A stretch of 64,000 bases of DNA, taken from an uncultured Actinomycetes bacterium. Lineage in GTDB: Bacteria > Actinomycetota > Acidimicrobiia > Acidimicrobiales > CADCSY01. The position numbers were made by a program, and so were the translations under genes. The DNA is taken from the NCBI GenBank assembly GCA_963743945.1, contig CAVURO010000002.1:19433-83432 (forward strand), given 5' to 3'. Shown in pieces: positions 1-64,000 of this stretch. The notes beneath the pieces were generated by a model. The model ran no database searches. It was not told the origin of the DNA and was given only the letters and a program-made list of their open reading frames with translations. Position 1 is the stretch's first letter; the number at the start of each line of letters is the position of its first letter.

Positions 1-159
1 CTTCTGACCCACCAGCCGGTGACTCCCGAAGCCCCGTCACAGCCGGTGGAGGCAGACGGCCTCGTGCCTGAGACCGTCTGACAGTCGAGACCGTCTGTTG
101 GGCGCGGCCCGATCGCGCCCCGACATGAGCGTGACGAGGGTTGACAACTCGGGAGTGTC

Positions 160-195
160 TGCATAATCTACAACCATATGGTTGTAGATTATGCA
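160..195. promoter_or_regulatory. 36-bp perfect palindrome (18+18), candidate ArsR/SmtB operator overlapping promoter and start codon
   Basis: tgcataatctacaaccat/atggttgtagattatgca is an exact reverse complement. The ATG at 178 sits at the dyad. TTGACA at 141-146 and CATAAT at 162-167 lie upstream. No SD is visible, so the mRNA is near-leaderless. Confidence 0.6.
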
Positions 196-543
196 CCAGC
201 GGAACAGGTCGATCGCGTGTTCCACGCCCTGGCTGACGCCACCCGGCGTGACATCGTCCAGCAGGCGCTGCTGGGCGAGCACAGCGTGTCGGCTCTGGCC
301 CGCCGCTACCCGATGAGCGTCACCGCCGTGCAGAAGCACGTCGCCGTGCTCGAGGCCGCCGAGCTCGTCACCAAGGAGCGCCGCGGTCGGGAGCAGATCG
401 TGCGCAGCAACGTCGACACCATCCGCCGCGCCGGCCACGTCCTCGACCAGCTCGAGGACGTCTGGCGTGGCCGCATCCACCGCATGGGCGAGCTGCTCGC
501 CGAGGACACGAAGGAAGGAAGCACCGATGCAGATCACGATTGA
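178..543 (+). CDS. ArsR/SmtB-family winged-helix transcriptional regulator
   Basis: 121 aa. Typical ArsR HTH core (FHALADATRRDIVQQALLGEHSVSALARRYPMSVTAVQKHVAVLEAAELV). Followed by an SRPBCC gene, a common pairing. Confidence 0.9.
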   Translation: MVVDYAPAEQVDRVFHALADATRRDIVQQALLGEHSVSALARRYPMSVTAVQKHVAVLEAAELVTKERRGREQIVRSNVDTIRRAGHVLDQLEDVWRGRIHRMGELLAEDTKEGSTDADHD

Positions 544-1019
544 CAAGGACCCGGCTGCCCGGACCATGGTCGTCACCGTCGAGCTGGACTGCCACCGTCG
601 AGCGCAGCTGGCAGCTGTGGGCCGATCCCAGGCAGCTCGAGCGCTGGTGGGGCCCGCCGTCGCACCCGGCCACCGTCGTGGAGCACGACCTCGCGCCCGG
701 CGCCACGGTCCGCTACTTCATGACCGGCCCCGAGGGCGACAAGTACCACGGACGCTGGGACGTCGTGGCCGTCGAGCCGCCGCAACGCCTCGAGCTGGTC
801 GACAGCTTCGCCGACGACGGCGGCGAGAAGGACGAGTCGCTGCCCAGCACCCGCATGACGATGGACCTCGCCGAGCGAGCCGGCGGCGGCACCACCATGA
901 CGATGCGCTCCGAGTTCGCCTCGGTCGAGGCCATGGAGCAGATCCTCGCCATGGGGATGGAGGAGGGGCTCAGGGAGGCCCTCGGCCAGATCGACGCAAT
1001 CCTCGCCACACCCGTCTGA
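540..1019 (+). CDS. SRPBCC/AHSA1-family protein, apparently frameshifted near nt 590
   Basis: Motif ATVERSWQLWADPRQLERWWGPP is typical of the Aha1/SRPBCC family. The expected N-terminal strand (MQITIDKDPAARTMVVTVELD, ATG 527) is in another frame and joins at about nt 590. The in-frame start given here is TTG 540. Confidence 0.7.
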   Translation: MTRTRLPGPWSSPSSWTATVERSWQLWADPRQLERWWGPPSHPATVVEHDLAPGATVRYFMTGPEGDKYHGRWDVVAVEPPQRLELVDSFADDGGEKDESLPSTRMTMDLAERAGGGTTMTMRSEFASVEAMEQILAMGMEEGLREALGQIDAILATPV

Positions 1020-1554
1020 GCCACCCGGCGCCGCGTTCATCGGCGTCTTCGCTGTGGTCTTGAACCGGCAGCAGGCGGTGGTTCTGCGAGGCGACCCGCT
1101 ACGCAAACGCTAAGAAGCGCGGCGGGACGCTAAAAGGGCGTCAAGCCTCTACCGGCTCTCGCCGGTCACTCGTATACCGGTATCCGTGCCCTTCGCTCGG
1201 GCCGGAGGACGAGATGGCTGACGTGCTGTTTGTGATGTTGCTGGTGGTGCTCTTTGCGCTCACGGCCGGCGTGGTGAAGGTCTGCGACCGCCTGGTCGGC
1301 GCGGACGAGGAACTCACGACGGTTGCGACCGTCGATGACAACCGGACGCCGAGGTCGGCGGCACATGAGCGGCGACGACCTCGTCGGACTGGTCATCGCA
1401 CAGCCTGCAGGTCGCCAAACCGCGCCAAGCGGCTGCGCTGCAACGAGTCTCGTCGTTCCATGAGAACCGTTGGTTCGACGAGGAACCCGATCCGCTGGCC
1501 TTGACGATTCCTTTCGGAGCACTTCGATCGGGTCACTGAGGGCCGTTACGGGGG

Positions 1555-2379
1555 TCAGCTCAAGCCGTGGCCGGCCAGGAGGGGCGCAAGTCGAGCTGCC
1601 GTTGCTGCGATCTCGCCACCGAGGTCGTTGATGCGGCCGTCGGGGAGCCGGATGGTCGGACCCTGCACGGCGATGGCGGCGATGGCGAGGCGCTCGGCCA
1701 CGACGGGGGCGGCGACGGCTCGGACGCCCGGGGTCCGTTCCTCGTCATTGACGGCCCAGCCCCGGCCGCGGACCTGCTCCAGCTCTCGCCGCAGGGCGTC
1801 GCGGTCGGTGATGGTGCTGGGCGTGACGGGCCGAAGCTCCGGGAGGCTCTCCACGGCGCCGCCGAGGCTTGTGCCGAAGGCCAGCAGACATTTGCCCATG
1901 GCCGAGGTGTGCAGGGGCACGCGACTTCCCGCGGCCTGGTCGAACCGCAGCGGCTGGCGCGACGTGACGTCGAGCACCACGAGCACGTCGTTGCCGGCGC
2001 GGATGCCGAGGTTGACCGACTCGCCGGTGGCATCGGCGAGCTTCTCCAGCTCCGGCAGCGCCGGCCGATAGCCCAGCCGCTCCTCGGCTCGGCGGCCCAG
2101 CACCACCAGCGCGGGGCCGAGTTGGTAACGATCGGTGCGCGGATCCTGGCTCACCAGCCCGGCATCGCACAGCACGCGGGTCAAGCGGTGCGCAGTGCTG
2201 ACGCTGAGCCCCCGACGCTGCGCGATCTCCGAGACCCCGAGTCCGTCTTCGGCCTCGTCGATCGCCCGGAGAACCGCCAGGGCCCGCTCCACCGACTGCG
2301 CACCGGAACGATGTTCAGGGTCGGCGCCGCTCGTCACGCCCACCAGTGTCCCACCTGGAAGGTGCGGGGTCGTTCCCAT
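1555..2379 (-). CDS. IclR-family transcriptional regulator
   Basis: N-terminal HTH (SVERALAVLRAIDEAEDGLGVSEIAQRRGLSVSTAHRLTRVL) plus a C-terminal IclR effector domain (HTSAMGKCLLAF). Start taken at the internal ATG (MGTTP); the longer ORF to 2442 would overlap the divergent gene. Confidence 0.88.
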   Translation of the reverse strand: MGTTPHLPGGTLVGVTSGADPEHRSGAQSVERALAVLRAIDEAEDGLGVSEIAQRRGLSVSTAHRLTRVLCDAGLVSQDPRTDRYQLGPALVVLGRRAEERLGYRPALPELEKLADATGESVNLGIRAGNDVLVVLDVTSRQPLRFDQAAGSRVPLHTSAMGKCLLAFGTSLGGAVESLPELRPVTPSTITDRDALRRELEQVRGRGWAVNDEERTPGVRAVAAPVVAERLAIAAIAVQGPTIRLPDGRINDLGGEIAATAARLAPLLAGHGLS

Positions 2380-2419
2380 GATTTGCAGGATGTCATCCCG
2401 TAATGTAGAAAAGCTGACT

Positions 2420-3523
2420 ATGCCCATCAACTTTATGAACATATGGGGGCGAGGTCTTCGCCTCCTCGCCCCCCTCGTGGTTCTGGTTTCCGTGGTTGCC
2501 GTGCTCGCAGGGGGGTGCGGCAGTGACGATGACGGAGGCGGCGGCGCGGCGGTGACCTCCGGCGGCGAGGCGCCCTCGGCAGGGAGGCTGCGGCTCGGCT
2601 ACTTCGGTAACGTCACCCACGCGCCGGCGGTGATCGGCGAAACGCGCGGCCTGTTCGCGGAGGCGCTCGGCGATGGCGTCAAGATCGAGTACTCGTACTT
2701 CAACGCCGGCACCGAGGCCATCGAGGCGCTGTTCGCGGGCGCCATCGATGCGACGTTCATAGGCCCGAACCCCGCCATCAACGGCTTCGCCGAGTCCGAC
2801 GGCGAGGCGCTGCGCATCGTCGCCGGAACCACCTCGGGCGGAGCGTCGCTCGTGGTCCGAGACGGGATCGCGTCCGCAGCGGACCTGAAGGGCAAGCGGC
2901 TCGCAACGCCGTCGCTCGGCAACACCCAGGACGTCGCACTCCGGGCATGGCTGGCCGACCAGGGCTATCAGACCGACAAGACGGGCGGCGGGGACGTCGC
3001 CGTCATCCCCCAGGCCAACGCAGACACGCTCACCGCGTTCGTGGGGGGCAGCATCGACGGCGCGTGGGTACCCGAACCGTGGGCCACACGACTCGTGACC
3101 GAGGGCAAGGGCCATGTGTTGGTTGACGAGCGCGATCTCTGGCCCGACGGCGCGTTCGTCACTACGCACCTGGTCGTCGCCGCCGAGTATCTCGAGGAGA
3201 ACCAGCACATCATCGAGGGCCTCATCAGCGGCCTGCTGGACGCCATCGCCTTCGCCAACGACGACCCCACCGTGGCACAGGCAGTCACCAACAAGGGCAT
3301 CGAGCGGATCACCACCAAGGCGCTGCCCGAGGCCACCATCACCGGCGCCTGGACCAGGATGACCTTCACCGCGGATCCGATCGCGAAGTCACTCGAGAAG
3401 TCCAAGGACGACGCCGTCGCCGCCGGACTGCTCGACGACGTCGACCTCGATGGGATCTATGACCTCACCATCCTCAACCGGTTGCTCGCCAACCGCGGCG
3501 AGGAGGAGGTGGATGCCCCGTGA
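2420..3523 (+). CDS. ABC transporter substrate-binding lipoprotein, NitT/TauT (aliphatic sulfonate/nitrate/taurine) type
   Basis: Signal peptide with lipobox LAGGC. NMT1/SsuA-like body (LRLGYFGNVTHAP..., LATPSLGNTQDVALR). ATG at 2420 or 2435; the ORF-track N-terminus from 2135 is an antisense-shadow extension. Confidence 0.85.
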   Translation: MPINFMNIWGRGLRLLAPLVVLVSVVAVLAGGCGSDDDGGGGAAVTSGGEAPSAGRLRLGYFGNVTHAPAVIGETRGLFAEALGDGVKIEYSYFNAGTEAIEALFAGAIDATFIGPNPAINGFAESDGEALRIVAGTTSGGASLVVRDGIASAADLKGKRLATPSLGNTQDVALRAWLADQGYQTDKTGGGDVAVIPQANADTLTAFVGGSIDGAWVPEPWATRLVTEGKGHVLVDERDLWPDGAFVTTHLVVAAEYLEENQHIIEGLISGLLDAIAFANDDPTVAQAVTNKGIERITTKALPEATITGAWTRMTFTADPIAKSLEKSKDDAVAAGLLDDVDLDGIYDLTILNRLLANRGEEEVDAP

Positions 3524-4329
3524 GAAGCGAGGATCCCCCGCGGTTCGAGTCCGAGAGCGCGGTCGTTCCGGTCGCGCCACCTGACCCGATCAGCGCTATC
3601 GCGCTGCGTGGCGTATGCAAGGTCTACGGCACGGGCCGGCACGCCGTGGCTGCCCTCGACTCCATCGACTTCGACGTCCGCCGGGGCGAGTTCCTCTGTG
3701 TCGTCGGCGCGTCGGGATGCGGCAAGAGCACCCTGCTGAACCTCATCGCCGGACTCGACCGCGCCACCGCAGGCCGCCTCGAAGTGGGCGGCCGCACGGC
3801 GCTGATGTTCCAGGAGGCCGCACTCTTCCCTTGGCTCACGGTGTCCGGCAACGTCGAGCTCGCCCTCAAGCTCCAAGGCGTCCGGAAGGCCGAGCGGCGA
3901 GACCGGGTGGCATGGCTGCTGCGGACCGTGCGCCTGGACGGCTTCGCGAACAAGCGGCCCCACGAGCTGTCCGGCGGCATGCGTCAGCGCGTCGCGCTCG
4001 CTCGAGCCTTCGGACAGGACGCCGACATCCTCCTCATGGATGAACCATTCGGGGCCCTCGACGCCATGACCCGCGATCTTCTCCACGACGAGCTCGAGGG
4101 GCTGTGGGCCGACCGCAACCTGACGGTCGTCTTCGTCACCCACAACGTGCGCGAGGCAGCCCGACTCGCCGATCGGATCGTCGTGCTGTCGAGCCGCCCC
4201 GGCAGGGTCACCTCAACCGTCTCGGTCGACATCGACCGGCCACGACGCATCGAGTCCCCCGCCGTGAGCGAGCTGGCCGGGGCCGTGACCGAGCAGCTGC
4301 GACAGGAGGTGCGACGACATGCCAACTGA
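3520..4329 (+). CDS. ABC transporter ATP-binding protein (NitT/TauT family)
   Basis: Walker A GASGCGKST, signature LSGGMRQRV, Walker B ILLMDEPFGALD. The GTG start overlaps the upstream stop. Confidence 0.92.
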   Translation: MRSEDPPRFESESAVVPVAPPDPISAIALRGVCKVYGTGRHAVAALDSIDFDVRRGEFLCVVGASGCGKSTLLNLIAGLDRATAGRLEVGGRTALMFQEAALFPWLTVSGNVELALKLQGVRKAERRDRVAWLLRTVRLDGFANKRPHELSGGMRQRVALARAFGQDADILLMDEPFGALDAMTRDLLHDELEGLWADRNLTVVFVTHNVREAARLADRIVVLSSRPGRVTSTVSVDIDRPRRIESPAVSELAGAVTEQLRQEVRRHAN

Positions 4330-5194
4330 TGCCGATTCCCAGCTCGGCGCGACCCTTGCCGGCCTCGACGCCCTGGAGCTCATGGCCGGCCCAGGCGAAC
4401 ATCCCTTTCGCCGCGCCTGGCGAACGACATGGCCGAAGATCGCTGCCATCGTGCTCGCGTTGGCGGCGTGGCAGTTCGTCATCTGGTTGGAGTGGAAGCC
4501 GAAGTTCGCACTCGCGCCGCCCGGTGAGGCCTTCGAGGACTTTCGGGAGATGGCGGGCGACGGCACGCTGTGGCGCGCCACACGGATCACCCTGTGGCGC
4601 GCCGCCCAGGGATTCGCCGTGTCCATCGTGCTCGGCGTCGTCATCGGCAGCGTCGTCTCGCGCTTCCGACCCGTGCGCGCCGCCGTCGGCTCGCTCATAA
4701 CCGGGCTCCAGACCATGCCGTCGGTCGCCTGGGTCCCATTTGCCATCGTGATCTTCCGTCGCGACTACGAGGCCGCCATCATGTTCGTGATGGTGTTGGG
4801 CGCGACGCCCTCCATCGCCAACGGCCTCGTCAGCGGTGCCGACCACATACCACCGATCCTGCTTCGTGCCGGGCGAGTGCTCGGCGCCGACGGTCTGTCG
4901 GCGTATCGGCACATCATCCTGCCCGCGGCCCTCCCGGCCTTCGTCGGTGGGGTGAAGCAGGGCTGGGCCTTCCTGTGGCGCAGCTTGATGGCAGCGGAGC
5001 TGATCGCGGTCGTGCCCGGGAAGGAGTCGATCGGGTTCCTGCTCCAGGTCAATCGGGAGCTCGCGAACTCCTCCGGGTTGATCGCGACGATGATCGTCAT
5101 CCTGATCATCGGCATCGTGGTCGACTCCGCCGTCTTCGGCACCCTCGATCGCGCCATTCGAAGACGATGGGGACTGCTGGATCCCGCCGGCTGA
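4319..5194 (+). CDS. ABC transporter permease (NitT/TauT family)
   Basis: Multi-pass membrane protein with a BPD-type permease core. Start overlaps the ATPase gene end, completing the three-gene importer. Confidence 0.88.
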   Translation: MPTDADSQLGATLAGLDALELMAGPGEHPFRRAWRTTWPKIAAIVLALAAWQFVIWLEWKPKFALAPPGEAFEDFREMAGDGTLWRATRITLWRAAQGFAVSIVLGVVIGSVVSRFRPVRAAVGSLITGLQTMPSVAWVPFAIVIFRRDYEAAIMFVMVLGATPSIANGLVSGADHIPPILLRAGRVLGADGLSAYRHIILPAALPAFVGGVKQGWAFLWRSLMAAELIAVVPGKESIGFLLQVNRELANSSGLIATMIVILIIGIVVDSAVFGTLDRAIRRRWGLLDPAG

Positions 5195-5313
5195 GCCGCC
5201 GATGCTTGTGACCGCACCGCTCGACGACGGTTTGCGGGGCCTGCCGTTCCGTCTTGGACGCAAGATCCGACCGGGTTCCCGACCGATGATGCCTCGCCTT
5301 CGACGGACTGGGC

Positions 5314-5892
5314 TCAGGCCACCAGGTTGGCGTAGTCGTCGCGGGACACGGGCCCGCTGGTGAGCGAACCGTCGCCTCGGGGGACGTCGACAGGCGAGCC
5401 CACGAGCGTGAACGACACGAGCCCCACACCTGGTCGCCCGGTGAGGGTGCATACCAGCTGGGCGACGGCGAGGAGCTGCTCATCACCGCCGAGCTCGGTG
5501 ATGGCGGGCAACAGATCGACGCGGGCCACGCCGGCCACCAGGCGGACGTCGCGGACGAGCGGCGGTTCCCCGACCGCGGTCCGCAGCGATCCGGCGGCCG
5601 AACCGGGTGGCTCCGCGAGGGCCTCGACGACGTCGGGAAGGTCGATCGGTGGGTCGAGGGCGGCGTCGACGGCGACGACGGCAGCGTCGACATCGACGAA
5701 GCACAGCGACACCGTCTCGGTCACCGCGGCGGTCACCGGCGGCAGCAGCGGCGGGACATCCTGGTCGAGCAGGCCGAACGGAACGGCGTCGTCGTCTCGA
5801 ACCTGGGCGCGTCCTTGTCCCTGCACCGAGCACGCACCGGCGAAGAGGGAAGCGACCAGGAGAAGCGGGGCCAGGAGCCGTGGGCTGGTCAT
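5314..5892 (-). CDS. GerMN-domain lipoprotein (small LpqB-like)
   Basis: Start MTSPRLLAPLLLVASLFAGAC has a lipobox. GerMN-like body (VARVDLLPAITELGGDEQLLAVAQLVCTL). ATGA overlap with the kinase stop at 5889-5892. Confidence 0.75.
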   Translation of the reverse strand: MTSPRLLAPLLLVASLFAGACSVQGQGRAQVRDDDAVPFGLLDQDVPPLLPPVTAAVTETVSLCFVDVDAAVVAVDAALDPPIDLPDVVEALAEPPGSAAGSLRTAVGEPPLVRDVRLVAGVARVDLLPAITELGGDEQLLAVAQLVCTLTGRPGVGLVSFTLVGSPVDVPRGDGSLTSGPVSRDDYANLVA

Positions 5893-7382
5893 GGCTGCTG
5901 CACCGGGAGCTCGATGATGAACCGGGCGCCGCCGCTGGGATTGTCCTCGATCCATACGCGGCCTCGGTGGAGCTTGACATGCTCGGTGACGAGTGAAAGG
6001 CCGAGACCGGTGCCGGAGGTGGTCCCGGCTCGAAGCCCGACTTCACCGCGGGCGAACCGCCCGAACACGGCGTCTCGTTCCTCCTGCGGCACACCGGGGC
6101 CGTGGTCGTCAAAGGCGAACCGCACGTATCCCGGCTTTGCGGCGGTGACGGTGACGGCGGTGGTGCCGCCGGCGTAACGGCCGGCGTTCTCGACGATATT
6201 ACCCATGGCTTGGGCGAGGCGGCGTCGATCACCGGTCAGGTGCGTCGGCGCGCCCTCCTCGAAGGTGATGGTGGCGGTTTCGGCATCGTGGCGGGTCAGG
6301 ACCCGGGAGAGGAGGTGCCGCAGGTCGATCAGATCTTCCGCCAGGGTGGCGGCGCCGGAGTCGACCCGCGAGATCTCCAGCAGATCGAGGACCATCCGCT
6401 GGAAGGTGTCGACCTTGCCGGCGAGCACGGTAAAGGCCTCGATGACCTGCGGTGGAAGTTGGTCGCGTCGCCGATTGATGATCTCCAGGGCGGCGGCGAC
6501 CGCGGCGAGCGGTGAGCGCAGCTCGTGGCTGACATCCGCGGCGAAGCGGGCCTCGCGCTCGATGCGGGCTTCGAGCGCGGTCGCCATGGTGTTGAAGGCG
6601 TCGGTGAGCCGTTCGAGGTCGGGGTCGTCGATCCCGGTGAGCCTGGTGTCGAGCTCGCCGTCGGCGATCCGCTGGGCGGCGTCGGCCACCGGCCCGAGAG
6701 GCCGCACGAGTCGCCCGGCGCCGGCGCGACCGACGGCGGCAGCGACGACGGCGGCACCGGAGACGCCGAACGCAAGGGATCTGGTCAACAGGTCGAGGGT
6801 TCGATCGAGCTCGTCGAGGGCGAACAACTCGAAGTAGGAACCGTCGGTGGCAGCGATCGGCACACCGACGGCCAGGCGTAGGGCACCGCCGCCGTCCCGA
6901 TAGCGCTGATGCCCGGCGCGCCCGTCGCTGACGACACGCATCAGGTCCTGGGGGATGGCGTCGGGCCCGGAGGTTACGGAGGTGGAGAACCACTCGCCCC
7001 GGAAGCGGAGCACCGGGTTCGAGGCGGTACCGCCACCGAGGCTGCCGAGAAGGCCAGGGATGTCGGGGTCCGGGGTTCGCAGCACGGTCCGGGCCAGGCG
7101 AGCGTTCACGTAGGTCTGCTGCTCGGCAGCGTCCTGGCGCTGGTCGACGAGGTAGGCGCGGGCCAGCCCGAAGGTGATCGCCGCCAGGACCACGGCGACG
7201 AACAGGGCGGTCACGCCGAAGCCGATCGTGGCTCGCACCCGGAGACCGAAGCGTGGTCGGCGCCTCGCTTGTCCGCCGTCGCCGGGGCGCGGCGGTCGCG
7301 GCGGCCTCACTCGTCGATCGCCTCCGCCATCGCCGAGCAACGCCAGAGCACGAACGCGGCGAGGCGCATGCGCGGCGCCCAC
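5889..7382 (-). CDS. Sensor histidine kinase (TM-HAMP-HisKA-HATPase_c), MtrB-like
   Basis: H-box ADVSHELRSPLAAV, N box NIVENAGRYA, G boxes DHGPGV and GTGLGLSLV. The start is uncertain, with GTG candidates at 7457, 7382 and 7310. No response regulator gene is adjacent. Confidence 0.85.
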   Translation of the reverse strand: MGAAHAPRRVRALALLGDGGGDRRVRPPRPPRPGDGGQARRRPRFGLRVRATIGFGVTALFVAVVLAAITFGLARAYLVDQRQDAAEQQTYVNARLARTVLRTPDPDIPGLLGSLGGGTASNPVLRFRGEWFSTSVTSGPDAIPQDLMRVVSDGRAGHQRYRDGGGALRLAVGVPIAATDGSYFELFALDELDRTLDLLTRSLAFGVSGAAVVAAAVGRAGAGRLVRPLGPVADAAQRIADGELDTRLTGIDDPDLERLTDAFNTMATALEARIEREARFAADVSHELRSPLAAVAAALEIINRRRDQLPPQVIEAFTVLAGKVDTFQRMVLDLLEISRVDSGAATLAEDLIDLRHLLSRVLTRHDAETATITFEEGAPTHLTGDRRRLAQAMGNIVENAGRYAGGTTAVTVTAAKPGYVRFAFDDHGPGVPQEERDAVFGRFARGEVGLRAGTTSGTGLGLSLVTEHVKLHRGRVWIEDNPSGGARFIIELPVQQP

Positions 7383-7407
7383 TGGCGACTGGTCGTGACT
7401 ACTCTCA

Positions 7408-7448
7408 TTGGTGCAGTGGTCGCACCGCTTGGTGCAGTGGTCGCACCG
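7408..7448. repeat. Tandem direct repeat, 2 x 20 bp at 21-bp period, each unit containing an inverted repeat
   Basis: ttggtgcagtggtcgcaccg occurs at 7408-7427 and 7429-7448. Each unit holds GGTGC-N7-GCACC. It lies between the sodA 3' end and the kinase gene. Confidence 0.8.
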
Positions 7449-7555
7449 TGCCGGCACTTACGGGTGTGGGCGGCGGCTGTCTTTCGCGGCCTGTCGTCCA
7501 CTTGGCCGCACCCGACCTCAACTGTCCCGGATCGCCTGTACACAGGTCGCGGACG

Positions 7556-8182
7556 CTACGTCCGCGGTGCGAGACTGGATTGGTCGAGACGTTCGGCGAC
7601 CTGGCGCCAGTCGACGAGCGACCACACGGCCTCGAAGAAGGCGCTCTTGTCGTTCTCGTACTGCAGGTAGTAGGCGTGCTCCCAGGCATCGATGGCCAGG
7701 ATGGGCACGGTGCCCTGCCCGTGGTTGCCCTGGTGGTCGTAGGTCTGCTCGATTACGACCCGGCGTCCGGTGGGTTCCCACGAGGCGAGCGCCCAACCTG
7801 ATCCTTGGATGGTGCCGGCGGCTTCGATCATATGCCGGCGGAACGGTTCGAAGCCCCCGAAGTCGGCATCGATTTGCTCGCCCAGCCAGCCGCCCGGTTC
7901 ACCGCCGCCCTCGGGTGAGAGGCACTCCCACCACAGCGAGTGCAGGACGTGGCCGGATAGGTTGAAGGCGAAGTTCTTCTCCAGCATCGACAGGGTCGTG
8001 AAGTCGCTGCTCCCTCGCGCCTCCTGCAGCCGCTCAAGGGCACGGTTTGCTCCGGCCACGTAAGCGGCATGATGTTTGGCGTGGTGCAGCTCCATGATCC
8101 GTCCCGAGATGTGCGGCTCCAGCGCCGAGTAGTCGTATCGGAGATCGGGGAGCCGGTAGACGGTGGCGGGCTGGTCGGTCAT
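7556..8182 (-). CDS. sodA: Fe/Mn superoxide dismutase
   Basis: LPDLRYDYSALEPHISGRIMELHHAKHH and DAWEHAYYLQY motifs. ATG at 8182 is preceded by GAAAGGG. Confidence 0.95.
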   Translation of the reverse strand: MTDQPATVYRLPDLRYDYSALEPHISGRIMELHHAKHHAAYVAGANRALERLQEARGSSDFTTLSMLEKNFAFNLSGHVLHSLWWECLSPEGGGEPGGWLGEQIDADFGGFEPFRRHMIEAAGTIQGSGWALASWEPTGRRVVIEQTYDHQGNHGQGTVPILAIDAWEHAYYLQYENDKSAFFEAVWSLVDWRQVAERLDQSSLAPRT

Positions 8183-8362
8183 CGTTGGCCCTTTCACTCA
8201 GTGGGGGAGGTGCCGTGGACCCCGACGTCGCTGCTGCTCGCCGCTGAGGTCGGCCTTCAGATGAAGTCTATCGTCGCTCCGCGGTCGAACGCCTGTTGAC
8301 GATCGGCCGGCGATCCTTGCCGCAAACCGTCCGTCGGACGCAGCCCGCGCCCGAACCCTCGA

Positions 8363-9376
8363 TTACGGGTCCTTCGAAGGAGTCGGGGCCGCGTCCGGTG
8401 ATGTGTGCTCGAGCGGATCACGATCGGCCTCGTCGGAGAACTCGAGGCTCACCCCATACTCGGGGCGCAGGATGCCGGTTCGGGCGAGCCGACGGTACAC
8501 CTCTCGATCGGCTTCCGTGAGCGGCGGTTGCGTCAGTGAGCGGGGCCACAAACGCTCGTTGACGACGACGTTCACCTCTGCCGCCAGCAGCACGAGTTGC
8601 GCGGCGACATACATCCAGGTGAGCAGTGCGATGACGGTGGCGAAGAACCCGTAGACGTCGACGGCGCCGCGCAGCACCCCGTTCACGTACCACTCGCCGG
8701 CCAGCTTGAGCGTGCCCCAGAACACCGCCGCCACCAGCGCCCCGAGTCGCACATCGCGCCACGTCAACCGCGCCGCCGTGAGCACCATGAACGCGCTCAT
8801 GAACACGACCGCGTCGATGAGCAGGGATACGAGGAAGGCAACGGGGCCGTGCCCCCATGGGATTGTCGCCACCGCGGCGCCCGCGACCGCCGATCCGATG
8901 ATGCCGACGCCGATCGTCGCAACCATGGCCAGGCTGCGGAGCCGACGGCGGGCGAAGTTGGGCCACTGCGATCGCGGAACGTTTCGGACGGTGTTCAACG
9001 CGGCCTCCGCCGCGTGGCCGAGGCCGAGTGCGCCGTACAGGGTGCCCACGATTCCAACGGCGAGAGCGATGCCGCCGCCGTGGAGCGGAGTCGCTGCGTC
9101 GCGCAGCTCGGGACCAATCACGGGAAAGTCTCGCAGCGCCGAATCGATGACGTCCCGGCGTAGGTCCGGGTGGTCCTCCAACAGGAAGCCGAGCACGGTG
9201 GCCAGCAACAACAGCAGTGGGAACAGCGCGAACAGGCCCTGGTACGCGATCCGAGTGGCGTAGGCGCCGGCTCGGTCGTTGCCGAACTTCTGCACGACAG
9301 CGACCGGGATCGCCAAGGCGGCATGCCGCTGCTGGAACCTGTCGCAACGACGAAGTACCCGTTCTGCTGCGTTCAT
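8363..9376 (-). CDS. YihY/BrkB-family membrane protein
   Basis: N-terminus (FGNDRAGAYATRIAYQGLFALFPLLLLL) followed by six hydrophobic segments, typical of the family. Confidence 0.8.
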   Translation of the reverse strand: MNAAERVLRRCDRFQQRHAALAIPVAVVQKFGNDRAGAYATRIAYQGLFALFPLLLLLATVLGFLLEDHPDLRRDVIDSALRDFPVIGPELRDAATPLHGGGIALAVGIVGTLYGALGLGHAAEAALNTVRNVPRSQWPNFARRRLRSLAMVATIGVGIIGSAVAGAAVATIPWGHGPVAFLVSLLIDAVVFMSAFMVLTAARLTWRDVRLGALVAAVFWGTLKLAGEWYVNGVLRGAVDVYGFFATVIALLTWMYVAAQLVLLAAEVNVVVNERLWPRSLTQPPLTEADREVYRRLARTGILRPEYGVSLEFSDEADRDPLEHTSPDAAPTPSKDP

Positions 9377-9534
9377 GTCATCGGTTCTACCAGGGAGCCA
9401 ATGGTGCCGACAGCGGGATCACCCATGGTGTCCTTCGGCGTTCCGATGTCTTCGAGTCTAGGCATTCCACCGGCCGCCAAGCTCGCCTCGCGGGCGCCGG
9501 CACACCCTTTCGTGTTTCTGCGGTCAGGTGCGAG

Positions 9535-11262
9535 TCAAGTGCCATCGACCTTCAGGCGTCGGCGCACGTGCGTTCGTGCATGCTCGATGGCATCGTCAAG
9601 GTTGTCGAAGAGGTGGCGTTCACTGGCCAGTCGGCTGAAGGCGCCGACGGCGTCGAGCGCCTGATGATGTTCGGGACGCACACCCTTGAGCAGCACGGTG
9701 ATGCCGCGACCCTCGAGCTCGGCAATGGTCTCCTCGAGTGCAGCGGCGCCGGTCGCGTCGAGCATGCGGATGTCGCCAAGACGAAGGATCACGACCTTCA
9801 CGTCTCCCACGTTCGTCAGCTCGGTGAGGAACTGTTGTGCAGCGCCGAAGAACAGCGAGCCCTCGATTCGATAGACCACGATGCGTTCGTGGAGCAGGCG
9901 ATGCTCGTCGTCGACGTCGATCTCCGCGTCACCGTTGATCGGCTGTTGTGCGACGCCTGAGGTTCGGGCCACCGCGCGCAGGGCGATGATGGCGGCGAGG
10001 GTGACGCCCACCCCGACGGCCAGGATGAGGTCGAAGGCGATCGTCACCGCTGCGGTGACCACGAGCACCACCGCGTCACCCCGGGTGGAGCGGATCACCG
10101 CACGCACGTTGTGTGGCTCGACCATGCGAATGGCTGTCACCATCAGCACGCCCGCCAGCGCGGCGAGCGGAATGCGAGCGACCAGCGAGCCGGCGGCGAG
10201 GACAACTCCGAGCAGCACGGCCGAGTGGACGACTGCCGAGAGGCGGGTGCGTCCCCCCGCCCTGACGTTGACGGCGGTCCGGGCGATCGCCCCAGTCGCA
10301 GGTATCCCGCCGAAGAGGGGCGAGACGACGTTGGCCAGACCTTGTCCGAACAGCTCACGATCGGGGTCGTGGCGTGCCGTGTCGGACATGCCGTCGGCGA
10401 CCTTTGCCGACAGCAGGCTCTCGATGGCGGCCAGCGCGGCGATGGCGAACGCGGCGGAGAGCAGGTCGCTCATGCGCTGGATCGAGATGTCGGGCAGGGA
10501 AGGGAGCGGCAGGGAATCGGGGAGCGAACCGATTCGCGCCACGTCGAGATCGCCGAGTTGAGCGATCACGGTGGCGACGACCACCGCCACGAGCGACGCG
10601 GGGAGGCTCCTGCGCACTCGCGGGAGGCCGAACATCGTCGCCGCCACGACGCCTACAAGTCCCACCGCCGCCATCGTGCCGTCGCCACCCAGTGCGTCAC
10701 CGAGGGCTCGTCCGGCCACCATGGCGGCATTCTCGCCATCGGGCTTCATCACGCCGAGCGCGTTCGGCACCTGTTGCAGAAAGATCAACGCCGCGATACC
10801 GATCGTGAATCCTTCGATGACCGGCCATGGCACGTAGCGAAGCGCCCGCCCAAGGTGGGCAATCGAGGCGATCACGACGATGACGCCCGCCATCAGGCCC
10901 GCGAGGAACACCCCATCGGCGCCAAAGCGGGCGACGATGGGCACGAGCACCACAGTCATCGCGCCGGTGGGCCCTGAGACCTGCACGTCCGATCCCCCGA
11001 AGACCGCGGCGACGACGCCGGCCACGATCGCCGTGATCAGGCCGACCGACGCTCCCAATCCGGTCGTCACCCCGAAACCGAGTGCGAGCGGCAGGGCGAC
11101 GATCCCGACGGTGAGACCGGCAAGGAGATCCTGTTTCCAGGAATGGCGCGCCCGGGCGTAATCGGCGCCCCGCGGCATCAGGCTCGTAACCAAAGATGCC
11201 CGCCCGTTCCGACGCTTCCGCCCTTGCCGCAGGCCCCGATCCGATGCGTCGGACTTCGTCAC
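9535..11262 (-). CDS. SulP-family anion transporter with C-terminal STAS domain
   Basis: 575 aa. Polytopic SulP core (GLTVGIVALPLALGFG) and a C-terminal STAS fold (VVYRIEGSLFFGAAQQF...ILRLGDIRMLDATG). Confidence 0.9.
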   Translation of the reverse strand: MTKSDASDRGLRQGRKRRNGRASLVTSLMPRGADYARARHSWKQDLLAGLTVGIVALPLALGFGVTTGLGASVGLITAIVAGVVAAVFGGSDVQVSGPTGAMTVVLVPIVARFGADGVFLAGLMAGVIVVIASIAHLGRALRYVPWPVIEGFTIGIAALIFLQQVPNALGVMKPDGENAAMVAGRALGDALGGDGTMAAVGLVGVVAATMFGLPRVRRSLPASLVAVVVATVIAQLGDLDVARIGSLPDSLPLPSLPDISIQRMSDLLSAAFAIAALAAIESLLSAKVADGMSDTARHDPDRELFGQGLANVVSPLFGGIPATGAIARTAVNVRAGGRTRLSAVVHSAVLLGVVLAAGSLVARIPLAALAGVLMVTAIRMVEPHNVRAVIRSTRGDAVVLVVTAAVTIAFDLILAVGVGVTLAAIIALRAVARTSGVAQQPINGDAEIDVDDEHRLLHERIVVYRIEGSLFFGAAQQFLTELTNVGDVKVVILRLGDIRMLDATGAAALEETIAELEGRGITVLLKGVRPEHHQALDAVGAFSRLASERHLFDNLDDAIEHARTHVRRRLKVDGT

Positions 11263-11633
11263 GCGTCCACGGCCCCCAGGTCGGCCAACAGCTCACGCGA
11301 CTCGTTGAGTGAGCGCAGGAGCATCTTCTTCGCGACGGCGAGGAGCTCGACAACGAGGGGATCCTTCACGGTGTAGAACACGGTCGACCCTTCCCGGCGA
11401 GGGGTGACGAGTCCTGCCTTGCGGAGCACGCTCAGTTGCTGGGAGAGGTGGGAGAGCTCGATGCCCACGAGGGGCTGCATCTCCCCGACCGAGCGCTCGC
11501 CCTCGGCGAGAAGTTCCAGAACCCTGATGCGAGCCGGGTTTGCCAGTGCCTTGAACAGCTCTGCCTTCACCTGGGAGAGCGGCACGTTCAGGCCATCGGG
11601 CGGAATGGGGGCCACCGTTCTCTTCTTCTGCAT
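11259..11633 (-). CDS. ArsR/SmtB-family transcriptional regulator
   Basis: LFKALANPARIRVLELLAEGERSVGEMQPLVGIELSHLSQQLSVLRKAGLV. ATGA overlap with the sulP start. Confidence 0.9.
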   Translation of the reverse strand: MQKKRTVAPIPPDGLNVPLSQVKAELFKALANPARIRVLELLAEGERSVGEMQPLVGIELSHLSQQLSVLRKAGLVTPRREGSTVFYTVKDPLVVELLAVAKKMLLRSLNESRELLADLGAVDA

Positions 11634-11679
11634 ATGACAATTCTATCAAGTAATCATAAACAAAAACCAAACTTATGAT
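11634..11679 (-). promoter_or_regulatory. AT-rich promoter/operator region of the arsR-sulP operon
   Basis: On the coding strand, TAGAAT ends 6 nt before the ATG, which suggests a leaderless mRNA. Inverted repeat ATCATAA-N13-TTATGAT lies at 11653-11679. The stretch is strikingly AT-rich for this sequence. Confidence 0.5.
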
Positions 11680-11765
11680 GAGGATACTCATCCGCTCCAC
11701 CGGCAACCGCCGCCTCATACTCGCGGGATCGTCCTCGGGCAGGACCATCGTTGAGGCGCGGGTCC

Positions 11766-12407
11766 TCAGACGGAGGACGGATTCGGATCGTCGACGAGGA
11801 TCGCGTGCAACCTGGCGATCAGATCCTCCTCGTCGAGAGCGGTCAGCCCGGGCAACGCCCCGTGGCTACGGCCGACGGCGATGCCGAGGACGAGCGCCGT
11901 GGCCAACTGGGCCTCGACGCGCAGGTCTCCCGTTGCGCCTGCGTCCTCGAGGGCTGCGATCAGCGGTTTGATCACGCGGAGGTCGAGCACGCGACTGAGC
12001 TGCGCGGCAACATCGGGTGAAAGGTCTGGAGCGACCAATGCCGAGGCAACCGGCGATGTCCCACGCCGGCTCCAGCGCGTGAGGAGCAGTCGCAGGCACC
12101 CATCGAGGTCGGTGTCGGCAAGCGCCACGGTTCCTGCCCGTTCGGGGTCTGCGAGCACGGCGAGGTACAGCCCCTCCTTGGTTCCGAAGTAGCGGGCGAT
12201 CAGCGCGGCATCGACGCCGGCCCGCGCGCCGATCTCCCTGGTCGTCGAGTTGTCGAAGCCCTTCTCGTCGAAGAGCGCTCCTGCTGCGTCCAGCAGCGCA
12301 CGCCGGGTTGCGTCGGCATCCCGGCGTCGATTCGGCGATTGAGGCGATTGAGGCGATTGAGCAGAAGCAGGCACGGGCGGAGCGCTCCCTCCGCTTCGAG
12401 CGCTCAT
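11766..12407 (-). CDS. TetR/AcrR-family transcriptional regulator
   Basis: [55 protein letters not shown] overlap with the upstream MFS gene. Confidence 0.9.
12334..12360. repeat. 9-bp tandem repeat x3 (ggcgattga) inside the TetR N-terminal tail
   Basis: Three exact copies. They encode SPQSPQSPN on the minus strand. Confidence 0.9.
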
Positions 12408-13903
12408 TGGTCGTCCTCGCCGTCGAACATCGAAGGTCCCACACCGGATCCGGCGCCGGACTCCTCCATCAGCAGGTCGATGTCCTCGCCTGCCACGTCT
12501 TCGACGGTCGGCGACGACGGCACGACCGTCAGGGTCACCACCAGGGCCGCGAGACAGGCGAGCGCACCGATTCCGAAGGCGACGGTGTAGGCGCCCTCAT
12601 CGGGAAAGTGCATGCCGGCGGGGGTGTGCGCGGCCAACACGGTTGCCGAGAGAGCGCTGCCCAGAGCCCCGCCGACCGTGCGCAGGACCTGGTTCAGGCT
12701 CATCGCGCTACCTGTTCGGTGCTCCGGGACGGTTGCCACGATGAGCGCCGGCATGGCCGCAAAGGTCGTTCCCACGCCGATGCCCAGGAGCACGCTCAGC
12801 AGGGCGAGCTGACCGAGGTGGTCGTGGTACGCCGCGGTGTAGGCCAGGGCCAGACCGACGACGACACATCCCGAGGCGAGGACCACGCGCATGCTGAAGC
12901 GCCTCCCGATGGCTCGAGCCAGTGGCTGGGACACCAGGCTTCCCAGCGACAAGGGCAGGAGCATCAGACCTGTCACCACCAACGAGGCTGCAAACCCGTA
13001 GCCCTCCGAGGTCGGCGTTTGCGCCAGGCGGTTGACGAGGCCGAGTCCCTGGTACATGCCCACGCCGACCAGCACCGCCGTGAGGTTCGGGCCCAGAACC
13101 GACCGTTGAGCCGAAAGCCGGAGATCGACGAGCGCATGCGGGGTGCGCAGCTCCACGACGCCCCAGACCCCCATCACCACCAGGCCAACGACCGTCAGTC
13201 CGAGCGTCGAGGGTTGGCCCCACCCCCAGGTCGAGCCCTTGCTGATCGCCACGAGGAGGCTGGACAGGCCGATGCCCAAGAGGATGGCGCCGATCCAGTC
13301 GAGCTCGACCGGCACGGGTACGCCGGTCGAGGGAGGGACGTGACGTCGAACCAGCAGGATCGCCGCCGTCCCGAAGAACGCGGCGAACAGGAACGCCACG
13401 TGGTAGTCGGCGTACTCGGCGATCAGTCCGGTGACCGGAAAGCCGAGCCCTGCGCCGACGGCCACCGTGATGGACAGCGCAGCGATCGCCCGGCGCTGCT
13501 GCTCGCCGTCGAGCAGTTCTCGTGCGAGGGCTATGCAGAGCGGAACGGTTGCATAGCCGATGCCCTGGATCGCCCGCCCCACCAGCAGTTGGGTGAAGTT
13601 CTCGGCTGTGCCTGCGACGAGGGACCCCACGACGACGCTGCCCAACGTGATCTGCAGCAGACGCACCCGTTGCGAGCCGTCGCCGAGCCGGCCGAGGACC
13701 GGGGTCATCACGGCGCCGACCAGCAGCGTGATGGTCAACAGCCACTGGGCGGTCTGCAACGAGACGCCCTGACTCTGGGCGATCGTCGGAATGAGCGGCG
13801 TGCCCAACGTCGAGGTCAGTGAGACGGTCAGCGAACCGATCATGAGCGCCGCGGTGATCCGGCCGGGTGTGCGCACGACATTCAAGTCATCAAGTGATGT
13901 CAT
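12404..13903 (-). CDS. MFS transporter, DHA2 (14-TMS EmrB/QacA-like) drug:H+ antiporter type
   Basis: 499 aa and highly hydrophobic. MFS motif [14 protein letters not shown]. Operonic with the TetR regulator. Confidence 0.85.
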
Positions 13904-13912
13904 CAGTTGATG
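13888..13912. promoter_or_regulatory. Two adjacent 12-bp palindromes CATCA-NN-TGATG, candidate TetR operator over the MFS start codon
   Basis: CATCAAGTGATG at 13888-13899 and CATCAGTTGATG at 13901-13912. The second contains the MFS ATG (13903-13901). TAGCAT lies 9 nt upstream of that ATG on the coding strand. Confidence 0.5.
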
Positions 13913-14128
13913 ATGCTACCGGTGGATCGACCGTCCGAGGTCATCAGATGGCGGATCGGGGGAGGATCTGACGCAGATCGGACGACCCGCAAGGTCCGGC
14001 GACGCCGGGAGGAATTGACACGAGGTGGCCCAGTCCCGCAAGAATCTTCACCGCTACCCGAGCCCGGGGGGTGGGTTGCGAAGGCATCCCACTGTCATCG
14101 CACATGCAGAAGCAGAAAAGGAGCAGCC

Positions 14129-15316
14129 GTGAGCTACGACCCGAGAGAGGCACGCGGGAAGGCGGCGATCGTCGGTGCCATCGACATCGCCTCGCCGACC
14201 GGCATGCTTGACAAGAAGGGCCGTGCCCTCGAGATGCAGATGATCAAGGGTGCCCTCGACGATGCCGGCCTCAAGGTCACCGACATCGACGCGATCTTCA
14301 GCTGCATGGGGATGATGCCCTCGATGGAATTGGCCGAGTACCTCGGCATCACCCCTCGTTACACCGACTCCACGATGACCGGAGGGTCGAGCTTCGAGGT
14401 GCACGTCGAGCACGCGACCGCGGCGCTCGCCCTGGGGCTGTGCGATGTTGCACTCATTCTCTACGCCCAGACACCCAAGAGCTCCAAGGGCGACATGGGC
14501 GGCATGGCGGGCATGATGTCGATGATGGGCGCATCACCGATGGCTCAATGGGACCTTCCCTACGGGCTCGGCACCCCCTCGGCCAGCTACTCGCTGGCAG
14601 CTCAGCGGCACATGGCGATCTACGGCACCACCTCCGAGCAGCTCGCCCAGATCGCGGTGTCCACCCGTGAGTGGGCGATGATGAACCCCAACGCCCGGTT
14701 CCAGGAGGCGCTGACCATCGACGAGGTGCTGTCGTCGCCCATGGTCGCAGCGCCGCTGCACAAGCTCGACTGCTGCCTGGTCACCGACGGGGCGGGCGCA
14801 CTCATCCTGACTCGGGCCGACCGGGCAAAGGACCTCCGCCGGGACCCGGTCTACATCCTCGGCACCGGTACGGCCCACACCCACGCCATGTCGATCAGCC
14901 AGATGCCCGACATCACCACGACCTCGGCGGCCATCTCCGGGCCCAAGGCGTTCTCGATGGCCGGCATCATCCATGACGACGTCGATGTGCTGATGACGTA
15001 CGACTCGTTCACCATCACCACCCTGTTGGCCCTCGAGGACCTCGGGTTCTGCAAGAAGGGTGAGGGCGGGGCCTTCGTCGAGGATGGCAAGCTCGGCCCG
15101 AAGGGCTCCTTCCCGACCAACACCAACGGTGGTGGACTTTCCTACACCCACCCCGGCATGTACGGCATGTTCGTGCTCGTCGAGGCCGTTCGTCAGCTCC
15201 GCGGCGAGTCGGGGCCACGGCAGGTACCTGATGCAAAGCTCGCAGTGGCCAATGGATGCGGCGGTGTGCTCTCCGCTTGCTCCACCGTTGTGCTCGGAAC
15301 CGAGGAGACTCTCTGA
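14129..15316 (+). CDS. Thiolase-like protein (SCP-x/lipid-transfer type, non-canonical thiolase)
   Basis: GTG start preceded by AAAGGAG. N-terminus KAAIVGAIDIASPTG and C-terminal TNGGGLSYTHPGMYG are typical of thiolase-fold proteins that pair with DUF35. Confidence 0.85.
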   Translation: MSYDPREARGKAAIVGAIDIASPTGMLDKKGRALEMQMIKGALDDAGLKVTDIDAIFSCMGMMPSMELAEYLGITPRYTDSTMTGGSSFEVHVEHATAALALGLCDVALILYAQTPKSSKGDMGGMAGMMSMMGASPMAQWDLPYGLGTPSASYSLAAQRHMAIYGTTSEQLAQIAVSTREWAMMNPNARFQEALTIDEVLSSPMVAAPLHKLDCCLVTDGAGALILTRADRAKDLRRDPVYILGTGTAHTHAMSISQMPDITTTSAAISGPKAFSMAGIIHDDVDVLMTYDSFTITTLLALEDLGFCKKGEGGAFVEDGKLGPKGSFPTNTNGGGLSYTHPGMYGMFVLVEAVRQLRGESGPRQVPDAKLAVANGCGGVLSACSTVVLGTEETL

Positions 15317-15717
15317 TGGCGCGATTCGAACCCCAAACCAACGAGCTCACCGCCCCCTTCTGGGATGCGACCAAGGAAGAGCGCTATCTCGTGCAGTGGT
15401 GCTCGGGCTGCAACAAGGCGATCTACTACCCCCGTGAGGTCTGCCCCGGGTGTCTCACGTCGGACGACCTCGAATGGCGGGAATCGCCCGGACGCGGGGA
15501 GGTCTACACCTTCAACGTCACGCACAAGCCCGGTCTGCCTTTCATGACCGATCGCCTTCCCTTCGTGGTTGCCCTGGTGACGCTGGAGGAAGGTACCCGT
15601 GTGGTCACCAACATCGTCAACTGCGACCCTTCGGAGGTCAGCGTGGGGATGCCCGTGAAGGTGGCATGGGAGGATCTGTCCGACGGTCGCAAGATTCCGG
15701 TCTTCGAGCCTGCCTGA
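15316..15717 (+). CDS. Zn-ribbon/OB-fold protein (DUF35 family), partner of the thiolase-like protein
   Basis: CSGCNKAIYYPREVCPGC rubredoxin-like knuckle followed by an OB fold (GEVYTFNV...VALVTLEEG). 1-nt overlap (TGATG) with the upstream gene. Confidence 0.85.
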   Translation: MARFEPQTNELTAPFWDATKEERYLVQWCSGCNKAIYYPREVCPGCLTSDDLEWRESPGRGEVYTFNVTHKPGLPFMTDRLPFVVALVTLEEGTRVVTNIVNCDPSEVSVGMPVKVAWEDLSDGRKIPVFEPA

Positions 15718-15802
15718 TCCCCGCCGGGGAGCATTCCACGGCGCGTGAACGAACTCGCGTGGACCTTCAGCGACTGGCGCGTGTTCGGCGAGTGGCGCGT
15801 GT

Positions 15803-17413
15803 TCAGGCGAGCTCGACGAGTTCCAGCATGTCCTCGTCGAAATGATCGAGCGTGCCCTCGGGCATGGTGAGTGCCCTGTCGGGTTGGAGGCAGCGCACGA
15901 ACTCCACATCGTGGCTCACGACGACCATCGTCCCGGGCCAGCCGGAGAGTGCCTCACCGATGGCGGTGCGCGAGGCGGGGTCGAGGTTGTTGGTGGGCTC
16001 GTCGAGCAACAACAGGTTGTGTCCGCCCGCGACGAGTTGCGCGAGTGCGAGCTTGGTCTTCTCGCCACCCGAGAGCGTGGCGGCGTCCTGAACGACCTTG
16101 TTCCCCGAGAGGCCGAACATGCCGAGCACACCCCTCGACTGCTGCTCGCCGATCGAGGTGTTCTCGCACATGTGCTCCAGCAGGCTGCGACCGGCGGTGA
16201 TGCCCTCGTGCTCCTGGGCGTAGTAGCCGGGCCGAGCGCGCGCGTCGAGGCGAACCTTGCCCAGATCAGGTGACACACGCTCGGCGATGATCTTCAACAT
16301 GGTCGTCTTTCCGGCCCCGTTGAGCCCGATGATCAACAGTCGCTCCCCGCGCCCGAGGTCGAAGCTGATGTCCTCGAAGACGTCGAGTTGCCCGTAGCTC
16401 TTGTGGACGCCGGATGCCTCGAGGACCGTGCGCCCGATGGGGGGCGGGTCGGGCAGTCGTAGGTCGAGCTTGCGGTGCTTGGTCGGCGCATCGACCTTGG
16501 TCGCCTCGATGCGTTTGGCACGAGCGTCGAGATTCTTCGCCACCCGCGCTCGTTTCGCGGTCTGGCCGCGCATCGAGTCGGCCTGTGCGGTCAGTCGGGC
16601 GATCTCCTTGGTCTGTCGCGACGCCAACGCACCGAGACGGACCTCGTCCTCCTCGCGCGCCCTGATGTACTGCGAGTAGGAGCCCCGGTACTCGATCAGC
16701 TCACCCGTCGCCTCCTCCTGCTCACGATCGAGGTGGAGCACGCGGGTGATGGCCTCGTCCAGCAGGCCGAGGTCGTGGCTGATGACCAGCAACGCGCCGC
16801 GGTAGGTCCGCATGTACTGAAGCATCCAGTCGCGGGCGTCGGCATCGAGGTGGTTGGTCGGCTCGTCGAGCAACAGCAGATCGCTGCCGGCGAACAGGAT
16901 CCGGACGAGCTCAAGACGGCGACGCTCACCACCCGAGAGCGAGCCGATGCTGAGCTCGAGACGGTCGGGTGAAAGAGCGAGGCCGGCAAGAAGTCGGTGG
17001 ACCTCGCTCTCGGCCGCGTAGCCGCCGAGGCGCTCGAACGCCTCCTGAGCATTGGTGAAGGCGAGGATGTTTGCCTCGGAAGGGTCCTCCTCCAGGGCAC
17101 GAGTCAGCTTCTCGAGTCGGGTGGATGCGACGTCGAGGCCTCGACCGGAAAGCACATGGGACAGGCAGTTGGTGTCCGGCGACGCGAGGTCTGCTCGCGG
17201 GTCCTGGGAGAGGTATCCGGTTGCCTCGGAGCGCCGAACGGTTCCACCGCGTGGGACCGAGGCCCCACCCAGGACCTTGAACAGGGTGGTCTTGCCGGCG
17301 CCGTTGCGGCCGACGAGACCGACCTTGTCACCGGGACGAACGTCCACGGACACACCCGAGACGATGGTTTTGCCGCCGATCTCGACGACGAGGTCACGTG
17401 CGATCAGGGTCAT
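15803..17413 (-). CDS. ABC-F family ATPase (two tandem ABC domains, no TMD)
   Basis: Two Walker A sites (GRNGAGKTT, GLNGAGKTT) and two signatures (LSGGERRR, LSGGEKTK), with an inter-domain linker. 536 aa. Confidence 0.92.
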   Translation of the reverse strand: MTLIARDLVVEIGGKTIVSGVSVDVRPGDKVGLVGRNGAGKTTLFKVLGGASVPRGGTVRRSEATGYLSQDPRADLASPDTNCLSHVLSGRGLDVASTRLEKLTRALEEDPSEANILAFTNAQEAFERLGGYAAESEVHRLLAGLALSPDRLELSIGSLSGGERRRLELVRILFAGSDLLLLDEPTNHLDADARDWMLQYMRTYRGALLVISHDLGLLDEAITRVLHLDREQEEATGELIEYRGSYSQYIRAREEDEVRLGALASRQTKEIARLTAQADSMRGQTAKRARVAKNLDARAKRIEATKVDAPTKHRKLDLRLPDPPPIGRTVLEASGVHKSYGQLDVFEDISFDLGRGERLLIIGLNGAGKTTMLKIIAERVSPDLGKVRLDARARPGYYAQEHEGITAGRSLLEHMCENTSIGEQQSRGVLGMFGLSGNKVVQDAATLSGGEKTKLALAQLVAGGHNLLLLDEPTNNLDPASRTAIGEALSGWPGTMVVVSHDVEFVRCLQPDRALTMPEGTLDHFDEDMLELVELA

Positions 17414-17585
17414 GGTCGGCCCAACGACCGGGCATTGTCAGGTTTGTGGGGGGGCACCGATTGTCCTCATCGAGAAGTAGTCGACTGTTGTGGACCGAGC
17501 AGCTCCCCCAGGCACCGCCGCCGTCCCTCCAAGGCTACCCGGGTGAGGCACTTCCGGTGCGCCCGTGGTTGCCCCCAGGCGTCTC

Positions 17586-18353
17586 CTAGGTGCGTTCAAA
17601 CGTGAGGAGGAACTCGATCTCACCACGATCCTGCACCGTTGCGGGCCCGTAGCTCGGGTCGGGTATGCCGTAATCACTGAAGATGACGGGAAACAGGCCA
17701 TTGATCTCGATCGTGCCGCCATTGTTGCGGACCTTGAGGGGAACGTTGACGTTCCGAGTCACCCCACGAATCGTGAAGGTGCCCGAGACCGACAGATCGA
17801 TGGTCACGCCCTTGGCGGGCAGGGCCTCGACCGTGGTCGGGGCGGTGAGCCTGAAGCCGGCGGTCGGGTAGGTCTTGGTGTCCATGATCCGTCCCTGGAA
17901 CTGGCCGTCGCGGCGGCTCTCGTCACTTCTGACGGTGGTCATGTCGACGGTGAACTCCGCGGCCTGGAGCGTCGTGCTCGTAAAGGTGAACGTGCCGGTC
18001 ACGTCCGAGGTGCGACCAACTGCCTCCGCGTCCTGACCGAAGAGCACCTCTTTGGCCCGATAGCCGACCTGGCTTCCCTGGGCGACCTCCCACGTCCCGT
18101 CGAGGCTGCCGGGCAGGACGGCGACCGAGTCGCCGCCTGTCGCCGTGGTGGAGGTGGTCTTCTCGTCGGACGAGCGCGAGCCGTTCGCCGTGGTGGACGT
18201 GGTGTCCGCGAGACTCAACTTCCTCGGAGGGTCGTCTCGAATGGCGTTGATGTAGACGAAGGGACCCACCACCACGAGAAGCACCAGGACGGCGCCGGCG
18301 ACCAGAACCCGGCCACGAAGTCCACGCAGAGCCGAAGGGAGTTTCATGACCAC
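17586..18353 (-). CDS. YceI-family periplasmic/secreted protein with N-terminal anchor
   Basis: N-terminal TM segment, Thr/Ser-rich linker, then a YceI lipocalin-like domain (DVTGTFTF...SDESRRDGQF...TFTIRGVTRNV). Confidence 0.8.
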   Translation of the reverse strand: MVMKLPSALRGLRGRVLVAGAVLVLLVVVGPFVYINAIRDDPPRKLSLADTTSTTANGSRSSDEKTTSTTATGGDSVAVLPGSLDGTWEVAQGSQVGYRAKEVLFGQDAEAVGRTSDVTGTFTFTSTTLQAAEFTVDMTTVRSDESRRDGQFQGRIMDTKTYPTAGFRLTAPTTVEALPAKGVTIDLSVSGTFTIRGVTRNVNVPLKVRNNGGTIEINGLFPVIFSDYGIPDPSYGPATVQDRGEIEFLLTFERT

Positions 18354-18503
18354 ATGTTGCCCCCAAATCCCGGGAAGTGCGGGTCATCCACAAATCGGCA
18401 CCTTCGGAAAGGGTCGTGCAGATGTTTGCGGCCGGCGATGCCCACCTGTCAGAGTGAGAACCGGCGTGCACCCATGGGGGCACGACAGGACCCGGGGGGG
18501 ACG

Positions 18504-20336
18504 ATGACGACCGAGGTGCAGGACGCGACCGACGCCGAGACGATCGACATTCGGGAGTTCGATCCCGATGCGCTGCGGGAGAAGTACCGCGAGGAGCGCG
18601 ACAAGCGACTGCGCGATGATGGCAACGATCAGTACATCGAGGTTACCGACGAGTTCGCCCTCTATCTCCATGATCCTCATGTGGCGCCCTTCGAGCGTGA
18701 GCCGCTGACCGACGAGGTCGAGGTGGTGGTGATAGGTGGCGGCTTCGGTGGCCTGCTTGCAGCAGCTCGGCTGCGCGATTCCGGGGTCGAGGACATCCGA
18801 ATCATCGAGAAGGCCGGCGACTTCGGGGGAACCTGGTACTGGAACCGTTACCCGGGCGCGCAGTGTGACATCGAGTCGTACATCTACCTGCCGCTTCTCG
18901 AGGAGATGAACTACATCCCGACGGAGAAGTACTCCCACGGTCCCGAGATCCTGGCGCACGCCCGTGCGATCGGCGAGAGGTACGAGCTCTACGACAACGC
19001 CTGTCTCCAAACCGAGGTGACGGGCATGACGTGGCAGGACGATGACCAACGCTGGATCATCACCACCAACCGGGGCGATCGCATGAAGGCCCGTTTCGTG
19101 GCCATGTCCAACGGCCCGCTGCATCGGCCCAAGCTCCCGGGCATTCCGGGCATCAACTCGTTCAAGGGACACACGTTCCATACCAGCCGTTGGGACTACG
19201 ACTACACCGGGGGCGACTCGACCGGCGGACTCACCGGGCTGCAGGACAAGCGGGTCGCCATCATCGGCACCGGCGCCACCGCAGTGCAGTGCATCCCACA
19301 TCTCGGTGAGGCCACCGAGCACCTGTTCGTGTTCCAGCGCACCCCCTCCTCGATCGATGTGCGCAACAACGAGCCGACCGACCCTGCCTGGGTGGAGACC
19401 CTCGAGCCGGGGTGGCAGAAGAAGCGGATGGAGAACTTCAACACGTTGGTGTCGGGTGGCTTCACCACCGAGGACCTCGTCAACGACGGATGGACCGACA
19501 TCATCGGCAAGCTCCTGTTCCGCATGCGCAGTGGCGACAACGTCGACTTCACCCCCGAGGGACTGATGGCAACGGTCGAGCTCGCCGACTTCGAGAAGAT
19601 GGAGGAGATCCGATCGAGGGTCGACTCCGTCGTCGAGGACGAGAACGTGGCGGAGTCGCTCAAGCCCTATTACCGCCAGTTCTGCAAGCGTCCCTGTTTT
19701 CATGACGACTACCTCGATACCTACAACCGGCCGAACGTCACGCTTGTCGACACCCAGGGCAACGGTGTCGAACGCATCACCGAGCGAGGGGTGGTCGTGG
19801 CCGGCATCGAGTACGAGGTCGATTGCATCATCTTCAGCACCGGCTTCGAGGTCGGCACCGCCTACACGCGACGAGCGGGCTACGACCTGGTGGGTCGCGA
19901 CGGTGTCACACTCGGCGGGAAGTGGGCCGATGGCGCGATCACCCTGCACGGCATGCACAGCCGTGGTTTCCCGAACTGCTTCATCATGGGCAACACCCAG
20001 TCGGGATTCACGGCGAACTACCCGCACATGCTCGATGAGCAGGCGGTTCATCTCGCCTACATCGTCGAGTATGCGCGCGCCCATGACGTGAAGGTGATCG
20101 AGGTTTCGGAGGAGGCCGAACAGGAGTGGGTGAAGACCATCGTCAACTCGGCTCACCTCATGCGGAGGTTCTTCGAGGACTGCACGCCGGGCTATTACAA
20201 CAACGAGGGCAGGCCGGGTGACCGCAGCGCTCAGGACGGCCCGTACGGCGGGGGCTCGCTTGCCTTCTTCGCCATGCTGGCCGCCTGGCGGGCCAAGGGC
20301 GATCTCGAGGGTCTCGAGCTGACGATCTCAGGGTGA
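18504..20336 (+). CDS. Type I Baeyer-Villiger (flavin-containing) monooxygenase
   Basis: FAD Rossmann GGGFGG, BVMO fingerprint FKGHTFHTSRWD, NADPH Rossmann GTGATAVQ. ATG at 18504 (alternative 18474). The long ORF-track N-terminus is antisense shadow of yceI. Confidence 0.9.
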   Translation: MTTEVQDATDAETIDIREFDPDALREKYREERDKRLRDDGNDQYIEVTDEFALYLHDPHVAPFEREPLTDEVEVVVIGGGFGGLLAAARLRDSGVEDIRIIEKAGDFGGTWYWNRYPGAQCDIESYIYLPLLEEMNYIPTEKYSHGPEILAHARAIGERYELYDNACLQTEVTGMTWQDDDQRWIITTNRGDRMKARFVAMSNGPLHRPKLPGIPGINSFKGHTFHTSRWDYDYTGGDSTGGLTGLQDKRVAIIGTGATAVQCIPHLGEATEHLFVFQRTPSSIDVRNNEPTDPAWVETLEPGWQKKRMENFNTLVSGGFTTEDLVNDGWTDIIGKLLFRMRSGDNVDFTPEGLMATVELADFEKMEEIRSRVDSVVEDENVAESLKPYYRQFCKRPCFHDDYLDTYNRPNVTLVDTQGNGVERITERGVVVAGIEYEVDCIIFSTGFEVGTAYTRRAGYDLVGRDGVTLGGKWADGAITLHGMHSRGFPNCFIMGNTQSGFTANYPHMLDEQAVHLAYIVEYARAHDVKVIEVSEEAEQEWVKTIVNSAHLMRRFFEDCTPGYYNNEGRPGDRSAQDGPYGGGSLAFFAMLAAWRAKGDLEGLELTISG

Positions 20337-20408
20337 CGATCGGAAGCTCACCGTCTGTGGCCGGCGATCGGATCGGAGCGGCGGGTCCGATCGATGTCGG
20401 GACCGGTG

Positions 20409-20852
20409 TCAGGCGATCGGCAGGGTTTCCGCGCCCGAGACCACCAGGGGGGCGCCTGTCAGATCGTGGTAGGTGTCGCCGGCCAACAGCGAGTCCGCTG
20501 CGCGACGCAGGCGCCGCGCGTCGAGCGGCTTGACCACCCACCCCTCGGCGCGGGATCGCCTGGCGAGGAACACGTCCGCCCGTCGATCGAGAAGCATCAG
20601 CACCGGCACGTGCCCGATGCGCCCGGCGCCTTCTTCGAGGTGGAGGTCGATGGCGACCGCCATGCCCCCCATGTTGCCGATCTGGAGGTCGACGATCACG
20701 AGATCGGGTTGGATCTCCTCGACCGCGGCACGCACCTCGGCGCCACTTCCGACGACGACGATGGTGGTGTGGGGGCCACCGAGTGCCGCCTCGAGCTCAT
20801 CGACGATCCAGGAGGCATCGCAGGCGATGAGAATCCGAGGCACAGGAGGCAT
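20409..20852 (-). CDS. Stand-alone response-regulator receiver domain protein (atypical)
   Basis: Receiver fold with phospho-Asp context LVIVDLQIGNMGG and KP motif WVVKPL. One acidic residue (ACD) and the conserved Thr/Ser position (LMLLD) appear substituted. No output domain. Start taken at MPPVPRILI. Confidence 0.7.
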   Translation of the reverse strand: MPPVPRILIACDASWIVDELEAALGGPHTTIVVVGSGAEVRAAVEEIQPDLVIVDLQIGNMGGMAVAIDLHLEEGAGRIGHVPVLMLLDRRADVFLARRSRAEGWVVKPLDARRLRRAADSLLAGDTYHDLTGAPLVVSGAETLPIA

Positions 20853-20871
20853 CGTAGTGAAGCGCCACCGA

Positions 20872-21984
20872 CTAGGCGAACAGGTGGCGGCTGATCTGGC
20901 CCAGCGTGTGCAGGTCGTGCACGTCATCCGCAAGGAAGGGCACCTTGATGACCGGAGCGGGAGCCACCTGGTCGGCGAGTCCCTGGAGGTGGGTCTCCTC
21001 CCCGTCGGCCATCATCCGGAAGTCGGCGAGGCAGGTGAAGAGGTCGCCCAGATCGGTGCCTGCCAAGGTCTCGGCTCGCCTGCGGGCCGCTTCGGCAAGT
21101 CCATCGCCGAAGCGGGGGTGCATGCGGTTGATCACCAACGCCTCGACCGGGATGTGGGTCCTGCGCAGCTTGTCGGCGAAGAACGCCGCCTCCTCGACGG
21201 TGTCCTGGCGAGGCGAGGCGACCAGCACGTAGGCGGTGTTCGCATCGATGAGCAATGCCTGCACCCGTTGTGCCCGCTCCTTGAATCCCTGTTCCATCCC
21301 CTCGAACGTGTTGAAAAACGCGATCACGTCATCGAGGACCTCACCGCCGACGATCTTGCCAACCGTGCGCAACAGCGCCTGGGCAGCGACGTTCACCGCC
21401 CTCATGTAGCCGCGGGTAGGTGCCATGAGCATGCGAAACAGTCGGTGGTCGAGAAAGCCGGCCAGGCGACCCGATGCGTCGAGAAAATCGAGCGCATTGC
21501 GGGTCGGGGGCGTGTCGACGACGATCAGATCGTAACCACCCTCCTCGTGCAGCTCGTAGAGCTTCTCGCCTGCCATGTACTCCTGGGTGCCCGAGAGCGC
21601 CCCGGAGATGTTGCGGTAGAACGGGTTGTCGAGAATGCGCTCGGCCTGCTCCGTTCCGCCGGCGTGTTTGGCGACCAGATTGTCAAAGGTGCTCTTGGTG
21701 TCGAGCATCATGGCCCACAGCTCGCCGGGCCAGTCGCCGTCGATGAGGTGCGGCGTGTTCGAGAGCTCGCCAATGCCCAAGGTGTCGGCGAGACGCTTGG
21801 CCGGGTCGATGGTCACGACGACCGAACGCTTCCCCATGCGTGCGCCCTCGAGGGCGACGACTGCGGCCGTGGTCGTCTTGCCCACGCCACCGGACCCACA
21901 GCAGATGACGATCCGATGATCGACGACCAGATCGTTGAGTTTGGGCTCATCCCCAACCACGGCCTCATCACCTGCAGTGCTCAT
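20872..21984 (-). CDS. ArsA/GET3-like P-loop ATPase (Rv3679/Rv3680-type)
   Basis: Deviant Walker A CCGSGGVGKTTTAA and TIDPAKRLADTLG motif. Confidence 0.85.
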   Translation of the reverse strand: MSTAGDEAVVGDEPKLNDLVVDHRIVICCGSGGVGKTTTAAVVALEGARMGKRSVVVTIDPAKRLADTLGIGELSNTPHLIDGDWPGELWAMMLDTKSTFDNLVAKHAGGTEQAERILDNPFYRNISGALSGTQEYMAGEKLYELHEEGGYDLIVVDTPPTRNALDFLDASGRLAGFLDHRLFRMLMAPTRGYMRAVNVAAQALLRTVGKIVGGEVLDDVIAFFNTFEGMEQGFKERAQRVQALLIDANTAYVLVASPRQDTVEEAAFFADKLRRTHIPVEALVINRMHPRFGDGLAEAARRRAETLAGTDLGDLFTCLADFRMMADGEETHLQGLADQVAPAPVIKVPFLADDVHDLHTLGQISRHLFA

Positions 21985-22970
21985 GGCCAGTTTCCCATCG
22001 CGCTGATCTGCGTGCCCAACGCATCGGCGAGCTCGTCGATCTGCTCGGGCCCGAGGTCGGCACGGAAGAGAAACGGCAGACAGAGCTGGGGCAACGGCAA
22101 CTGCTCGCTCAGGCGTTCGAGTTGGCTCGCCTGGAGGTCGTGACGCTTCCGGCGAAACTGAGCCGCCTGGCTGAGCGCCTCGGCTTCACCATCGCGCAGC
22201 GTGGTGCCTGCTGCCTCGGCAGCCTTGATGGGGTCGGACCCAAGACCTCCCAGAAGCGGGTACACGCCGTTGACGACGGCCGGGCCCAACTTGATGCCGA
22301 CCTCGTCCTCGAGCTTGAAGCCCGTCTCCACCAGCTCGTTCACGGGGGTCTCCTCCGGCAGGGTCACCAGCATGACCGAGCAGCGATCCGGGTCGCCCAG
22401 CAGGTCGAGCACATCGAGGGCCTGAGCGCGGATCGGGCCCATCCGCACTGCCTCGGAGAGACCCCGAGCGGCCATGAGGAAGGTGATGGCATGGCCCGCG
22501 GCGGGAGCGTCGACGATGATCAGGTCGGCGGTTCCGGATCGTTCCAGCTGTTTGACCTTGCCCAGGATGAGGATGTCCTTGATCCCGGGAGCGGCGGTCG
22601 CCACGATGTCCACCGCACCGGATGAGACCAGGCGTTTCGAGACCCGACCCATGCCGTGCTCGTCGAGGTACTCGAGCAACGCGTCGTCGGGAGTGAGCGT
22701 GCGTCCGACGATCGGGCCACGCGTCGCCGTCGCCGGTGACAACTCGGTTTCCCGGTACGTGAGCGGTGGGTGACCGAACAGAGCGGGCAACCCTCCCTTG
22801 CCCTCGATCTCGACGAGCAGGGTTCGCAGTCCATGGTTCGAGGCCAGCCGAGCGAGGGCGGCTGCGACGACTGTTTTGCCCACGCCGCCTTTGCCAGCCA
22901 CGATGACCACTCGAGATGTTCGTAAAAACGATGCAGTATCCAAAGCTTCCTCTCGGGAAGGCACAGACAC
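21981..22970 (-). CDS. ArsA/GET3-like P-loop ATPase (second paralogue of the pair)
   Basis: VAGKGGVGKTVVAAALA P-loop. Its stop overlaps the start of the downstream paralogue. Confidence 0.85.
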   Translation of the reverse strand: MSVPSREEALDTASFLRTSRVVIVAGKGGVGKTVVAAALARLASNHGLRTLLVEIEGKGGLPALFGHPPLTYRETELSPATATRGPIVGRTLTPDDALLEYLDEHGMGRVSKRLVSSGAVDIVATAAPGIKDILILGKVKQLERSGTADLIIVDAPAAGHAITFLMAARGLSEAVRMGPIRAQALDVLDLLGDPDRCSVMLVTLPEETPVNELVETGFKLEDEVGIKLGPAVVNGVYPLLGGLGSDPIKAAEAAGTTLRDGEAEALSQAAQFRRKRHDLQASQLERLSEQLPLPQLCLPFLFRADLGPEQIDELADALGTQISAMGNWP

Positions 22971-22996
22971 GCAGGTTAGCCATTCCCGGCCTGGTG

Positions 22997-24322
22997 ATGA
23001 TTCTCGGCGCGCTCATCGTGTCATTGCTGCAGTCCGGGACGCCGGTCGCGGCAGGTCCGGCGTCCGTGCAGGGTTCGCAGGCGGTGGTGCACAAGGTTCC
23101 GGAGATCGACGTGGTCGATGTCGTTCAGATCTCCGGATTCATCGACCCCGTCGTGGTCGATTTCCTCTACGAGACGATCGACCACGCCGAGAAGTCGGGT
23201 ATCGAAGCCCTCGTCCTGCAGTTGAACAGCTCTCGTGCGGTGGTGAGCGACGACACGCTCGACGCCCTGGTGAAGCGTGTGCAGGGAGCGAAGGTCCCGG
23301 TGGCGGTGTGGGTTGGGCCGAGCGGAGCAGGCGCGTATCGCGGCGCTGCTCGACTGGCCCTGGCAGGCGACCTCTTGGGACTTGCACCGCGTGCCCGAAT
23401 CGGCAAGCTCGGCGACGCGCTTCCCGAGGGGGTCACAACGAGGATCGGTCAGGGCACCGTTGATCCCGTGCAGGCGGTGAAGCTGGGCATCGCTGATCTC
23501 AACCAGCAGGAGGCGGCGATTCTGGGTACCTTCATCGCCGCGATCAACGGGAGGGAGGCCGCCGGCCGGGTGCTTCAGACCGCCACGTTTCGGGAGATGC
23601 CCAAGGGCCCACCGGAGGCGACGTTGATCGTGAAGGGTCGACTGTCCAAGCTGCCGCTGTCCTCGCAGCTGATGCACACCGCGTCGAGCCCTCAGGTGGC
23701 GTACCTGCTGCTTGCACTCGGTCTGATGTTGCTCATCTTCGAGTTCTTCACCGGTGGGGTGGGCATTGCCGGCGGCGTCGGGGTGGTGTGCCTTGTGCTG
23801 TCCGCCTACGGGCTGGCGGTGCTTCCGACGTCCCCCGTGGGTCTTGCACTGATCCTGTTGGCCATGTTCGGCTTCGCTGTCGATGTGCAAACGGGCGTTC
23901 CGAGGGTCTGGACCGCGATCGCGGTGGTGTCGTTTGTCGTCGGGTCGCTGCTTCTCTACGGCGACGGCATTCAGGTGGGATGGGTTTCGCTCGTGGCCGG
24001 GGTCGTGGGCACGGTGCTGATGATGCTGGCCGGATTGCCCTCGACGGTGCGAAGTCGATTCTCGACGCCGACGATCGGTCGCGCGTCGTTGATCGGCGAG
24101 ATGGGCGAGGCGATCTCGGCACTCGCCCCTGAAGGGGTCGTGAGTGTGCGTGGCTCCCTTTGGAAGGCGCGCACGAACCGGGCGACCCCCGTCGCCGTCG
24201 GTGATCCGGTTCGGGTGGCCTCCATCGAGGGGCTGGTTCTGGAGGTCGAGCCGGCGGAGGGCGCCGCTCGCGACTATCGAGATCGATCATCCGCGAAAAG
24301 GGAACACCGGACGTCGGATTAG
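22997..24322 (+). CDS. NfeD-family membrane protein (ClpP-like N-domain, TM block, C-terminal OB domain)
   Basis: N-terminal ClpP-class fold (ISGFIDPVVVDFLYETIDHAE...VAVWVGPSGAG), four or five TM helices, and a C-terminal NfeD OB motif (VSVRGSLWKARTN...GDPVRVASIEGLVLEV). Start is uncertain: ORF from 22916, ATG at 22997. Confidence 0.75.
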   Translation: MILGALIVSLLQSGTPVAAGPASVQGSQAVVHKVPEIDVVDVVQISGFIDPVVVDFLYETIDHAEKSGIEALVLQLNSSRAVVSDDTLDALVKRVQGAKVPVAVWVGPSGAGAYRGAARLALAGDLLGLAPRARIGKLGDALPEGVTTRIGQGTVDPVQAVKLGIADLNQQEAAILGTFIAAINGREAAGRVLQTATFREMPKGPPEATLIVKGRLSKLPLSSQLMHTASSPQVAYLLLALGLMLLIFEFFTGGVGIAGGVGVVCLVLSAYGLAVLPTSPVGLALILLAMFGFAVDVQTGVPRVWTAIAVVSFVVGSLLLYGDGIQVGWVSLVAGVVGTVLMMLAGLPSTVRSRFSTPTIGRASLIGEMGEAISALAPEGVVSVRGSLWKARTNRATPVAVGDPVRVASIEGLVLEVEPAEGAARDYRDRSSAKREHRTSD

Positions 24323-24418
24323 GGACGGCGGTCCCTCGGCACCTCCACATCTCCGCACCGAGCCGCTTGTAGCGATTGTCACTTGTTTATTAGGGTCTGT
24401 CGCTGAAGGGGGGTAAGT

Positions 24419-24673
24419 GTGAGCGCAATTCGTGTAGATGAGCTTTGGCAACTCAAGGCGGCATGCCGCGGTCCACAGGCAGTGGCCTTTTTCCCGCCGC
24501 AACACTTTGAGCGCAAGGCCGACAAGCGCGAACGTGAACGGCATGCGAAGGCCATCTGTGCCTCGTGTCCGGTTCAGGATGCCTGTCTGCAGTACGCAAT
24601 GGAAGTGGGTGAGGCCCACGGTATTTGGGGTGGTCTGAACGAATCGGAGCGCATCGCCCTCGCTGTCCGGTAA
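24419..24673 (+). CDS. WhiB-family (Wbl) Fe-S transcription factor
   Basis: 84 aa. Four Cys in WhiB spacing (C-x..-CxxCxxxxxC: AACRG...ICASCPVQDACL) and GIWGG turn. GTG start after GAAGGGGGG. Confidence 0.92.
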   Translation: MSAIRVDELWQLKAACRGPQAVAFFPPQHFERKADKRERERHAKAICASCPVQDACLQYAMEVGEAHGIWGGLNESERIALAVR

Positions 24674-24714
24674 CCCGCCGGCCCGGGAGATCTGGCGCAT
24701 GCCACACTGAGCGG

Positions 24715-26874
24715 GTGTTGCGACGGCTGTTGACCCCCCTGGTCCTTGTCGCCACAACCACGGTGTTGGCGCCTGCGACGGCCCTCGTCACCCTGCTGGC
24801 GACCATGATCTTCTTGCCGCTGCCGGCATCGGTGCCCGAGCCCAACGAGGGAATCAGTGCACAGATCAGCCGGGTCTACGACATCGACGGCAATCTGGTC
24901 GGATCGTTCCGCCGGTTCGAAACCACGAAGCCGGTCGCGTGGGCCGACATCCCACTCATCCTTCGCCAGGCAGTAGTCGCTGCCGAGGACAAGCGCTTCT
25001 ACGAGCACGGTGGGGTGGATCCGCGGGGCCTGCTGCGGGCCTTCGTCGCCGACGTGCGCAGCACCGGTGCCGTCCAGGGCGGGTCGACGATCACCCAGCA
25101 GTACGTGAAGAACGCCTACGTGGGCAATGAGCGGTCCATCTCTCGAAAGCTCCGTGAGGCGATTTTGGCGAGCCGGCTGGACCGTCAGGTCGACAAGGAC
25201 GAAATTCTGTTCCGCTACCTCGAGCGGATCTACCTCGGGGAGGGCGCCTACGGGGTCGGGGCCGCTTCCGAGACCTACTTTCGCAAGCCGGTCAGTCAGT
25301 TGACGCTTTCCGAGGCCGCGTTGCTCGTCGGCATCATTCCCGCCCCGAGTCGTTACGAGCCTCGCGGGAACCCACAACTTGCCGAGACCAAGCGCAAGCG
25401 GGTGCTCGGGCTCATGCTCGAGCAGGGCGTGATCGACCAGGCAGGCTACGACGAGGCTGCCGCCCAGGCGATCTGGCTTGCCGATGTCGGCCCGCCCCCT
25501 GCCGGACAACCGGTGACCGTGGTCTACCCGGCAGAGCGACAGGAGACCGCCTATCCGTACTTCCTCGATTACGTCGAGCGGTACATCACCGCTCGTTACG
25601 GTCCGGACGCCGTCTACAAACAGGGCTACGAGATCTACACCACCCTCGACACCCGGATGCAGGCCGAGGCGGATCGCTCGGTTCAGGAGACGCTGAAGGG
25701 TACCGAGGCTCCCCTGGAGATGTCCTTGGTGGCCGTCGAACCACTCACGGGCTTCGTCAAGGCCCTGGTGGGTGGACGGGATTTCGGCGTTTCGAGGGTC
25801 AATCTCGCGTTGGGCGTCGAGGGCGGCGGCGGCGGCAGGCAACCCGGCTCGACCTGGAAGCCTTTGGTGCTGGCAACCGCGCTTGAAAAGGGCATCCCGG
25901 TGGACAAGCGCTATTCCGGGGCGAACAACTACTGCACATCGGGCTTCTGCTTTCAGAACTACGGGAAGGGATCGTACGGAAGCGTGGATCTCCGCACGGC
26001 GACACGTCGTTCGATCAACACCGTGTTCGTGCAACTTCTCGAGGATGTCGGGGTTGCCGACAACATGGCGATGGCGAATCGGCTCGGTGTGAGGACCGAG
26101 GCGTACGACCCAAAGGTTCATGGTCTGTCGGTTGCCCTCGGGGCTCTCGACGTCTCGCCGATCGACATGGCATCGGCCTACGGGGTCTTTGCCGCACGAG
26201 GCGAGAGGGCAGAACCCACGCCGATCGTTCGTCTGCTCGACGGGGTCGGACGGGTGGTGGAGGACAACGTTGCACCGGTCCGGAAACGGGTGCTGGAGGA
26301 GAGGGTGGCGGACACCATGAACGACGTCCTCCGTCACGTGTTCGACCCCGGCAGCACTGCCGCAGGCAAGGGTTTGGGACGGCCGGCGGCCGGCAAGACC
26401 GGTACGACCGACAACTCCGGCAACGCCTGGTTCGTCGGCTACACGCCCACCCTGTCGACCGCCGTGTGGATGGGCAGGACCACCAACCAACAGAACATGG
26501 GGCCGGTCAAAGGGGTGGGGAACGTGACCGGTGGGACGTGGCCGGCAAGGACATGGCAGGCGTTCATGAATGGAGCGACGGCCGACCAGCCCGTCACGGA
26601 CTTCACCGAACCGGCCCCCGTGACGAAGATCGCCGATCAGTCCAAGCGTGACGCCCGTCAGGGTTTCGAGGTGGGTCGTCGTCTCAGACCCGTGCCGAGC
26701 GATCGAGGCTCGGGCGCAGCGTCGGTTGACGAGCTGCCGCCTCTCACGGCCGACGAACCGAGCGTGACGACGTCCACGACGACCACCGTCGCGCCCGCCG
26801 CGCAGCCCACGCCGACGGCCCCGACCACGACGACCACGGCAGGCGGCGGCTCGAGCACCACCCGACCGAGATGA
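24715..26874 (+). CDS. Class A penicillin-binding protein (PBP1A, transglycosylase + transpeptidase)
   Basis: GT51 motifs AAEDKRFYEHGGVD and GGSTITQQ. Transpeptidase motifs STWKP, SINT and KTGTT. Thr/Pro-rich C-terminal tail. GTG 24715 is the first start after the whiB stop. Confidence 0.92.
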   Translation: MLRRLLTPLVLVATTTVLAPATALVTLLATMIFLPLPASVPEPNEGISAQISRVYDIDGNLVGSFRRFETTKPVAWADIPLILRQAVVAAEDKRFYEHGGVDPRGLLRAFVADVRSTGAVQGGSTITQQYVKNAYVGNERSISRKLREAILASRLDRQVDKDEILFRYLERIYLGEGAYGVGAASETYFRKPVSQLTLSEAALLVGIIPAPSRYEPRGNPQLAETKRKRVLGLMLEQGVIDQAGYDEAAAQAIWLADVGPPPAGQPVTVVYPAERQETAYPYFLDYVERYITARYGPDAVYKQGYEIYTTLDTRMQAEADRSVQETLKGTEAPLEMSLVAVEPLTGFVKALVGGRDFGVSRVNLALGVEGGGGGRQPGSTWKPLVLATALEKGIPVDKRYSGANNYCTSGFCFQNYGKGSYGSVDLRTATRRSINTVFVQLLEDVGVADNMAMANRLGVRTEAYDPKVHGLSVALGALDVSPIDMASAYGVFAARGERAEPTPIVRLLDGVGRVVEDNVAPVRKRVLEERVADTMNDVLRHVFDPGSTAAGKGLGRPAAGKTGTTDNSGNAWFVGYTPTLSTAVWMGRTTNQQNMGPVKGVGNVTGGTWPARTWQAFMNGATADQPVTDFTEPAPVTKIADQSKRDARQGFEVGRRLRPVPSDRGSGAASVDELPPLTADEPSVTTSTTTTVAPAAQPTPTAPTTTTTAGGGSSTTRPR

Positions 26875-26937
26875 CCCGGCGGGCCTGTCCGCGAGCGCTC
26901 CGGCGGTCGACGGCGTCGCACGGGACGGTGCCGCCCC

Positions 26938-27879
26938 TCAGCCACCCTGCTTGTTGCCGACGCCGGCTGCCTCGCCTTCGGGGCAACGGAGGACCACCAC
27001 GCAGGCGTCTCGAACCGGTGGTGCGAAGTACACGTCCTCGGGAGTGAAGCCCAGGGGGGCATAGGCGCGACTCGACGTCGCGACAACCTCACCATTGCTG
27101 TTCACGAGCGGCGCACCCTGAAATTGGAGGCCGATCTGTGTGTCGTGTTGGAGGCCCACCGAGCTGATGTCCGCCACGGCTCCTTGGGTGATCGAGCCTC
27201 CCTTGGCGCCCAGGCCCGAGATGGCGAAGAGGCGGTCGCCGATCTGGGTGGAGTTCTTCGATGCCCAGGGCAGGCGGGTCAGGCCACCCTTGTCGATGCT
27301 CAGGAGCGCGAGATCACGTCCCGGATCCCACGACACGAGTGCGGCCCGGATCTTCTCGTCACCCTTGATCACGGTGATGTCGGGGCCCGGGTCCTGCGTT
27401 GCAGCGGCGATCGTCGTGTAGGACGTGAGCAGAAAGCTCTGGTCGCTGTCGCCGAAGGCCACGAACGCGCTGCCCACGGACGGGGCGCCGGCGCTGTCGA
27501 GTGTGCTCACGAAGAAGATGCTCCCGGAGACCTTGTCCAGGAGCTTGTTGAGCGTCTCGCCACCGGCGGCGATCTTCTGCAACGGCTCGAGCTCCGATCG
27601 CACTGTGGCGACGGCATCGCTCTGCTCCTTCGCGATGATGTCCTGTGCGGTCTCGAGGCGGGTGTCGAATCCCGCGACGTATTCCTGCACCCGGGACTCG
27701 TTCGTGTCGAGCCGATACTGGTAGTAGGCGTAGAGCACGGCGCCGCTGAACGCCGCTCCGAAGGAGAGCGCCACGAGCAGGAGGCTGATGCCGAGGATGG
27801 AACGGGGAATCAGTCGTCCTTGCCCCGCGGAGAGGAGAGTGTCAACCTTGGCGGAGACTCGCGAGCCCTGTCGTGCCAT
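26938..27879 (-). CDS. Membrane-anchored trypsin-like (S1C/HtrA-like) domain protein lacking catalytic His and Ser
   Basis: N-terminal TM, helical linker, then an S1 fold (GSAFV..., RDLALLSI, ...GAPLVNSNGEVV). By-eye alignment to DegP puts Thr at the His position and Gln at the Ser position. Confidence 0.75.
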   Translation of the reverse strand: MARQGSRVSAKVDTLLSAGQGRLIPRSILGISLLLVALSFGAAFSGAVLYAYYQYRLDTNESRVQEYVAGFDTRLETAQDIIAKEQSDAVATVRSELEPLQKIAAGGETLNKLLDKVSGSIFFVSTLDSAGAPSVGSAFVAFGDSDQSFLLTSYTTIAAATQDPGPDITVIKGDEKIRAALVSWDPGRDLALLSIDKGGLTRLPWASKNSTQIGDRLFAISGLGAKGGSITQGAVADISSVGLQHDTQIGLQFQGAPLVNSNGEVVATSSRAYAPLGFTPEDVYFAPPVRDACVVVLRCPEGEAAGVGNKQGG

Positions 27880-27952
27880 GGGGGGGCAGGATAGTGGTGT
27901 CCGAGGGTCGGAGGGCGTGCGCCGTTAAGATGCAGATCTGTGGGGGTCGATC

Positions 27953-28759
27953 ATGAGCACTGAGGTCCAGATCCGACAGGCGGCCACCGTCATGTTGGTT
28001 CGCGACGGCGATGATGGCCTCGAGGTCTTCATGTTGCGGCGAAACTTGAACTCCGATTTCGTCGGCGGCGCGTATGTGTTTCCCGGTGGGGCCGTTGATC
28101 CGGATGACAGTCACCGTGATCTCGAGGCCATCTGCGAGGGGTTGAGTGATGCCGAGGCAGCGACGCGTCTGGATCTCGACCCCCCGACCGGAGGCCTTGC
28201 CTATTGGGTGGCAGCCATACGGGAGTCGTTCGAGGAGGCAGGCGTGTTGCTCGCCTACACGGCGGACGGAGCGATCATCGACCTGCACGACCCGGCCACC
28301 GCCGAGCGGTTCGTGTTGCATCGCAAGGCCGTCGACTCGTCGGAACGGTCTCTTTTCGACGTCTGCGTCGAGGAAGGTTTGCGTCTGGCGGTTGACGGCA
28401 TCCAGTACTTCAGTCATTGGATCACCCCCGAGGGACCGCCACGCCGCTACGACACGCGCTTCTTCGTCGCGCGGGCGCCGGAGCGCCAGTCGCCGCTTCA
28501 CGACGACCGCGAGACCATCGCGAACATCTGGGTCCGTCCGTCCGATGCGCTCGATCGCCATCGTCGCGACGAGCTGGAACTGATCTTTCCCACCATCCGC
28601 AACCTCGAGGCGATTGCGGACTATCGGTCGGCTGATGAGTTGTTGGAGGCGGCGGCCAAGGAGCGGAACATTGCCGCAATCCAGCCTCGCATCGTGATGG
28701 ACGAGAGCGGCGTGCACATCCTCATTCCGGGTGACCCGGGCTACCACGAAGCGGGTTGA
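27953..28759 (+). CDS. NUDIX hydrolase
   Basis: Nudix box region GGAVDPDD...AAIRESFEEAGVLL. Confidence 0.85.
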   Translation: MSTEVQIRQAATVMLVRDGDDGLEVFMLRRNLNSDFVGGAYVFPGGAVDPDDSHRDLEAICEGLSDAEAATRLDLDPPTGGLAYWVAAIRESFEEAGVLLAYTADGAIIDLHDPATAERFVLHRKAVDSSERSLFDVCVEEGLRLAVDGIQYFSHWITPEGPPRRYDTRFFVARAPERQSPLHDDRETIANIWVRPSDALDRHRRDELELIFPTIRNLEAIADYRSADELLEAAAKERNIAAIQPRIVMDESGVHILIPGDPGYHEAG

Positions 28760-28766
28760 GGCCATC

Positions 28767-29585
28767 GTGTCCACCATGATCGTCGGCGTCGCCTCGGCAG
28801 TGAGCCCATTGGTGCGACGCATCGTGGCGCCGAATCCCGGTGTCATGACCGGTCCCGGGACCAACACCTATCTGGTGGGTATCGACGAGGTCGCGGTGAT
28901 CGACCCCGGTCCGGCGGACGATTCGCACCTCGAGGCCATCGTGGGTTGCGGGGGCGATCGCATTCGCTGGATCCTGTGCACCCATACGCATCCGGATCAC
29001 GCGCCCGGCGCCGCCGGCCTGCGGGAACGCACCGGGGCCGAGGTCATGGCCTTCGACAGTCGCGACGGACTGGAGATCGATCGAGCGCTGCGCGACGGCG
29101 AGGTCCTCGAGGCAACGGAATTTCGCCTCACGGCTCTGCACACACCAGGTCATGCCTCCAATCACCTCTGCTATCTCCTCGAGGAGGAGGCGCTCCTGTT
29201 CTCGGGCGATCACGTGATGAACGGTTCGACCGTGGTCATCGCGCCGCCGGACGGTGACATGGCTGCGTACCTCCGCGAGCTGGAGCGCCTGAGGAAGATG
29301 CGCCTGCGCGGCATCGCCCCCGGCCACGGCGAGGTCATCGCCGAGCCCAAGGTCGTGCTCGATCAGTACCTGACCCATCGACATGCGCGTGAGACCGCGA
29401 TTGCGGCGGCTCTCGTCGGTCGTGGCAGCGCCACCATCGAAGAGCTTGTCAAGGACGTCTACGTCGATGTTCCCGAGGCCCTGCACCCGATTGCTCAGTT
29501 CTCGGTGTGGGCACACCTGGAGAAGTTGGCCGGCGAGGGTCATGCCTCGGGCGCCGGTCTCGACGGAACCTGGCTGGCGACCTGA
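28767..29585 (+). CDS. MBL-fold metallo-hydrolase (Rv3677c-like)
   Basis: THTHPDHAPG (HxHxDH) plus downstream TPGH and GDH metal ligands. GTG 28767 or ATG 28776 just after the Nudix stop. Confidence 0.88.
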   Translation: MSTMIVGVASAVSPLVRRIVAPNPGVMTGPGTNTYLVGIDEVAVIDPGPADDSHLEAIVGCGGDRIRWILCTHTHPDHAPGAAGLRERTGAEVMAFDSRDGLEIDRALRDGEVLEATEFRLTALHTPGHASNHLCYLLEEEALLFSGDHVMNGSTVVIAPPDGDMAAYLRELERLRKMRLRGIAPGHGEVIAEPKVVLDQYLTHRHARETAIAAALVGRGSATIEELVKDVYVDVPEALHPIAQFSVWAHLEKLAGEGHASGAGLDGTWLAT

Positions 29586-29626
29586 GCGCCGAGGCGACCT
29601 TTCGGCCTGGTCCGAGTGGGCCGAGC

Positions 29627-31093
29627 ATGAGCGTTGCCGGGGCAGCGGAGCTTCTCCGCCTTTCCGAACAAGGGGTCATGGCCTTGCACGAGGGCGGCTA
29701 CCTCGAGCGATCCGAGGGCGTGGAGGGGGACGTGCCGACCTTCCTCGTTCGTGACGTCAAGGCGTTGTCCGCTCGTCTGACCGGCAAGGTCGAGGACGAC
29801 GTGACCGATGAGGACCGGTCGGAGCTCGACTTGTTCGACGAGCTCGAGATGGCGGCATCGGCGCCTGCCGATCTCACGATTCTGGTCAGCTTGTTGCACG
29901 AGCAGGCGGGGGAGATGGCCGCAAAGGCCTATACGAGCCTGTGCCGTGTGTACGAGCCGGCAAGGGGCTGGACGATGGAGCAGCGCGCTCGGTTCATCGA
30001 GCAGACCCGGTCTCGTTTCGAGGCGATCTTCGCCATGGTGATCGCCGGTGACGACATCGACCTGGCCGGCGAGCTGGGTGAGGTGGGAGCCATGGCCGCC
30101 AGGTCGGGTTCGTCGCTACCCGAGTTGCTTGCGACGCTTCGCATCTCGCGCGACCTGGTCGTCGAGGCAGCCATCGAGTTGCTGGAGATGAGCCATCAAC
30201 AGTGGAGCGAGGCCTTCCTGGCGTTGGTGACCCGCATCCTGCCCACCATCGACGGTCTCACCGACGCGATCTCGAGGGGCTACTGGACGGCCTTGATGGC
30301 CGCTGACCGTGATGCCCTCGCATCGCTGCGGCATGAGGCGGCGTTCGCTGCCGATGCGGCTTACGTGTTGGACCTCGATGGTCAGATTCGCGGCGCCAAT
30401 CCCACGTTGGCGGTCCTGGTGGGTTGGCCGCTGGCGACGTTGCCCGGCGTTTCGCTCGCCGATGTCTTCGTTCCCGTCGAAGCGGCGAACGCCATCGAGC
30501 GCCTCATGGCCGACGCAAGTGCCCAGCTCGTGACGCTGCAGGTCACCAGGCCCGATGGCGTGGCGAGGCGATTGGCCATCGGGACTTCGGTGCGCCGTGA
30601 TGGCCATGGGGAGGCGATGGCCTTTCACGGCGTGGTCCGTGACGTGAGCTGGGTGGACCACTGCGACGGTTTGTCCCCAGAGGACGTCGCTCTGCTTGCG
30701 ACCCCTTCCGTGCCCCTGCTGTTCGACCTGGCCGAGGTCGTGAGAGATGCGCTCGGCGCGACCGTTGGGGAGCGCTCTGCCCTCCTCCCCACTCACGTGA
30801 CGGCGATCGGTGATCCAGAGGTGGCCAAACGTGTGCTCCTCGGCCTTTTGGCCGTTCTGGAGGACCAGGCGTTGCGCATCGTGTCGGTGGAGGCCGAGAA
30901 CGATGAATGGTGGGTGAGCATTCGCTTCCTGGTCGACGGCGTGACGCGGGCGGTTGAAACCGACCTTCGCACCGCGAGGCTGTTGGCCCAGGCCCAGGGC
31001 GGGAACCTGCGCTACGAGGACCCGCGCTCGTCGGCGGCCGTCGGTCAGGCCTGCCTTCTCGTCACGCTCCCGAGCCCCTCGCTGATCCGATAG
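29627..31093 (+). CDS. HTH (excisionase/MerR-like) - helical - PAS - degenerate HATPase-like multidomain protein
   Basis: N-terminus MSVAGAAELLRLSEQGVMALHEGGYL is HTH-like. PAS-like core AADAAYVLDLDGQIRGANPTLAVLVGWP. The C-terminus resembles a kinase ATPase domain (DPEVAKRVLLGLLAVLED...AQAQGGNLRYE...LLVTLP) without the N-box Asn or the G2 box. No H-box is seen. Confidence 0.6.
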   Translation: MSVAGAAELLRLSEQGVMALHEGGYLERSEGVEGDVPTFLVRDVKALSARLTGKVEDDVTDEDRSELDLFDELEMAASAPADLTILVSLLHEQAGEMAAKAYTSLCRVYEPARGWTMEQRARFIEQTRSRFEAIFAMVIAGDDIDLAGELGEVGAMAARSGSSLPELLATLRISRDLVVEAAIELLEMSHQQWSEAFLALVTRILPTIDGLTDAISRGYWTALMAADRDALASLRHEAAFAADAAYVLDLDGQIRGANPTLAVLVGWPLATLPGVSLADVFVPVEAANAIERLMADASAQLVTLQVTRPDGVARRLAIGTSVRRDGHGEAMAFHGVVRDVSWVDHCDGLSPEDVALLATPSVPLLFDLAEVVRDALGATVGERSALLPTHVTAIGDPEVAKRVLLGLLAVLEDQALRIVSVEAENDEWWVSIRFLVDGVTRAVETDLRTARLLAQAQGGNLRYEDPRSSAAVGQACLLVTLPSPSLIR

Positions 31094-31198
31094 CCGGCCC
31101 GGAGCACAGGGTCCAGGCGGTGCCGGCCGTGCTGTCGCTGCGCGATCGCAGGCCCTTCGCGATGCACGCCCTGCGAGTCCAGTTACAGAGGCACCCAT

Positions 31199-31227
31199 AA
31201 AACTTGAGTTGGAAGCACTCAAGTTTT
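31199..31227. promoter_or_regulatory. HAIR operator (HspR-associated inverted repeat) of the dnaK operon
   Basis: AAAACTTGAGT-TGGAAGC-ACTCAAGTTTT. The core is a perfect match to CTTGAGT-N7-ACTCAAG (31203-31223). A TAGAGT -10-like hexamer lies at 31251-31256, and hspR is encoded in the same operon. Confidence 0.9.
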
Positions 31228-31297
31228 GTGTTGATTTGAGTTGATGGTGCTAGAGTGGGACTCGTTCACCCGCACAAACGAATCCCCGGAGGCTCTC

Positions 31298-33142
31298 ATG
31301 GCCAAGGCAGTTGGCATCGATCTCGGCACGACGAACTCAGTCGTCAGCGTTCTCGAGGGTGGCGAACCCACCGTCATTCCCAATGCGGAAGGGGCCCGCA
31401 CGACCCCCTCGGTCGTTGCCTTCGCGAAGAACGGCGAGGTGCTCGTCGGCGAGGTCGCAAAGCGTCAGGCGATCACCAACCCCGAGCGCACCATTCGCTC
31501 GGTCAAGCGCCACATCGGCACCGAGTGGTCGATCGACATCGACGACAAGAAGTACACCTCTCAGGAGATCTCGGCCCGAGTGCTCCAGAAGCTCAAGCGT
31601 GACGCCGAGGCCTATCTCGGCGACACGGTGACCCAGGCGGTCATCACCGTCCCCGCCTACTTCAACGACGCCCAGCGCACCGCCACCAAGGAGGCGGGTC
31701 AGATCGCGGGTCTCGAGGTGCTTCGCATCATCAACGAGCCCACGGCGGCGGCGCTCGCATACGGGCTCGACAAGGAGGGAGCGGACGACCACACCATCCT
31801 GGTCTTCGACCTCGGCGGCGGCACCTTCGACGTGTCCGTGCTCGAGATCGGCGACGGCGTCTTCGAGGTGAAGTCGACCCATGGCGACACCAGCCTCGGT
31901 GGTGACGACTGGGACCAGCGCATCATCGACTGGCTCGTGCAGAGCTTCAAGGCCAAGGAGGGCGTCGATCTCGCCGCTGACAAGATGGCCACGCAACGCC
32001 TCAAGGAGGCTGCCGAGAAGGCCAAGATCGAGCTCTCATCGGTGCAGTCGACGCAGATCAACCTGCCCTTCGTGACCGCGACCTCCGAGGGTCCCAAGCA
32101 CCTCGACGAGACCCTCACGAGGGCGAAGTTCCAGGAGCTCACCGCCGATCTGCTCGAGCGCTGCAAGGTTCCCTTCGAACAGGCCATCAAGGACGCCGGG
32201 CTTTCCAAGGGCGACATCCATCACATCATCCTCGTGGGCGGCTCCACCCGCATGCCCATGGTGACCGAGCTCGTTCGCGATCTGACCGGTGAGGAGCCTC
32301 ACAAGGGTGTCAACCCCGATGAGGTCGTTGCGGTCGGCGCAGCGGTTCAGGCGGGCGTGCTCAAGGGCGATGTGAAGGACGTCCTGTTGCTCGACGTCAC
32401 GCCCCTGTCGCTCGGCATCGAGACCAAGGGTGGCGTCATGACCAAGCTCATCGAGCGCAACACCACGATCCCGACTCGTCGCACCGAGGTCTTCACCACG
32501 GCCGATGACATGCAGCCGAGCGTGGAGATCCACGTGCTGCAGGGTGAGCGTGAGATGGCCATGTACAACAAGACGCTCGGCAAGTTCCAGCTCGTCGATC
32601 TTCCCCCCGCCCCCCGTGGTGTTCCCCAGATCGAGGTGACCTTCGACATCGACGCCAACGGCATCGTGCATGTGTCGGCGAAGGATCGGGCGACCAGCAA
32701 GGAACAGTCCATGACCATCACCGGTGAGTCGTCGCTGTCGAAGGACGACATCGACCGCATGGTGCGGGACGCCGAGGCTCATGCCGAGGAGGACCGCCGG
32801 CGCCGCGAGGAGGCAGAGGTTCGCAACAGCGCCGACAGCTTGGTCTATCAGACCGAGAAGGTGCTGCGTGAGCACGGTGACAAGATCGACGGCTCGGAGA
32901 AGGACGCCGTCGAGTCGGCGTTGGCGGAATTGAAGGAGGCGGTTGCGGGCAGCGACATGGAGCGCATTCGCAAGTCGACCGAGGCCCTGATGGGGGCGAG
33001 TCAGGGCTTCTCGCAGAAGCTCTACGAGGCCGCAGCCCAGGACGGTGCAACAGGTGACGCCGCAGGCAGCGCCGACGGTGCGATGCCAAACGACGACGAG
33101 GTCGTCGATGCCGAGATCATCGACGAGGACCACTCGGCATGA
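31298..33142 (+). CDS. dnaK: Molecular chaperone DnaK (Hsp70)
   Basis: [24 protein letters not shown] and a C-terminal acidic tail. ATG follows CCGGAGG. Confidence 0.98.
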
Positions 33143-33696
33143 GTGAGACCAACCCGGTTCCCGATGATCGATCGGGTGAGGACGCCCTCGGTGGCATCGC
33201 GGATCAGGCGGGCGACGAGGATCGCCAAGCGGTCGCCGACGGGGACGACCCCGTCGGCGAGGATCTCTCGCCGCTCGAGGTGATGTTGGCCACGCTGACC
33301 GCCGAGCGGGATGACTATCTCGCCTTGGCACAGGCCAAGCAGGCGGAGTTCGAGAACTACCGCAAGCAGATGGCCAAGCGTCAGATCGAGATGGTCGAAC
33401 AAGCCGCGGCCGGTCTGGCCGAGAAGATGCTTCCCGTGCTCGACGCGCTCGATGCGGCGCTCGCACATGGCGACGACTCGCTGGAGGCTGTTCGTCTCCA
33501 ACTGATCGACATCCTGGGGAAGGAGGGCCTCGTTCGCATCGTGCCGACGGGAGAGCCCTTCGACCCTGCCACACACGAGGCCGTCATGCACGAAGAGGGC
33601 GACGGCGGTGACCCGGTCGTGAGCGAGACGCTTCGGCCCGGTTACGGCTGGCGCGGGCGTCTGATCCGAGCGGCCATGGTGCAGGTGCGCGGGTAG
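33139..33696 (+). CDS. grpE: Nucleotide exchange factor GrpE
   Basis: ATGA overlap with dnaK. Coiled-coil region then a GrpE C-terminal beta domain ([15 protein letters not shown]). Confidence 0.93.
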
Positions 33697-33699
33697 GGC

Positions 33700-34827
33700 A
33701 TGGCTGCGCAGCGGGAGTGGTTCGAAAAGGATTACTACAAGGTGCTCGGCGTTTCCGAGACGGCAACCCCGAAGGACATCACCCGCGCCTACCGCAAGCT
33801 TGCCCGCGAGACCCATCCCGACGCCCATCCGGGCAAAGAGGACCGATTCAAGGAGATCTCCACCGCCTACGACGTCGTCGGCGATCCTGACAAGCGAAAG
33901 GAATACGACGAGGTCCGTAGGCTCGGCCCTGCGGCGGCAGGATTCGGTGGGCAGGGATCACCCTTCGGGGGAGGAGGCGGCGGCTTTCGCGTTGACGATC
34001 TCGGCGATCTCGGGGACATCTTCGGGGGCCTCTTCGGCCGGGGTGCCGGCCGTTCCGGTCCGAGTCGTGGCACCGGACCCCAACGTGGCAGCGATCTCGA
34101 GGCCGGCCTGCACCTCTCGTTCAACGATGCCGCCGTCGGCGTGACCACAACGGTGAACGTCACCAGCGAGACCCGGTGTTCCACCTGCCGGGGGACCGGC
34201 GCCAAGCCCGGAACCATGCCCAAGGCCTGCCCTGTCTGCGGCGGTCGTGGGGCAATCGACGAGAACCAGGGGCCGTTCAGCTTCTCCGCTCCGTGTGCAA
34301 ACTGTGCAGGACGGGGCAAGGTCGTGGACGCGCCCTGTCCCACCTGTCGGGGAGCGGGCGTCGAGCACCGGCCCCGTTCGGTCAAGGTTCGCATCCCGGC
34401 AGGTGTCGCCGACGGTCAGCGCATTCGACTGAAGGGCAGGGGCGAGCCAGGTCGTCACGGCGGTCCCGCCGGCGACCTTCACGTCGTGGTCCACGTCGCG
34501 ACTCATCCGCTCTTCGGACGCGTCGCAAACAATCTCACGCTCAACGTCCCGATCACCTATCCCGAGGCGGTGCTGGGCGCCGACATCACGGTCCCGACCT
34601 TTGACAATGGCACGGTTACCCTGCGGGTCCCTGCCGGTACTCGCTCGGGCCGTACATTCCGCGTGAAGGGCAAAGGCATTCCGGGTGCCCGGGGCGAGCT
34701 CGGTGATCTGTTGGTGACCGTTGAGGTGACGGTACCCGTCGAGCTGTCCGAGGGAGAGCGCAAGGCCGTTGAGGCGCTTGCTGCGGCAAGTGAGCATGCA
34801 TCACCTCGCGGATACCTGGGGGTGTAG
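33700..34827 (+). CDS. dnaJ: Co-chaperone DnaJ (Hsp40)
   Basis: J domain with HPD, Gly-rich linker, four CxxCxGxG zinc motifs. Confidence 0.96.
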   Translation: MAAQREWFEKDYYKVLGVSETATPKDITRAYRKLARETHPDAHPGKEDRFKEISTAYDVVGDPDKRKEYDEVRRLGPAAAGFGGQGSPFGGGGGGFRVDDLGDLGDIFGGLFGRGAGRSGPSRGTGPQRGSDLEAGLHLSFNDAAVGVTTTVNVTSETRCSTCRGTGAKPGTMPKACPVCGGRGAIDENQGPFSFSAPCANCAGRGKVVDAPCPTCRGAGVEHRPRSVKVRIPAGVADGQRIRLKGRGEPGRHGGPAGDLHVVVHVATHPLFGRVANNLTLNVPITYPEAVLGADITVPTFDNGTVTLRVPAGTRSGRTFRVKGKGIPGARGELGDLLVTVEVTVPVELSEGERKAVEALAAASEHASPRGYLGV

Positions 34828-34830
34828 GTC

Positions 34831-35244
34831 ATGTCTGTTCGTGGTCGACGTTCCGATGATCGGGATCGCGGTCGCGCGGTGTTCGTGATCTCGGTGGCCG
34901 CCGAACTCGCCGGCGTGCATCCCCAGACGCTGCGCATCTATGAACGGAAGGGTCTGCTTGATCCGGCTCGCACCGGTGGGGGTTCACGGCGCTACAGCGA
35001 GGGTGACATCGAGCGACTGAATCGCATTCAGGACCTCACGCAGGAGGGCCTCAATCTGGCAGGGGTGAAGCGGGTGCTCGATCTCGAGGTGGAGCTGGGC
35101 GCGTTGCGTGCCGAGCTTGCCCTCGCCCGCGCCGAGGCAGCCGAGGCAGTCGAGAGCACCCATCGCAGCTACCGCCGCGACCTCGTGCCGGTTTCCCAGG
35201 CGATGGAGCTCTACGTGCAACGTCGCCGATCCGGACGACGATAG
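34831..35244 (+). CDS. hspR: Heat-shock repressor HspR (MerR family)
   Basis: FVISVAAELAGVHPQTLRIYERKGLLDPARTGGGSRRYS. Located after dnaJ, as in other actinobacteria. Confidence 0.93.
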   Translation: MSVRGRRSDDRDRGRAVFVISVAAELAGVHPQTLRIYERKGLLDPARTGGGSRRYSEGDIERLNRIQDLTQEGLNLAGVKRVLDLEVELGALRAELALARAEAAEAVESTHRSYRRDLVPVSQAMELYVQRRRSGRR

Positions 35245-35271
35245 AGACACAAGGAGAGGGGACCAGGAGCG

Positions 35272-37755
35272 ATGGCCGTTGACCCAGAACGCTGGACCGT
35301 CAGAACCAAGGAGGCTTTCGGTGAGGCCGTCGATGGCGCCCGTGCCGAGAACCATCCGGAGGTCACACCCGATCACCTCCTGGTGGCGCTGTTGAACCAG
35401 CGCGACGGCGTGGTGACCCCGCTTCTCCAGAAGGTGGGGGTCGACCCGGCGATGCTCGGGAGTGCCGCGGGTGAGCGACTGGCGAAGCTTCCCCGTGCGC
35501 AGGGCTCGGAGGCGGCGATGAGTCGCGACCTTCGAGCGACCCTGGAGCGTGCCGACAAGGCCCGTGTCGACCTTCACGACGACTATGTGTCGACCGAGCA
35601 CGTGATGCTCGCCATGTCGGAGCTGATCAAGGTCACCACCGAGGAGCTGCTCGAAGCCCTTCGCTCGGTGCGTGGCAGCCATCGTGTCACGAGCCAGAAT
35701 CCCGAGGAGAGCTATCAGGCGTTGGAACGTTACGGCCGTGACCTCACGGCTGCGGCACGTGACGGCAAGATCGACCCGGTCATCGGTCGTGACGACGAGA
35801 TTCGTCGGGTCATTCAGGTGCTGTCCAGACGGACCAAGAACAACCCGGTGCTCATCGGCGAACCCGGGGTGGGCAAGACCGCCATCGTCGAGGGGCTCGC
35901 CCGGCGCATCGTCGAGGGTGACGTGCCCGAGAGCCTCAAGGACAAGCGACTGATCTCTCTCGATCTCAGTGCCATGGTGGCGGGCGCCAAGTACCGCGGT
36001 GAGTTCGAGGAACGCCTCAAGGCAGTCCTCAAGGAGATCACCGATGCAGGTGGCGAGGTCATCACCTTCATGGACGAACTGCACACCATTGTCGGCGCCG
36101 GCGGGTCCGAGGGGTCCATGGATGCCGGAAACATGATCAAGCCCATGCTGGCGCGTGGCGAGCTGCGCATGATCGGCGCCACCACCCTCGACGAGTTTCG
36201 GAAGTACATCGAGAAGGACGCCGCGCTCGAGCGCCGATTCCAGCAGGTCTTCGTGGGCCAGCCCTCGGTCGAGGACACCATCGCCATCCTTCGAGGCCTG
36301 AAGGAACGCTACGAGGTACATCACGGTGTCCGCATTCAGGATGCAGCGTTGGTCGCCGCCGCCGTCTTGTCCGATCGCTACCTGACCGGCAGGTTCCTCC
36401 CCGACAAGGCGATCGACCTCGTCGACGAGGCCGCCTCCGCCCTGCGCATCGAGATCGACTCCATGCCGACCGAGATCGATGTGGTGGAGCGACGGATCCG
36501 CCAACTGGAGATCGAGCGTGTGGCCCTCGCGAAGGAGACCGACCTCGCCTCGACGGAGCGACTCGACCTTCTCGATCGGGAACTGGCCGATCTGCGTGAG
36601 CAGTCATCCGCCATGAAGGCCCATTGGGAGACGGAGAAGGCCGCCATTGCGGCGATCCGCAGCCTCAAGGAGGAGCTCGAGTCCAAGCGCATCGAGGTGG
36701 AGCGCCTGGTCGATCTCGAGAAGGCCGCCGAGATTCGGTATGGGCAGATCCCCGAACTCGAGCGCCAACTGGAGGTCGCCGGAAACCACCTGGATGCCCT
36801 CCAGTCGACGCAACGCATGTTGAAGGAGGAGGTCGACGAGGAGGACATCGCCGAGGTCGTCAGCAAGTGGACCGGCGTGCCGACGGCAAGGCTGATGGAG
36901 GGGGAGATCCACAAGCTCGTCCGCATGGAGGACGTGCTCCATCAGCGTGTGGTGGGCCAGGACGAAGCGGTGACCGCGGTCGCAAACGCCATTCGTCGCA
37001 GTAGGGCAGGCCTGTCGGACCCCAACCGTCCGATCGGCTCGTTCCTGTTCCTCGGCCCGACCGGCGTCGGCAAGACCGAGCTCGCCCGCTCGTTGGCAGG
37101 CTTCCTCTTCGATGACGAACGGGCGATGGTCCGCATCGACATGTCCGAGTACATGGAGAAGCACTCGGTCAGTCGCCTGATCGGCGCGCCCCCCGGCTAC
37201 GTGGGCTACGAAGAGGGCGGCCAACTGACCGAGGCGGTGCGCCGCCGGCCCTATGCAGTGGTTCTGCTCGACGAGATCGAGAAGGCACACGGCGACGTCT
37301 TCAACGTGTTGCTGCAGCTGCTCGACGACGGCCGACTCACCGATGGACAGGGTCGCACCGTCGATTTCACCAATGTCGTGTTGATCATGACGTCGAACCT
37401 TCCCGGCGATCCCGCCGACTACTTCCGTCCGGAGTTCATCAATCGGATCGATGAGATCGTCCGGTTCCGTTCCCTGACCGAGGGGGATCTCGTGCAGGTG
37501 GTCGAGATCCAACTCGACATCCTCCGGGATCGGATGGCCGCGCGACGACTGGCTCTCGAGGTCACGGATGCGGCACGCGCCAAACTGGCCTCCCTGGGCT
37601 ACGACCCCGCATTCGGGGCCCGGCCATTGAAGCGGCTTCTGCAACGCGCGATCAGCGACCCGCTGGCACGGGCACTTCTGGAAGGCCATTACGGCGAGGG
37701 TGACACGGTCGTCGTCGACGTTGCCGACGGGGAGATCGTGTTGACCCGATCCTGA
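35272..37755 (+). CDS. clpB: ATP-dependent disaggregase ClpB
   Basis: Two AAA+ modules ([18 protein letters not shown]) with a coiled-coil M-domain. AAGGAGAGGGG lies upstream, and the gene starts only 27 nt after the hspR stop. Confidence 0.96.
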
Positions 37756-37954
37756 TCGAACGTGCACGTTACGTGAGAGGTGTTCTAGTATTTGCCATTG
37801 GTCGGCACTCGACGTGACAAATATCACAACGTTAGGGTGAGTGTCTCCACAGGTATCACCGGTACGAGAGTCGAACTCTTGTCGAGTATCAAAGTCCGAT
37901 TTGCGAAATTTGTGCATTTCTCTCGAGAGATGAAACGAAGGAGGCCAGAGGCCA

Positions 37955-39049
37955 ATGGGAATTCGACCTGAACGAGTATCGGCAAGCACGAGTCGGAAGT
38001 TGGTGGCCGCCGGCGCTCTTGCCGCACTGACGTTCGCCGGGCTGGGAAGCATGGCTTTCGCCGTGGATGCCGAGTCGGATCCGTCCGTTTCGACGACGCC
38101 TCCTGCAGAGACGGAAGGCTCGATTCCCTCCGTCCCGGAGACGCCTCCTGCGGAGACGGAAGGCTCGATTCCCTCCGTCCCGGAGACGCTTCCTGCGGAG
38201 ACGGAAGGCTCGATTCCCTCCATTCCCACCTCGATTCCCCCGGTTCCCACCTCGGTGAGCATCCCTCCGGTCGTGCAGGACGGCACCATCGTCGTCGACA
38301 CGGTGCTCGGGACGATCTCGGCGTCGTGCACCTCGACCGGGAATGTCGCGCTCGAGCTTTCGAACCCCAAGATGGGGCTCGAGCCCGTCAAGCTCACGGT
38401 CGACGCCGGTGCGACCATCGGCCAGGTCTCTCAACTCGCCAAGACCTTCAACATCACCAATGGTGCGATCGAGGCGGCTCTGAGCAAGGTGACCGACTGC
38501 AACGTCATGCTGCCCGATGTGCTTGACGAGCCGTCGCAGCCCCCGGCATCTCCCGGAGGCATCTCCGGTACCCCCATGGCCGACATCGGTATCAACTGCC
38601 TGAGTGATGGCACCGTTGACGTGAAGCTGATCAACCCCACGTTGGTCCCACGGGTGTTCTCCGTCCTTGTCGGCGACGTCCAGGTTGCGAACCCGACGAT
38701 TCAGCCGGGCACGTCGCCCACGATCAAGATCGACATGGCCGAAGATGCGACGGCGGTCGTCACCGTTCAGGTTGGCGTCCTCGAGTTCGTCAACACCGTG
38801 GCGCTCGACTGTCTGGTTGACACGTCCCTCCCGTTGTCGCTGCTGTCCCTGTTCAACACTGCTGGAGGCCCGCCCGCTGTCCTCGGAACCTCGGTCGCCC
38901 CTGCGGTAGCTTCGGCAGGGACGCTCCCCCGCACCGGTGGCGACAACGGCTTGTTCATCGCAGCCGGTTTGGCGCTCGCAACGCTTGGCCTCTTTGCCGG
39001 GCGCGCAGCTCGCCAGGCAAAGGCTGTCGAAGCCGGCATCCTGAGCTGA
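37955..39049 (+). CDS. LPXTG-anchored secreted surface protein with tandem repeats
   Basis: Signal peptide (...GLGSMAFA), three PPAETEGSIPSVPE repeats, two related Cys-containing modules. C-terminal LPRTG plus hydrophobic segment plus RAARQAK tail. AAGGAGG precedes the ATG. Confidence 0.85.
   Translation: MGIRPERVSASTSRKLVAAGALAALTFAGLGSMAFAVDAESDPSVSTTPPAETEGSIPSVPETPPAETEGSIPSVPETLPAETEGSIPSIPTSIPPVPTSVSIPPVVQDGTIVVDTVLGTISASCTSTGNVALELSNPKMGLEPVKLTVDAGATIGQVSQLAKTFNITNGAIEAALSKVTDCNVMLPDVLDEPSQPPASPGGISGTPMADIGINCLSDGTVDVKLINPTLVPRVFSVLVGDVQVANPTIQPGTSPTIKIDMAEDATAVVTVQVGVLEFVNTVALDCLVDTSLPLSLLSLFNTAGGPPAVLGTSVAPAVASAGTLPRTGGDNGLFIAAGLALATLGLFAGRAARQAKAVEAGILS
38096..38230 (+). repeat. 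45-bp tandem repeat x3 (coding, 15-aa Pro/Glu/Thr/Ser-rich units)
   Basis: Units at 38096-38140, 38141-38185 and 38186-38230. The first two are near identical and the third diverges at its 3' end. Confidence 0.9.
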
Positions 39050-40465
<1,416 letters not shown>

Positions 40466-40481
40466 TGGCGCAACGGGTCTG

Positions 40482-41732
40482 ATGAGGGTCTGCGTTGTCG
40501 GCAGCGGTGGACGTGAGCACGCGTTGGCGGCGGTGCTGGCCCGAACCGCCGACTCGGTGGTGGTCAGTCCGGGGAACCCCGGTATTCCGGGCTCGGTGGC
40601 GACCCCGGCCGAGGAGATCGACGCAGACCTGTATGTGATCGGCCCCGAGGCGCCGCTCGTCGCCGGTCTGGCCGATCGTCTGCGGGCGAAGGGCAAGTTG
40701 GTCTTCGGACCCGGCGCCGACGGCGCGCAGCTCGAAGGTTCCAAGGCATGGATGAAGGGGCTTCTGGTCGAGGCAGGCGTCCCCACCGCTCGATACGGCA
40801 CCTTCACCAGCGTGGGGCCCGCACTGGCGTTTCTCCGTGGACTGGATGGCCTCTACGTGATCAAGACCGACGGGCTTGCCGCCGGGAAGGGTGTCCTCGT
40901 CACCTCCGACGCCGAGGAGGCAGCGGACGACGTGGCCGAGAAGTTGTCGGGAAACGCCTTCGGCGAAGCCGGCCGCAGGATCGTCATCGAAGAGGGCCTC
41001 AGTGGTCCCGAGCTCTCGGTCCTCGCCGTGTGCGACGGCACCCGGGCCGTCGCCCTTACGCCCGCCCAGGATCACAAGCGTCTCGGCGACGGCGACACCG
41101 GCCCCAACACGGGGGGGATGGGCGCCTATGCCCCGGTTCCGTTTGCGCCGTCGCGTCTGGTCGACGAGGTCCTCGATCGGGCGGTGCTGCCGACGTTGCA
41201 CGCGCTGTCCCGTGCGGGCATCGACTACCGAGGGGTGCTGTACGCCGGTTTGATGCTGACCCCGCAGGGTCTCAAGGTGCTCGAGTACAACGTGCGTTTC
41301 GGCGACCCGGAAGCCCAGGTCGTGCTGCCTTTGCTGTCGAGCGATCTTGTCACCCTTCTGGCCGAGGCGGCGGCAGGCCGGGTCGTGGAGCAACCCACGT
41401 TCGCCGAGGAGGCCGCGGTAACCGTCGTGTGCGCCGCATCGGGTTACCCCGTTGCCCCACGGGTCGGCGACCCCATCGTCGGCATCGATGCGGCCAACGA
41501 TCTCGTGGGTGTCAAGGTGTTCTGTGCAGGAGTGGGCGCGGATGCGGAAGGTCGGCTCGTGACCGCGGGGGGTCGGGTGCTCGGTGTCACGGCGGTGGCT
41601 GCGACCCTCGATGAAGCCCGCGTGAGTGCCTACCGAGGTGTGGCGCGCGTGGCGTTCGACGGTATGACGTATCGCCATGACATCGCGCTCGGTGGGTTGA
41701 CGCCGACCCCCGACGAGGAGAGAGAGCCATGA
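40482..41732 (+). CDS. purD: Phosphoribosylamine-glycine ligase
   Basis: MRVCVVGSGGREHALA, ATP-grasp core, GDTGPNTGGMGAY. Confidence 0.96.
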   Translation: MRVCVVGSGGREHALAAVLARTADSVVVSPGNPGIPGSVATPAEEIDADLYVIGPEAPLVAGLADRLRAKGKLVFGPGADGAQLEGSKAWMKGLLVEAGVPTARYGTFTSVGPALAFLRGLDGLYVIKTDGLAAGKGVLVTSDAEEAADDVAEKLSGNAFGEAGRRIVIEEGLSGPELSVLAVCDGTRAVALTPAQDHKRLGDGDTGPNTGGMGAYAPVPFAPSRLVDEVLDRAVLPTLHALSRAGIDYRGVLYAGLMLTPQGLKVLEYNVRFGDPEAQVVLPLLSSDLVTLLAEAAAGRVVEQPTFAEEAAVTVVCAASGYPVAPRVGDPIVGIDAANDLVGVKVFCAGVGADAEGRLVTAGGRVLGVTAVAATLDEARVSAYRGVARVAFDGMTYRHDIALGGLTPTPDEEREP

Positions 41733-43033
41733 TCCCCCGATATTCCCTGCCGGCGATGGCGGTGTTGTTCACGGATCAAGCCCGTCTCGGTCGTTGGCTC
41801 GAGGTCGAGGTGTTGGCAACCGAGGCATGGGCCCGGCTCGGCGTGGTTCCCGAGGAGGACGCCCGAGCGGTGCGTGGACGAGCACCGGTTGTCGATGCGG
41901 ACTTCGTCGCACGGGTCGACGAGCGTGAACGGGTGACCGACCACGACGTGGCGGCCTTTGTCGATGTCGTCCAGGATGCCGTGGGGCCACCGGCCGGCAA
42001 GTGGGTCCACTACGGCCTCACCTCGAGCGATGTGGTCGATACCGCGCTGTCGATGGGGCTGGCCGCAGCAGGAGACCTGCTGATCGAGGCATCCTCGGCC
42101 TTGGTGGCGGTGCTCAAGGCCCGAGCGATCGAGTTCCGCTCCACACCCATGGTGGGTCGCACGCATGGCATTCACGCCGAGCCCACGACCTTTGGCGCCA
42201 AGTTGGCCCTGTGGTGTCTCCAGGCCGACCGCGACCGCGACCGCCTTCGTCGGGCGCGGGCAGCGGTGGCGGTGGGGAAGCTGTCGGGAGCGGTTGGCAC
42301 CTACTCCAACATCGACCCGACCATCGAGACCGATGTCTGTCGGGCGCTCCATCTGACGCCCGTGCCCGCCACCCAGGTCATCGCTCGCGACCGCCACGCG
42401 GAGTATCTCTACGCCTGTGCGAGCGTGGGCGCCACGGTCGAGTTGATCGCAACGGAGATCCGTCATCTGCAGCGCACCGAGGTGGGCGAGGCAGAAGAGG
42501 GGTTCAAGCCCGGACAGAAGGGCTCCTCGGCGATGCCGCACAAGCGCAACCCGATCAAGTCCGAACAACTGTCGGGCCTTGCTCGGGTTCTGCGTGGCAA
42601 CCTGCATGCGGGTCTGGAGGATGTGGCGCTGTGGCACGAGCGCGACATCTCGCACAGCTCGGTTGAGCGAATCATCCTGCCCGATTCCTCCCTGCTGGCG
42701 TACTACGTGCTGGTCCGTGGCTGCGAGCTCATCGAGCGATTGGTCGTCAAACAGGACCGCATGATCGAGAACCTCGAGCGTTCACACGGACTGGTCTTCA
42801 GCCAGCCCGTTCTGTTGGCACTGGTTGCCGGGGGCCTGACGCGGGACGATGCGTACCGCATCGTGCAGGACAACGCCATGCGGGCCTGGGCCGGGCGGGT
42901 GTCCTTTCGAGCCCTTCTCGAGGCCGATGAGCGAGTCACGGTGGCATCCCACCTGCTCGATGGAGCCTTCGACCTCGACCGCTCGCTGCGCCATGCCGGT
43001 CGAGTCTTCGATGCGCTCGAATCGGTGGATTGA
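41729..43033 (+). CDS. purB: Adenylosuccinate lyase
   Basis: MIPRYS N-terminus and fumarate-lyase signature GSSAMPHKRNP. Confidence 0.96.
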   Translation: MIPRYSLPAMAVLFTDQARLGRWLEVEVLATEAWARLGVVPEEDARAVRGRAPVVDADFVARVDERERVTDHDVAAFVDVVQDAVGPPAGKWVHYGLTSSDVVDTALSMGLAAAGDLLIEASSALVAVLKARAIEFRSTPMVGRTHGIHAEPTTFGAKLALWCLQADRDRDRLRRARAAVAVGKLSGAVGTYSNIDPTIETDVCRALHLTPVPATQVIARDRHAEYLYACASVGATVELIATEIRHLQRTEVGEAEEGFKPGQKGSSAMPHKRNPIKSEQLSGLARVLRGNLHAGLEDVALWHERDISHSSVERIILPDSSLLAYYVLVRGCELIERLVVKQDRMIENLERSHGLVFSQPVLLALVAGGLTRDDAYRIVQDNAMRAWAGRVSFRALLEADERVTVASHLLDGAFDLDRSLRHAGRVFDALESVD

Positions 43034-43036
43034 AAG

Positions 43037-43954
43037 GTGGACGTTTCGGATCGGATCGGGCTTCCCCATCGTTATTCGGGCAAGGTCCGTGACATCTACG
43101 AGGTGGGCGACGGTCTGTTGCTGCTGGTGACCTCCGACCGAATCAGCGCCTTCGACGTGGTGATGGCCGAACCCGTTCCCGACAAGGGCCGGGTGCTGAC
43201 CGCCATGACCGCCTTCTGGTCGACCCACCTGGCCTCGGTTGCCCCGAGCCATCTGGTCTCCACCGATCTGGCCGATCTTCCCGCCTCCTGTCGCCTTCCC
43301 GGGCTGGTCGGACGAGCCATGCTGTGTCGTGAGGTGGCGATGCTGCCCATCGAATGCATCGTGCGTGGCTACCTGTCCGGCTCGGCCTGGAAGGAATACC
43401 GGGATCACGGCACCGTACACGGGATGGCGATGCAGGCGGGAATGGTTCAATCCGCCCGTCTCGACGAGCCGTTGTTCACGCCGTCGACCAAGGCGGACTC
43501 GGGTCATGACGTCAACATCTCCCTCGCCGATGCCGCCAACCTGGTGGGGAGGGACCTCGCGGCTCGAGCAGCGGAGATCTCCCTGGAGCTCTATCGGCAG
43601 GGCTCCGCGTGGGCTGCCGAGCGAGGCATCATCGTTGCCGACACGAAGTTCGAGCTCGGTCTGCTCGATGGCGAGCTGGTGGTCGCCGATGAGCTGCTGA
43701 CCCCCGATTCATCACGGTTCTGGCCGGCTGACGCATGGGAGCCGGGGACGGTTCCGCCATCATTCGACAAGCAGCCGTTGCGTGATTATCTCGATGCGCT
43801 CGACTGGGACAAGTCCCCGCCACCTCCGCCGCTGCCTGCCGAGGTGGTCGTGGCAAGTCGTTCGCGCTACGTCGAGGCCTATGAGCGGATCACCGGTTTG
43901 TCCTTTGCCGACTGGCCCGGGGTTCAGGGCATGGCCTCCAATGTGGAATCCTGA
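43037..43954 (+). CDS. purC: SAICAR synthetase
   Basis: YSGKVRDIY...LLLVTSDRISAFDVVM...ADTKFELG. Confidence 0.95.
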   Translation: MDVSDRIGLPHRYSGKVRDIYEVGDGLLLLVTSDRISAFDVVMAEPVPDKGRVLTAMTAFWSTHLASVAPSHLVSTDLADLPASCRLPGLVGRAMLCREVAMLPIECIVRGYLSGSAWKEYRDHGTVHGMAMQAGMVQSARLDEPLFTPSTKADSGHDVNISLADAANLVGRDLAARAAEISLELYRQGSAWAAERGIIVADTKFELGLLDGELVVADELLTPDSSRFWPADAWEPGTVPPSFDKQPLRDYLDALDWDKSPPPPPLPAEVVVASRSRYVEAYERITGLSFADWPGVQGMASNVES

Positions 43955-43958
43955 AGAG

Positions 43959-44234
43959 GTGACGTCCTACAACGTGTTGGTCGAGGTCCATCTGCGTCCT
44001 GGCATTGCCGATCCCCAGGGAGCCACGATTGAGCGTTCGCTCGCGACGTTGGGATTCCCCGGGGTGAGCAATGTACGTATGGGCAAGGCCATCGTCTTCA
44101 CCCTGGAGGCCGAGAGTGAAACGGCCGCGACGGCCGAGGTTGACGAGCTGTGCCGGCGCTTTCTGATCAATCCCGTGATCGAGGATGCGGTCATCTCGGT
44201 GACCGAGGCGGCCCGGGCGGCATCCGGCCGGTGA
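43959..44234 (+). CDS. purS: FGAM synthase subunit PurS
   Basis: VLVEVHLRPGIADPQGATIERSL is the typical PurS fold. Start is GTG 43959 or ATG 43941. Confidence 0.88.
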   Translation: MTSYNVLVEVHLRPGIADPQGATIERSLATLGFPGVSNVRMGKAIVFTLEAESETAATAEVDELCRRFLINPVIEDAVISVTEAARAASGR

Positions 44235-44905
44235 GCACACGAATCGGAGTCGTGCTCTTTCCGGGGTCGAATTGTGAGCTCGACGTGCAGGAGGTGGCCC
44301 GTGAAGCCGGTCAGGAGACGACCGTTCTTTGGCACGGTGACTGCACCGTGGCCGGGGTTGATGCCGTTGTCATTCCGGGTGGATTTGCCCATGGCGACTA
44401 TCTCAGACCTGGGGCGATCGCCCGATTTTCCCCGGTCATGAAGGCTATCGAGGAATTTGCGGCAGCGGGTGGGCCTGTGGTGGGCATTTGCAACGGCTTT
44501 CAGGTCTTGACCGAAGCGGGTTTGCTCCCAGGCGCACTACAAAAGAACCGTGGATTGCGCTTCCTCTGCTCGACGGTGGAGGTTCGGGTCGAGTCAACGG
44601 ATTCCGTGCTGACCAATGGTGCCGAGTCGGGTGCAACCCTGCGCCTTCCCGTCAATCATTTCGAGGGGAACTACACGTGCTCAGCAGAGACGCTGGCGCT
44701 GCTGCGGAGCGAAGATCGCGTTGTCCTGCGGTATGTCGACAATCCCAATGGCTCCATGGACGACATAGCCGGCATCTGCTCCCAGGAGCGCAACATCGTT
44801 GGACTGATGCCGCACCCGGAGCGGGCGTCGAGCTCGCTGCTCGGTTCCCAGGACGGCCTGGTTCTGCTCCGATCGCTGTACCGCAGTATCAGCCGGTCTT
44901 CGTGA
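44231..44905 (+). CDS. purQ: FGAM synthase glutaminase subunit PurQ
   Basis: RIGVVLFPGSNCE..., nucleophile elbow GICNGFQ, C-terminal MPHPER. GTGA overlap with purS. Confidence 0.95.
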   Translation: MSTRIGVVLFPGSNCELDVQEVAREAGQETTVLWHGDCTVAGVDAVVIPGGFAHGDYLRPGAIARFSPVMKAIEEFAAAGGPVVGICNGFQVLTEAGLLPGALQKNRGLRFLCSTVEVRVESTDSVLTNGAESGATLRLPVNHFEGNYTCSAETLALLRSEDRVVLRYVDNPNGSMDDIAGICSQERNIVGLMPHPERASSSLLGSQDGLVLLRSLYRSISRSS

Positions 44906-45302
44906 TACCGGCTTTCTGCAGCACCGCTCGCGGCACGCCGAGTTCCCGCCACGTCGCATAGTCGATTCCCTTGCGCTGTCCGTACGTCTTGGCAACGGCG
45001 ACGAAATCGCTCTCGATGGCCGCGATGTCCACCGTTGACTCTGCCCCGGCCATTGCGGCGTTCAGGTCGGTGCGTTCCTGAATGAGGTGCAGTCTTGTCA
45101 AGGGATCGGCCGTGGACAGAGCGGCTTCAATAGCCGTGAGACGTTGCGCCATGTTCTCTGGACTCCGCCTGCGTCCTCGTCTGGGTTTGTTTCCCTCAAG
45201 GGCCTCAAGATAGAGGCGAACACTTCGATTTTGCTCGCGACCTTCAGCGATTGCAGCCTTGTGTTCATCGGTCATTGATTTTGGTCCACGTTTTGCTGGC
45301 AT
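44889..45302 (-). CDS. Hypothetical basic protein, antisense-oriented insert between purQ and purL
   Basis: 137-aa ORF rich in Lys/Arg (KPRRGRRRSP). No family recognised by eye. Its 5' part and upstream region are visibly AT-richer than the surroundings. The 3' end overlaps the purQ stop by 17 nt. Confidence 0.55.
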   Translation of the reverse strand: MPAKRGPKSMTDEHKAAIAEGREQNRSVRLYLEALEGNKPRRGRRRSPENMAQRLTAIEAALSTADPLTRLHLIQERTDLNAAMAGAESTVDIAAIESDFVAVAKTYGQRKGIDYATWRELGVPRAVLQKAGITKTG

Positions 45303-45391
45303 AAGGAATAAGTCAACAAGATGATTTCAAGAAATGCAACTGAGCGTGGCGGAATGATTTGAGTGTTCCCTCCTCCGATAGCCTGTCACCC

Positions 45392-47593
45392 ATGGACGTT
45401 CCCCTCCATCGATCCCTGGGCCTGACCGACGATGAGGCCGCGGACATCGTTCGGATCCTCGGGCGGGAGCCGAATCACCTCGAGCTGGCCATGTACGCCG
45501 TCATGTGGTCGGAGCACTGCTCGTACAAGTCGTCTCGCATCCATCTGAGGCGATTGCCGACCGAGGCGCCGTGGGTGTTGGTGGGGCCCGGCGAGAATGC
45601 CGGCGTGGTCGATGTCGGTGACGACATCGCCGCGGCCATTCGAATCGAGAGTCACAACCATCCCTCGGCGATCGAGCCCTATCAGGGCGCCGCAACCGGC
45701 GTGGGCGGCATCCTGCGGGACATCTTCACCATGGGTGCACGACCGATCGCCCTGATGGACCCGCTCCGTTTCGGTCCGCTCGACGATGCCCGCAGCCGTT
45801 GGATTCTGGAAGGTGTCGTCAGCGGGATCTCCGGATACGGGAATTCGGTGGGCGTCCCGACGGTGGGCGGGGAGGTCGTCTGTGACGAGACCTATGCGGA
45901 GAACCCGCTGGTCAACGTGTTGTGCCTCGGTCTGCTCCCGACCGATCGACTGGTGTTGGGACAGGCTTCCGGCGTCGGCAATCTGGCCGTTCTGCTGGGT
46001 TCGGCGACCGGACGTGACGGCATCGGCGGGGTGAGCGTGCTGGCCTCGGCGGGTTTCGGTGACGAGGCGACCGAGCAGGCCAAGCGACCCAGCGTGCAGG
46101 TGGGTGATCCCTTCGAGGAGAAGCGTCTCATCGAGGCGTGTCTGACGCTGCTCAACGCGAAGCTGGTTGTCGGCATCCAGGATCTGGGTGGCGCAGGCCT
46201 CACCTGCGCGACGAGTGAGACGGCGAGCCGTGGCGGGGTCGGCATGGATGTCGACGTGTCCGCCGTGCCCCTGCGTGAACGAGGGATGGAACCGTTCGAG
46301 ACCATGACCAGTGAGAGCCAGGAACGCATGTTGGCCATCGTGACCCCCGATGACCTCGACGCCGTCCTGGCCATCTGTGAGCGGTGGGAAGTTCGTGCCA
46401 CGGTGATCGGCAAGGTGACCGAGGGCGGGCGGCTCCGCATCCTCGACGGATTCGCCGGCAAGGTGCTCGCTGACGTTCCTGCGTCGTCGTTGCACGATGC
46501 GGCGCCCTTGTACGACCGGCCGCTGCGTCCCGCGGAACCGGTGCAGGCCATCCGTGATCAGGTCGATCCGGTCGATCCGGGCGGTGATCTGCTGGCCATG
46601 CTCATGGACACCACATGGGTGTCGAGCCAGTACGACCACCAACTCTTCCTCAACACGGTCGAGGGACCCGGTGGCGACGCGGTGGTCCTTCGCCTCAAGC
46701 ATCCCGAGACGGGCGTCGACACAGGTCGGGGACTCGCCCTCACCACGGACGGCAACCATCGCTGGTGCGCGGTCGACCCTCGAGGGGGCACGGCGATGGT
46801 GGTGTCGGAGGCACTGTTGAACCTGGCCTGCGTCGGGGCTCGACCGGTTGCTCTGGTGAACTGTCTGAACTTCGGCAATCCCGAGCACCCCGAGGTGATG
46901 TGGCAGTTGTCGGAGGCGATCGACGGCATGGCCGAGGCCTGCCTGGCGTTCGACACGCCTGTGGTCGGTGGAAACGTGAGCCTCTACAACGAGAGCCGGG
47001 GCCGTGACATCGACCCGACGCCGGTCGTGGGTCTGCTCGGCGTGATCGATCGCCTGGATCGACCCCCGCCCGGGGTTGTCTGGTCGGAGGGCGACGAGGT
47101 CGTGCTGATCGGTCCGAGAACGGCAGCGCTCGGTGCCTCTCGCTGGGCAGCGCTTCATCACGGGCACGGTCGACCCGTGGGTCCGCTGCCTGACCTCGAT
47201 CTCGTCCTGCATCGTGTGGTGGCACGCACGACCCGGGCGTTGGTGGTGGACGACCTGTTGGAGGGCATCCACGATGTGGCTGATGGCGGCCTGGCCGTGA
47301 CGCTCGGCGAGATGGTTGCCCGATCCGGTTGTGGGGCACGACTCTCGGGCATGGCCGGCTTCGACGAGTTGTTTGCCGAGGGCGGTTCTCGCTTGGTCGC
47401 AGCGGTCGCGTCGGCGAACCTCGAAGAAGTCGAACGGCGCTGCGCCGGCGCCGGCGTTCCCCTGACGGTTCTGGGTCGAGCGGGGGGATCTCGCCTGGTC
47501 GTGGACGACCTCTTGGATCTGGAGGTCTCGGCCGTGGCGGCGGCCTGGCGCGGGACCCTTCCCGAAGCGCTCGCTGCCGGTGCGACGCATTGA
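45392..47593 (+). CDS. purL: FGAM synthase subunit PurL
   Basis: LGLTDDEAADIVRILGREPNHLELAMYAVMWSEHCSYKSS. Alternative TTG start at 45359. Confidence 0.95.
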   Translation: MDVPLHRSLGLTDDEAADIVRILGREPNHLELAMYAVMWSEHCSYKSSRIHLRRLPTEAPWVLVGPGENAGVVDVGDDIAAAIRIESHNHPSAIEPYQGAATGVGGILRDIFTMGARPIALMDPLRFGPLDDARSRWILEGVVSGISGYGNSVGVPTVGGEVVCDETYAENPLVNVLCLGLLPTDRLVLGQASGVGNLAVLLGSATGRDGIGGVSVLASAGFGDEATEQAKRPSVQVGDPFEEKRLIEACLTLLNAKLVVGIQDLGGAGLTCATSETASRGGVGMDVDVSAVPLRERGMEPFETMTSESQERMLAIVTPDDLDAVLAICERWEVRATVIGKVTEGGRLRILDGFAGKVLADVPASSLHDAAPLYDRPLRPAEPVQAIRDQVDPVDPGGDLLAMLMDTTWVSSQYDHQLFLNTVEGPGGDAVVLRLKHPETGVDTGRGLALTTDGNHRWCAVDPRGGTAMVVSEALLNLACVGARPVALVNCLNFGNPEHPEVMWQLSEAIDGMAEACLAFDTPVVGGNVSLYNESRGRDIDPTPVVGLLGVIDRLDRPPPGVVWSEGDEVVLIGPRTAALGASRWAALHHGHGRPVGPLPDLDLVLHRVVARTTRALVVDDLLEGIHDVADGGLAVTLGEMVARSGCGARLSGMAGFDELFAEGGSRLVAAVASANLEEVERRCAGAGVPLTVLGRAGGSRLVVDDLLDLEVSAVAAAWRGTLPEALAAGATH

Positions 47594-47619
47594 CGCGAGA
47601 ACCGCATGGCCGTGGCACG

Positions 47620-49182
47620 ATGGGTCCTGTGATCGACACCGATGACGACACGCCGAAAGAGGCCTGCGGCGTCTTTGGGGTCTATGCCCCCGGCCGGCCT
47701 GTTGCGCAGCTGAGCTTTCTCGGGCTGTGCGCCCTGCAGCACCGGGGACAGGAATCCGCGGGCATGGCCGTGAGCGATGGCAAGGCCATCATCATCGACA
47801 AGGACATGGGTCTCGTCACGAACGTGTTCAGTGAGCGCAGGCTTGCGCCGTTGGTCGGACACCTTGCCATCGGCCACACCCGCTACTCCACCACCGGTTC
47901 GAGCACGTGGCGCAACGCCCAGCCCGTCTATCGGGACATCGGCGACGCGCAGTTTGCCCTGGGTCACAACGGCAACCTCGTCAACACCCAGGCGTTGGCG
48001 GACGAGGCGGGCATGCTCGAGGGCACCGTTGCCAGCGACAGCGACCTGGTTGCCGAGTTGCTCGCTGCCGAGATGAAGGCCGATGGGGGCGAGCGCAGTG
48101 ACGGACGGGACCTCGAGAAGGCGCTGATGCGTGTGCTCCCCCGCCTGGAGGGGGCCTTCTCGTTCGTGCTGATCGACGAGGGCCACCTGGTCGGAGTCAG
48201 AGACCCGAACGGCTTTCGGCCGCTTTGCCTGGGCAAGCTCGACGGTGGTTGGGTGCTTGCCTCGGAGACCCCCGCACTCGATGTCGTCGGCGCCCACTTC
48301 GTGCGGGAGATCGAGCCCGGTGAGATGGTGGTCATCGACGCAAACGGGTATCGGTCCCTGCGTCCGTTCAGTCCCGAAAAGATTCAGCCCACCTTGTGCC
48401 TGTTCGAGTTCGTGTACTTCTCGCGTCCCGACAGCCGGCTGTACAACCAGAACGTGCATCTCGCCCGTCAACGCATGGGCGAACAACTCGCGGTGCAGGC
48501 CCCGCTGCCGCCCCCGCGTCAGCCAGGAGCGGAACCGGGAACCACAGGTGGGCCGGCGGGGGCGCAGAGCGACGCGATGGTCATGCCGGTACCGGAGTCG
48601 GGTATCCCGGCGGCCCAGGGCTTTGCCCGGGCATCGGGCATCCCGTACGGCGATGGACTCGTCAAGAACCGCTACATCGGGCGCACCTTCATCGCCCCGA
48701 ACCAGGAGCTGCGCAACCTCGGGGTGCGCATGAAGCTGAATCCGTTGCATGAGAACATCGAGGGCAAGCGCCTCGTGGTTGTCGACGATTCGATCGTTCG
48801 GGGAACCACGTCGCGGGCACTGGTGCGCATGTTGCGAGAAGCCGGCGCGGCCGAGGTTCATCTCCGCATCATGTCGCCCCCCTACCGCTGGCCCTGCTAC
48901 TACGGGATGGACACCGGGGACCGTTCCGAGTTGATCGCGGCAAACCTCACGGTCGACGAGATCCGGGACTACCTCGGTGTTGACTCCCTGGCCTATCTCA
49001 CGCTCGATCGCCTCCTGGAGGCGACCGGAGCGGTTGGGGCGGGGTTCTGTTCGGCCTGTCTCAGCGGCGAATACCCCGTGGGTGTACCGGTCACCCTGCA
49101 CAAGGGGGTGCTCGAAGGGCATGGAGATGGCGTGTCGCCCCCACCGCGACGTGAGTCGTTGGGAGTTCCACCCGTTGGGTGA
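47620..49182 (+). CDS. purF: Amidophosphoribosyltransferase
   Basis: Mature N-terminal CGVFGV nucleophile, PRTase motif VVVDDSIVRGTT, Fe-S Cys residues near the C-terminus. Confidence 0.95.
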   Translation: MGPVIDTDDDTPKEACGVFGVYAPGRPVAQLSFLGLCALQHRGQESAGMAVSDGKAIIIDKDMGLVTNVFSERRLAPLVGHLAIGHTRYSTTGSSTWRNAQPVYRDIGDAQFALGHNGNLVNTQALADEAGMLEGTVASDSDLVAELLAAEMKADGGERSDGRDLEKALMRVLPRLEGAFSFVLIDEGHLVGVRDPNGFRPLCLGKLDGGWVLASETPALDVVGAHFVREIEPGEMVVIDANGYRSLRPFSPEKIQPTLCLFEFVYFSRPDSRLYNQNVHLARQRMGEQLAVQAPLPPPRQPGAEPGTTGGPAGAQSDAMVMPVPESGIPAAQGFARASGIPYGDGLVKNRYIGRTFIAPNQELRNLGVRMKLNPLHENIEGKRLVVVDDSIVRGTTSRALVRMLREAGAAEVHLRIMSPPYRWPCYYGMDTGDRSELIAANLTVDEIRDYLGVDSLAYLTLDRLLEATGAVGAGFCSACLSGEYPVGVPVTLHKGVLEGHGDGVSPPPRRESLGVPPVG

Positions 49183-50227
49183 GAGCTACGAGGGCGCCGG
49201 AGTCAGCATCGATGCCGGTGAACTGGCCGTCTCTCGGATCAAGGACATGGTCCGATCGACCTATCGTCCGGAGGTCATCGGCGACATCGGGGGCTTCGGC
49301 GGGTTGTTCGGCCTTCCCCCCGGTCGTTATCGCCGGCCGGTCCTCGTGTCCGCCACCGATGGTGTGGGCACCAAGGCCATGGTGGCTCAGGCGCTGGGGC
49401 GCTTCGACACGATCGGCATCGATCTCGTGGCCATGTGTGTCGACGACCTGGTGTGTCAGGGTGCCGAGCCACTGTTCTTCCTCGACTACCTCTCGGTTGG
49501 CAGTCTCGACCCCGACCATGCCGCGGCCCTCGTGTCGGGAGTCGCCGAGGGTTGCCGCAGGGCCGGTTGCGCGCTCATCGGTGGGGAGATGGCCGAACAT
49601 CCGGGTGCCATGAAGCCGGGCGAGTTCGATCTTGTCGGCTTCGCCGTGGGTGTGGTGGAGCGAGACGAGATCCTGAGCTCGGGGATGGTCGAGCCAGGCG
49701 ATGTGCTCCTCGGCCTTCCCTCGCCCGGTCTGCGCTCGAACGGGTATTCCCTGGCCAGGCGGGTGCTGCTCCAGGTGGCAGGCCTTCCCCTGGATGGGCC
49801 TGCCTGGGCGGGGGCAGGCCGTACGCTGGGTGAGGAGTTGCTCGAACCCTCCGTGATCTTTGCCCCGGCCATCCTCGCCGCGCTTCGTGCGGGCATCGGC
49901 GTCCACTCGGTTGCCCACATCACCGGCGGAGGGATTCCGGCCAACCTGGCTCGGGTGCTGTCCGAGACGGTGGACGCCGTGGTTCATCGCGGCTCATGGT
50001 CCGTGCCACGCATCTTCGGCGAGATCCAACGGCTCGGTGACGTGGCCGACCAGGAGATGACCAGGGTGTTCAACATGGGCGTGGGCATGGTCGTGGTGGT
50101 GGCGGCAGACGATGCCGATCGGGCGATCGACGTTTTTGCCGATGCAGGCCAGGATGCCGGGAGGATCGGGAAGTTGATTCGGGGATCCGGCGAAGTCGTG
50201 GTGCTTCCCGATCCTCCCGGTCGCTGA
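49151..50227 (+). CDS. purM: AIR synthetase
   Basis: YEGAGVSIDAG...IGGFGGLF...SATDGVGTK...GGEMAEHPG. Start is ambiguous (ATG 49121/49127, GTG 49151, TTG 49175) and overlaps the purF 3' end. Confidence 0.93.
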   Translation: MSRWEFHPLGESYEGAGVSIDAGELAVSRIKDMVRSTYRPEVIGDIGGFGGLFGLPPGRYRRPVLVSATDGVGTKAMVAQALGRFDTIGIDLVAMCVDDLVCQGAEPLFFLDYLSVGSLDPDHAAALVSGVAEGCRRAGCALIGGEMAEHPGAMKPGEFDLVGFAVGVVERDEILSSGMVEPGDVLLGLPSPGLRSNGYSLARRVLLQVAGLPLDGPAWAGAGRTLGEELLEPSVIFAPAILAALRAGIGVHSVAHITGGGIPANLARVLSETVDAVVHRGSWSVPRIFGEIQRLGDVADQEMTRVFNMGVGMVVVVAADDADRAIDVFADAGQDAGRIGKLIRGSGEVVVLPDPPGR

Positions 50228-50231
50228 ACGG

Positions 50232-50858
50232 ATGGCCATGGGACCCAGGCTCCTCGTCGCCCTGACGATTCTCGTCTGCTTCGCGGCGGGCATCTATGCG
50301 GCAGGCATCGATCCTCAGCCCATGAGTGCGGCGGATGCGACCCGATTTGCCCGACGCGCGTTGGAGGAAAGTGGGGTGCGTGGAGCGACGTTCGACGGCA
50401 AGGTCGAGGCGAGCACCTTCACGCCCACCGGGTCGGACCCGGTCGCCGTCTGGCGCGTGACAGCCCGCGTCGGCGACGACGCCGTTGTGCTGTTCATCGA
50501 GCAGGTCGGTGATCAGGTCCTGAACCTGGACGACGAGATCGGCCCCGGCCGCCACGTGCTGAGCGACCAGCAGTTCGCGGCGCTCGGTCGTTTCCGCCAC
50601 GACCCGGTACGCGACCGCGCTCGGGAGCGGCAGTTCCTGCCGGCACTTGCGGCCGGTGGACTGGTAGGTCTCACGGGTGCGGCGCTCGCCATCGTTGCGG
50701 GTCGTGGGTTCGGCCAACCGCACCCGGGAAGGCCTGAGGCGGCCCCGGGGTCGGAACCCTCCACCGAGGCCGGCGCGAACGACGCCTCGGAACCCCGACC
50801 GCAGCCGGAGACGTCCGAGCCCGATCGCGAACCGGTGTCCGTGCCGGAGAAGCCCTGA
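50232..50858 (+). CDS. Hypothetical membrane protein, possible PepSY-like ectodomain
   Basis: N-terminal TM, a roughly 90-aa domain with a PepSY-like pattern (by eye), a second TM, and a Pro/Glu-rich tail. Starts 4 nt after purM. Confidence 0.55.
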   Translation: MAMGPRLLVALTILVCFAAGIYAAGIDPQPMSAADATRFARRALEESGVRGATFDGKVEASTFTPTGSDPVAVWRVTARVGDDAVVLFIEQVGDQVLNLDDEIGPGRHVLSDQQFAALGRFRHDPVRDRARERQFLPALAAGGLVGLTGAALAIVAGRGFGQPHPGRPEAAPGSEPSTEAGANDASEPRPQPETSEPDREPVSVPEKP

Positions 50859-50961
50859 ACCCGTCGCCCGAGCCCGTAGCGGGGGGATCGTGTTGACCGG
50901 ACAGCGCCGAACCTTCGCCACCTCTGCGTGACCCGGGCGCCGGCTCAGAACCCGGAGCGGT

Positions 50962-53172
50962 CTATTCGCCGAGGAGGGAACGGAGGGCCGTCACGATGTC
51001 GGCTGTTCCGATCAGCAGCTGGGCTTCGAGCGACGAGGCGTAGGGGAACGCCGGGACGTCGGGCGTCGCGAGCCGACGGACCGGAACGTCGAGGTTGTAG
51101 AACGCCTCCTCGGCGATGGTCGCGGCCACCTCTGCTCCGACGCCGAAGCTGATGTTGTCCTCGTGGACGATCAGGACCCGGCCGGTTCGACAGGCAGATT
51201 CCAGGACGGTTTCCCGATCGATCGGCGAGATGGTGCGCAGGTCGATCACCTCGACCGAGTAACCCTCACCCGCGAGTTGCTCGGCTGCCTCGACAGCCAG
51301 GTGCCGATGGAGTCCATAGGTGATGACCGAGCAGTCGTGTCCGGGCCGGACGATGTCGGCGACCCCGATCGGTACGCGCCAATCAAGGTCGTTGGGGACA
51401 GGTCCCTTGATGAGTCGGTAGGTCTTCTTGTGCTCGAGAAAGAGCACCGGGTCGGGGTCGAGGACGGCCTCCCGCAGCATGCCTGCCACATCCGCAGGCG
51501 TTGACGGAGCGACCACCTTGAGGCCAGGCACGTGTGCATAGAAGGCCTCGATGGACTGTGAGTGATAGAGCGCTCCATGGATGCCGCCGCCCCATGGCGC
51601 CCTGATCACGAGCGGAACGTTGAAGTCACCGTTGGACCGGTAGTACATGCGGGCGGCTTCGCTGACGATCTGGTCGAACGCGGAATGGATGAAGTCGGCG
51701 AACTGGATCTCCATGACCGGCCGAAGCCCTGCGAGAGCCAGGCCGATGGCGACACCGACGATCGACGACTCGGCGAGTGGGGTATCGAAACACCGGGCCC
51801 CGAAGGCCTTGTGGAGCCCGTCGGTGGCACGGAAGACGCCGCCGGCTCCGCCGACGTCCTCGCCGAGGATGACCACGCGCTCGTCCTGGGTCATGAGCTG
51901 GGAAAGGGTGTGGCGAACGGCCTCGACCACATTGCGTTCGGTTGTGCTCTCGCCGGATCCATCGGGCTCCGGACGCGGCGCCCTTCTTGCTGCCGGCGTG
52001 GTCGCCTCGACGTTCGGAGCGTTGTGCAGGGGCTGCAGCGGACGGGCAAAGACCTTGGTGAAGGCCGTTTGGGGTGGTGCCTCCTCGGCGGCGTCTGCGG
52101 TCTCGAGCGCTCGTTGTACCCGGGCCTGAATCTCGGATTCCATGCGAGCCTCGGTGGACTCGCTCAACAGGCGCTGTTCGATGAGGTACTGCTGGAGCAG
52201 GGCTACCGGATCTTTTCTCCGCCACCGCTCGACCTCCTCGGCCGAACGATAACGGCTGTCATCGTCGTCGGAGGTGTGGCCCAGGAACCGGTACGTCTTG
52301 CATTCGATCAGGCTGGGTCCTCCGCCTCGGCGGGCACGATTGACGGCTTCGCTCGTTGCCGCGTACACGTCGAGCGCATCGTTGCCGTCGACGATGATGC
52401 CCGGCATCCGGTAGGAGTGCGCGTGCTGGGCGATGTCGTCGATGGCCGATTCCTCGTCGAGGGGCACCGAGATGGCATAGCCGTTGTTCTCGCAGATGAA
52501 CACCACGGGCAGCCGATGGATGCCGGCAAAGTTCAGCCCCTCGTGGAAGTCGCCTTTCGAGGCAGCACCGTCGCCGAACCAGCACGTCGTGACCTGGTCG
52601 GTCCCTCGCAGCCGGGCAGCCATCGCGAGCCCCGCAGCATGGGGAAGTTGCGTGGCGATCGGCGATGAGCCGCTGATGATGCCGAGCCTTCGGGATCCCC
52701 AGTGGTTCGGCATCTGCCGACCGCCCGAGTTGGGGTCCTCCCCCTTGCTCAACACACTGAAGAGCACCTCTTCGGGAGTCATGCCCAGCGTGAGCACGAC
52801 ACCGAGGTCCCGGTAGTACGGCAGCACCCAGTCCGTCGTCTCGTCCAGCAGCGCCGGGTCGGCGAGGTCGGCGTCCTCGAGGGGACGATGCGGGCCGGCG
52901 TGACGGAGTGCCCACGCGGACGCGACCTGCGCGCCTTCGTGACCTTGTGCCGAAATGGCAAAAGGCGCCTTCCCCATGCGATTCAGGCTCCAGATCCGCT
53001 CGTCGAGTCGACGCGTCAACAACATGAGTCGGTAGATGGCCACGACGTCGTCGTCACTCAGCCCCAACTCGTGGTGGCGGTCCTCGAGGTGGAGAGCGGT
53101 CCGGTCGGGAAGCGGTCCAACGGGCGTGACGCGGGGGAGATGGTCGCTGACGGCGGCCCCTGGTTCGTTCAT
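50962..53172 (-). CDS. Fused 2-oxoacid dehydrogenase E1 component (alpha + beta in one polypeptide, TPP-dependent)
   Basis: Alpha part: AISAQGHEGAQVA..., TPP motif GDGAASKGDFHEGLNFA. Linker. Beta part: VILGEDVGGAGGVFRATDGL..., FDTPLAESSIVG. ATG 53172 follows GGAAAGGAAGG. Confidence 0.88.
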   Translation of the reverse strand: MNEPGAAVSDHLPRVTPVGPLPDRTALHLEDRHHELGLSDDDVVAIYRLMLLTRRLDERIWSLNRMGKAPFAISAQGHEGAQVASAWALRHAGPHRPLEDADLADPALLDETTDWVLPYYRDLGVVLTLGMTPEEVLFSVLSKGEDPNSGGRQMPNHWGSRRLGIISGSSPIATQLPHAAGLAMAARLRGTDQVTTCWFGDGAASKGDFHEGLNFAGIHRLPVVFICENNGYAISVPLDEESAIDDIAQHAHSYRMPGIIVDGNDALDVYAATSEAVNRARRGGGPSLIECKTYRFLGHTSDDDDSRYRSAEEVERWRRKDPVALLQQYLIEQRLLSESTEARMESEIQARVQRALETADAAEEAPPQTAFTKVFARPLQPLHNAPNVEATTPAARRAPRPEPDGSGESTTERNVVEAVRHTLSQLMTQDERVVILGEDVGGAGGVFRATDGLHKAFGARCFDTPLAESSIVGVAIGLALAGLRPVMEIQFADFIHSAFDQIVSEAARMYYRSNGDFNVPLVIRAPWGGGIHGALYHSQSIEAFYAHVPGLKVVAPSTPADVAGMLREAVLDPDPVLFLEHKKTYRLIKGPVPNDLDWRVPIGVADIVRPGHDCSVITYGLHRHLAVEAAEQLAGEGYSVEVIDLRTISPIDRETVLESACRTGRVLIVHEDNISFGVGAEVAATIAEEAFYNLDVPVRRLATPDVPAFPYASSLEAQLLIGTADIVTALRSLLGE

Positions 53173-53497
53173 CGGTGCCTTCCTTTCCCTGCCCTGCGGT
53201 GCTCTTCGATGATCGGCCCGTCCATGGTCCGGGTTGAGAACAGCTGGGGATGGGTGGGTTCGTGTCCATGCTAGTGAAGGTCCCCAAGGATGTCGGTGAG
53301 CCACACCGGATCGCGGTGCGTGCTCACCCGGCCATGACCGGCCCGGGTCCAGGAAAGGAGATGATCCGAATGGGCCATTCCCTTGAAATGGTCCCATCGG
53401 TACCTTTGAGGCATTCGGGCACGAACGCCGTGTTCGGACACACCAACATCACCGCATTCGTCGCACTCGAGACGCACTACACCCAGGAGATGGACCG

Positions 53498-53701
53498 ATG
53501 GCTTTCCAGCCGCAGAACGAAGACCCGCTGCTGACCCCGGCGGAGGTGGCCGCGATGTTTCGGGTCAACCCGAAGACCGTCACCAGGTGGTCCCGCAAGG
53601 GCCAGCTCACCGCAGTCCGCACGCTCGGCGGGCACCGCAGGTTCCGGGCCTCGGAAGTCGCTCGTTGCGTCGAGGCAATGGCCATGGAGTCGCATTCCTG
53701 A
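53498..53701 (+). CDS. bldC: BldC-family small MerR-like DNA-binding protein
   Basis: 67 aa. DPLLTPAEVAAMFRVNPKTVTRWSRKGQLTAVRTLGGHRRFR closely matches my recollection of Streptomyces BldC. Confidence 0.85.
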   Translation: MAFQPQNEDPLLTPAEVAAMFRVNPKTVTRWSRKGQLTAVRTLGGHRRFRASEVARCVEAMAMESHS

Positions 53702-53759
53702 CTCCCGGGCGACGACCATCTTGGGCATGACCCTCGGAGGCCGATAACGTCAAGGGGCA

Positions 53760-55202
53760 ATGGCATCACCTAGCGCTGCATATTCCGTTTGTATCCGTGT
53801 CGAGGTGGATCATCGCCCCGGCACGCTGGGCCGTCTTGCAACCGCCATCGGCGAGGCCGGCGGCAACATCGTTGCGCTCGACATCGTCGACGGAACCGGA
53901 AACCGCATCGTCCAGGACGTGAGCGTTGATGCCCGCAACGACGACCATGTCGAGGAGATCCGCAAGGCCCTCCAGGCGCTGGACGGGGTGACGGTCCGTG
54001 ACGTCCGTGACCGCACCTTCCTGCTGCACCGGGGAGGCAAGATCGAGGTCCGATCCAAGATCCGTCTCGAGAACCGTGACGATCTCTCGATGGCGTACAC
54101 GCCGGGCGTGGCCCGCGTGTGCAACGCGATCGCCGCCGAACCCGACCGGGTGCACGAACTGACGATCAAGAAGAACTCGGTCGCCATCGTCACCGACGGT
54201 ACTGCAGTGCTCGGACTCGGCGACCTTGGTCCGGAGGCATCCCTGCCGGTGATGGAGGGCAAGGCGCAACTGTTCAAGGAGTTCGCCGGCATCGACGCCT
54301 TTCCCATCTGCCTGAAGGTCGATCGCCCGGATGAGAACGGCGTCGACCGGGGCGCTGCACAGCTGATCGAGGCGGTGCAACGCCTCGAGCCTGTCTTCGG
54401 CGGGATCAACCTCGAGGATGTCGCAGCGCCGCGTTGCTTCGAGGTCGAGGAGCAGCTGCAGGCGACGCTCGGCATTCCGGTGTTTCACGACGATCAGCAC
54501 GGAACCGCGGTGGTGGTGCTCGCCGCGCTCTGGAACAGCCTGCTGGTGGTCGACAAGAAGATGGAGGACCTCAAGGTCGTCATTGCCGGCGTCGGTGCGG
54601 CCGGCGTTGCCATAGCCAAGATCCTGTTGCAGGCAGGTGTGCCCAACGTGATCGGCGTCGATCGCAAGGGTGCGGTCTACGAGGGGCGCAGCGATCTCAA
54701 CGCGGCCAAGCAGTGGTTTGCGGAACGAACCAACCCCGAGATGCGTCGAGGCGCGCTGCACGAGGTGCTCCCCGGTGCGGATGTCTTCGTCGGTGTGAGC
54801 GGCCCCGGCCTCCTGGTGCGAGACGACCTGCGGGTCATGCACAAGGACCCGATCGTCTTCGCGCTCGCGAATCCTGACCCGGAGATCACCCCCGAAGAGG
54901 CCGAGGGACTGGTCTCGGTCATCGCGACCGGACGCAGCGACTACCCCAACCAGATCAACAACGTGTTGTGCTTCCCCGGGATCTTCCGAGGCGCGCTCGA
55001 CGTCGGGGCCTACCGAATCACCGAGGGCATGAAGCTCGCCGCCGCGAAGGCCATCGCCAGTGCCGTTCCCGAGGACGAGCTCTCGGCGGGCTACGTCGTG
55101 CCGAGTGTCTTCAACAAGCGGGTGGTCGAGTTGGTGGCTTCCGGCGTGGCCGACGCGGCCGTCGCCGATGACGTGGTGCGTCGGGGCAAAGCACGCTCTT
55201 GA
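53760..55202 (+). CDS. NAD(P)-dependent malic enzyme with N-terminal ACT-like domain
   Basis: LSMAYTPGVARVC, VTDGTAVLGLGDLG, VFHDDQHGTAVV, GVGAAGVA Rossmann. Confidence 0.92.
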   Translation: MASPSAAYSVCIRVEVDHRPGTLGRLATAIGEAGGNIVALDIVDGTGNRIVQDVSVDARNDDHVEEIRKALQALDGVTVRDVRDRTFLLHRGGKIEVRSKIRLENRDDLSMAYTPGVARVCNAIAAEPDRVHELTIKKNSVAIVTDGTAVLGLGDLGPEASLPVMEGKAQLFKEFAGIDAFPICLKVDRPDENGVDRGAAQLIEAVQRLEPVFGGINLEDVAAPRCFEVEEQLQATLGIPVFHDDQHGTAVVVLAALWNSLLVVDKKMEDLKVVIAGVGAAGVAIAKILLQAGVPNVIGVDRKGAVYEGRSDLNAAKQWFAERTNPEMRRGALHEVLPGADVFVGVSGPGLLVRDDLRVMHKDPIVFALANPDPEITPEEAEGLVSVIATGRSDYPNQINNVLCFPGIFRGALDVGAYRITEGMKLAAAKAIASAVPEDELSAGYVVPSVFNKRVVELVASGVADAAVADDVVRRGKARS

Positions 55203-55924
55203 GCTTTCAGGCGGTCACGTTCGACTATTGGAACACCCTCATCTTCGAGGATGGGGTCGACCTCCGGAAACATCGCATCGGCGTGTGGACCGATCTGCTG
55301 GCAGGGGCGGGAGTCGTCGTCGACCAGGAGGCGTTGGAGGCGGCGTACGCAGGGGCCTGGCTGCGCTATGTCGAGTCCTGGAAGGCGGACGAGCAGTTCC
55401 TGGCACCGGCTGCGGCGGCCCACATCCTCGCCGAGCTGGATCTCGATCTGGAGCCATCGGTACGCCGGGAGTTGATCGAGGTCTTCGAGGTGTCGGGTGA
55501 ATCGGCGGATCTCCGCCTTACGGAGGGCATCGTGGATTGTCTGGCGACGCTGAGGGAGGCCGGGATCGCGCTCGGCATCGTCTGCGACGTCGGCTTCACC
55601 CCGTCGATCATCCTCCGGGGCCATCTCCGCAGGCACGGCGTGCTCGAGCACTTCGATCACTGGTCGTTTTCCGACGAGGTCGGCCACTACAAGCCGTCGT
55701 CGGCGATCTTCGATCATGCGCTTTCGGGCCTCGGCAACCCGGACCCCAAAAGGACAGCCCATGTCGGCGACATTCGCCGTACCGATGTCGCGGGCGCCCG
55801 GGCCATGGGCATGGTCGCCGTCCGTTACACCGGGGTCAGCGACGATGCCACCCAACCCGAGCCCGAGGGCCATCACGTCATCGCTCATCACGACGAGCTA
55901 CCGGCCGTGCTCGGTGTCGCCTGA
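55199..55924 (+). CDS. HAD-superfamily hydrolase
   Basis: Motif I-like VTFDYWNTL, motif IV HVGDIRRTDVAGA. The TTG start overlaps the malic enzyme stop. Confidence 0.75.
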   Translation: MSFQAVTFDYWNTLIFEDGVDLRKHRIGVWTDLLAGAGVVVDQEALEAAYAGAWLRYVESWKADEQFLAPAAAAHILAELDLDLEPSVRRELIEVFEVSGESADLRLTEGIVDCLATLREAGIALGIVCDVGFTPSIILRGHLRRHGVLEHFDHWSFSDEVGHYKPSSAIFDHALSGLGNPDPKRTAHVGDIRRTDVAGARAMGMVAVRYTGVSDDATQPEPEGHHVIAHHDELPAVLGVA

Positions 55925-55997
55925 CGACCAACGGTCGATCGAGTGCCGCGGAGGCCATCGCCGCTCGGCTCGAATCACGAGCGCGGAAATGCGGATT

Positions 55998-56073
55998 TGG
56001 TGGTCGGGACCGGCGTCGATCCGGTGACCTCACGCTTTTCAGGCGCGCGCTCTGCCAACTGAGCTACCCGACC
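55998..56073 (-). tRNA. tRNA-Phe (anticodon GAA), CCA encoded
   Basis: Reverse complement GGTCGGGTAGCTCAGTTGGCAGAGCGCGCGCCTGAAAAGCGTGAGGTCACCGGATCGACGCCGGTCCCGACCACCA folds as a cloverleaf. 7-bp acceptor stem GGTCGGG/CCCGACC. Confidence 0.95.
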
Positions 56074-56105
56074 TTGCATGCGGGGACGTCAGAGGACCTC
56101 CCCAG

Positions 56106-56180
56106 CGGTCCCGACGGGATTTGAACCCGCGACCTCCGCCTTGACAGGGCGGCGTGCACTCCAGACTGCACTACGGGACC
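56106..56180 (-). tRNA. tRNA-Asp (anticodon GTC)
   Basis: Reverse complement GGTCCCGTAGTGCAGTCTGGAGTGCACGCCGCCCTGTCAAGGCGGAGGTCGCGGGTTCAAATCCCGTCGGGACCG. T-loop GGTTCAAATCC. No encoded CCA. Confidence 0.95.
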
Positions 56181-56213
56181 AGGGTGAGCGCTTATGTCTG
56201 CGCCGCTCTTGCG

Positions 56214-56286
56214 CACCCCCAACGGGATTCGAACCCGTGCTGCCGCCGTGAAAGGGCGGTGTCCTAGGCCGCTAGACGATGGGGGC
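56214..56286 (-). tRNA. tRNA-Glu (anticodon TTC)
   Basis: Reverse complement GCCCCCATCGTCTAGCGGCCTAGGACACCGCCCTTTCACGGCGGCAGCACGGGTTCGAATCCCGTTGGGGGTG. No encoded CCA. Confidence 0.95.
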
Positions 56287-56389
56287 TCGGTATCCGTTTC
56301 GGGCCCCGATGACGTTAGCAGCTCACGTGGCGCAATCCGCTACTCCGAGAGGAACACTCCACCCCGTGGCGGGGCCATCGGCCGGCCAT

Positions 56390-56863
56390 TCATGCGAGCG
56401 ACTCGATCATCGAGTCGAGCAGGTAGCCGAGATAGCCGTAGACGGCGTAGGTGTCCGCTTGCGGGTGGTTCGGATCGAGCAGGTTCGGGTCGTCGTCCTC
56501 GCTGACATCGAGGTGGGTTCCGAGGATCAGCCGGAGATCGTTGACCACGTTCATCCAGGCCGACAGAGCCTGTTCGTCGATTCGTCCCGCTTCGAGGGTG
56601 TCGCGCACCGTACGAAGCTTCTCGCGACGAAGAGCGACCAGGTCGTTGCCGACCAGCACCTGGTACGAGGCCTCGAGATCGGGGTCATCGGGGTGGGCAA
56701 CCGGGAAAAGTCGCCGCAGGACGGGGTTGTCGCTCGGCCTCTGCTCGTCGGCCAACGCGGCGTCGAGTTGTTCCACGAGGTCACCGAGGAGGCGACGCTC
56801 GGGCTCCGAAAGCTTGAGCTCGAAGTCGCCCTGGCGGGTTCGGCGCACGGGGCCCCGGCTCAT
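56390..56863 (-). CDS. DUF2017-family protein (conserved ClpS neighbour in actinobacteria)
   Basis: Start at MSRGPVRR. Acidic protein directly downstream of clpS. The family call rests on recalled synteny and composition. Confidence 0.65.
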   Translation of the reverse strand: MSRGPVRRTRQGDFELKLSEPERRLLGDLVEQLDAALADEQRPSDNPVLRRLFPVAHPDDPDLEASYQVLVGNDLVALRREKLRTVRDTLEAGRIDEQALSAWMNVVNDLRLILGTHLDVSEDDDPNLLDPNHPQADTYAVYGYLGYLLDSMIESLA

Positions 56864-56879
56864 GCGAGGTGTCGTGTCA

Positions 56880-57182
56880 TCAGTCGTGCTGCATGGTCGC
56901 CCAAAGACCATGCTCGTGGAGGCGGAACACGTCGAGCTCACACTTCTCGCGTGTGCCGTTCGCCACCACCGCCCGACCTTTTTCGTGGACGTCAAGCATC
57001 ATGGCGGTCGCCTTCTCCCTGCTGTAGCCGAACAGCTTCTGCAGCACGAAGGTCACGTACGACATCAGGTTGATCGGGTCGTTCCAGACGAGGACGATCC
57101 AGGGCGTGTCGGCGGCAACGGACTCATCCGATGTCGGCTCGTCGACCTCGACCGGAGCGAGCGACATCGACAGCGGTGTCAT
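56880..57182 (-). CDS. clpS: ATP-dependent Clp protease adaptor ClpS
   Basis: [47 protein letters not shown]. Confidence 0.93.
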
Positions 57183-58129
57183 GACTGCATGTTAGAGCCC
57201 CTGACGGCGGGGGTGAGAGGGGGAACCCTTGTCCCGGGTTTGATCGCCGGTCGCGAGAACTTCAGCGTGAGGTGCAGAGAGGCCAGCCACACGAGTGACG
57301 CTCCCAGGAGGTGGAAGCCGACCAGCAGTGCCGGAACGCCGTTGAAGTACTGCGTGTAGCCGATCCCGGCCTGGGCGACCAGAACGATGAGCAGCAACTC
57401 ACCCGCGCGGTTCGCCGACGGGGGTGCGCCCGAGCGCCTGAGGTGCCGCATCAACACCAGCGTGATCGCCACCAGCATGATGACGCTGCCCCCGTGGATC
57501 CGGGCAGCCTCGGTGATGTCCAGGTTCAGACGATCGACGTCGGCGTCGCCGGCATGGGGGCCGGCAGCGGTGACCACCGTTCCGGTGAACAACACCAGCG
57601 TGGCAGCGACCAGAACCAGCCTTCCCAGCATGGTGGTGACGGCATCGACCACGGGCACTCGAGGGCCTTCGTCCTCCTCGGCACGGTGGACCAACACCAT
57701 CGCATTGCCGATGAGCACCATGGAGAGGAGGAAATGGCCCATCACAAAGGGAGGGCTCAGCTCCACGAGCACCGTGATGCCGCCGAGCACGATCTGGCCG
57801 ATCACGCCGGCCACCAGGCCCAGTGACAGCACGGTCAGATCACGTCGCCGAGGTGAGCGTCTCAGCGAGCCGAGCACGGCCACGATGACCGCCACGGACA
57901 CCAGGCCGGTCACCAGTCGGTTGACGAACTCCACCATGGCATGGAGATCGCCTGCGCTGACCGGGGTCAGGCTGCCGGGCGAGCAGTTCGGCCAATCGGT
58001 GCAACCGAGACCGGAGCCGGTGAGGCGTACTGCTCCTCCCGAGACGACGATGAAGACCAGGGCGATGAGCGCAACTCGGGTGATGTGGCGATACGTCGTG
58101 GGGGAAACGCTGATGGGAGCCACCGCCAC
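57179..58129 (-). CDS. ctaA: Heme A synthase (COX15/CtaA)
   Basis: [19 protein letters not shown], eight TM segments with paired His residues. ATGA overlap with clpS. Confidence 0.9.
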
Positions 58130-58194
58130 ATGGTAAATGCGGTCGCCGCGGTCTTCGACTTGGGCGGTGCCCGCCGCTCCCCTAACCTCGCAGT

Positions 58195-59109
58195 GTGCTG
58201 CATCCCGCGACCCTGCCCGTGTCCTTGCGCACCCGGCTTGTTTCGGTGGTCGGCGCCTACGTGGCGCTGACGAAGCCCCGCATCATCGAGTTGCTTCTGA
58301 TCACCACGGTCCCAACCATGGTCGTCGCAGCGAGAGGCTTTCCGTCAGGGTGGCTGGTGCTTGCAACATTGTTGGGCGGCACGTTGGCCGCCGGTGGGGC
58401 CAACGCGATCAACATGTACGTCGATCGCGACATCGACGCGATCATGGAGCGGACCCGGAACCGTCCTCTTGTGACCGGAGCGGTCGCTCCTCAGCACGCG
58501 CTCGTCTTCGCGATCGGGCTCGAAGTGGCGGCGTTCGCATCCCTGTGGGCGCTGGTCAATCTCCTCAGCGCTGTTCTGGCGGTCTCGGCGACCCTGTTCT
58601 ACGTCTTCATCTACACGATGTGGTTGAAGCGGAGTTCCACCTCGAACATCGTCATCGGGGGCGCGGCGGGGGCGGTGCCGGTGTTGGTGGGTTGGGCTGC
58701 GGTGGAGAACTCCCTGGGCTGGGCACCACTGGTCCTTTTCGCCATCATCTTCTACTGGACCCCGCCCCACTTCTGGGCACTTGCCGTTCGGTACAAGGAC
58801 GACTATGCGGCGGCGGGGGTGCCGATGCTGCCCGCGGTGGTCAGCCTCCGAGCCACGGCGGTACGGATGCTCGGCTACACCCTCTTCCTCTGGGCCTTGA
58901 CCCTGGTGTTCGCCCCGGTCGCAGACATGGGATGGCTTTACGTGAGCGCAGCGATGGTGCTCGGCGGCATCTTCGTCTGGTACGCCGTGCGCCTGTTGCG
59001 CAACCCCACCGCTGGGGTCGCGATGTCGATGTTCACCTATTCGATCACCTACATCAGCTTGTTGTTCGGGGCGATGGCGCTGGACCAGGTTCTGCGGTCG
59101 GGAGCGTGA
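58195..59109 (+). CDS. ctaB: Protoheme IX farnesyltransferase (heme O synthase)
   Basis: LTKPRIIELLLITT, GGANAINMYVDRDIDAIMERTRNRPL, YWTPPHFWALA. Confidence 0.94.
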   Translation: MLHPATLPVSLRTRLVSVVGAYVALTKPRIIELLLITTVPTMVVAARGFPSGWLVLATLLGGTLAAGGANAINMYVDRDIDAIMERTRNRPLVTGAVAPQHALVFAIGLEVAAFASLWALVNLLSAVLAVSATLFYVFIYTMWLKRSSTSNIVIGGAAGAVPVLVGWAAVENSLGWAPLVLFAIIFYWTPPHFWALAVRYKDDYAAAGVPMLPAVVSLRATAVRMLGYTLFLWALTLVFAPVADMGWLYVSAAMVLGGIFVWYAVRLLRNPTAGVAMSMFTYSITYISLLFGAMALDQVLRSGA

Positions 59110-59133
59110 GGTGAGGTCGCAGGCAAGGTCGGA

Positions 59134-59155
59134 GCGGGGGGATTTCTCCCCCCGC
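59134..59155 (+). terminator. GC-rich stem-loop after ctaB (9-bp stem, 4-nt loop, no U-tract)
   Basis: GCGGGGGGA-tttc-TCCCCCCGC, 25 nt after the ctaB stop. A TAGAGT hexamer follows at 59169-59174. Confidence 0.45.
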
Positions 59156-59260
59156 CACTCATGGTGTGTAGAGTCCGGTCCGGCCGCGATCGGCCGTCAC
59201 CCAGGCCAGAGCAGGGCGTCACAGGGCGTCGTGCGACGATTCCGAGGTTCGTGCTGATTC

Positions 59261-60853
59261 ATGTCGATGACCGAGACAAGACCTGACACCGAGATCGCTG
59301 CGCCGGTGAGTGTGGACGATTCTCCCATCGATACGCCCGCCGGTCTGGCCGGTTGGCTGACCTCCACCGATCACAAGGTCATCGGTCGGCTCTGGGTGGT
59401 CACGTCCTTGGCGTTTCTGGTCGTCGGCGGTGTCCTGGGCTCGATGCTTGCCGGCGAGCGCATCGAGAGCGGTATGGACATCATCGACCTCGGTGCCTTC
59501 CAACAGGTGTACAGCCTGCACGGCGAGGTTGCGGTCTTCCTCTTCCTGGTTCCCTTCTTCATCGGGTTGGCCACCTACCTGGTCCCGCTGCAGGTTGGGG
59601 CGACCGAGATCTCGTTCCCTCGGGGCGCAAGCTTTGCCTACTGGGGATACGTCGTTTCGGGAGGACTGCTCCTGGCTTCCTACATCGCCGACGGTGGCCT
59701 TGCGGGCGGCAGCAAGACCGGCATCGACCTCTACCTGCTCAGTCTGATCTTCCTCAACGTTGCGTTGTGCGCAGCAATCGTCGCCATCCTGGCCACCGTC
59801 ATCGCCATGCGTGCTCCCGGCATGACGCTGATGCGCACGCCCTTGTTCTCCTGGTCCTTCCTCGTGGGTGGTGGGCTGACCCTGCTCGCAACCCCGGTTC
59901 TGATCGCGCATCTGGTGGAGTTGTACGTGACGCACCACTTCGGGGGGTCGCTCGAGGCCACGACCGGTATCGGTTGGTTCTGGGCGGTTCCTCAGGTCTA
60001 CGTGTCGGCCATTCCGGCCCTCGGTGTCGCGCTCGAGATCGTTCCGGTGCTTGCCGGGTCCCGTCTCGTTCCCCGAGGCGCGTCACTGGTCCTCATCGGC
60101 CTTGCGGGCGTGCTCGGCTTCGGCGCCTACGCCCAGGTCGGCCCCATCTTCGACGACGCGTTGTTCGTCGGTATGGGCCTCGCCGGCGTGCTGCCCATCC
60201 TCGGCCTGCTGGGTCTCGTCGGCGACTCGATGCGCAGGGGCAGGTTCACGGTCAAGGCGCCGATGCTGTTGGCCCTGGGGTCGCTCGTGTTGTTCCTCAT
60301 CGGGGCCGCCGCCGGTGCGGCATCGGTCATCGACGCCCTCGACCTGCGAGGCACCGTGTGGGGTGTCGGTCAGGCACATCTCATCCTGGAGGGCGCCGGC
60401 CTGTTGGCTGCATTCGCCGCCCTCTGGTTCTGGGCGCCGAAGATCTGGGGCATCACGCTCAACGACGTCGCCGGCAAGCTGGTCTTCCTCCTCGCTTTTG
60501 CGGGGGCTTCGGCGTTGGCGGTTCCCGACCTGGTGAACGGACTGGTCGAGGATCAGGCGATCGGTGCGATCGACATCCCGTCGGGCTCTTCGGTCGAAGC
60601 GATGAACGCCGTCTCCTCGGCAGGCGGCGCCTTGATGCTGCTTGCGGTTGTGCTCACCATCGCCGCGCTGGTGAGCGCCTTTGCCCGTAGGAAGTCCAAC
60701 CCCGTGGTCGATGATCCGTGGGACGGCTTCACCTTGGAATGGTCGACGGCGTCGCCGCCACCTCCGGCCAACTTCGATGAGCCGGTCGGGCTCGTCGCCT
60801 CACCCACCCCTGTTCTCGACCGCCGTTCCGATGGCTCGGAGGCTCTCCTCTGA
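59261..60853 (+). CDS. Heme-copper oxidase subunit I paralogue lacking CuB and high-spin heme ligands
   Basis: 530 aa, clearly COX1-like (TDHKVIG, YSLHGEV, FPR, DPWDGFTLEWSTASPPP). GHPEVY reads AVPQVY, WAHHMF reads AYAQVG, AHFHYV reads GQAHLI. Confidence 0.85.
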   Translation: MSMTETRPDTEIAAPVSVDDSPIDTPAGLAGWLTSTDHKVIGRLWVVTSLAFLVVGGVLGSMLAGERIESGMDIIDLGAFQQVYSLHGEVAVFLFLVPFFIGLATYLVPLQVGATEISFPRGASFAYWGYVVSGGLLLASYIADGGLAGGSKTGIDLYLLSLIFLNVALCAAIVAILATVIAMRAPGMTLMRTPLFSWSFLVGGGLTLLATPVLIAHLVELYVTHHFGGSLEATTGIGWFWAVPQVYVSAIPALGVALEIVPVLAGSRLVPRGASLVLIGLAGVLGFGAYAQVGPIFDDALFVGMGLAGVLPILGLLGLVGDSMRRGRFTVKAPMLLALGSLVLFLIGAAAGAASVIDALDLRGTVWGVGQAHLILEGAGLLAAFAALWFWAPKIWGITLNDVAGKLVFLLAFAGASALAVPDLVNGLVEDQAIGAIDIPSGSSVEAMNAVSSAGGALMLLAVVLTIAALVSAFARRKSNPVVDDPWDGFTLEWSTASPPPPANFDEPVGLVASPTPVLDRRSDGSEALL

Positions 60854-61467
60854 TGGCTGCGACCATGACCAAACCATCCGATTCCACCTCGGCGCTACCG
60901 CGTCGGGGCGGCATTGCCATGACCGGGTCGATGCTCGCCATCGCCGCGGGGGTGATGCTCTTCGGGGGACTCTTGGCGAGTTACTTCGGCCAACGCGGTG
61001 CTGCTCAGGCAGCGGGCGAGGCATGGCTGCCTGAGGGACTTGCCTTGCCGAACGTCGCCTTGGCCACCACCTACCTGGCCCTGTTCATGTCGGCGGTGAC
61101 GGCCCAATGGGCGGTAACGGCGATCAAGCAGAACGACCGTCTGAATCTCTACTGGGCATTGGGAACCACGCTCTTCCTGGCCTTCGCCTTCATCAACGGG
61201 TTGACCTTCTGTTGGCGAGAGCTCGGGCTTGTTGCGGGCTCGGGCACCTATGCAGCGCTGGTGTACGCCATCACCGTGAGCCATCTGCTCGTCGTGATCG
61301 CGGCGATAGCGGTCTTCTTGGTGATGGGATTCAGGTCCCTTGGTGGGCAGTTCTCGTCACAGAACAGCGAGTTCGTGGCATCGGCTGCAGCCTTCTGGCA
61401 TTTCGCCGTGGGTGCGGGTTTCCTCGTCTATTTCTCGCTCTGGTTCCTCGAAGGGGCACCCAAGTGA
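60853..61467 (+). CDS. Cytochrome c oxidase subunit III-like membrane protein
   Basis: 204 aa, five hydrophobic helices, C-terminal FWHFAVGAGFLVYFSLWF resembles the subunit III WHFVDVVW motif. TGATG overlap with the upstream gene. Confidence 0.65.
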   Translation: MAATMTKPSDSTSALPRRGGIAMTGSMLAIAAGVMLFGGLLASYFGQRGAAQAAGEAWLPEGLALPNVALATTYLALFMSAVTAQWAVTAIKQNDRLNLYWALGTTLFLAFAFINGLTFCWRELGLVAGSGTYAALVYAITVSHLLVVIAAIAVFLVMGFRSLGGQFSSQNSEFVASAAAFWHFAVGAGFLVYFSLWFLEGAPK

Positions 61468-62237
61468 TCACGACCGGCGCAAAGTTCTGGTTCGGCCTCA
61501 CCTTCTTCACGCTCGTTGCCGCGGTGACGTATTTCGTGGGCAGCGGTGGCGAGGAGTTCGGTTCGGTTGTTCTGTCGGCCGCGACGATTGCCTCGTTTGT
61601 GGTCGGTGCCACGTGCGCCGGCCTGCGGGACGGAAACCTTCAGACGCCCGGTGGGCGCTCGGTCACGGTCGGGGTGACACCACGGCGCTCTGCGGGGCCG
61701 GCGCCTTGGCCGGCGCTCGGTGCGGTCGGAGTAGCGGTCTCGCTGGTGGGTCTCGCCGGTGGCAATGCGCTGCTGTACGTGGGTATGGGCATCATGGCGG
61801 TGGTCCTCGTGGAGTGGATGGTGCAGGGTTGGGCAGAACGGTCCACGGCCGACGCCGATCACAACCGGGAACTCCGCAATCGCCTCATGCAGCCCGTGGA
61901 GTTCCCGGTGCTCGCGGCCGCGACGATCGCCCTTGTCGTCCTGTCGCTGTCCCGGGTGCTCCTGGCACTGTCGAAGACCGGGTCGACCGTCATCGCCATC
62001 GTGATCGCCTCGGTGATTCTCCTGGTCGCCTTCGTGGTGGCCGCTCGACCCCGAATCAGCTCAGCGTTGCTGAGTGCCCTCCTCGTGGTCTCGGCCGTGG
62101 GTCTCATCGCCGGCGGGATCACCAGCGCGGTGATCGGTGAACGTGAGATCGAGAAGCACGGCACCGAGTCCCACAGCGACGGACCTACGGGGACCCAGCC
62201 GGTTGGCGACGAGGCACCTGAGGACACACACCCATGA
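61464..62237 (+). CDS. Polytopic membrane protein with CtaF (actinobacterial subunit IV)-like N-terminal half
   Basis: The N-terminus ITTGAKFWFGLTFFTLVAAVTYFVGSGGEEFGS resembles my recollection of CtaF N-termini. About 257 aa, roughly twice CtaF length. GTGA and ATGA overlaps with both neighbours. Confidence 0.5.
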   Translation: MITTGAKFWFGLTFFTLVAAVTYFVGSGGEEFGSVVLSAATIASFVVGATCAGLRDGNLQTPGGRSVTVGVTPRRSAGPAPWPALGAVGVAVSLVGLAGGNALLYVGMGIMAVVLVEWMVQGWAERSTADADHNRELRNRLMQPVEFPVLAAATIALVVLSLSRVLLALSKTGSTVIAIVIASVILLVAFVVAARPRISSALLSALLVVSAVGLIAGGITSAVIGEREIEKHGTESHSDGPTGTQPVGDEAPEDTHP

Positions 62238-63331
62238 AGGTCAGGAGTCCAGCCATGAAGCTCGGCCGTGTTCGCCGTGCCGCCTTTTCGCCGCCGAGCC
62301 TGATGGCGGCTTTGACGTTGGGACTGTCCGCTTGCGCGAGTGACGCTCCGCAGGACACGCTCGATCCGGCCGGGCCGCTGGCCCGCAGCATCGACAACCT
62401 GTTCGTCCCGGTGTTCTGGATCGCCGCCGCCGTCTTCTTTCTCGTGCAGGGCATCCTCATCGTCGCCGTCGTCAGGTTTCGGCGTCGGCCCGGTGACGAC
62501 GAGTTGCCGCGGCAACTTCACGGCAACACCATTTTGGAGCTGGGCTGGACGGCGTTGCCCGCGCTGGTGCTCGCCGTGGTCGGGGTGCTGACCTTGCCCG
62601 TGATCTTCGATCTCAACGAGAAGCCGGCCGATGCCCTCCAGGTGAAGGTGGTAGGGCAGAAGTACTGGTGGGCCTACGAGTACCCACAGGTGTCGGAAGA
62701 GTTTCCCAACCAGGCAGGCTTCGGCCTCGATGGGGAGAAGCCCATCGTGACCGCGAACGAGTTGCACGTCCCCGCAGGCCGGCGGGTGTTGCTCACGCTC
62801 ACCTCGACCGATGTCATCCATTCCTTCTGGGCTCCCCGACTGAACGGCAAGCGAGATGTCGTGCCAGGTCGGACGCATACGTGGATGATCGAGGCGGACG
62901 AGCCGGGCGTCTACTCGGGTCAGTGCGCGGAGTTCTGCGGCGTGTCGCATGCCAACATGCGCCTCAAGGTCGTCGCCCATGACGCAGCGGGATGGAAAGA
63001 CTGGCTGGCGGGTCAGATGCCTGACGCAACGACGCCGACATCCGGCCCGGCAGCGGAGGGATACGCGCTCTTCGGTCAGCAGTGCGCCATGTGCCACAAG
63101 GTCGACGGCGTCTACAACCAGGTTCAGGCCACGTCGCCTTCGGCCCCGAATCTCACCCACCTGTTCAGTCGCGACTGTTTCGCCGGCTGCCTTTATGATC
63201 TGAACGACCGCAACGAGCTCAAGGCCTGGTTGCGTGACCCCCAGCGCAAAGCCGGTTCTCTGATGGTGATCCCCAAACTCTCCGAGGGTGACATCGACAA
63301 GCTCGTTGCCTACCTCGAGACGTTGGACTGA
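62234..63331 (+). CDS. ctaC: Cytochrome c oxidase subunit II with fused C-terminal cytochrome c domain (caa3 type)
   Basis: Lipobox LSAC, two TM helices, CuA site HSFWAP...CAEFCGVSHANM, heme c motif CAMCH at 63083-63097. Confidence 0.93.
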   Translation: MKVRSPAMKLGRVRRAAFSPPSLMAALTLGLSACASDAPQDTLDPAGPLARSIDNLFVPVFWIAAAVFFLVQGILIVAVVRFRRRPGDDELPRQLHGNTILELGWTALPALVLAVVGVLTLPVIFDLNEKPADALQVKVVGQKYWWAYEYPQVSEEFPNQAGFGLDGEKPIVTANELHVPAGRRVLLTLTSTDVIHSFWAPRLNGKRDVVPGRTHTWMIEADEPGVYSGQCAEFCGVSHANMRLKVVAHDAAGWKDWLAGQMPDATTPTSGPAAEGYALFGQQCAMCHKVDGVYNQVQATSPSAPNLTHLFSRDCFAGCLYDLNDRNELKAWLRDPQRKAGSLMVIPKLSEGDIDKLVAYLETLD

Positions 63332-63347
63332 CGGAAAGACTGCGATC

Positions 63348-64000
63348 ATGGCTCTTACTCATCTGGAACCAGCGCTCGATGTACGGGACAGCGAAGCTCC
63401 CGCCCCGTTCCTGGGTGTCTTTCGACGACCGACGACCAACACCGGCTGGCGTTCATGGTTGACGACGGTCGATCACAAGAAGATCGGGATCCTGTACGGG
63501 GGTTCCGCCCTTGTGTTCTTTGCCGTCGGCGGGCTCGAGGCTTTGCTCATTCGTGCACAGCTCGCCCAGCCGGAGGGGCAGGTCCTCACTCCCGAGCAGT
63601 ACAACCAGGTGTTCACGATGCACGCGACCACGATGGTGTTCCTGGTGATCATGCCGATGCTCGCCGCATTCGCCAACTACCTCATCCCCATCATGATCGG
63701 CGCGCGCGACGTCGCCTTTCCACGGCTCAATGCGCTCAGCTTCTGGATATTCATCGTCGGTGGACTGTTTCTCTACTCCAGCTTTCTCTTCGGTGGGGCC
63801 CCTGACGGGGGCTGGTTCGCCTACCTGCCGAACACGGGCCCGGTCTACTCTCCGGGCGCCGGCATGGATTTCTGGGGCCTGGGGTTGCAGATCACCGGCA
63901 TCGCGTCGCTGCTGGGCGCGATCAACCTGATCGTTACCTGTCTCAACATGCGTGCGCCCGGCATGACCCTCATGCGAATGCCCATGTTCGTGTGGATGTC
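63348..64000 (+). CDS. ctaD: Cytochrome c oxidase subunit I, canonical (5' partial, runs off the window)
   Basis: Not in the ORF track because it has no stop in the window. My translation from ATG 63348: MALTHLE...WLTTVDHKKIGILYGG...YNQVFTMHATTMVFLVIMP...GARDVAFPRLNALSFW...MRAPGMTLMRMPMFVWM. GGAAAG lies about 10 nt upstream. Confidence 0.92.
   Translation, partial: MALTHLEPALDVRDSEAPAPFLGVFRRPTTNTGWRSWLTTVDHKKIGILYGGSALVFFAVGGLEALLIRAQLAQPEGQVLTPEQYNQVFTMHATTMVFLVIMPMLAAFANYLIPIMIGARDVAFPRLNALSFWIFIVGGLFLYSSFLFGGAPDGGWFAYLPNTGPVYSPGAGMDFWGLGLQITGIASLLGAINLIVTCLNMRAPGMTLMRMPMFVWM

What the first reader, a model, noticed from the sequence alone, without database searches (positions are those of the whole stretch)
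59261..60853. Oxidase subunit I paralogue with the O2-reducing binuclear centre removed but low-spin heme ligands kept
I compared this ORF with textbook subunit I motifs and with the canonical ctaD at 63348.

Retained motifs:
- TDHKVIG.
- The helix II histidine (VYSLHGEVAVFLFLVP).
- GATEISFPR.
- The C-terminal DPWDGFTLEWSTASPPP.

Substituted catalytic positions:
- WFFGHPEVY reads WFWAVPQVY, so the CuB His is Val and the proton-channel Glu is Gln.
- VWAHHMF reads GAYAQVG, so both remaining CuB His residues are gone.
- AHFHYV reads GQAHLI, so the high-spin heme ligand is Gln while the second His, the low-spin heme ligand, is kept.

The ORF is full length (530 aa), uninterrupted, and has normal GC3-rich codon usage. 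It therefore looks like a maintained gene rather than decay. Such a protein could bind at most one bis-His heme and cannot reduce O2. I know of no characterised family with this pattern. Possible roles are an assembly scaffold, a regulatory or proton-conducting subunit, or an electron-relay module.
Basis: partly seen in the sequence, partly recalled or inferred. Interest (0 to 1): 0.82.

Follow-up and report, generated by a model that had tools for sequence, protein, structure and literature searches.

The report
Metal-free "ghost" copy of oxidase subunit I
This gene encodes an intact, conserved copy of the main respiratory oxidase subunit that has lost its oxygen-reducing metal centre; it sits with two similarly stripped partner genes inside the real oxidase operon across a whole bacterial class, so databases that call it an oxidase are wrong.

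Summary
ORF 59261-60853 (530 aa) matches COX1 end to end and is predicted to keep the 12-helix fold. All three CuB histidines, the heme a3 histidine, the helix-VI Glu, the K-channel Lys and the propionate-binding Arg pair are missing. Only the two low-spin heme histidines remain (H87, H373).

It is not a decaying duplicate. Intact orthologues occupy the same position in about 80 species-level Acidimicrobiia genomes: ctaB-X-X3-M257-ctaC-ctaD-ctaE-ctaF-ctaG. The closest unsaturated comparison gives dN/dS of about 0.15.

X has two conserved partners. X3 is a diverged subunit III. M257 is a 7-helix protein whose N-terminal part resembles actinobacterial subunit IV (CtaF).

About 18% of close relatives and about 90% of distant orthologues lack them. 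A basal lineage still has both heme ligand sets. This looks like stepwise cofactor loss.

The conserved function is therefore cofactor-independent. Most likely X, X3 and M257 form a non-catalytic structural module of the caa3 oxidase complex. An assembly-scaffold role is the main rival.

I found no description of this in the literature. Databases name it an oxidase subunit I.

The parts
59261..60853 (+). X: non-catalytic paralogue of heme-copper oxidase subunit I (530 aa, 12 predicted TM helices). It keeps only the two low-spin heme His (H87, H373).
   Evidence: Pfam COX1 at 188.8 bits. Ligand columns. AF2 model has pLDDT 90.3 and pTM 0.92. Foldseek TM-score (query-normalised) is 0.79-0.87 to solved subunit I chains. 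Orthologues and synteny.
60853..61467 (+). X3: diverged subunit III paralogue (204 aa). Its start overlaps the X stop codon (TGATG).
   Evidence: Pfam COX3 at 35.5 bits, above the 23.8 cut-off. NF050119 aa3_CtaE_Actin at 48 bits, far below its 190 cut-off. 22% identity to the operon's real CtaE, E=7e-7. Always follows X. Junction sequence.
61464..62237 (+). M257: 7-TM membrane protein with no Pfam family. Its N-terminal ~115 aa resemble actinobacterial CtaF (subunit IV). It has a strongly conserved cytoplasmic loop, EWMVQGWAER...N..LR.R.M.P.E.P. In this clade the C-terminal cupredoxin-like ectodomain seen in most of the class is absent. Its start overlaps the X3 stop (GTGA).
   Evidence: Profile hits to mycobacterial and corynebacterial CtaF chains, best 9wcx_m at E=4.6e-5. 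10 of 44 members hit PF12270. Long forms and cupredoxin domains. Junction. Seven hydrophobic peaks and seven helices.
62255..63331 (+). ctaC: canonical subunit II with a fused cytochrome c domain (caa3 type). An alternative ATG at 62234 would overlap the M257 stop.
   Evidence: COX2_TM, COX2 and Cytochrom_C domains, with TIGR02866 at 189 bits above its 147.7 cut-off. Start choice.
63348..64000 (+). ctaD: canonical catalytic subunit I, cut off by the window end. It is 671 aa in the near-identical locus L001, followed there by ctaE, COX4_pro and Caa3_CtaG.
   Evidence: All six His ligands are present in the L001 copy.
58195..59109 (+). ctaB: heme O synthase, immediately upstream of X.
   Evidence: UbiA family at 216.9 bits. 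Conserved position across loci.
57179..58129 (-). ctaA: heme A synthase, divergently transcribed.
   Evidence: COX15-CtaA at 86 bits. Conserved position across loci.
59134..59155 (+). GC-rich hairpin (9-bp stem, 4-nt loop) inside the 151-nt ctaB-X spacer. It may be a terminator or an RNA-stabilising element, which would make X the first gene of the structural operon.
   Evidence: Sequence. Folding 59110-59200 gives MFE -48.1 kcal/mol and z = -3.35 against shuffles. The function is inferred only.

Best explanation
X is a pseudo-enzyme: a paralogue of oxidase subunit I that keeps the 12-helix fold and the cytoplasmic-face loop motifs but has lost the O2-reducing heme a3-CuB centre and both proton channels.

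X is co-inherited and tightly co-encoded with a degenerate subunit III (X3) and a CtaF-like 7-TM protein (M257), directly upstream of the genuine caa3 oxidase genes. The most likely mechanism is that X, X3 and M257 assemble into a redox-dead 'ghost oxidase' membrane module. This module would be made together with CtaC/D/E/F and sit beside them as supernumerary structural subunits. It could shape or stabilise the oxidase complex or supercomplex. In lineages where M257 still carries a cupredoxin ectodomain, it could hold an electron-carrier-like domain near the oxidase.

The conserved role does not need a cofactor. In the window's clade the retained bis-His site is best read as an ancestral remnant that may or may not still hold a heme.

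Shown here:
- loss of the ligands;
- retention of the fold (predicted);
- class-wide synteny;
- purifying selection;
- stepwise ligand loss.

Inferred: physical association with the oxidase, and a structural role.
For: Ligand and channel loss are shown.

The fold is retained. The AF2 model has pLDDT 90.3, and Foldseek TM-scores (query-normalised) are 0.83-0.87 to CtaD of Corynebacterium and Mycobacterium and to bovine COX1.

The gene order ctaB-X-X3-M257-ctaC-ctaD-ctaE-ctaF-ctaG appears in essentially every Acidimicrobiia locus long enough to show it, about 80 species-level genomes. The M257 signature pattern confirmed relatives in 231 stretches of the one-genome-per-species collection.

The X ORF is intact in about 66 of 69 fully covered loci. 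The three exceptions lie in assemblies where ctaB, ctaC, ctaD, ctaE, ctaF or ctaG are also split, so assembly indels are the likely cause.

dN/dS is 0.15 against the 90%-identical relative L089. It is 0.056 against L090, but dS is saturated there.

Stop and start codons overlap or lie close together from X to ctaD.

All three module proteins are paralogues of oxidase subunits I, III and IV.

The residues conserved class-wide in X are Gly/Pro/aromatic fold residues and loop motifs shared with real CtaD: TDHK, P.Q.G....AF.R, RAPGM..R.P.F.W, W.PK and DPW..TLEW.T.SPP..NF. By the standard subunit I topology these lie on the cytoplasmic side. No chain of conserved buried charged residues is present.

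M257 carries a cupredoxin ectodomain in most of the class. At least one member (P0145) has an intact type-1 copper ligand set, which links the module to periplasmic electron transfer.

Pairwise distances of X track those of ctaC and ctaD (r = 0.90-0.93) more closely than those of ctaB (r = 0.82). This is weak evidence.
Against: There is no direct evidence of expression or of physical association with CtaC/D/E.

No multimer prediction could be run.

X, X3 and M257 evolve about 2.8 times faster than CtaD and CtaE (mean distance about 1.2 against about 0.4). That fits loosely constrained accessory subunits, but it also fits an assembly factor.

The position next to ctaA and ctaB (heme A synthesis) would also suit a biogenesis role.

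Retention of both low-spin His in about 80% of the near clade suggests that something there is still selected, and a purely structural model does not explain it.

No precedent for two subunit I-type proteins in one oxidase turned up in my literature searches or among the solved structures matched.
Confidence: 0.5

Rival explanations
1. X (with X3 and M257) is a biogenesis scaffold or chaperone, by analogy with NifEN and NifDK. In this model a dead copy of the core transiently holds CtaC or nascent CtaD, or buffers heme A from the adjacent CtaA/CtaB, during oxidase assembly. It would not be part of the mature enzyme.
For: X lies immediately downstream of ctaB and next to ctaA in all loci. The near clade keeps the heme a-type bis-His pair. 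A review states that how heme A is inserted into subunit I is not known (PMC9145763). Faster evolution than the catalytic subunits is typical of accessory factors.
Against: Most of the class lacks both His, so heme handling cannot be the conserved role. The propionate- and formyl-binding residues are gone even here. Tight translational coupling with the structural genes suggests production in similar amounts. A dedicated Caa3_CtaG assembly gene already ends the operon.
Confidence: 0.22
2. In the window's clade, X binds one bis-His heme (a or b) and acts as an electron relay, electron store or redox sensor attached to the oxidase.
For: H87 and H373 are conserved in 99/116 and 105/116 near relatives, while the mean column identity is 55%. 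Their losses tend to coincide, as expected for a two-ligand site. Basal orthologue L059x still has both heme ligand sets plus R38, so heme binding was ancestral.
Against: 21/116 near relatives and 50/55 distant orthologues lack the site, yet keep the gene, its length and its synteny. R38, Y54, W126 and R438/R439 are replaced. The periplasmic loops that cap the hemes and dock CuA are shortened (gaps in the alignments). No electron entry domain is paired with X, and M257 has lost its cupredoxin domain in this clade.
Confidence: 0.15
3. X is a proton- or ion-conducting, or regulatory, membrane subunit that reuses the old channel architecture.
For: The D-channel entrance residue stays acidic (E or D) in 90/116 near relatives. 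Several His-to-Gln and Glu-to-Gln replacements keep the core polar.
Against: The channel Asn residues, E242 and K319 are replaced. The acidic entrance residue is not conserved class-wide. No conserved intramembrane charged residues remain across the family.
Confidence: 0.06
4. X is a lineage-specific decaying duplicate, that is, a pseudogene in progress.
For: It evolves much faster than CtaD and has lost its ligands.
Against: ORFs are intact across a bacterial class at 29-90% identity. dN/dS is 0.06-0.15 in close pairs. GC3 is normal. Fixed synteny with two co-conserved partners. The same protein was recovered in 8 contigs from independent samples.
Confidence: 0.02

Closest known systems
A-family heme-copper oxidase subunit I (CtaD/CoxA, Pfam PF00115), e.g. 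M. tuberculosis CtaD (8hcr_F) and the operon's own CtaD
   Same: Full-length homology: 31% identity to the operon's own CtaD, and E=4e-55 to 8hcr_F. The same predicted 12-TM fold (query-normalised TM-score 0.83-0.87). Shared loop motifs on what is the cytoplasmic face in the standard topology. The helix II and helix X low-spin His are present.
   Different: No CuB His, no heme a3 His, no helix-VI Glu, no K-channel Lys, no D-channel Asn and no Arg pair for the heme propionates. Periplasmic loops are shortened. It scores far below every curated subunit I equivalog cut-off.
Divergent HCO families with altered active sites (cNOR/qNOR; eNOR, bNOR, sNOR, gNOR, nNOR; Murali et al. 2024, PMC11214002)
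   Same: They belong to the same superfamily and depart from the oxidase active-site pattern.
   Different: According to that paper, those families keep a high-spin heme and a metal site. The site is three His with or without Glu, and gNOR changes one His to Asp. They remain catalytic. X has no metal-B ligands and no high-spin heme ligand.
Actinobacterial aa3 subunits CtaE (subunit III) and CtaF (subunit IV, PF12270) of the bcc-aa3 supercomplex
   Same: X3 and the N-terminal part of M257 are detectable homologues of these subunits. This gives a I/III/IV-like trio.
   Different: Both are very diverged. M257 adds three more TM helices, a conserved cytoplasmic loop and, in most of the class, a type-1-cupredoxin-like ectodomain. 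No second subunit II is present, and the M257 ectodomain shows no similarity to CtaC.
Catalytically dead paralogues used as structural or scaffold subunits (general knowledge, not tested here): the MPP-like core proteins of mitochondrial complex III, and NifEN relative to NifDK
   Same: A duplicated catalytic subunit is kept for a non-catalytic role next to the active enzyme.
   Different: These are analogies only. They involve different folds and complexes, and association of X with the oxidase has not been demonstrated.

Membership tests
Heme-copper oxidase superfamily, subunit I fold (PF00115 COX1) | Sequence match above the Pfam gathering score over the whole domain | tested here: met
   188.8 bits against a 34.8 cut-off, profile positions 2-435 of 436.
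Heme-copper oxidase superfamily, subunit I fold (PF00115 COX1) | 12-TM helix fold that superposes on solved subunit I | tested here: met
   AF2 pLDDT 90.3 and pTM 0.92. Foldseek query-normalised TM-score 0.79-0.87 to 7qhm_D, 6adq_F, 1occ_A and others. This is a predicted structure, not an experimental one.
Catalytic O2-reducing subunit I (CtaD/CoxA equivalog, TIGR02891 / NF050116) | Six invariant His: two for the low-spin heme, one for the high-spin heme, three for CuB | tested here: not met
   Only 2 of 6 are present (H87, H373). The other columns are V243, Q292, a gap and Q371.
Catalytic O2-reducing subunit I (CtaD/CoxA equivalog, TIGR02891 / NF050116) | Curated equivalog score cut-off | tested here: not met
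   TIGR02891 scores 249.4 against 670.75. NF050116 scores 239.8 against 880.
Catalytic O2-reducing subunit I (CtaD/CoxA equivalog, TIGR02891 / NF050116) | His-Tyr cross-link partner pair and proton channels (D91, N80, N98, E242, K319) | tested here: not met
   The Tyr column is kept (Y247), but its His partner is Val. E242 -> Q, K319 -> L, N80 -> T, N98 -> A. Only the D91 column stays acidic, as E116.
Nitric oxide reductases of the HCO superfamily | High-spin heme His plus a three-His (with or without Glu/Asp) FeB site | tested here: not met
   There is no His in the helix VI, VII or high-spin helix X columns. Family definitions are taken from PMC11214002.
Quinol oxidase subunit I (CyoB/QoxB) | Equivalog score and the catalytic ligands | tested here: not met
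   TIGR02882 scores 183 against 1015. TIGR02843 scores 181 against 1020.
   Both are present in this ORF. At least one is absent in 21/116 near relatives, and 50/55 distant syntenic orthologues lack the site.
   This needs heme analysis of the protein. The supporting residues R38, W126 and R438/R439 are replaced.
Pseudogene / decaying duplicate | Disrupted reading frames, relaxed selection or patchy distribution | tested here: not met
   Intact in about 66 of 69 fully covered loci. dN/dS is 0.06-0.15. Synteny is conserved class-wide.
Stoichiometric subunit of the caa3 oxidase complex (my best explanation) | Co-purification or a structural interface with CtaC/D/E | not testable with these tools
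   Only indirect support is available: operon membership, overlapping stop and start codons, and correlated divergence.

The most novel reading that the evidence does not exclude
Acidimicrobiia respire with an oxidase complex that carries a complete but redox-dead second copy of its own membrane core (I'-III'-IV'). This would be a bacterial case of supernumerary subunits arising by duplication and stepwise cofactor loss of the catalytic core. The intermediate stages are still alive in different lineages: two hemes without CuB in L059x, one bis-His site in the window's clade, and no ligands in Ilumatobacteraceae. In the window's clade the ghost subunit would still hold one heme.
Probability: 0.3. 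Interest if true: 0.8.

Novelty: new variant of a known kind. Interest (0 to 1): 0.6.

Why it matters
1. Annotation. Public sources name these proteins 'cbb3-type cytochrome c oxidase subunit I', 'cytochrome o ubiquinol oxidase subunit' or 'cytochrome c oxidase subunit I'. Gene-count-based inferences of oxidase content and oxygen affinity for Acidimicrobiia are therefore inflated. This class is abundant in freshwater (acIV, Ilumatobacteraceae), soil and activated sludge (Microthrixaceae).

2. A blind spot in surveys. The HCO classifier paper explicitly discarded sequences lacking the six His ligands (PMC3084760). Families like this one were filtered out by design.

3. Evolution. The family preserves a graded series of cofactor loss in a respiratory enzyme core. 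This makes it a tractable system for asking how a 12-helix heme protein is re-stabilised without its hemes, and how accessory subunits originate.

4. Bioenergetics. If the module is part of the oxidase, Acidimicrobiia have an oxidase architecture for which I found no precedent in my literature searches or among the solved structures matched.

Tried and rejected
Origin of X. I compared BLASTP scores of ten X proteins against groups of canonical CtaDs. X is not closest to the operon's own CtaD and is roughly equidistant from many A-family CtaDs. The comparison set was biased towards X-like sequences. The NJ tree is crude and X sits on a long branch. The donor lineage and the date of the duplication therefore stay unresolved.

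First genome scan. The scan with the X alignment was flooded by canonical CtaDs, because the conserved patterns are shared with them. Scanning with M257 worked instead.

M257 as a fused subunit II. hhalign of its C-terminal half against the CtaC family found nothing (probability 0.7%). The ectodomain weakly resembles type-1 blue copper proteins instead (6kol E=0.008). I rejected the subunit II idea.

Whole-module duplication that included the CtaD C-terminal extension. hhalign of M257 against that extension gave only 42% probability, which is inconclusive.

dN/dS beyond the closest pairs. dS is saturated, so those values are unusable.

M257 structure. The model was too weak to search with (pLDDT 73, pTM 0.42).

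Model coordinates are not exposed, so I could not measure the heme cavity or the His-His distance.

Seven completed literature searches found no description of a ligand-less subunit I family. An eighth call was rejected for a malformed term.

No sigma-70-type promoter match was found in 57000-64000. The terminator-like matches were at the chance level.
Full report
**1. What is in the window**

The ORF at 59261-60853 (+) is real: 530 aa, an ATG start and no interruption. Its GC3 is 0.82, the same as its neighbours.

It matches Pfam COX1 over the whole domain at 188.8 bits. It scores far below every curated subunit I model: TIGR02891 gives 249 against a cut-off of 670, and NF050116 gives 240 against 880.

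The best solved relatives are mycobacterial CtaD chains, with 8hcr_F at E=4e-55. Identity to the operon's own CtaD is 31%.

An AlphaFold2 model built on 116 homologues is confident (pLDDT 90.3, pTM 0.92). It superposes on solved subunit I chains from Corynebacterium, Mycobacterium, E. coli bo3 and bovine heart, with query-normalised TM-scores of 0.83-0.87 for these. The fold is therefore kept.

**2. Ligand columns**

Three independent alignments agree. Its 14 landmark residues fall at their textbook positions.

| Bovine residue | Role | In X |
|---|---|---|
| H61 | low-spin heme ligand | H87 |
| H378 | low-spin heme ligand | H373 |
| H376 | heme a3 ligand | Q371 |
| H240 | CuB ligand | V243 |
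| H290/H291 | CuB ligands | Q292 / gap |
| E242 | helix-VI Glu | Q245 |
| Y244 | cross-linked Tyr | Y247 |
| K319 | K channel | L |
| R438/R439 | heme propionates | I / G |
| R38 | heme a formyl | A |
| W126 | heme propionates | S |
| N80/N98/N163 | D channel | T / A / A |

There are only six His in the protein, and none lies between residues 227 and 372. The binuclear centre cannot be rescued by shifting the register. In detail: this protein cannot reduce O2.

**3. Genomic setting**

The near-identical contig L001 comes from an Acidimicrobiales MAG and encodes a 99%-identical X. It completes the picture cut off by the window end.
- ClpS and ctaA are on the minus strand.
- On the plus strand the order is ctaB, X, X3, M257, ctaC, ctaD, ctaE, a COX4_pro subunit IV and Caa3_CtaG.
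- X3 is a 204-aa COX3-like protein. M257 is a 257-aa membrane protein.
- ctaC is COX2 with a cytochrome c domain. ctaD is 671 aa.

The X stop overlaps the X3 start (TGATG). The X3 stop overlaps the M257 start (GTGA). M257 is followed by ctaC after 0-17 nt, and ctaD follows ctaC after 16 nt.

A 151-nt spacer with a stable GC hairpin separates ctaB from X.

**4. The partners**

X3 passes the Pfam COX3 threshold but shares only 22% identity with the operon's real CtaE.

M257 has no Pfam family. A profile of 44 members hits four distinct CtaF (subunit IV) sequences of the mycobacterial and corynebacterial supercomplexes through its first ~115 residues. The best hit is E=4.6e-5, and 10 of 44 members hit PF12270 individually.

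M257 then adds a highly conserved loop (EWMVQGWAER...N..LR.R.M.P.E.P) and three more helices. The positive-inside rule, together with the external C-terminal domain of the long forms, places this loop in the cytoplasm.

In most of the class M257 is 365-395 aa long and ends in a ~120-aa ectodomain that weakly resembles type-1 blue copper proteins (6kol E=0.008).
- One member (P0145) has the full His/Cys/His/Met ligand set.
- Others have lost the Cys or the whole copper loop.
- The window's clade has lost the domain entirely.
- The ectodomain is not related to CtaC.

The three genes therefore form a I'/III'/IV' set. Every redox feature in it is degenerate or lost.

**5. Distribution, integrity and selection**

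More than 120 homologues at 48-83% identity were found, all from Acidimicrobiales or Actinomycetota metagenomes. A separate search seeded from an Ilumatobacteraceae orthologue found more than a thousand hits.

The M257 signature pattern confirmed relatives in 231 stretches of the one-genome-per-species collection. Most of the 80 listed come from Acidimicrobiia, and the rest carry only phylum-level or evidently wrong labels.

In essentially every locus long enough, the order ctaB-X-X3-M257-ctaC-ctaD-ctaE-ctaF-ctaG is kept.

X is intact in about 66 of 69 fully covered loci. The three exceptions are in assemblies where ctaB, ctaC, ctaD, ctaE, ctaF or ctaG are also split, so they are most likely assembly indels.

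Against the 90%-identical relative L089, dN/dS is 0.15 over 348 codons. This is similar to X3 (0.09), M257 (0.25) and ctaC (0.22). More distant pairs have saturated dS.

X, X3 and M257 evolve about 2.8 times faster than CtaD and CtaE. Within clades they remain well conserved: mean column identity is 68% in an alignment dominated by the Ilumatobacteraceae set. This is a maintained gene, not decay.

**6. The low-spin ligands are not a family feature**

| Set | H61 column | H378 column | Source |
|---|---|---|---|
| Near clade (116 sequences) | His in 99/116 | His in 105/116 | |
| Syntenic orthologues below 44% identity (55) | His in 5/55, mostly Y or F | His in 5/55, mostly V, I or L | |

In the near clade, 21 members lack at least one of the two and 8 lack both.

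Conversely, some divergent orthologues keep more. L059x has H61, H376, H378 and R38 but no CuB His. L064x and L014x keep H61 and H378.

In a crude NJ tree all X proteins form one long-branched clade. The ligand-rich forms are basal, and the bis-His pair is lost several times independently.

The pattern reads as stepwise loss. CuB is absent everywhere, then the heme a3 ligand goes, then the low-spin pair. The window's protein is an intermediate stage.

**7. What is conserved**

Positions at least 85% conserved across the whole class are almost all Gly/Pro/aromatic fold residues and loop motifs shared with real CtaD: TDHK, P.Q.G....AF.R, RAPGM..R.P.F.W, W.PK and DPW..TLEW.T.SPP..NF. By the standard subunit I topology these lie on the cytoplasmic side.

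The periplasmic loops that cap the hemes, bind Mg and dock the CuA domain are shortened or variable.

There is no class-wide chain of buried charged or polar residues. This argues against an ion-conducting role.

**8. Interpretation**

The conserved function must be independent of cofactors and tied to the caa3 oxidase. I consider it most likely (about 0.5) that X, X3 and M257 form a redox-dead membrane module. This module would be made with the oxidase and sit beside it as supernumerary structural subunits.

The cupredoxin-bearing M257 forms hint that the module lies close to the periplasmic electron-entry side.

The rivals are:
- An assembly scaffold (about 0.2). The position next to ctaA and ctaB and the retained bis-His site in this clade favour it. 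It is weakened because most orthologues have no ligands.
- A heme-based relay or sensor function (about 0.15). It could apply only to this clade.
- Ion conduction (about 0.06).
- Pseudogenisation (about 0.02).

That X is a maintained, non-catalytic paralogue belonging to the oxidase gene cluster is close to certain (about 0.9). Physical association with the oxidase and a structural role are inferred.

**9. Comparison with what is known, and novelty**

X is a member of the HCO superfamily fold. It fails every defining feature of a catalytic oxidase or NO reductase subunit I.

The divergent HCO families described recently still keep a high-spin heme and a metal-B site (PMC11214002). The HCO classifier paper removed sequences lacking the six His (PMC3084760).

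Seven completed full-text searches found no description of a ligand-less subunit I family or of this Acidimicrobiia module. The library is incomplete, so prior description cannot be excluded.

I rate it a new variant of a known kind. It is of moderate to high interest to bioenergetics and to metagenome annotation. Its function is still unproven.

Noticed in passing
P0145 (M257 homologue, 359 aa), P0154, P0164, P0215, P0137; long forms in L118, L147, L165, L167 and others: M257 orthologues in most Acidimicrobiia carry a C-terminal cupredoxin-like ectodomain. P0145 has an intact type-1 copper motif (H...C-x2-H-x4-M). The others have lost the Cys or the whole loop, and the window's clade has lost the domain altogether. 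This is a second graded series of cofactor loss in the same module.
   Followed up: partly
L059:3629-5281 (also L064 and L014 X-position genes): A gene in the X position keeps both heme axial-ligand sets (H61, H376, H378) and R38, but has Arg and Ser in place of the CuB His. It may be a two-heme, copper-less intermediate. L064x even keeps the helix-VI Glu.
   Followed up: partly
L001:14088-16103 (full-length version of the ctaD that starts at window 63348): The canonical CtaD is 671 aa, with a ~130-aa C-terminal extension containing extra helices. The extension gives a weak PF12270 (CtaF) hit and a weak hhalign match to M257 (probability 42%). The active enzyme may carry a fused subunit-IV-like tail in addition to a separate COX4_pro gene.
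   Followed up: partly
window 59110-59260 (hairpin at 59134-59155): The ctaB-X spacer folds into an unusually stable structure (MFE -48.1 kcal/mol, z = -3.35) around a 9-bp GC hairpin with no T-tract. A TAGAGT hexamer follows at about 59170. This could be a terminator or processing site plus a promoter for the X-to-ctaG operon.
   Followed up: partly
window 55998-56286 (-): A cluster of three tRNA genes (Phe-GAA, Asp-GTC, Glu-TTC) lies between the HAD-hydrolase gene and the DUF2017/ClpS/ctaA block.
   Followed up: no
window 56390-57182 (-) and loci L001, L005, L007, L008 and most M257 loci: ClpS and a DUF2017 gene sit directly downstream of ctaA on the minus strand. ClpS is found there in most loci that extend far enough; DUF2017 was seen in the loci with gene calls. 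The reason for this conserved adjacency to the heme A and oxidase genes is unknown.
   Followed up: no
Database names; record titles of L038, L126, L130, L152, L163, L165, L166: X orthologues are annotated as 'cbb3-type cytochrome c oxidase subunit I' or 'cytochrome o ubiquinol oxidase subunit'. Several MAG records carrying this Acidimicrobiia operon are titled Bifidobacterium, Acidimicrobium ferrooxidans DSM 10331 or Ferrithrix thermotolerans DSM 19514. These titles look like taxonomy-label errors.
   Followed up: no
L020, L026, L034: Some Acidimicrobiia contigs carry a second, canonical ctaC-ctaD pair (48-51% identical to the operon's CtaD) without X, X3 or M257. The ghost module is therefore tied to one particular oxidase operon, not to every A-type oxidase in the class.
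   Followed up: partly

Follow-up and report, generated by a model that had tools for sequence, protein, structure and literature searches.

The locus described here lies in a 64,000-nt stretch of DNA (the window), in which genes of a caa3-type cytochrome c oxidase are preceded by genes for a subunit I paralogue (I'), a subunit III paralogue (III') and a seven-helix membrane protein (X) (Table 1). The ORFs are intact, and profile searches uphold their family assignments. The preliminary description had placed these genes directly after ctaB and ctaA. This applies to ctaB, but ctaA diverges from it and is not in series. The position of ctaA is constant in every related locus. The spacer between ctaB and the I-like gene is 151 nt long in the window, shrinks to 7 nt in L048 and L091, and gives way to a 4-nt overlap in L090.

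Table 1. Genes and sequence features of the locus (positions in the window)
Feature	Position	Strand	Remarks
ctaA (haem A synthase)	57179..58129	-	PF02628 COX15-CtaA, 86 bits; divergent from ctaB
ctaB (haem O synthase)	58195..59109	+	NF003349, 394 bits (cut-off 246); directly 5' of I'
GC-rich hairpin	59134..59155	+	GCGGGGGGA-TTTC-TCCCCCCGC; ctaB/I-like spacer; RNA fold
Conserved block	59164..59176	+	GTGTGTAGAGTCC; -10-like TAGAGT (59169-59174); candidate promoter/operator
I', subunit I paralogue, predicted non-catalytic	59261..60853	+	530 aa, 12 TM; PF00115, TIGR02891, structure model
III', divergent subunit III (CtaE) paralogue	60853..61467	+	204 aa; PF00510, NF050119
X (IV'-anchor)	61464..62237	+	257 aa, 7 predicted helices; CtaF-like 4-TM N-half, 3-TM anchor C-half
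ctaC	62234..63331	+	caa3-type subunit II, fused cytochrome c domain; likely start 62255
ctaD, canonical subunit I	63348..64000	+	truncated by window end, 217/671 codons; TIGR02891

The genes from I' to ctaD are closely packed. Stop and start codons share TGATG between I' and III' (60851-60855) and GTGA between III' and X (61464-61467), ATGA occurs at the X/ctaC junction (62234-62237), and the ctaC stop codon (63329-63331) is separated from the ATG of ctaD (63348) by a 16-nt spacer (63332-63347) with GGAAAG (63333-63338). Each of these previously described junctions was found again when the sequence was re-read. However, ctaC may in reality start elsewhere than at this ATGA, because gene callers picked a second ATG, at 62255, in L001, a contig encoding a 99%-identical I'. 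AGGAG (62244-62248) stands 6 nt before this ATG. The overlap is therefore present in the sequence but ambiguous as a used start; from 62255, X and ctaC would lie 17 nt apart, still a close spacing.

High-GC operons often contain overlaps of 1-4 nt, and these alone would not be remarkable. In this case, the tight junctions, mostly 1-4-nt overlaps in the gene calls of relatives, recur together with the gene order where the I-like proteins are only 35-57% identical, and this exceeds chance. The genes lie on the same strand with overlapping or very short junctions; terminator-like sites numbered 4 against 3.8 expected by chance, so none in excess. Synteny was taken from eight full and five partial loci in genomes, and the gene order was kept in all of 23 metagenome loci longer than 6 kb, retrieved via an X-specific motif, and in every long Acidimicrobiia locus examined. 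By this comparison of sequences, the I'-III'-X-caa3 layout is conserved class-wide in Acidimicrobiia. From gene spacing and synteny we infer co-transcription, translational coupling and stoichiometric co-production of I'-III'-X with the caa3 oxidase.

Extension past the window end, set beforehand as a check for ctaE and ctaF, showed in L001 a full ctaD with a C-terminal PF12270-like extension, followed by canonical ctaE (206 aa, PF00510), ctaF (109 aa, PF03626, COX4_pro) and ctaG. These three genes lie 3' of ctaD in all related loci too. The operon unit reads (ctaB)-I'-III'-X-ctaC-ctaD-ctaE-ctaF-ctaG, so that the five-gene operon proposed earlier has to be replaced by one of eight genes, or nine with ctaB, according to the L001 continuation. 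The proposal that the order is not the classical ctaCDEF is right for the extra lead genes I'-III'-X, whereas the downstream half is classical ctaCDEF(G). Because the canonical genes come after ctaD in L001, I', III' and X are extra paralogues. The scenario which the preliminary description itself had named as refuting, in which 60853-62237 would hold the organism's only subunit III and IV genes, draws on family resemblance and nothing more; it is refuted by the same downstream genes and by the score of III' against the operon's own canonical ctaE (21-26 bits only), and we give it practically no chance.

The bona fide caa3-type nature of ctaC and ctaD was borne out. The ctaC product carries all three Pfam domains of a caa3-type subunit II (COX2_TM, COX2 and Cytochrom_C), and scores 189.1 bits with TIGR02866 (cut-off 147.7); in its translation, CAEFCGVSHANM can be read as the motif for CuA and CAMCH as that for haem c. 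The partial ctaD in the window reaches 248 bits with TIGR02891 over only 217 residues.

I' is clearly a member of the subunit I family (PF00115, 188.8 bits against a cut-off of 34.8), but reaches neither the equivalog cut-off of TIGR02891 (249.4 against 670.75) nor that of NF050116 (239.8 against 880). Its predicted structure (pLDDT 77.5, pTM 0.84) has the COX1 fold with 12 TM helices, and Foldseek aligned it with mycobacterial CtaD 6adq_F at a TM-score of 0.82. Of the six ligand histidines, I' retains only two, H87 and H373, which are the bis-His pair for low-spin haem; Val, Gln and a gap stand at the CuB positions, and Gln at that of the haem a3 ligand. With four of six metal-ligand histidines lost and 249 bits against the 671 of TIGR02891, the degenerate subunit I paralogue noticed earlier is well founded. 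In the D-channel, PEVY has become PQVY, with loss of the Glu, and the Asn of FPRLN has become Gly; the K-channel Lys (Lys362-equivalent) is gone. Without the ligands of CuB and haem a3, the D-channel Glu and the K-channel Lys, the I' of the window can, as read from its residues, neither reduce O2 nor pump protons.

The same residues are missing in close homologues of I'. At each of the three CuB positions, histidine occurs in 0/117, and the haem a3 histidine is found in 3 (Gln in 105). The Glu286-equivalent is Glu in 0/117, being Gln in 77 and otherwise Thr, Ala, Ser, Gly or His; the K-channel position is Leu in 110/117, and the haem-propionate Arg pair is missing. Both low-spin haem histidines are kept in 97/117 (83%), which suggests that the low-spin haem still matters in the lineage of the window, where I' probably retains one low-spin haem via this pair.

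III' is a weak CtaE homologue. It was correctly seen as subunit III-like, with 35.5 bits to PF00510 (gathering score 23.8), and with NF050119 (aa3_CtaE_Actin) it reaches 48.3, far below the cut-off of 190. The third gene had been called IV-like, and this stands for its N-half at the family level only. Over residues 6-114, the X family profile matches the CtaF chains 9wcx_m and 8hcr_H (E = 2e-5; mycobacterial CtaF), and Foldseek likewise ranked CtaF chains in its first three places, though weakly at E = 0.2-1.3. However, X is not a plain subunit IV, since an anchor of three helices more is fused to the four-helix CtaF-like unit. PF12270 is matched by 8 of 28 X relatives (best E = 7e-7), and the Pfam search with the window X alone gave no PF12270 match. 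The GTG start of X is backed by a conserved N-terminus, MITTGxKxWF. In relatives, the anchor carries a cupredoxin, which is intact, degenerate or absent depending on lineage. Taking His, Cys, His and Met as the required type-1 copper ligands, intact sites (YHNVAVY...C-D-F-H-P-N-M) were found only in L048, L059, L090, L091 and P0145. The window X, which stops 32 residues past its last helix, has no cupredoxin by this test.

Taken together, the relatives form a graded series, from two haems with an invariant Arg and a type-1 copper cupredoxin, to one haem as in the window, to zero ligands. In the less degenerate relatives, the low-spin His pair is invariant (120/120) and Arg replaces the first CuB histidine (120/120); in these relatives both haem sites are present, X bears an intact cupredoxin, and Glu and Tyr remain close to what was the active site. 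At the other end, distant members that have lost all six histidines still hold the locus, and among 140 representatives of clusters at 50% identity, 69 lack all six. This six-His loss and the variable cupredoxin indicate that what is conserved in the locus does not depend on redox cofactors.

The pN/pS values were 0.16 for I', 0.15 for III' and 0.17 for X, and 0.07-0.09 for ctaD and ctaE, with dS saturated; these values indicate that I', III' and X are under purifying selection. In the tree, all first-gene COX1-likes fall into a single clade, and its branching order mirrors that of the caa3 ctaD next to them; the I'-like genes thus appear to be co-inherited with this ctaD. If I', III' and X were functionless relics, decaying duplicates carried as passive passengers of the operon, then the stepwise loss of catalytic residues would be expected, as would their evolution at dN 0.12-0.13 against 0.05-0.07 for the canonical counterparts. 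However, the ORFs are intact in all loci examined, pN/pS is low, about 70 columns are invariant across 26 sequences (48-81% identity), more than 120 ligand-deficient clusters exist at 50% identity, and synteny and overlapping junctions recur across relatives. We therefore disfavour decay without function, and regard it as very improbable.

According to the explanation we favour, with somewhat better than even confidence, I', III' and X act as a non-catalytic partner in the structure or assembly of the caa3 oxidase, co-made with it and docking on it as a subcomplex. The region 59261-62237 encodes a three-protein set of non-catalytic paralogues, namely a pseudo-CtaD, a pseudo-CtaE and a CtaF-like domain with a three-helix anchor. 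The set is a paralogue of an actinobacterial-type A-family haem-copper oxidase and makes up the leading half of the conserved Acidimicrobiia operon. Co-produced with the live caa3 oxidase, the three proteins would most likely form a membrane subcomplex that docks on it as a structural, stabilising or supercomplex-forming partner. The outcome would be a live/dead oxidase pair, with the module as the reduced remnant of a formerly redox-active unit. On this explanation we infer that I' binds haem, that the three proteins associate physically with caa3 and that they serve as a scaffold.

A possible but less probable account gives more weight to the redox-active past. Here I'-III'-X would be an unclassified, copper-less branch of the haem-copper oxidases whose least degenerate members, with two haems, the Arg in place of the first CuB histidine, Glu, Tyr and a type-1 copper cupredoxin subunit of their own, are still redox-active, the window version being a haem-binding remnant in an obligate live/dead heterodimer with caa3. 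More doubtful is an independent redox module, in which the low-spin haem of I' relays or stores electrons from the bcc complex or a cupredoxin to caa3, or in which I'-III'-X performs another, copper-independent reaction. The less degenerate relatives, with both haem sites, Glu and Tyr, the Arg (120/120) and the intact type-1 copper cupredoxin, are consistent with such a module, as is the bis-His pair kept in the window I'. However, the window X lacks the cupredoxin, and no subunit II-like partner is encoded alongside I'. In addition, Gln stands in place of the haem a3 ligand, neither the propionate Arg pair nor the residues of the D- and K-channels are left, and sister lineages manage with no ligand at all.

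The His pair also bears on a role in haem a handling. Paralogous cofactor scaffolds have a precedent in NifEN for NifDK. Likewise, I', with III' and X, may transiently hold the haem a made by CtaB and CtaA and pass haem or a pre-assembled module to CtaD. The position of the genes directly between ctaB and ctaC, with ctaB coupled in some relatives, would suit such a role, and so would the His pair, which is the only cofactor site left in the lineage and invariant in the less degenerate relatives. Against this, many lineages that have lost both histidines, and even all six ligands, retain the locus and gene order; the haem-propionate Arg pair is lost; and tight coupling to structural genes suggests a near-stoichiometric output, unusual for an assembly factor. 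On balance, we hold haem handling to be unlikely. It may be added that a pure scaffold role leaves the 83% retention of the low-spin His pair unexplained.

Comparison with known systems helps to place the locus. The Bacillus subtilis-type caa3 operon ctaCDEF(G) resembles the downstream half, including ctaC with cytochrome c, COX4_pro ctaF, Caa3_CtaG and the ctaA/ctaB neighbours; it differs from the present locus, where three ligand-deficient I/III/IV paralogue genes lie between ctaB and ctaC and ctaD has its PF12270-like extension. The best sequence and structure matches of I' are the actinobacterial bcc-aa3 proteins CtaD/CtaE/CtaF (PDB 6adq, 6hwh, 8hcr, 7q21; E = 4e-55, TM 0.82); aa3_CtaE_Actin is the best NCBIfam of III', and CtaF the only significant match of the X N-half. 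In contrast to actinobacterial aa3, I' lacks four of six metal-ligand histidines and both proton channels, X is three helices longer, all three proteins are far under the NCBIfam cut-offs, and the genes are contiguous, not scattered as ctaD / ctaCF / ctaE-qcrCAB. AcoP, a cupredoxin encoded by 'cup', binds cytochrome c oxidase and sustains its activity (PMC4059628); in the rus operon of Acidithiobacillus, 'cup' closely precedes the gene for subunit II (bioRxiv 10.1101/2020.03.01.968255). The membrane-anchored type-1 copper cupredoxin of relatives is likewise encoded immediately 5' of the subunit II gene, a likeness of position for which homology is not claimed; the window X has lost the cupredoxin domain, and its anchor is built from four CtaF-like helices followed by three more. 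In eNOR, bNOR, sNOR, gNOR and nNOR, which are branches of the haem-copper oxidase superfamily, the subunit I scaffold is also reused with altered active-site residues, but these enzymes are catalytic and still have their haem ligands and a metal site with three ligands (PMC11214002), whereas the CuB/FeB site of I' is wholly abolished and haem sites are lost too in many members.

Few membrane enzymes have been studied as thoroughly as the haem-copper oxidases. The I'-III'-X-headed caa3 layout is apparently new to the literature, where we found no earlier description of the module, and the I' family, although large, has no other annotation than 'cbb3-type cytochrome c oxidase subunit I'. The family was probably overlooked because surveys of the superfamily explicitly dropped sequences without six ligand histidines (PMC3084760). 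A class-wide, selected and operon-coupled dead I/III/IV set beside a live oxidase would offer a clear example, within a respiratory complex, of a pseudoenzyme module. Moreover, the series from two haems and cupredoxin to one haem to none could reveal which scaffold parts serve assembly, stability or supercomplex formation apart from catalysis. For annotation, Acidimicrobiia I'/III'/X should not be counted as an additional terminal oxidase in metabolic reconstructions from MAGs.

Transcription of the operon may be governed from the ctaB/I' spacer. RNA signal for the locus consisted of two exact 151-nt contigs, both within III', from one rhizosphere RNA library possibly containing DNA, and runs with a relative's locus behaved like DNA. 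The promoter scan used the sigma-70 consensus only. The conserved block, which came from a comparison of the ctaB/I-like spacer, is nearly invariant (11 of 13 columns) in six relatives while the flanking spacer has diverged, and the hexamer reads TAGTGT in L089; this conservation makes the block a candidate for the operon promoter or an operator. The hairpin upstream was not called in the terminator scan because a T-run after it is missing. In L088, the hairpin is kept in the form AGGAGGA-TTTC-TCTTCCT, with both arms altered.

Direct reading of the sequence reproduced the junctions of the five-gene coupled operon proposed in the preliminary description: TGATG between the subunit I-like gene (I') and the subunit III-like gene (III'), GTGA between III' and the IV-like gene X, ATGA between X and ctaC, and a 16-nt spacer with GGAAAG before ctaD. 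A second ctaC ATG, preceded by AGGAG, lies at 62255 and was the start chosen by gene callers in the near-identical contig L001; hence, X and ctaC may in fact be separated by 17 nt instead of overlapping. Across relatives the junctions are mostly 1-4-nt overlaps, and in some of them ctaB is coupled to I' as well. The heme synthase genes ctaB and ctaA both adjoin the operon as described, but not in one direction, since ctaA runs divergently from ctaB on the minus strand.

Features of the window and of related loci (L0xx; other genomes or contigs) discussed in the text
Feature	Position	Strand	Basis or remark
tRNA-Phe(GAA), tRNA-Asp(GTC), tRNA-Glu(TTC)	55998-56286	-	cluster
DUF2017 gene	56390-56995	-	
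clpS	56880-57182	-	
ctaA	57179-58129	-	
ctaB	58195-59109	+	upstream of I'
GC hairpin	59134-59155		nine pairs
Block GTGTGTAGAGTCC	59164-59176		13 nt
I' (COX1-like, 530 aa)	59261-60853	+	ORF listing and direct sequence reading
TGATG	60851-60855		junction
III' (COX3-like, 204 aa)	60853-61467	+	ORF listing and direct sequence reading
GTGA	61464-61467		junction
X (membrane protein, 257 aa)	61464-62237	+	GTG start at 61464
ATGA	62234-62237		junction
ctaC	62234-63331	+	ORF listing
ctaD, first 217 codons	from 63348, cut at 64000	+	ORF listing
Canonical ctaD	L001:14088-16103		
Grade A I'	L048:5629-7281		
Grade A I'	L090:9001-10602		
Grade A I'	L091:6490-8127		
Thioredoxin-like (TlpA/Redoxin) genes	L091:9722-10291 and 15470-15985		
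ctaD called in fragments	L085:10902-12903		

A look-up of the window's exact ctaC protein found no record, and the context beyond the window was taken from L001, a 150-kb contig of GCA_964349815.1 whose I' relative (P0001) is 99% identical. Its order is ctaA on the minus strand, then ctaB, I', III', a 257-aa X, ctaC, ctaD (671 aa), COX3 (206 aa), COX4_pro (109 aa) and Caa3_CtaG (301 aa). Thus, a full canonical ctaCDEFG follows, and I', III' and X are additional paralogues. The ctaE and ctaF genes that the preliminary description had proposed to seek past 64000 are both present 3' of ctaD in L001, and this excludes its alternative scenario, in which 60853-62237 would be the sole canonical III/IV genes. 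Its interpretation was largely right, although incomplete. The downstream half of the locus corresponds to the classical ctaCDEF(G) arrangement. Canonical ctaD in L001 and its equivalents encodes 650-736 aa with a C-terminal extension weakly matching PF12270, the actinobacterial subunit IV family; hence, a CtaF-like tail fused to ctaD and a separate COX4_pro-type ctaF seem to coexist in the live oxidase.

The known proteins closest to the three extra ones are actinobacterial aa3 CtaD, CtaE and CtaF, but I' lacks defining ligands and all three fall below the NCBIfam cut-offs. PF00115 matches the whole of I' with 189 bits, and I' scores 249 bits against a CtaD equivalog cut-off of 671. Its closest solved relatives are mycobacterial CtaD chains (E = 4e-55), and the structure model, computed from 26 family members, has 12 transmembrane helices (pLDDT 77.5, pTM 0.84) and a TM-score of 0.82 on 6adq_F. 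Relatives of I' are automatically annotated as 'cbb3-type cytochrome c oxidase subunit I'; we rejected this label, since family and structure searches put them closest to A-type subunit I of aa3 and caa3 oxidases.

Alignment to canonical CtaD showed that I' keeps the low-spin haem ligands (the TM2 His and the second TM10 His), that the HH pair is missing and that Gln occupies the haem a3 His position. The canonical GHPEVY reads AVPQVY, and hence the first CuB His and the D-channel Glu are gone. Among 117 full-length close homologues, CuB His was found in none at any of the three positions and the haem a3 His in three; the K-channel Lys was replaced by Leu in 110, and the propionate-binding Arg pair was largely gone, with Arg in 4 and 21 of the 117 at the two positions. 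Both low-spin ligands were kept in 97 and both lost in 8. In the window's lineage, one low-spin haem is probably still bound by I'. As a rival reading, the protein would serve as a scaffold or chaperone for haem a, a role that we consider rather unlikely.

III' is a weak homologue of COX3 and actinobacterial CtaE (Pfam, 35.5 bits against a cut-off of 23.8; NF050119, 48 against a cut-off of 190), and its score against the ctaE of the same operon is only some 21-26 bits. X has seven predicted helices and is not covered by a dedicated Pfam family; PF12270 was matched by 8 of 28 X relatives. The X family profile matched the solved mycobacterial CtaF over its first 114 positions (E = 2e-5), and Foldseek on the X model placed CtaF chains as the top three matches, none of them significant; the IV-like assignment therefore follows from the sequence profile. 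A DUF979 match (19.7 bits, cut-off 26) was rejected as transmembrane-composition noise.

The three C-terminal helices of X match a membrane anchor of cupredoxins, and a C-terminal cupredoxin is present in many X relatives; the window's X has no cupredoxin domain, and the type-1 copper motif is intact in only 2 of its 120 closest relatives. The relatives' cupredoxin gene, placed immediately 5' of the gene for subunit II, is reminiscent of AcoP (cup) in the Acidithiobacillus rus operon. Other Actinomycetota caa3 clusters (L023, L028, L044, L063, L069, L075), which are without I'/III' genes, encode 3' of ctaG a homologue of the C-terminal half of X, the three-helix anchor, and behind it 1-3 cupredoxins with intact type-1 copper motifs. 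In L091, thioredoxin-like genes separate the X-cupredoxin gene from ctaC and recur beyond ctaG, as would fit an operon accompanied by functions in copper-site maturation.

Relatives of I' can be ordered by ligand loss. In grade A (L048, L059, L090, L091) the low-spin pair is kept in 120/120 and the haem a3 His in 98/120, the first CuB His is an invariant Arg (120/120), Glu/Asp and Tyr/Phe are kept, the K-channel Lys is lost, and X carries an intact type-1 copper cupredoxin. Grade A I' may represent an oxidase scaffold that has lost its copper and is still active. Grade B, which includes the window, keeps one haem site in I' and usually has X without cupredoxin, and in grade C (L007, L010, L021, L031, L036, L046) all six His are gone from I'. 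To gauge family size, 1.84 billion cluster representatives were searched with a profile; of the best 140 full-length ones, only 14 had all six His and 69 had none. Whatever function is conserved thus cannot depend on redox cofactors. An electron-relay module, to which the cupredoxins and the remaining haem site might be fitted, is clearly unlikely. Known variants within the superfamily, among them the new NOR families, retain their metal sites (PMC11214002), and the standard haem-copper oxidase classifier dropped sequences without six His (PMC3084760). We found no description of the I'/III'/X module in the literature searched.

In a rough NJ tree all first-gene COX1-like proteins form one clade, on a long branch outside all canonical CtaD, and all three grades lie within it. 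Its internal branching follows the same order as that of the caa3 ctaD genes next door, an indication of vertical co-inheritance. Scores and tree gave no support to an origin of the module by tandem duplication of the adjacent ctaD/ctaE: I' scores 201 bits against the neighbouring ctaD and 220-270 bits against aa3-type CtaD of Chloroflexota and other Acidimicrobiia.

Gene order was shared by every long locus fetched via I' relatives (L085-L091). A genome-contig scan, whose motifs also occur in canonical CtaD, was dominated by ordinary oxidases of 28-38% identity; nevertheless, its 10-kb flanks captured nine Acidimicrobiia loci with the module in the same order. Moreover, all 23 metagenome loci >6 kb retrieved via an X-specific motif share this order, and in that metagenome set the gene immediately before X was III' in 33 of 37 cases and the one immediately after it was ctaC in 38 of 44. 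Several exceptions appear to be ORF-sorting artefacts, judged from loci >6 kb with the full order visible. Between L001 and L088, whose I' are 81% identical and whose synonymous sites are saturated, pN/pS was 0.16 for I', 0.15 for III' and 0.17 for X, versus 0.09 for ctaD and 0.07 for ctaE. By this measure the three genes are maintained by selection, which makes it very improbable that they are functionless relics. The locus is a conserved caa3 operon variant with a selected pseudo-oxidase module. In the best-supported reading, which we hold with moderate confidence, the module is a non-catalytic partner of the caa3 oxidase: I', III' and X would form a paralogous subcomplex, produced together with the oxidase and acting on it or alongside it, in a structural or stabilising role or in supercomplex formation. 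Here we infer physical association with caa3, haem content and co-transcription.

A promoter scan found no sigma-70 consensus promoter in the cluster, and terminator-like sites inside it were at chance level (4 found, 3.8 expected). The 151-nt spacer before I' contains the block GTGTGTAGAGTCC with a -10-like TAGAGT inside, near invariant (11/13 columns) in six relatives whose ctaB/I' spacer has otherwise diverged; in L089 the hexamer is TAGTGT. This conservation makes the block a candidate promoter or operator, and it fits, but does not prove, the earlier guess of a transcript start near 59170. The GC hairpin just 3' of ctaB has no T-run after it; L088 retains the hairpin with both of its arms altered, and relatives further away lack it. 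A single rhizosphere RNA library yielded two exact contigs only, both inside III'. Runs with the relative L010 had even depth across genes of both strands and are probably DNA. The available RNA data were uninformative on co-transcription.

On the minus strand, the DUF2017 gene and clpS adjoin ctaA, with a tRNA cluster beyond. Nearly all of the long related loci that we examined have the DUF2017-clpS-ctaA trio next to the oxidase genes; L088 has four other genes between clpS and ctaA. In the relative L085, whose I' is missing both haem a ligands, canonical ctaD was called as three fragments (86, 343 and 266 aa); a frameshift or a faulty assembly could explain this. L021, L066 and L075 are typical Acidimicrobiia/Actinomycetota oxidase clusters on MAG contigs labelled Bifidobacterium or Bifidobacteriaceae, and these contigs are probably mislabelled or mis-binned.
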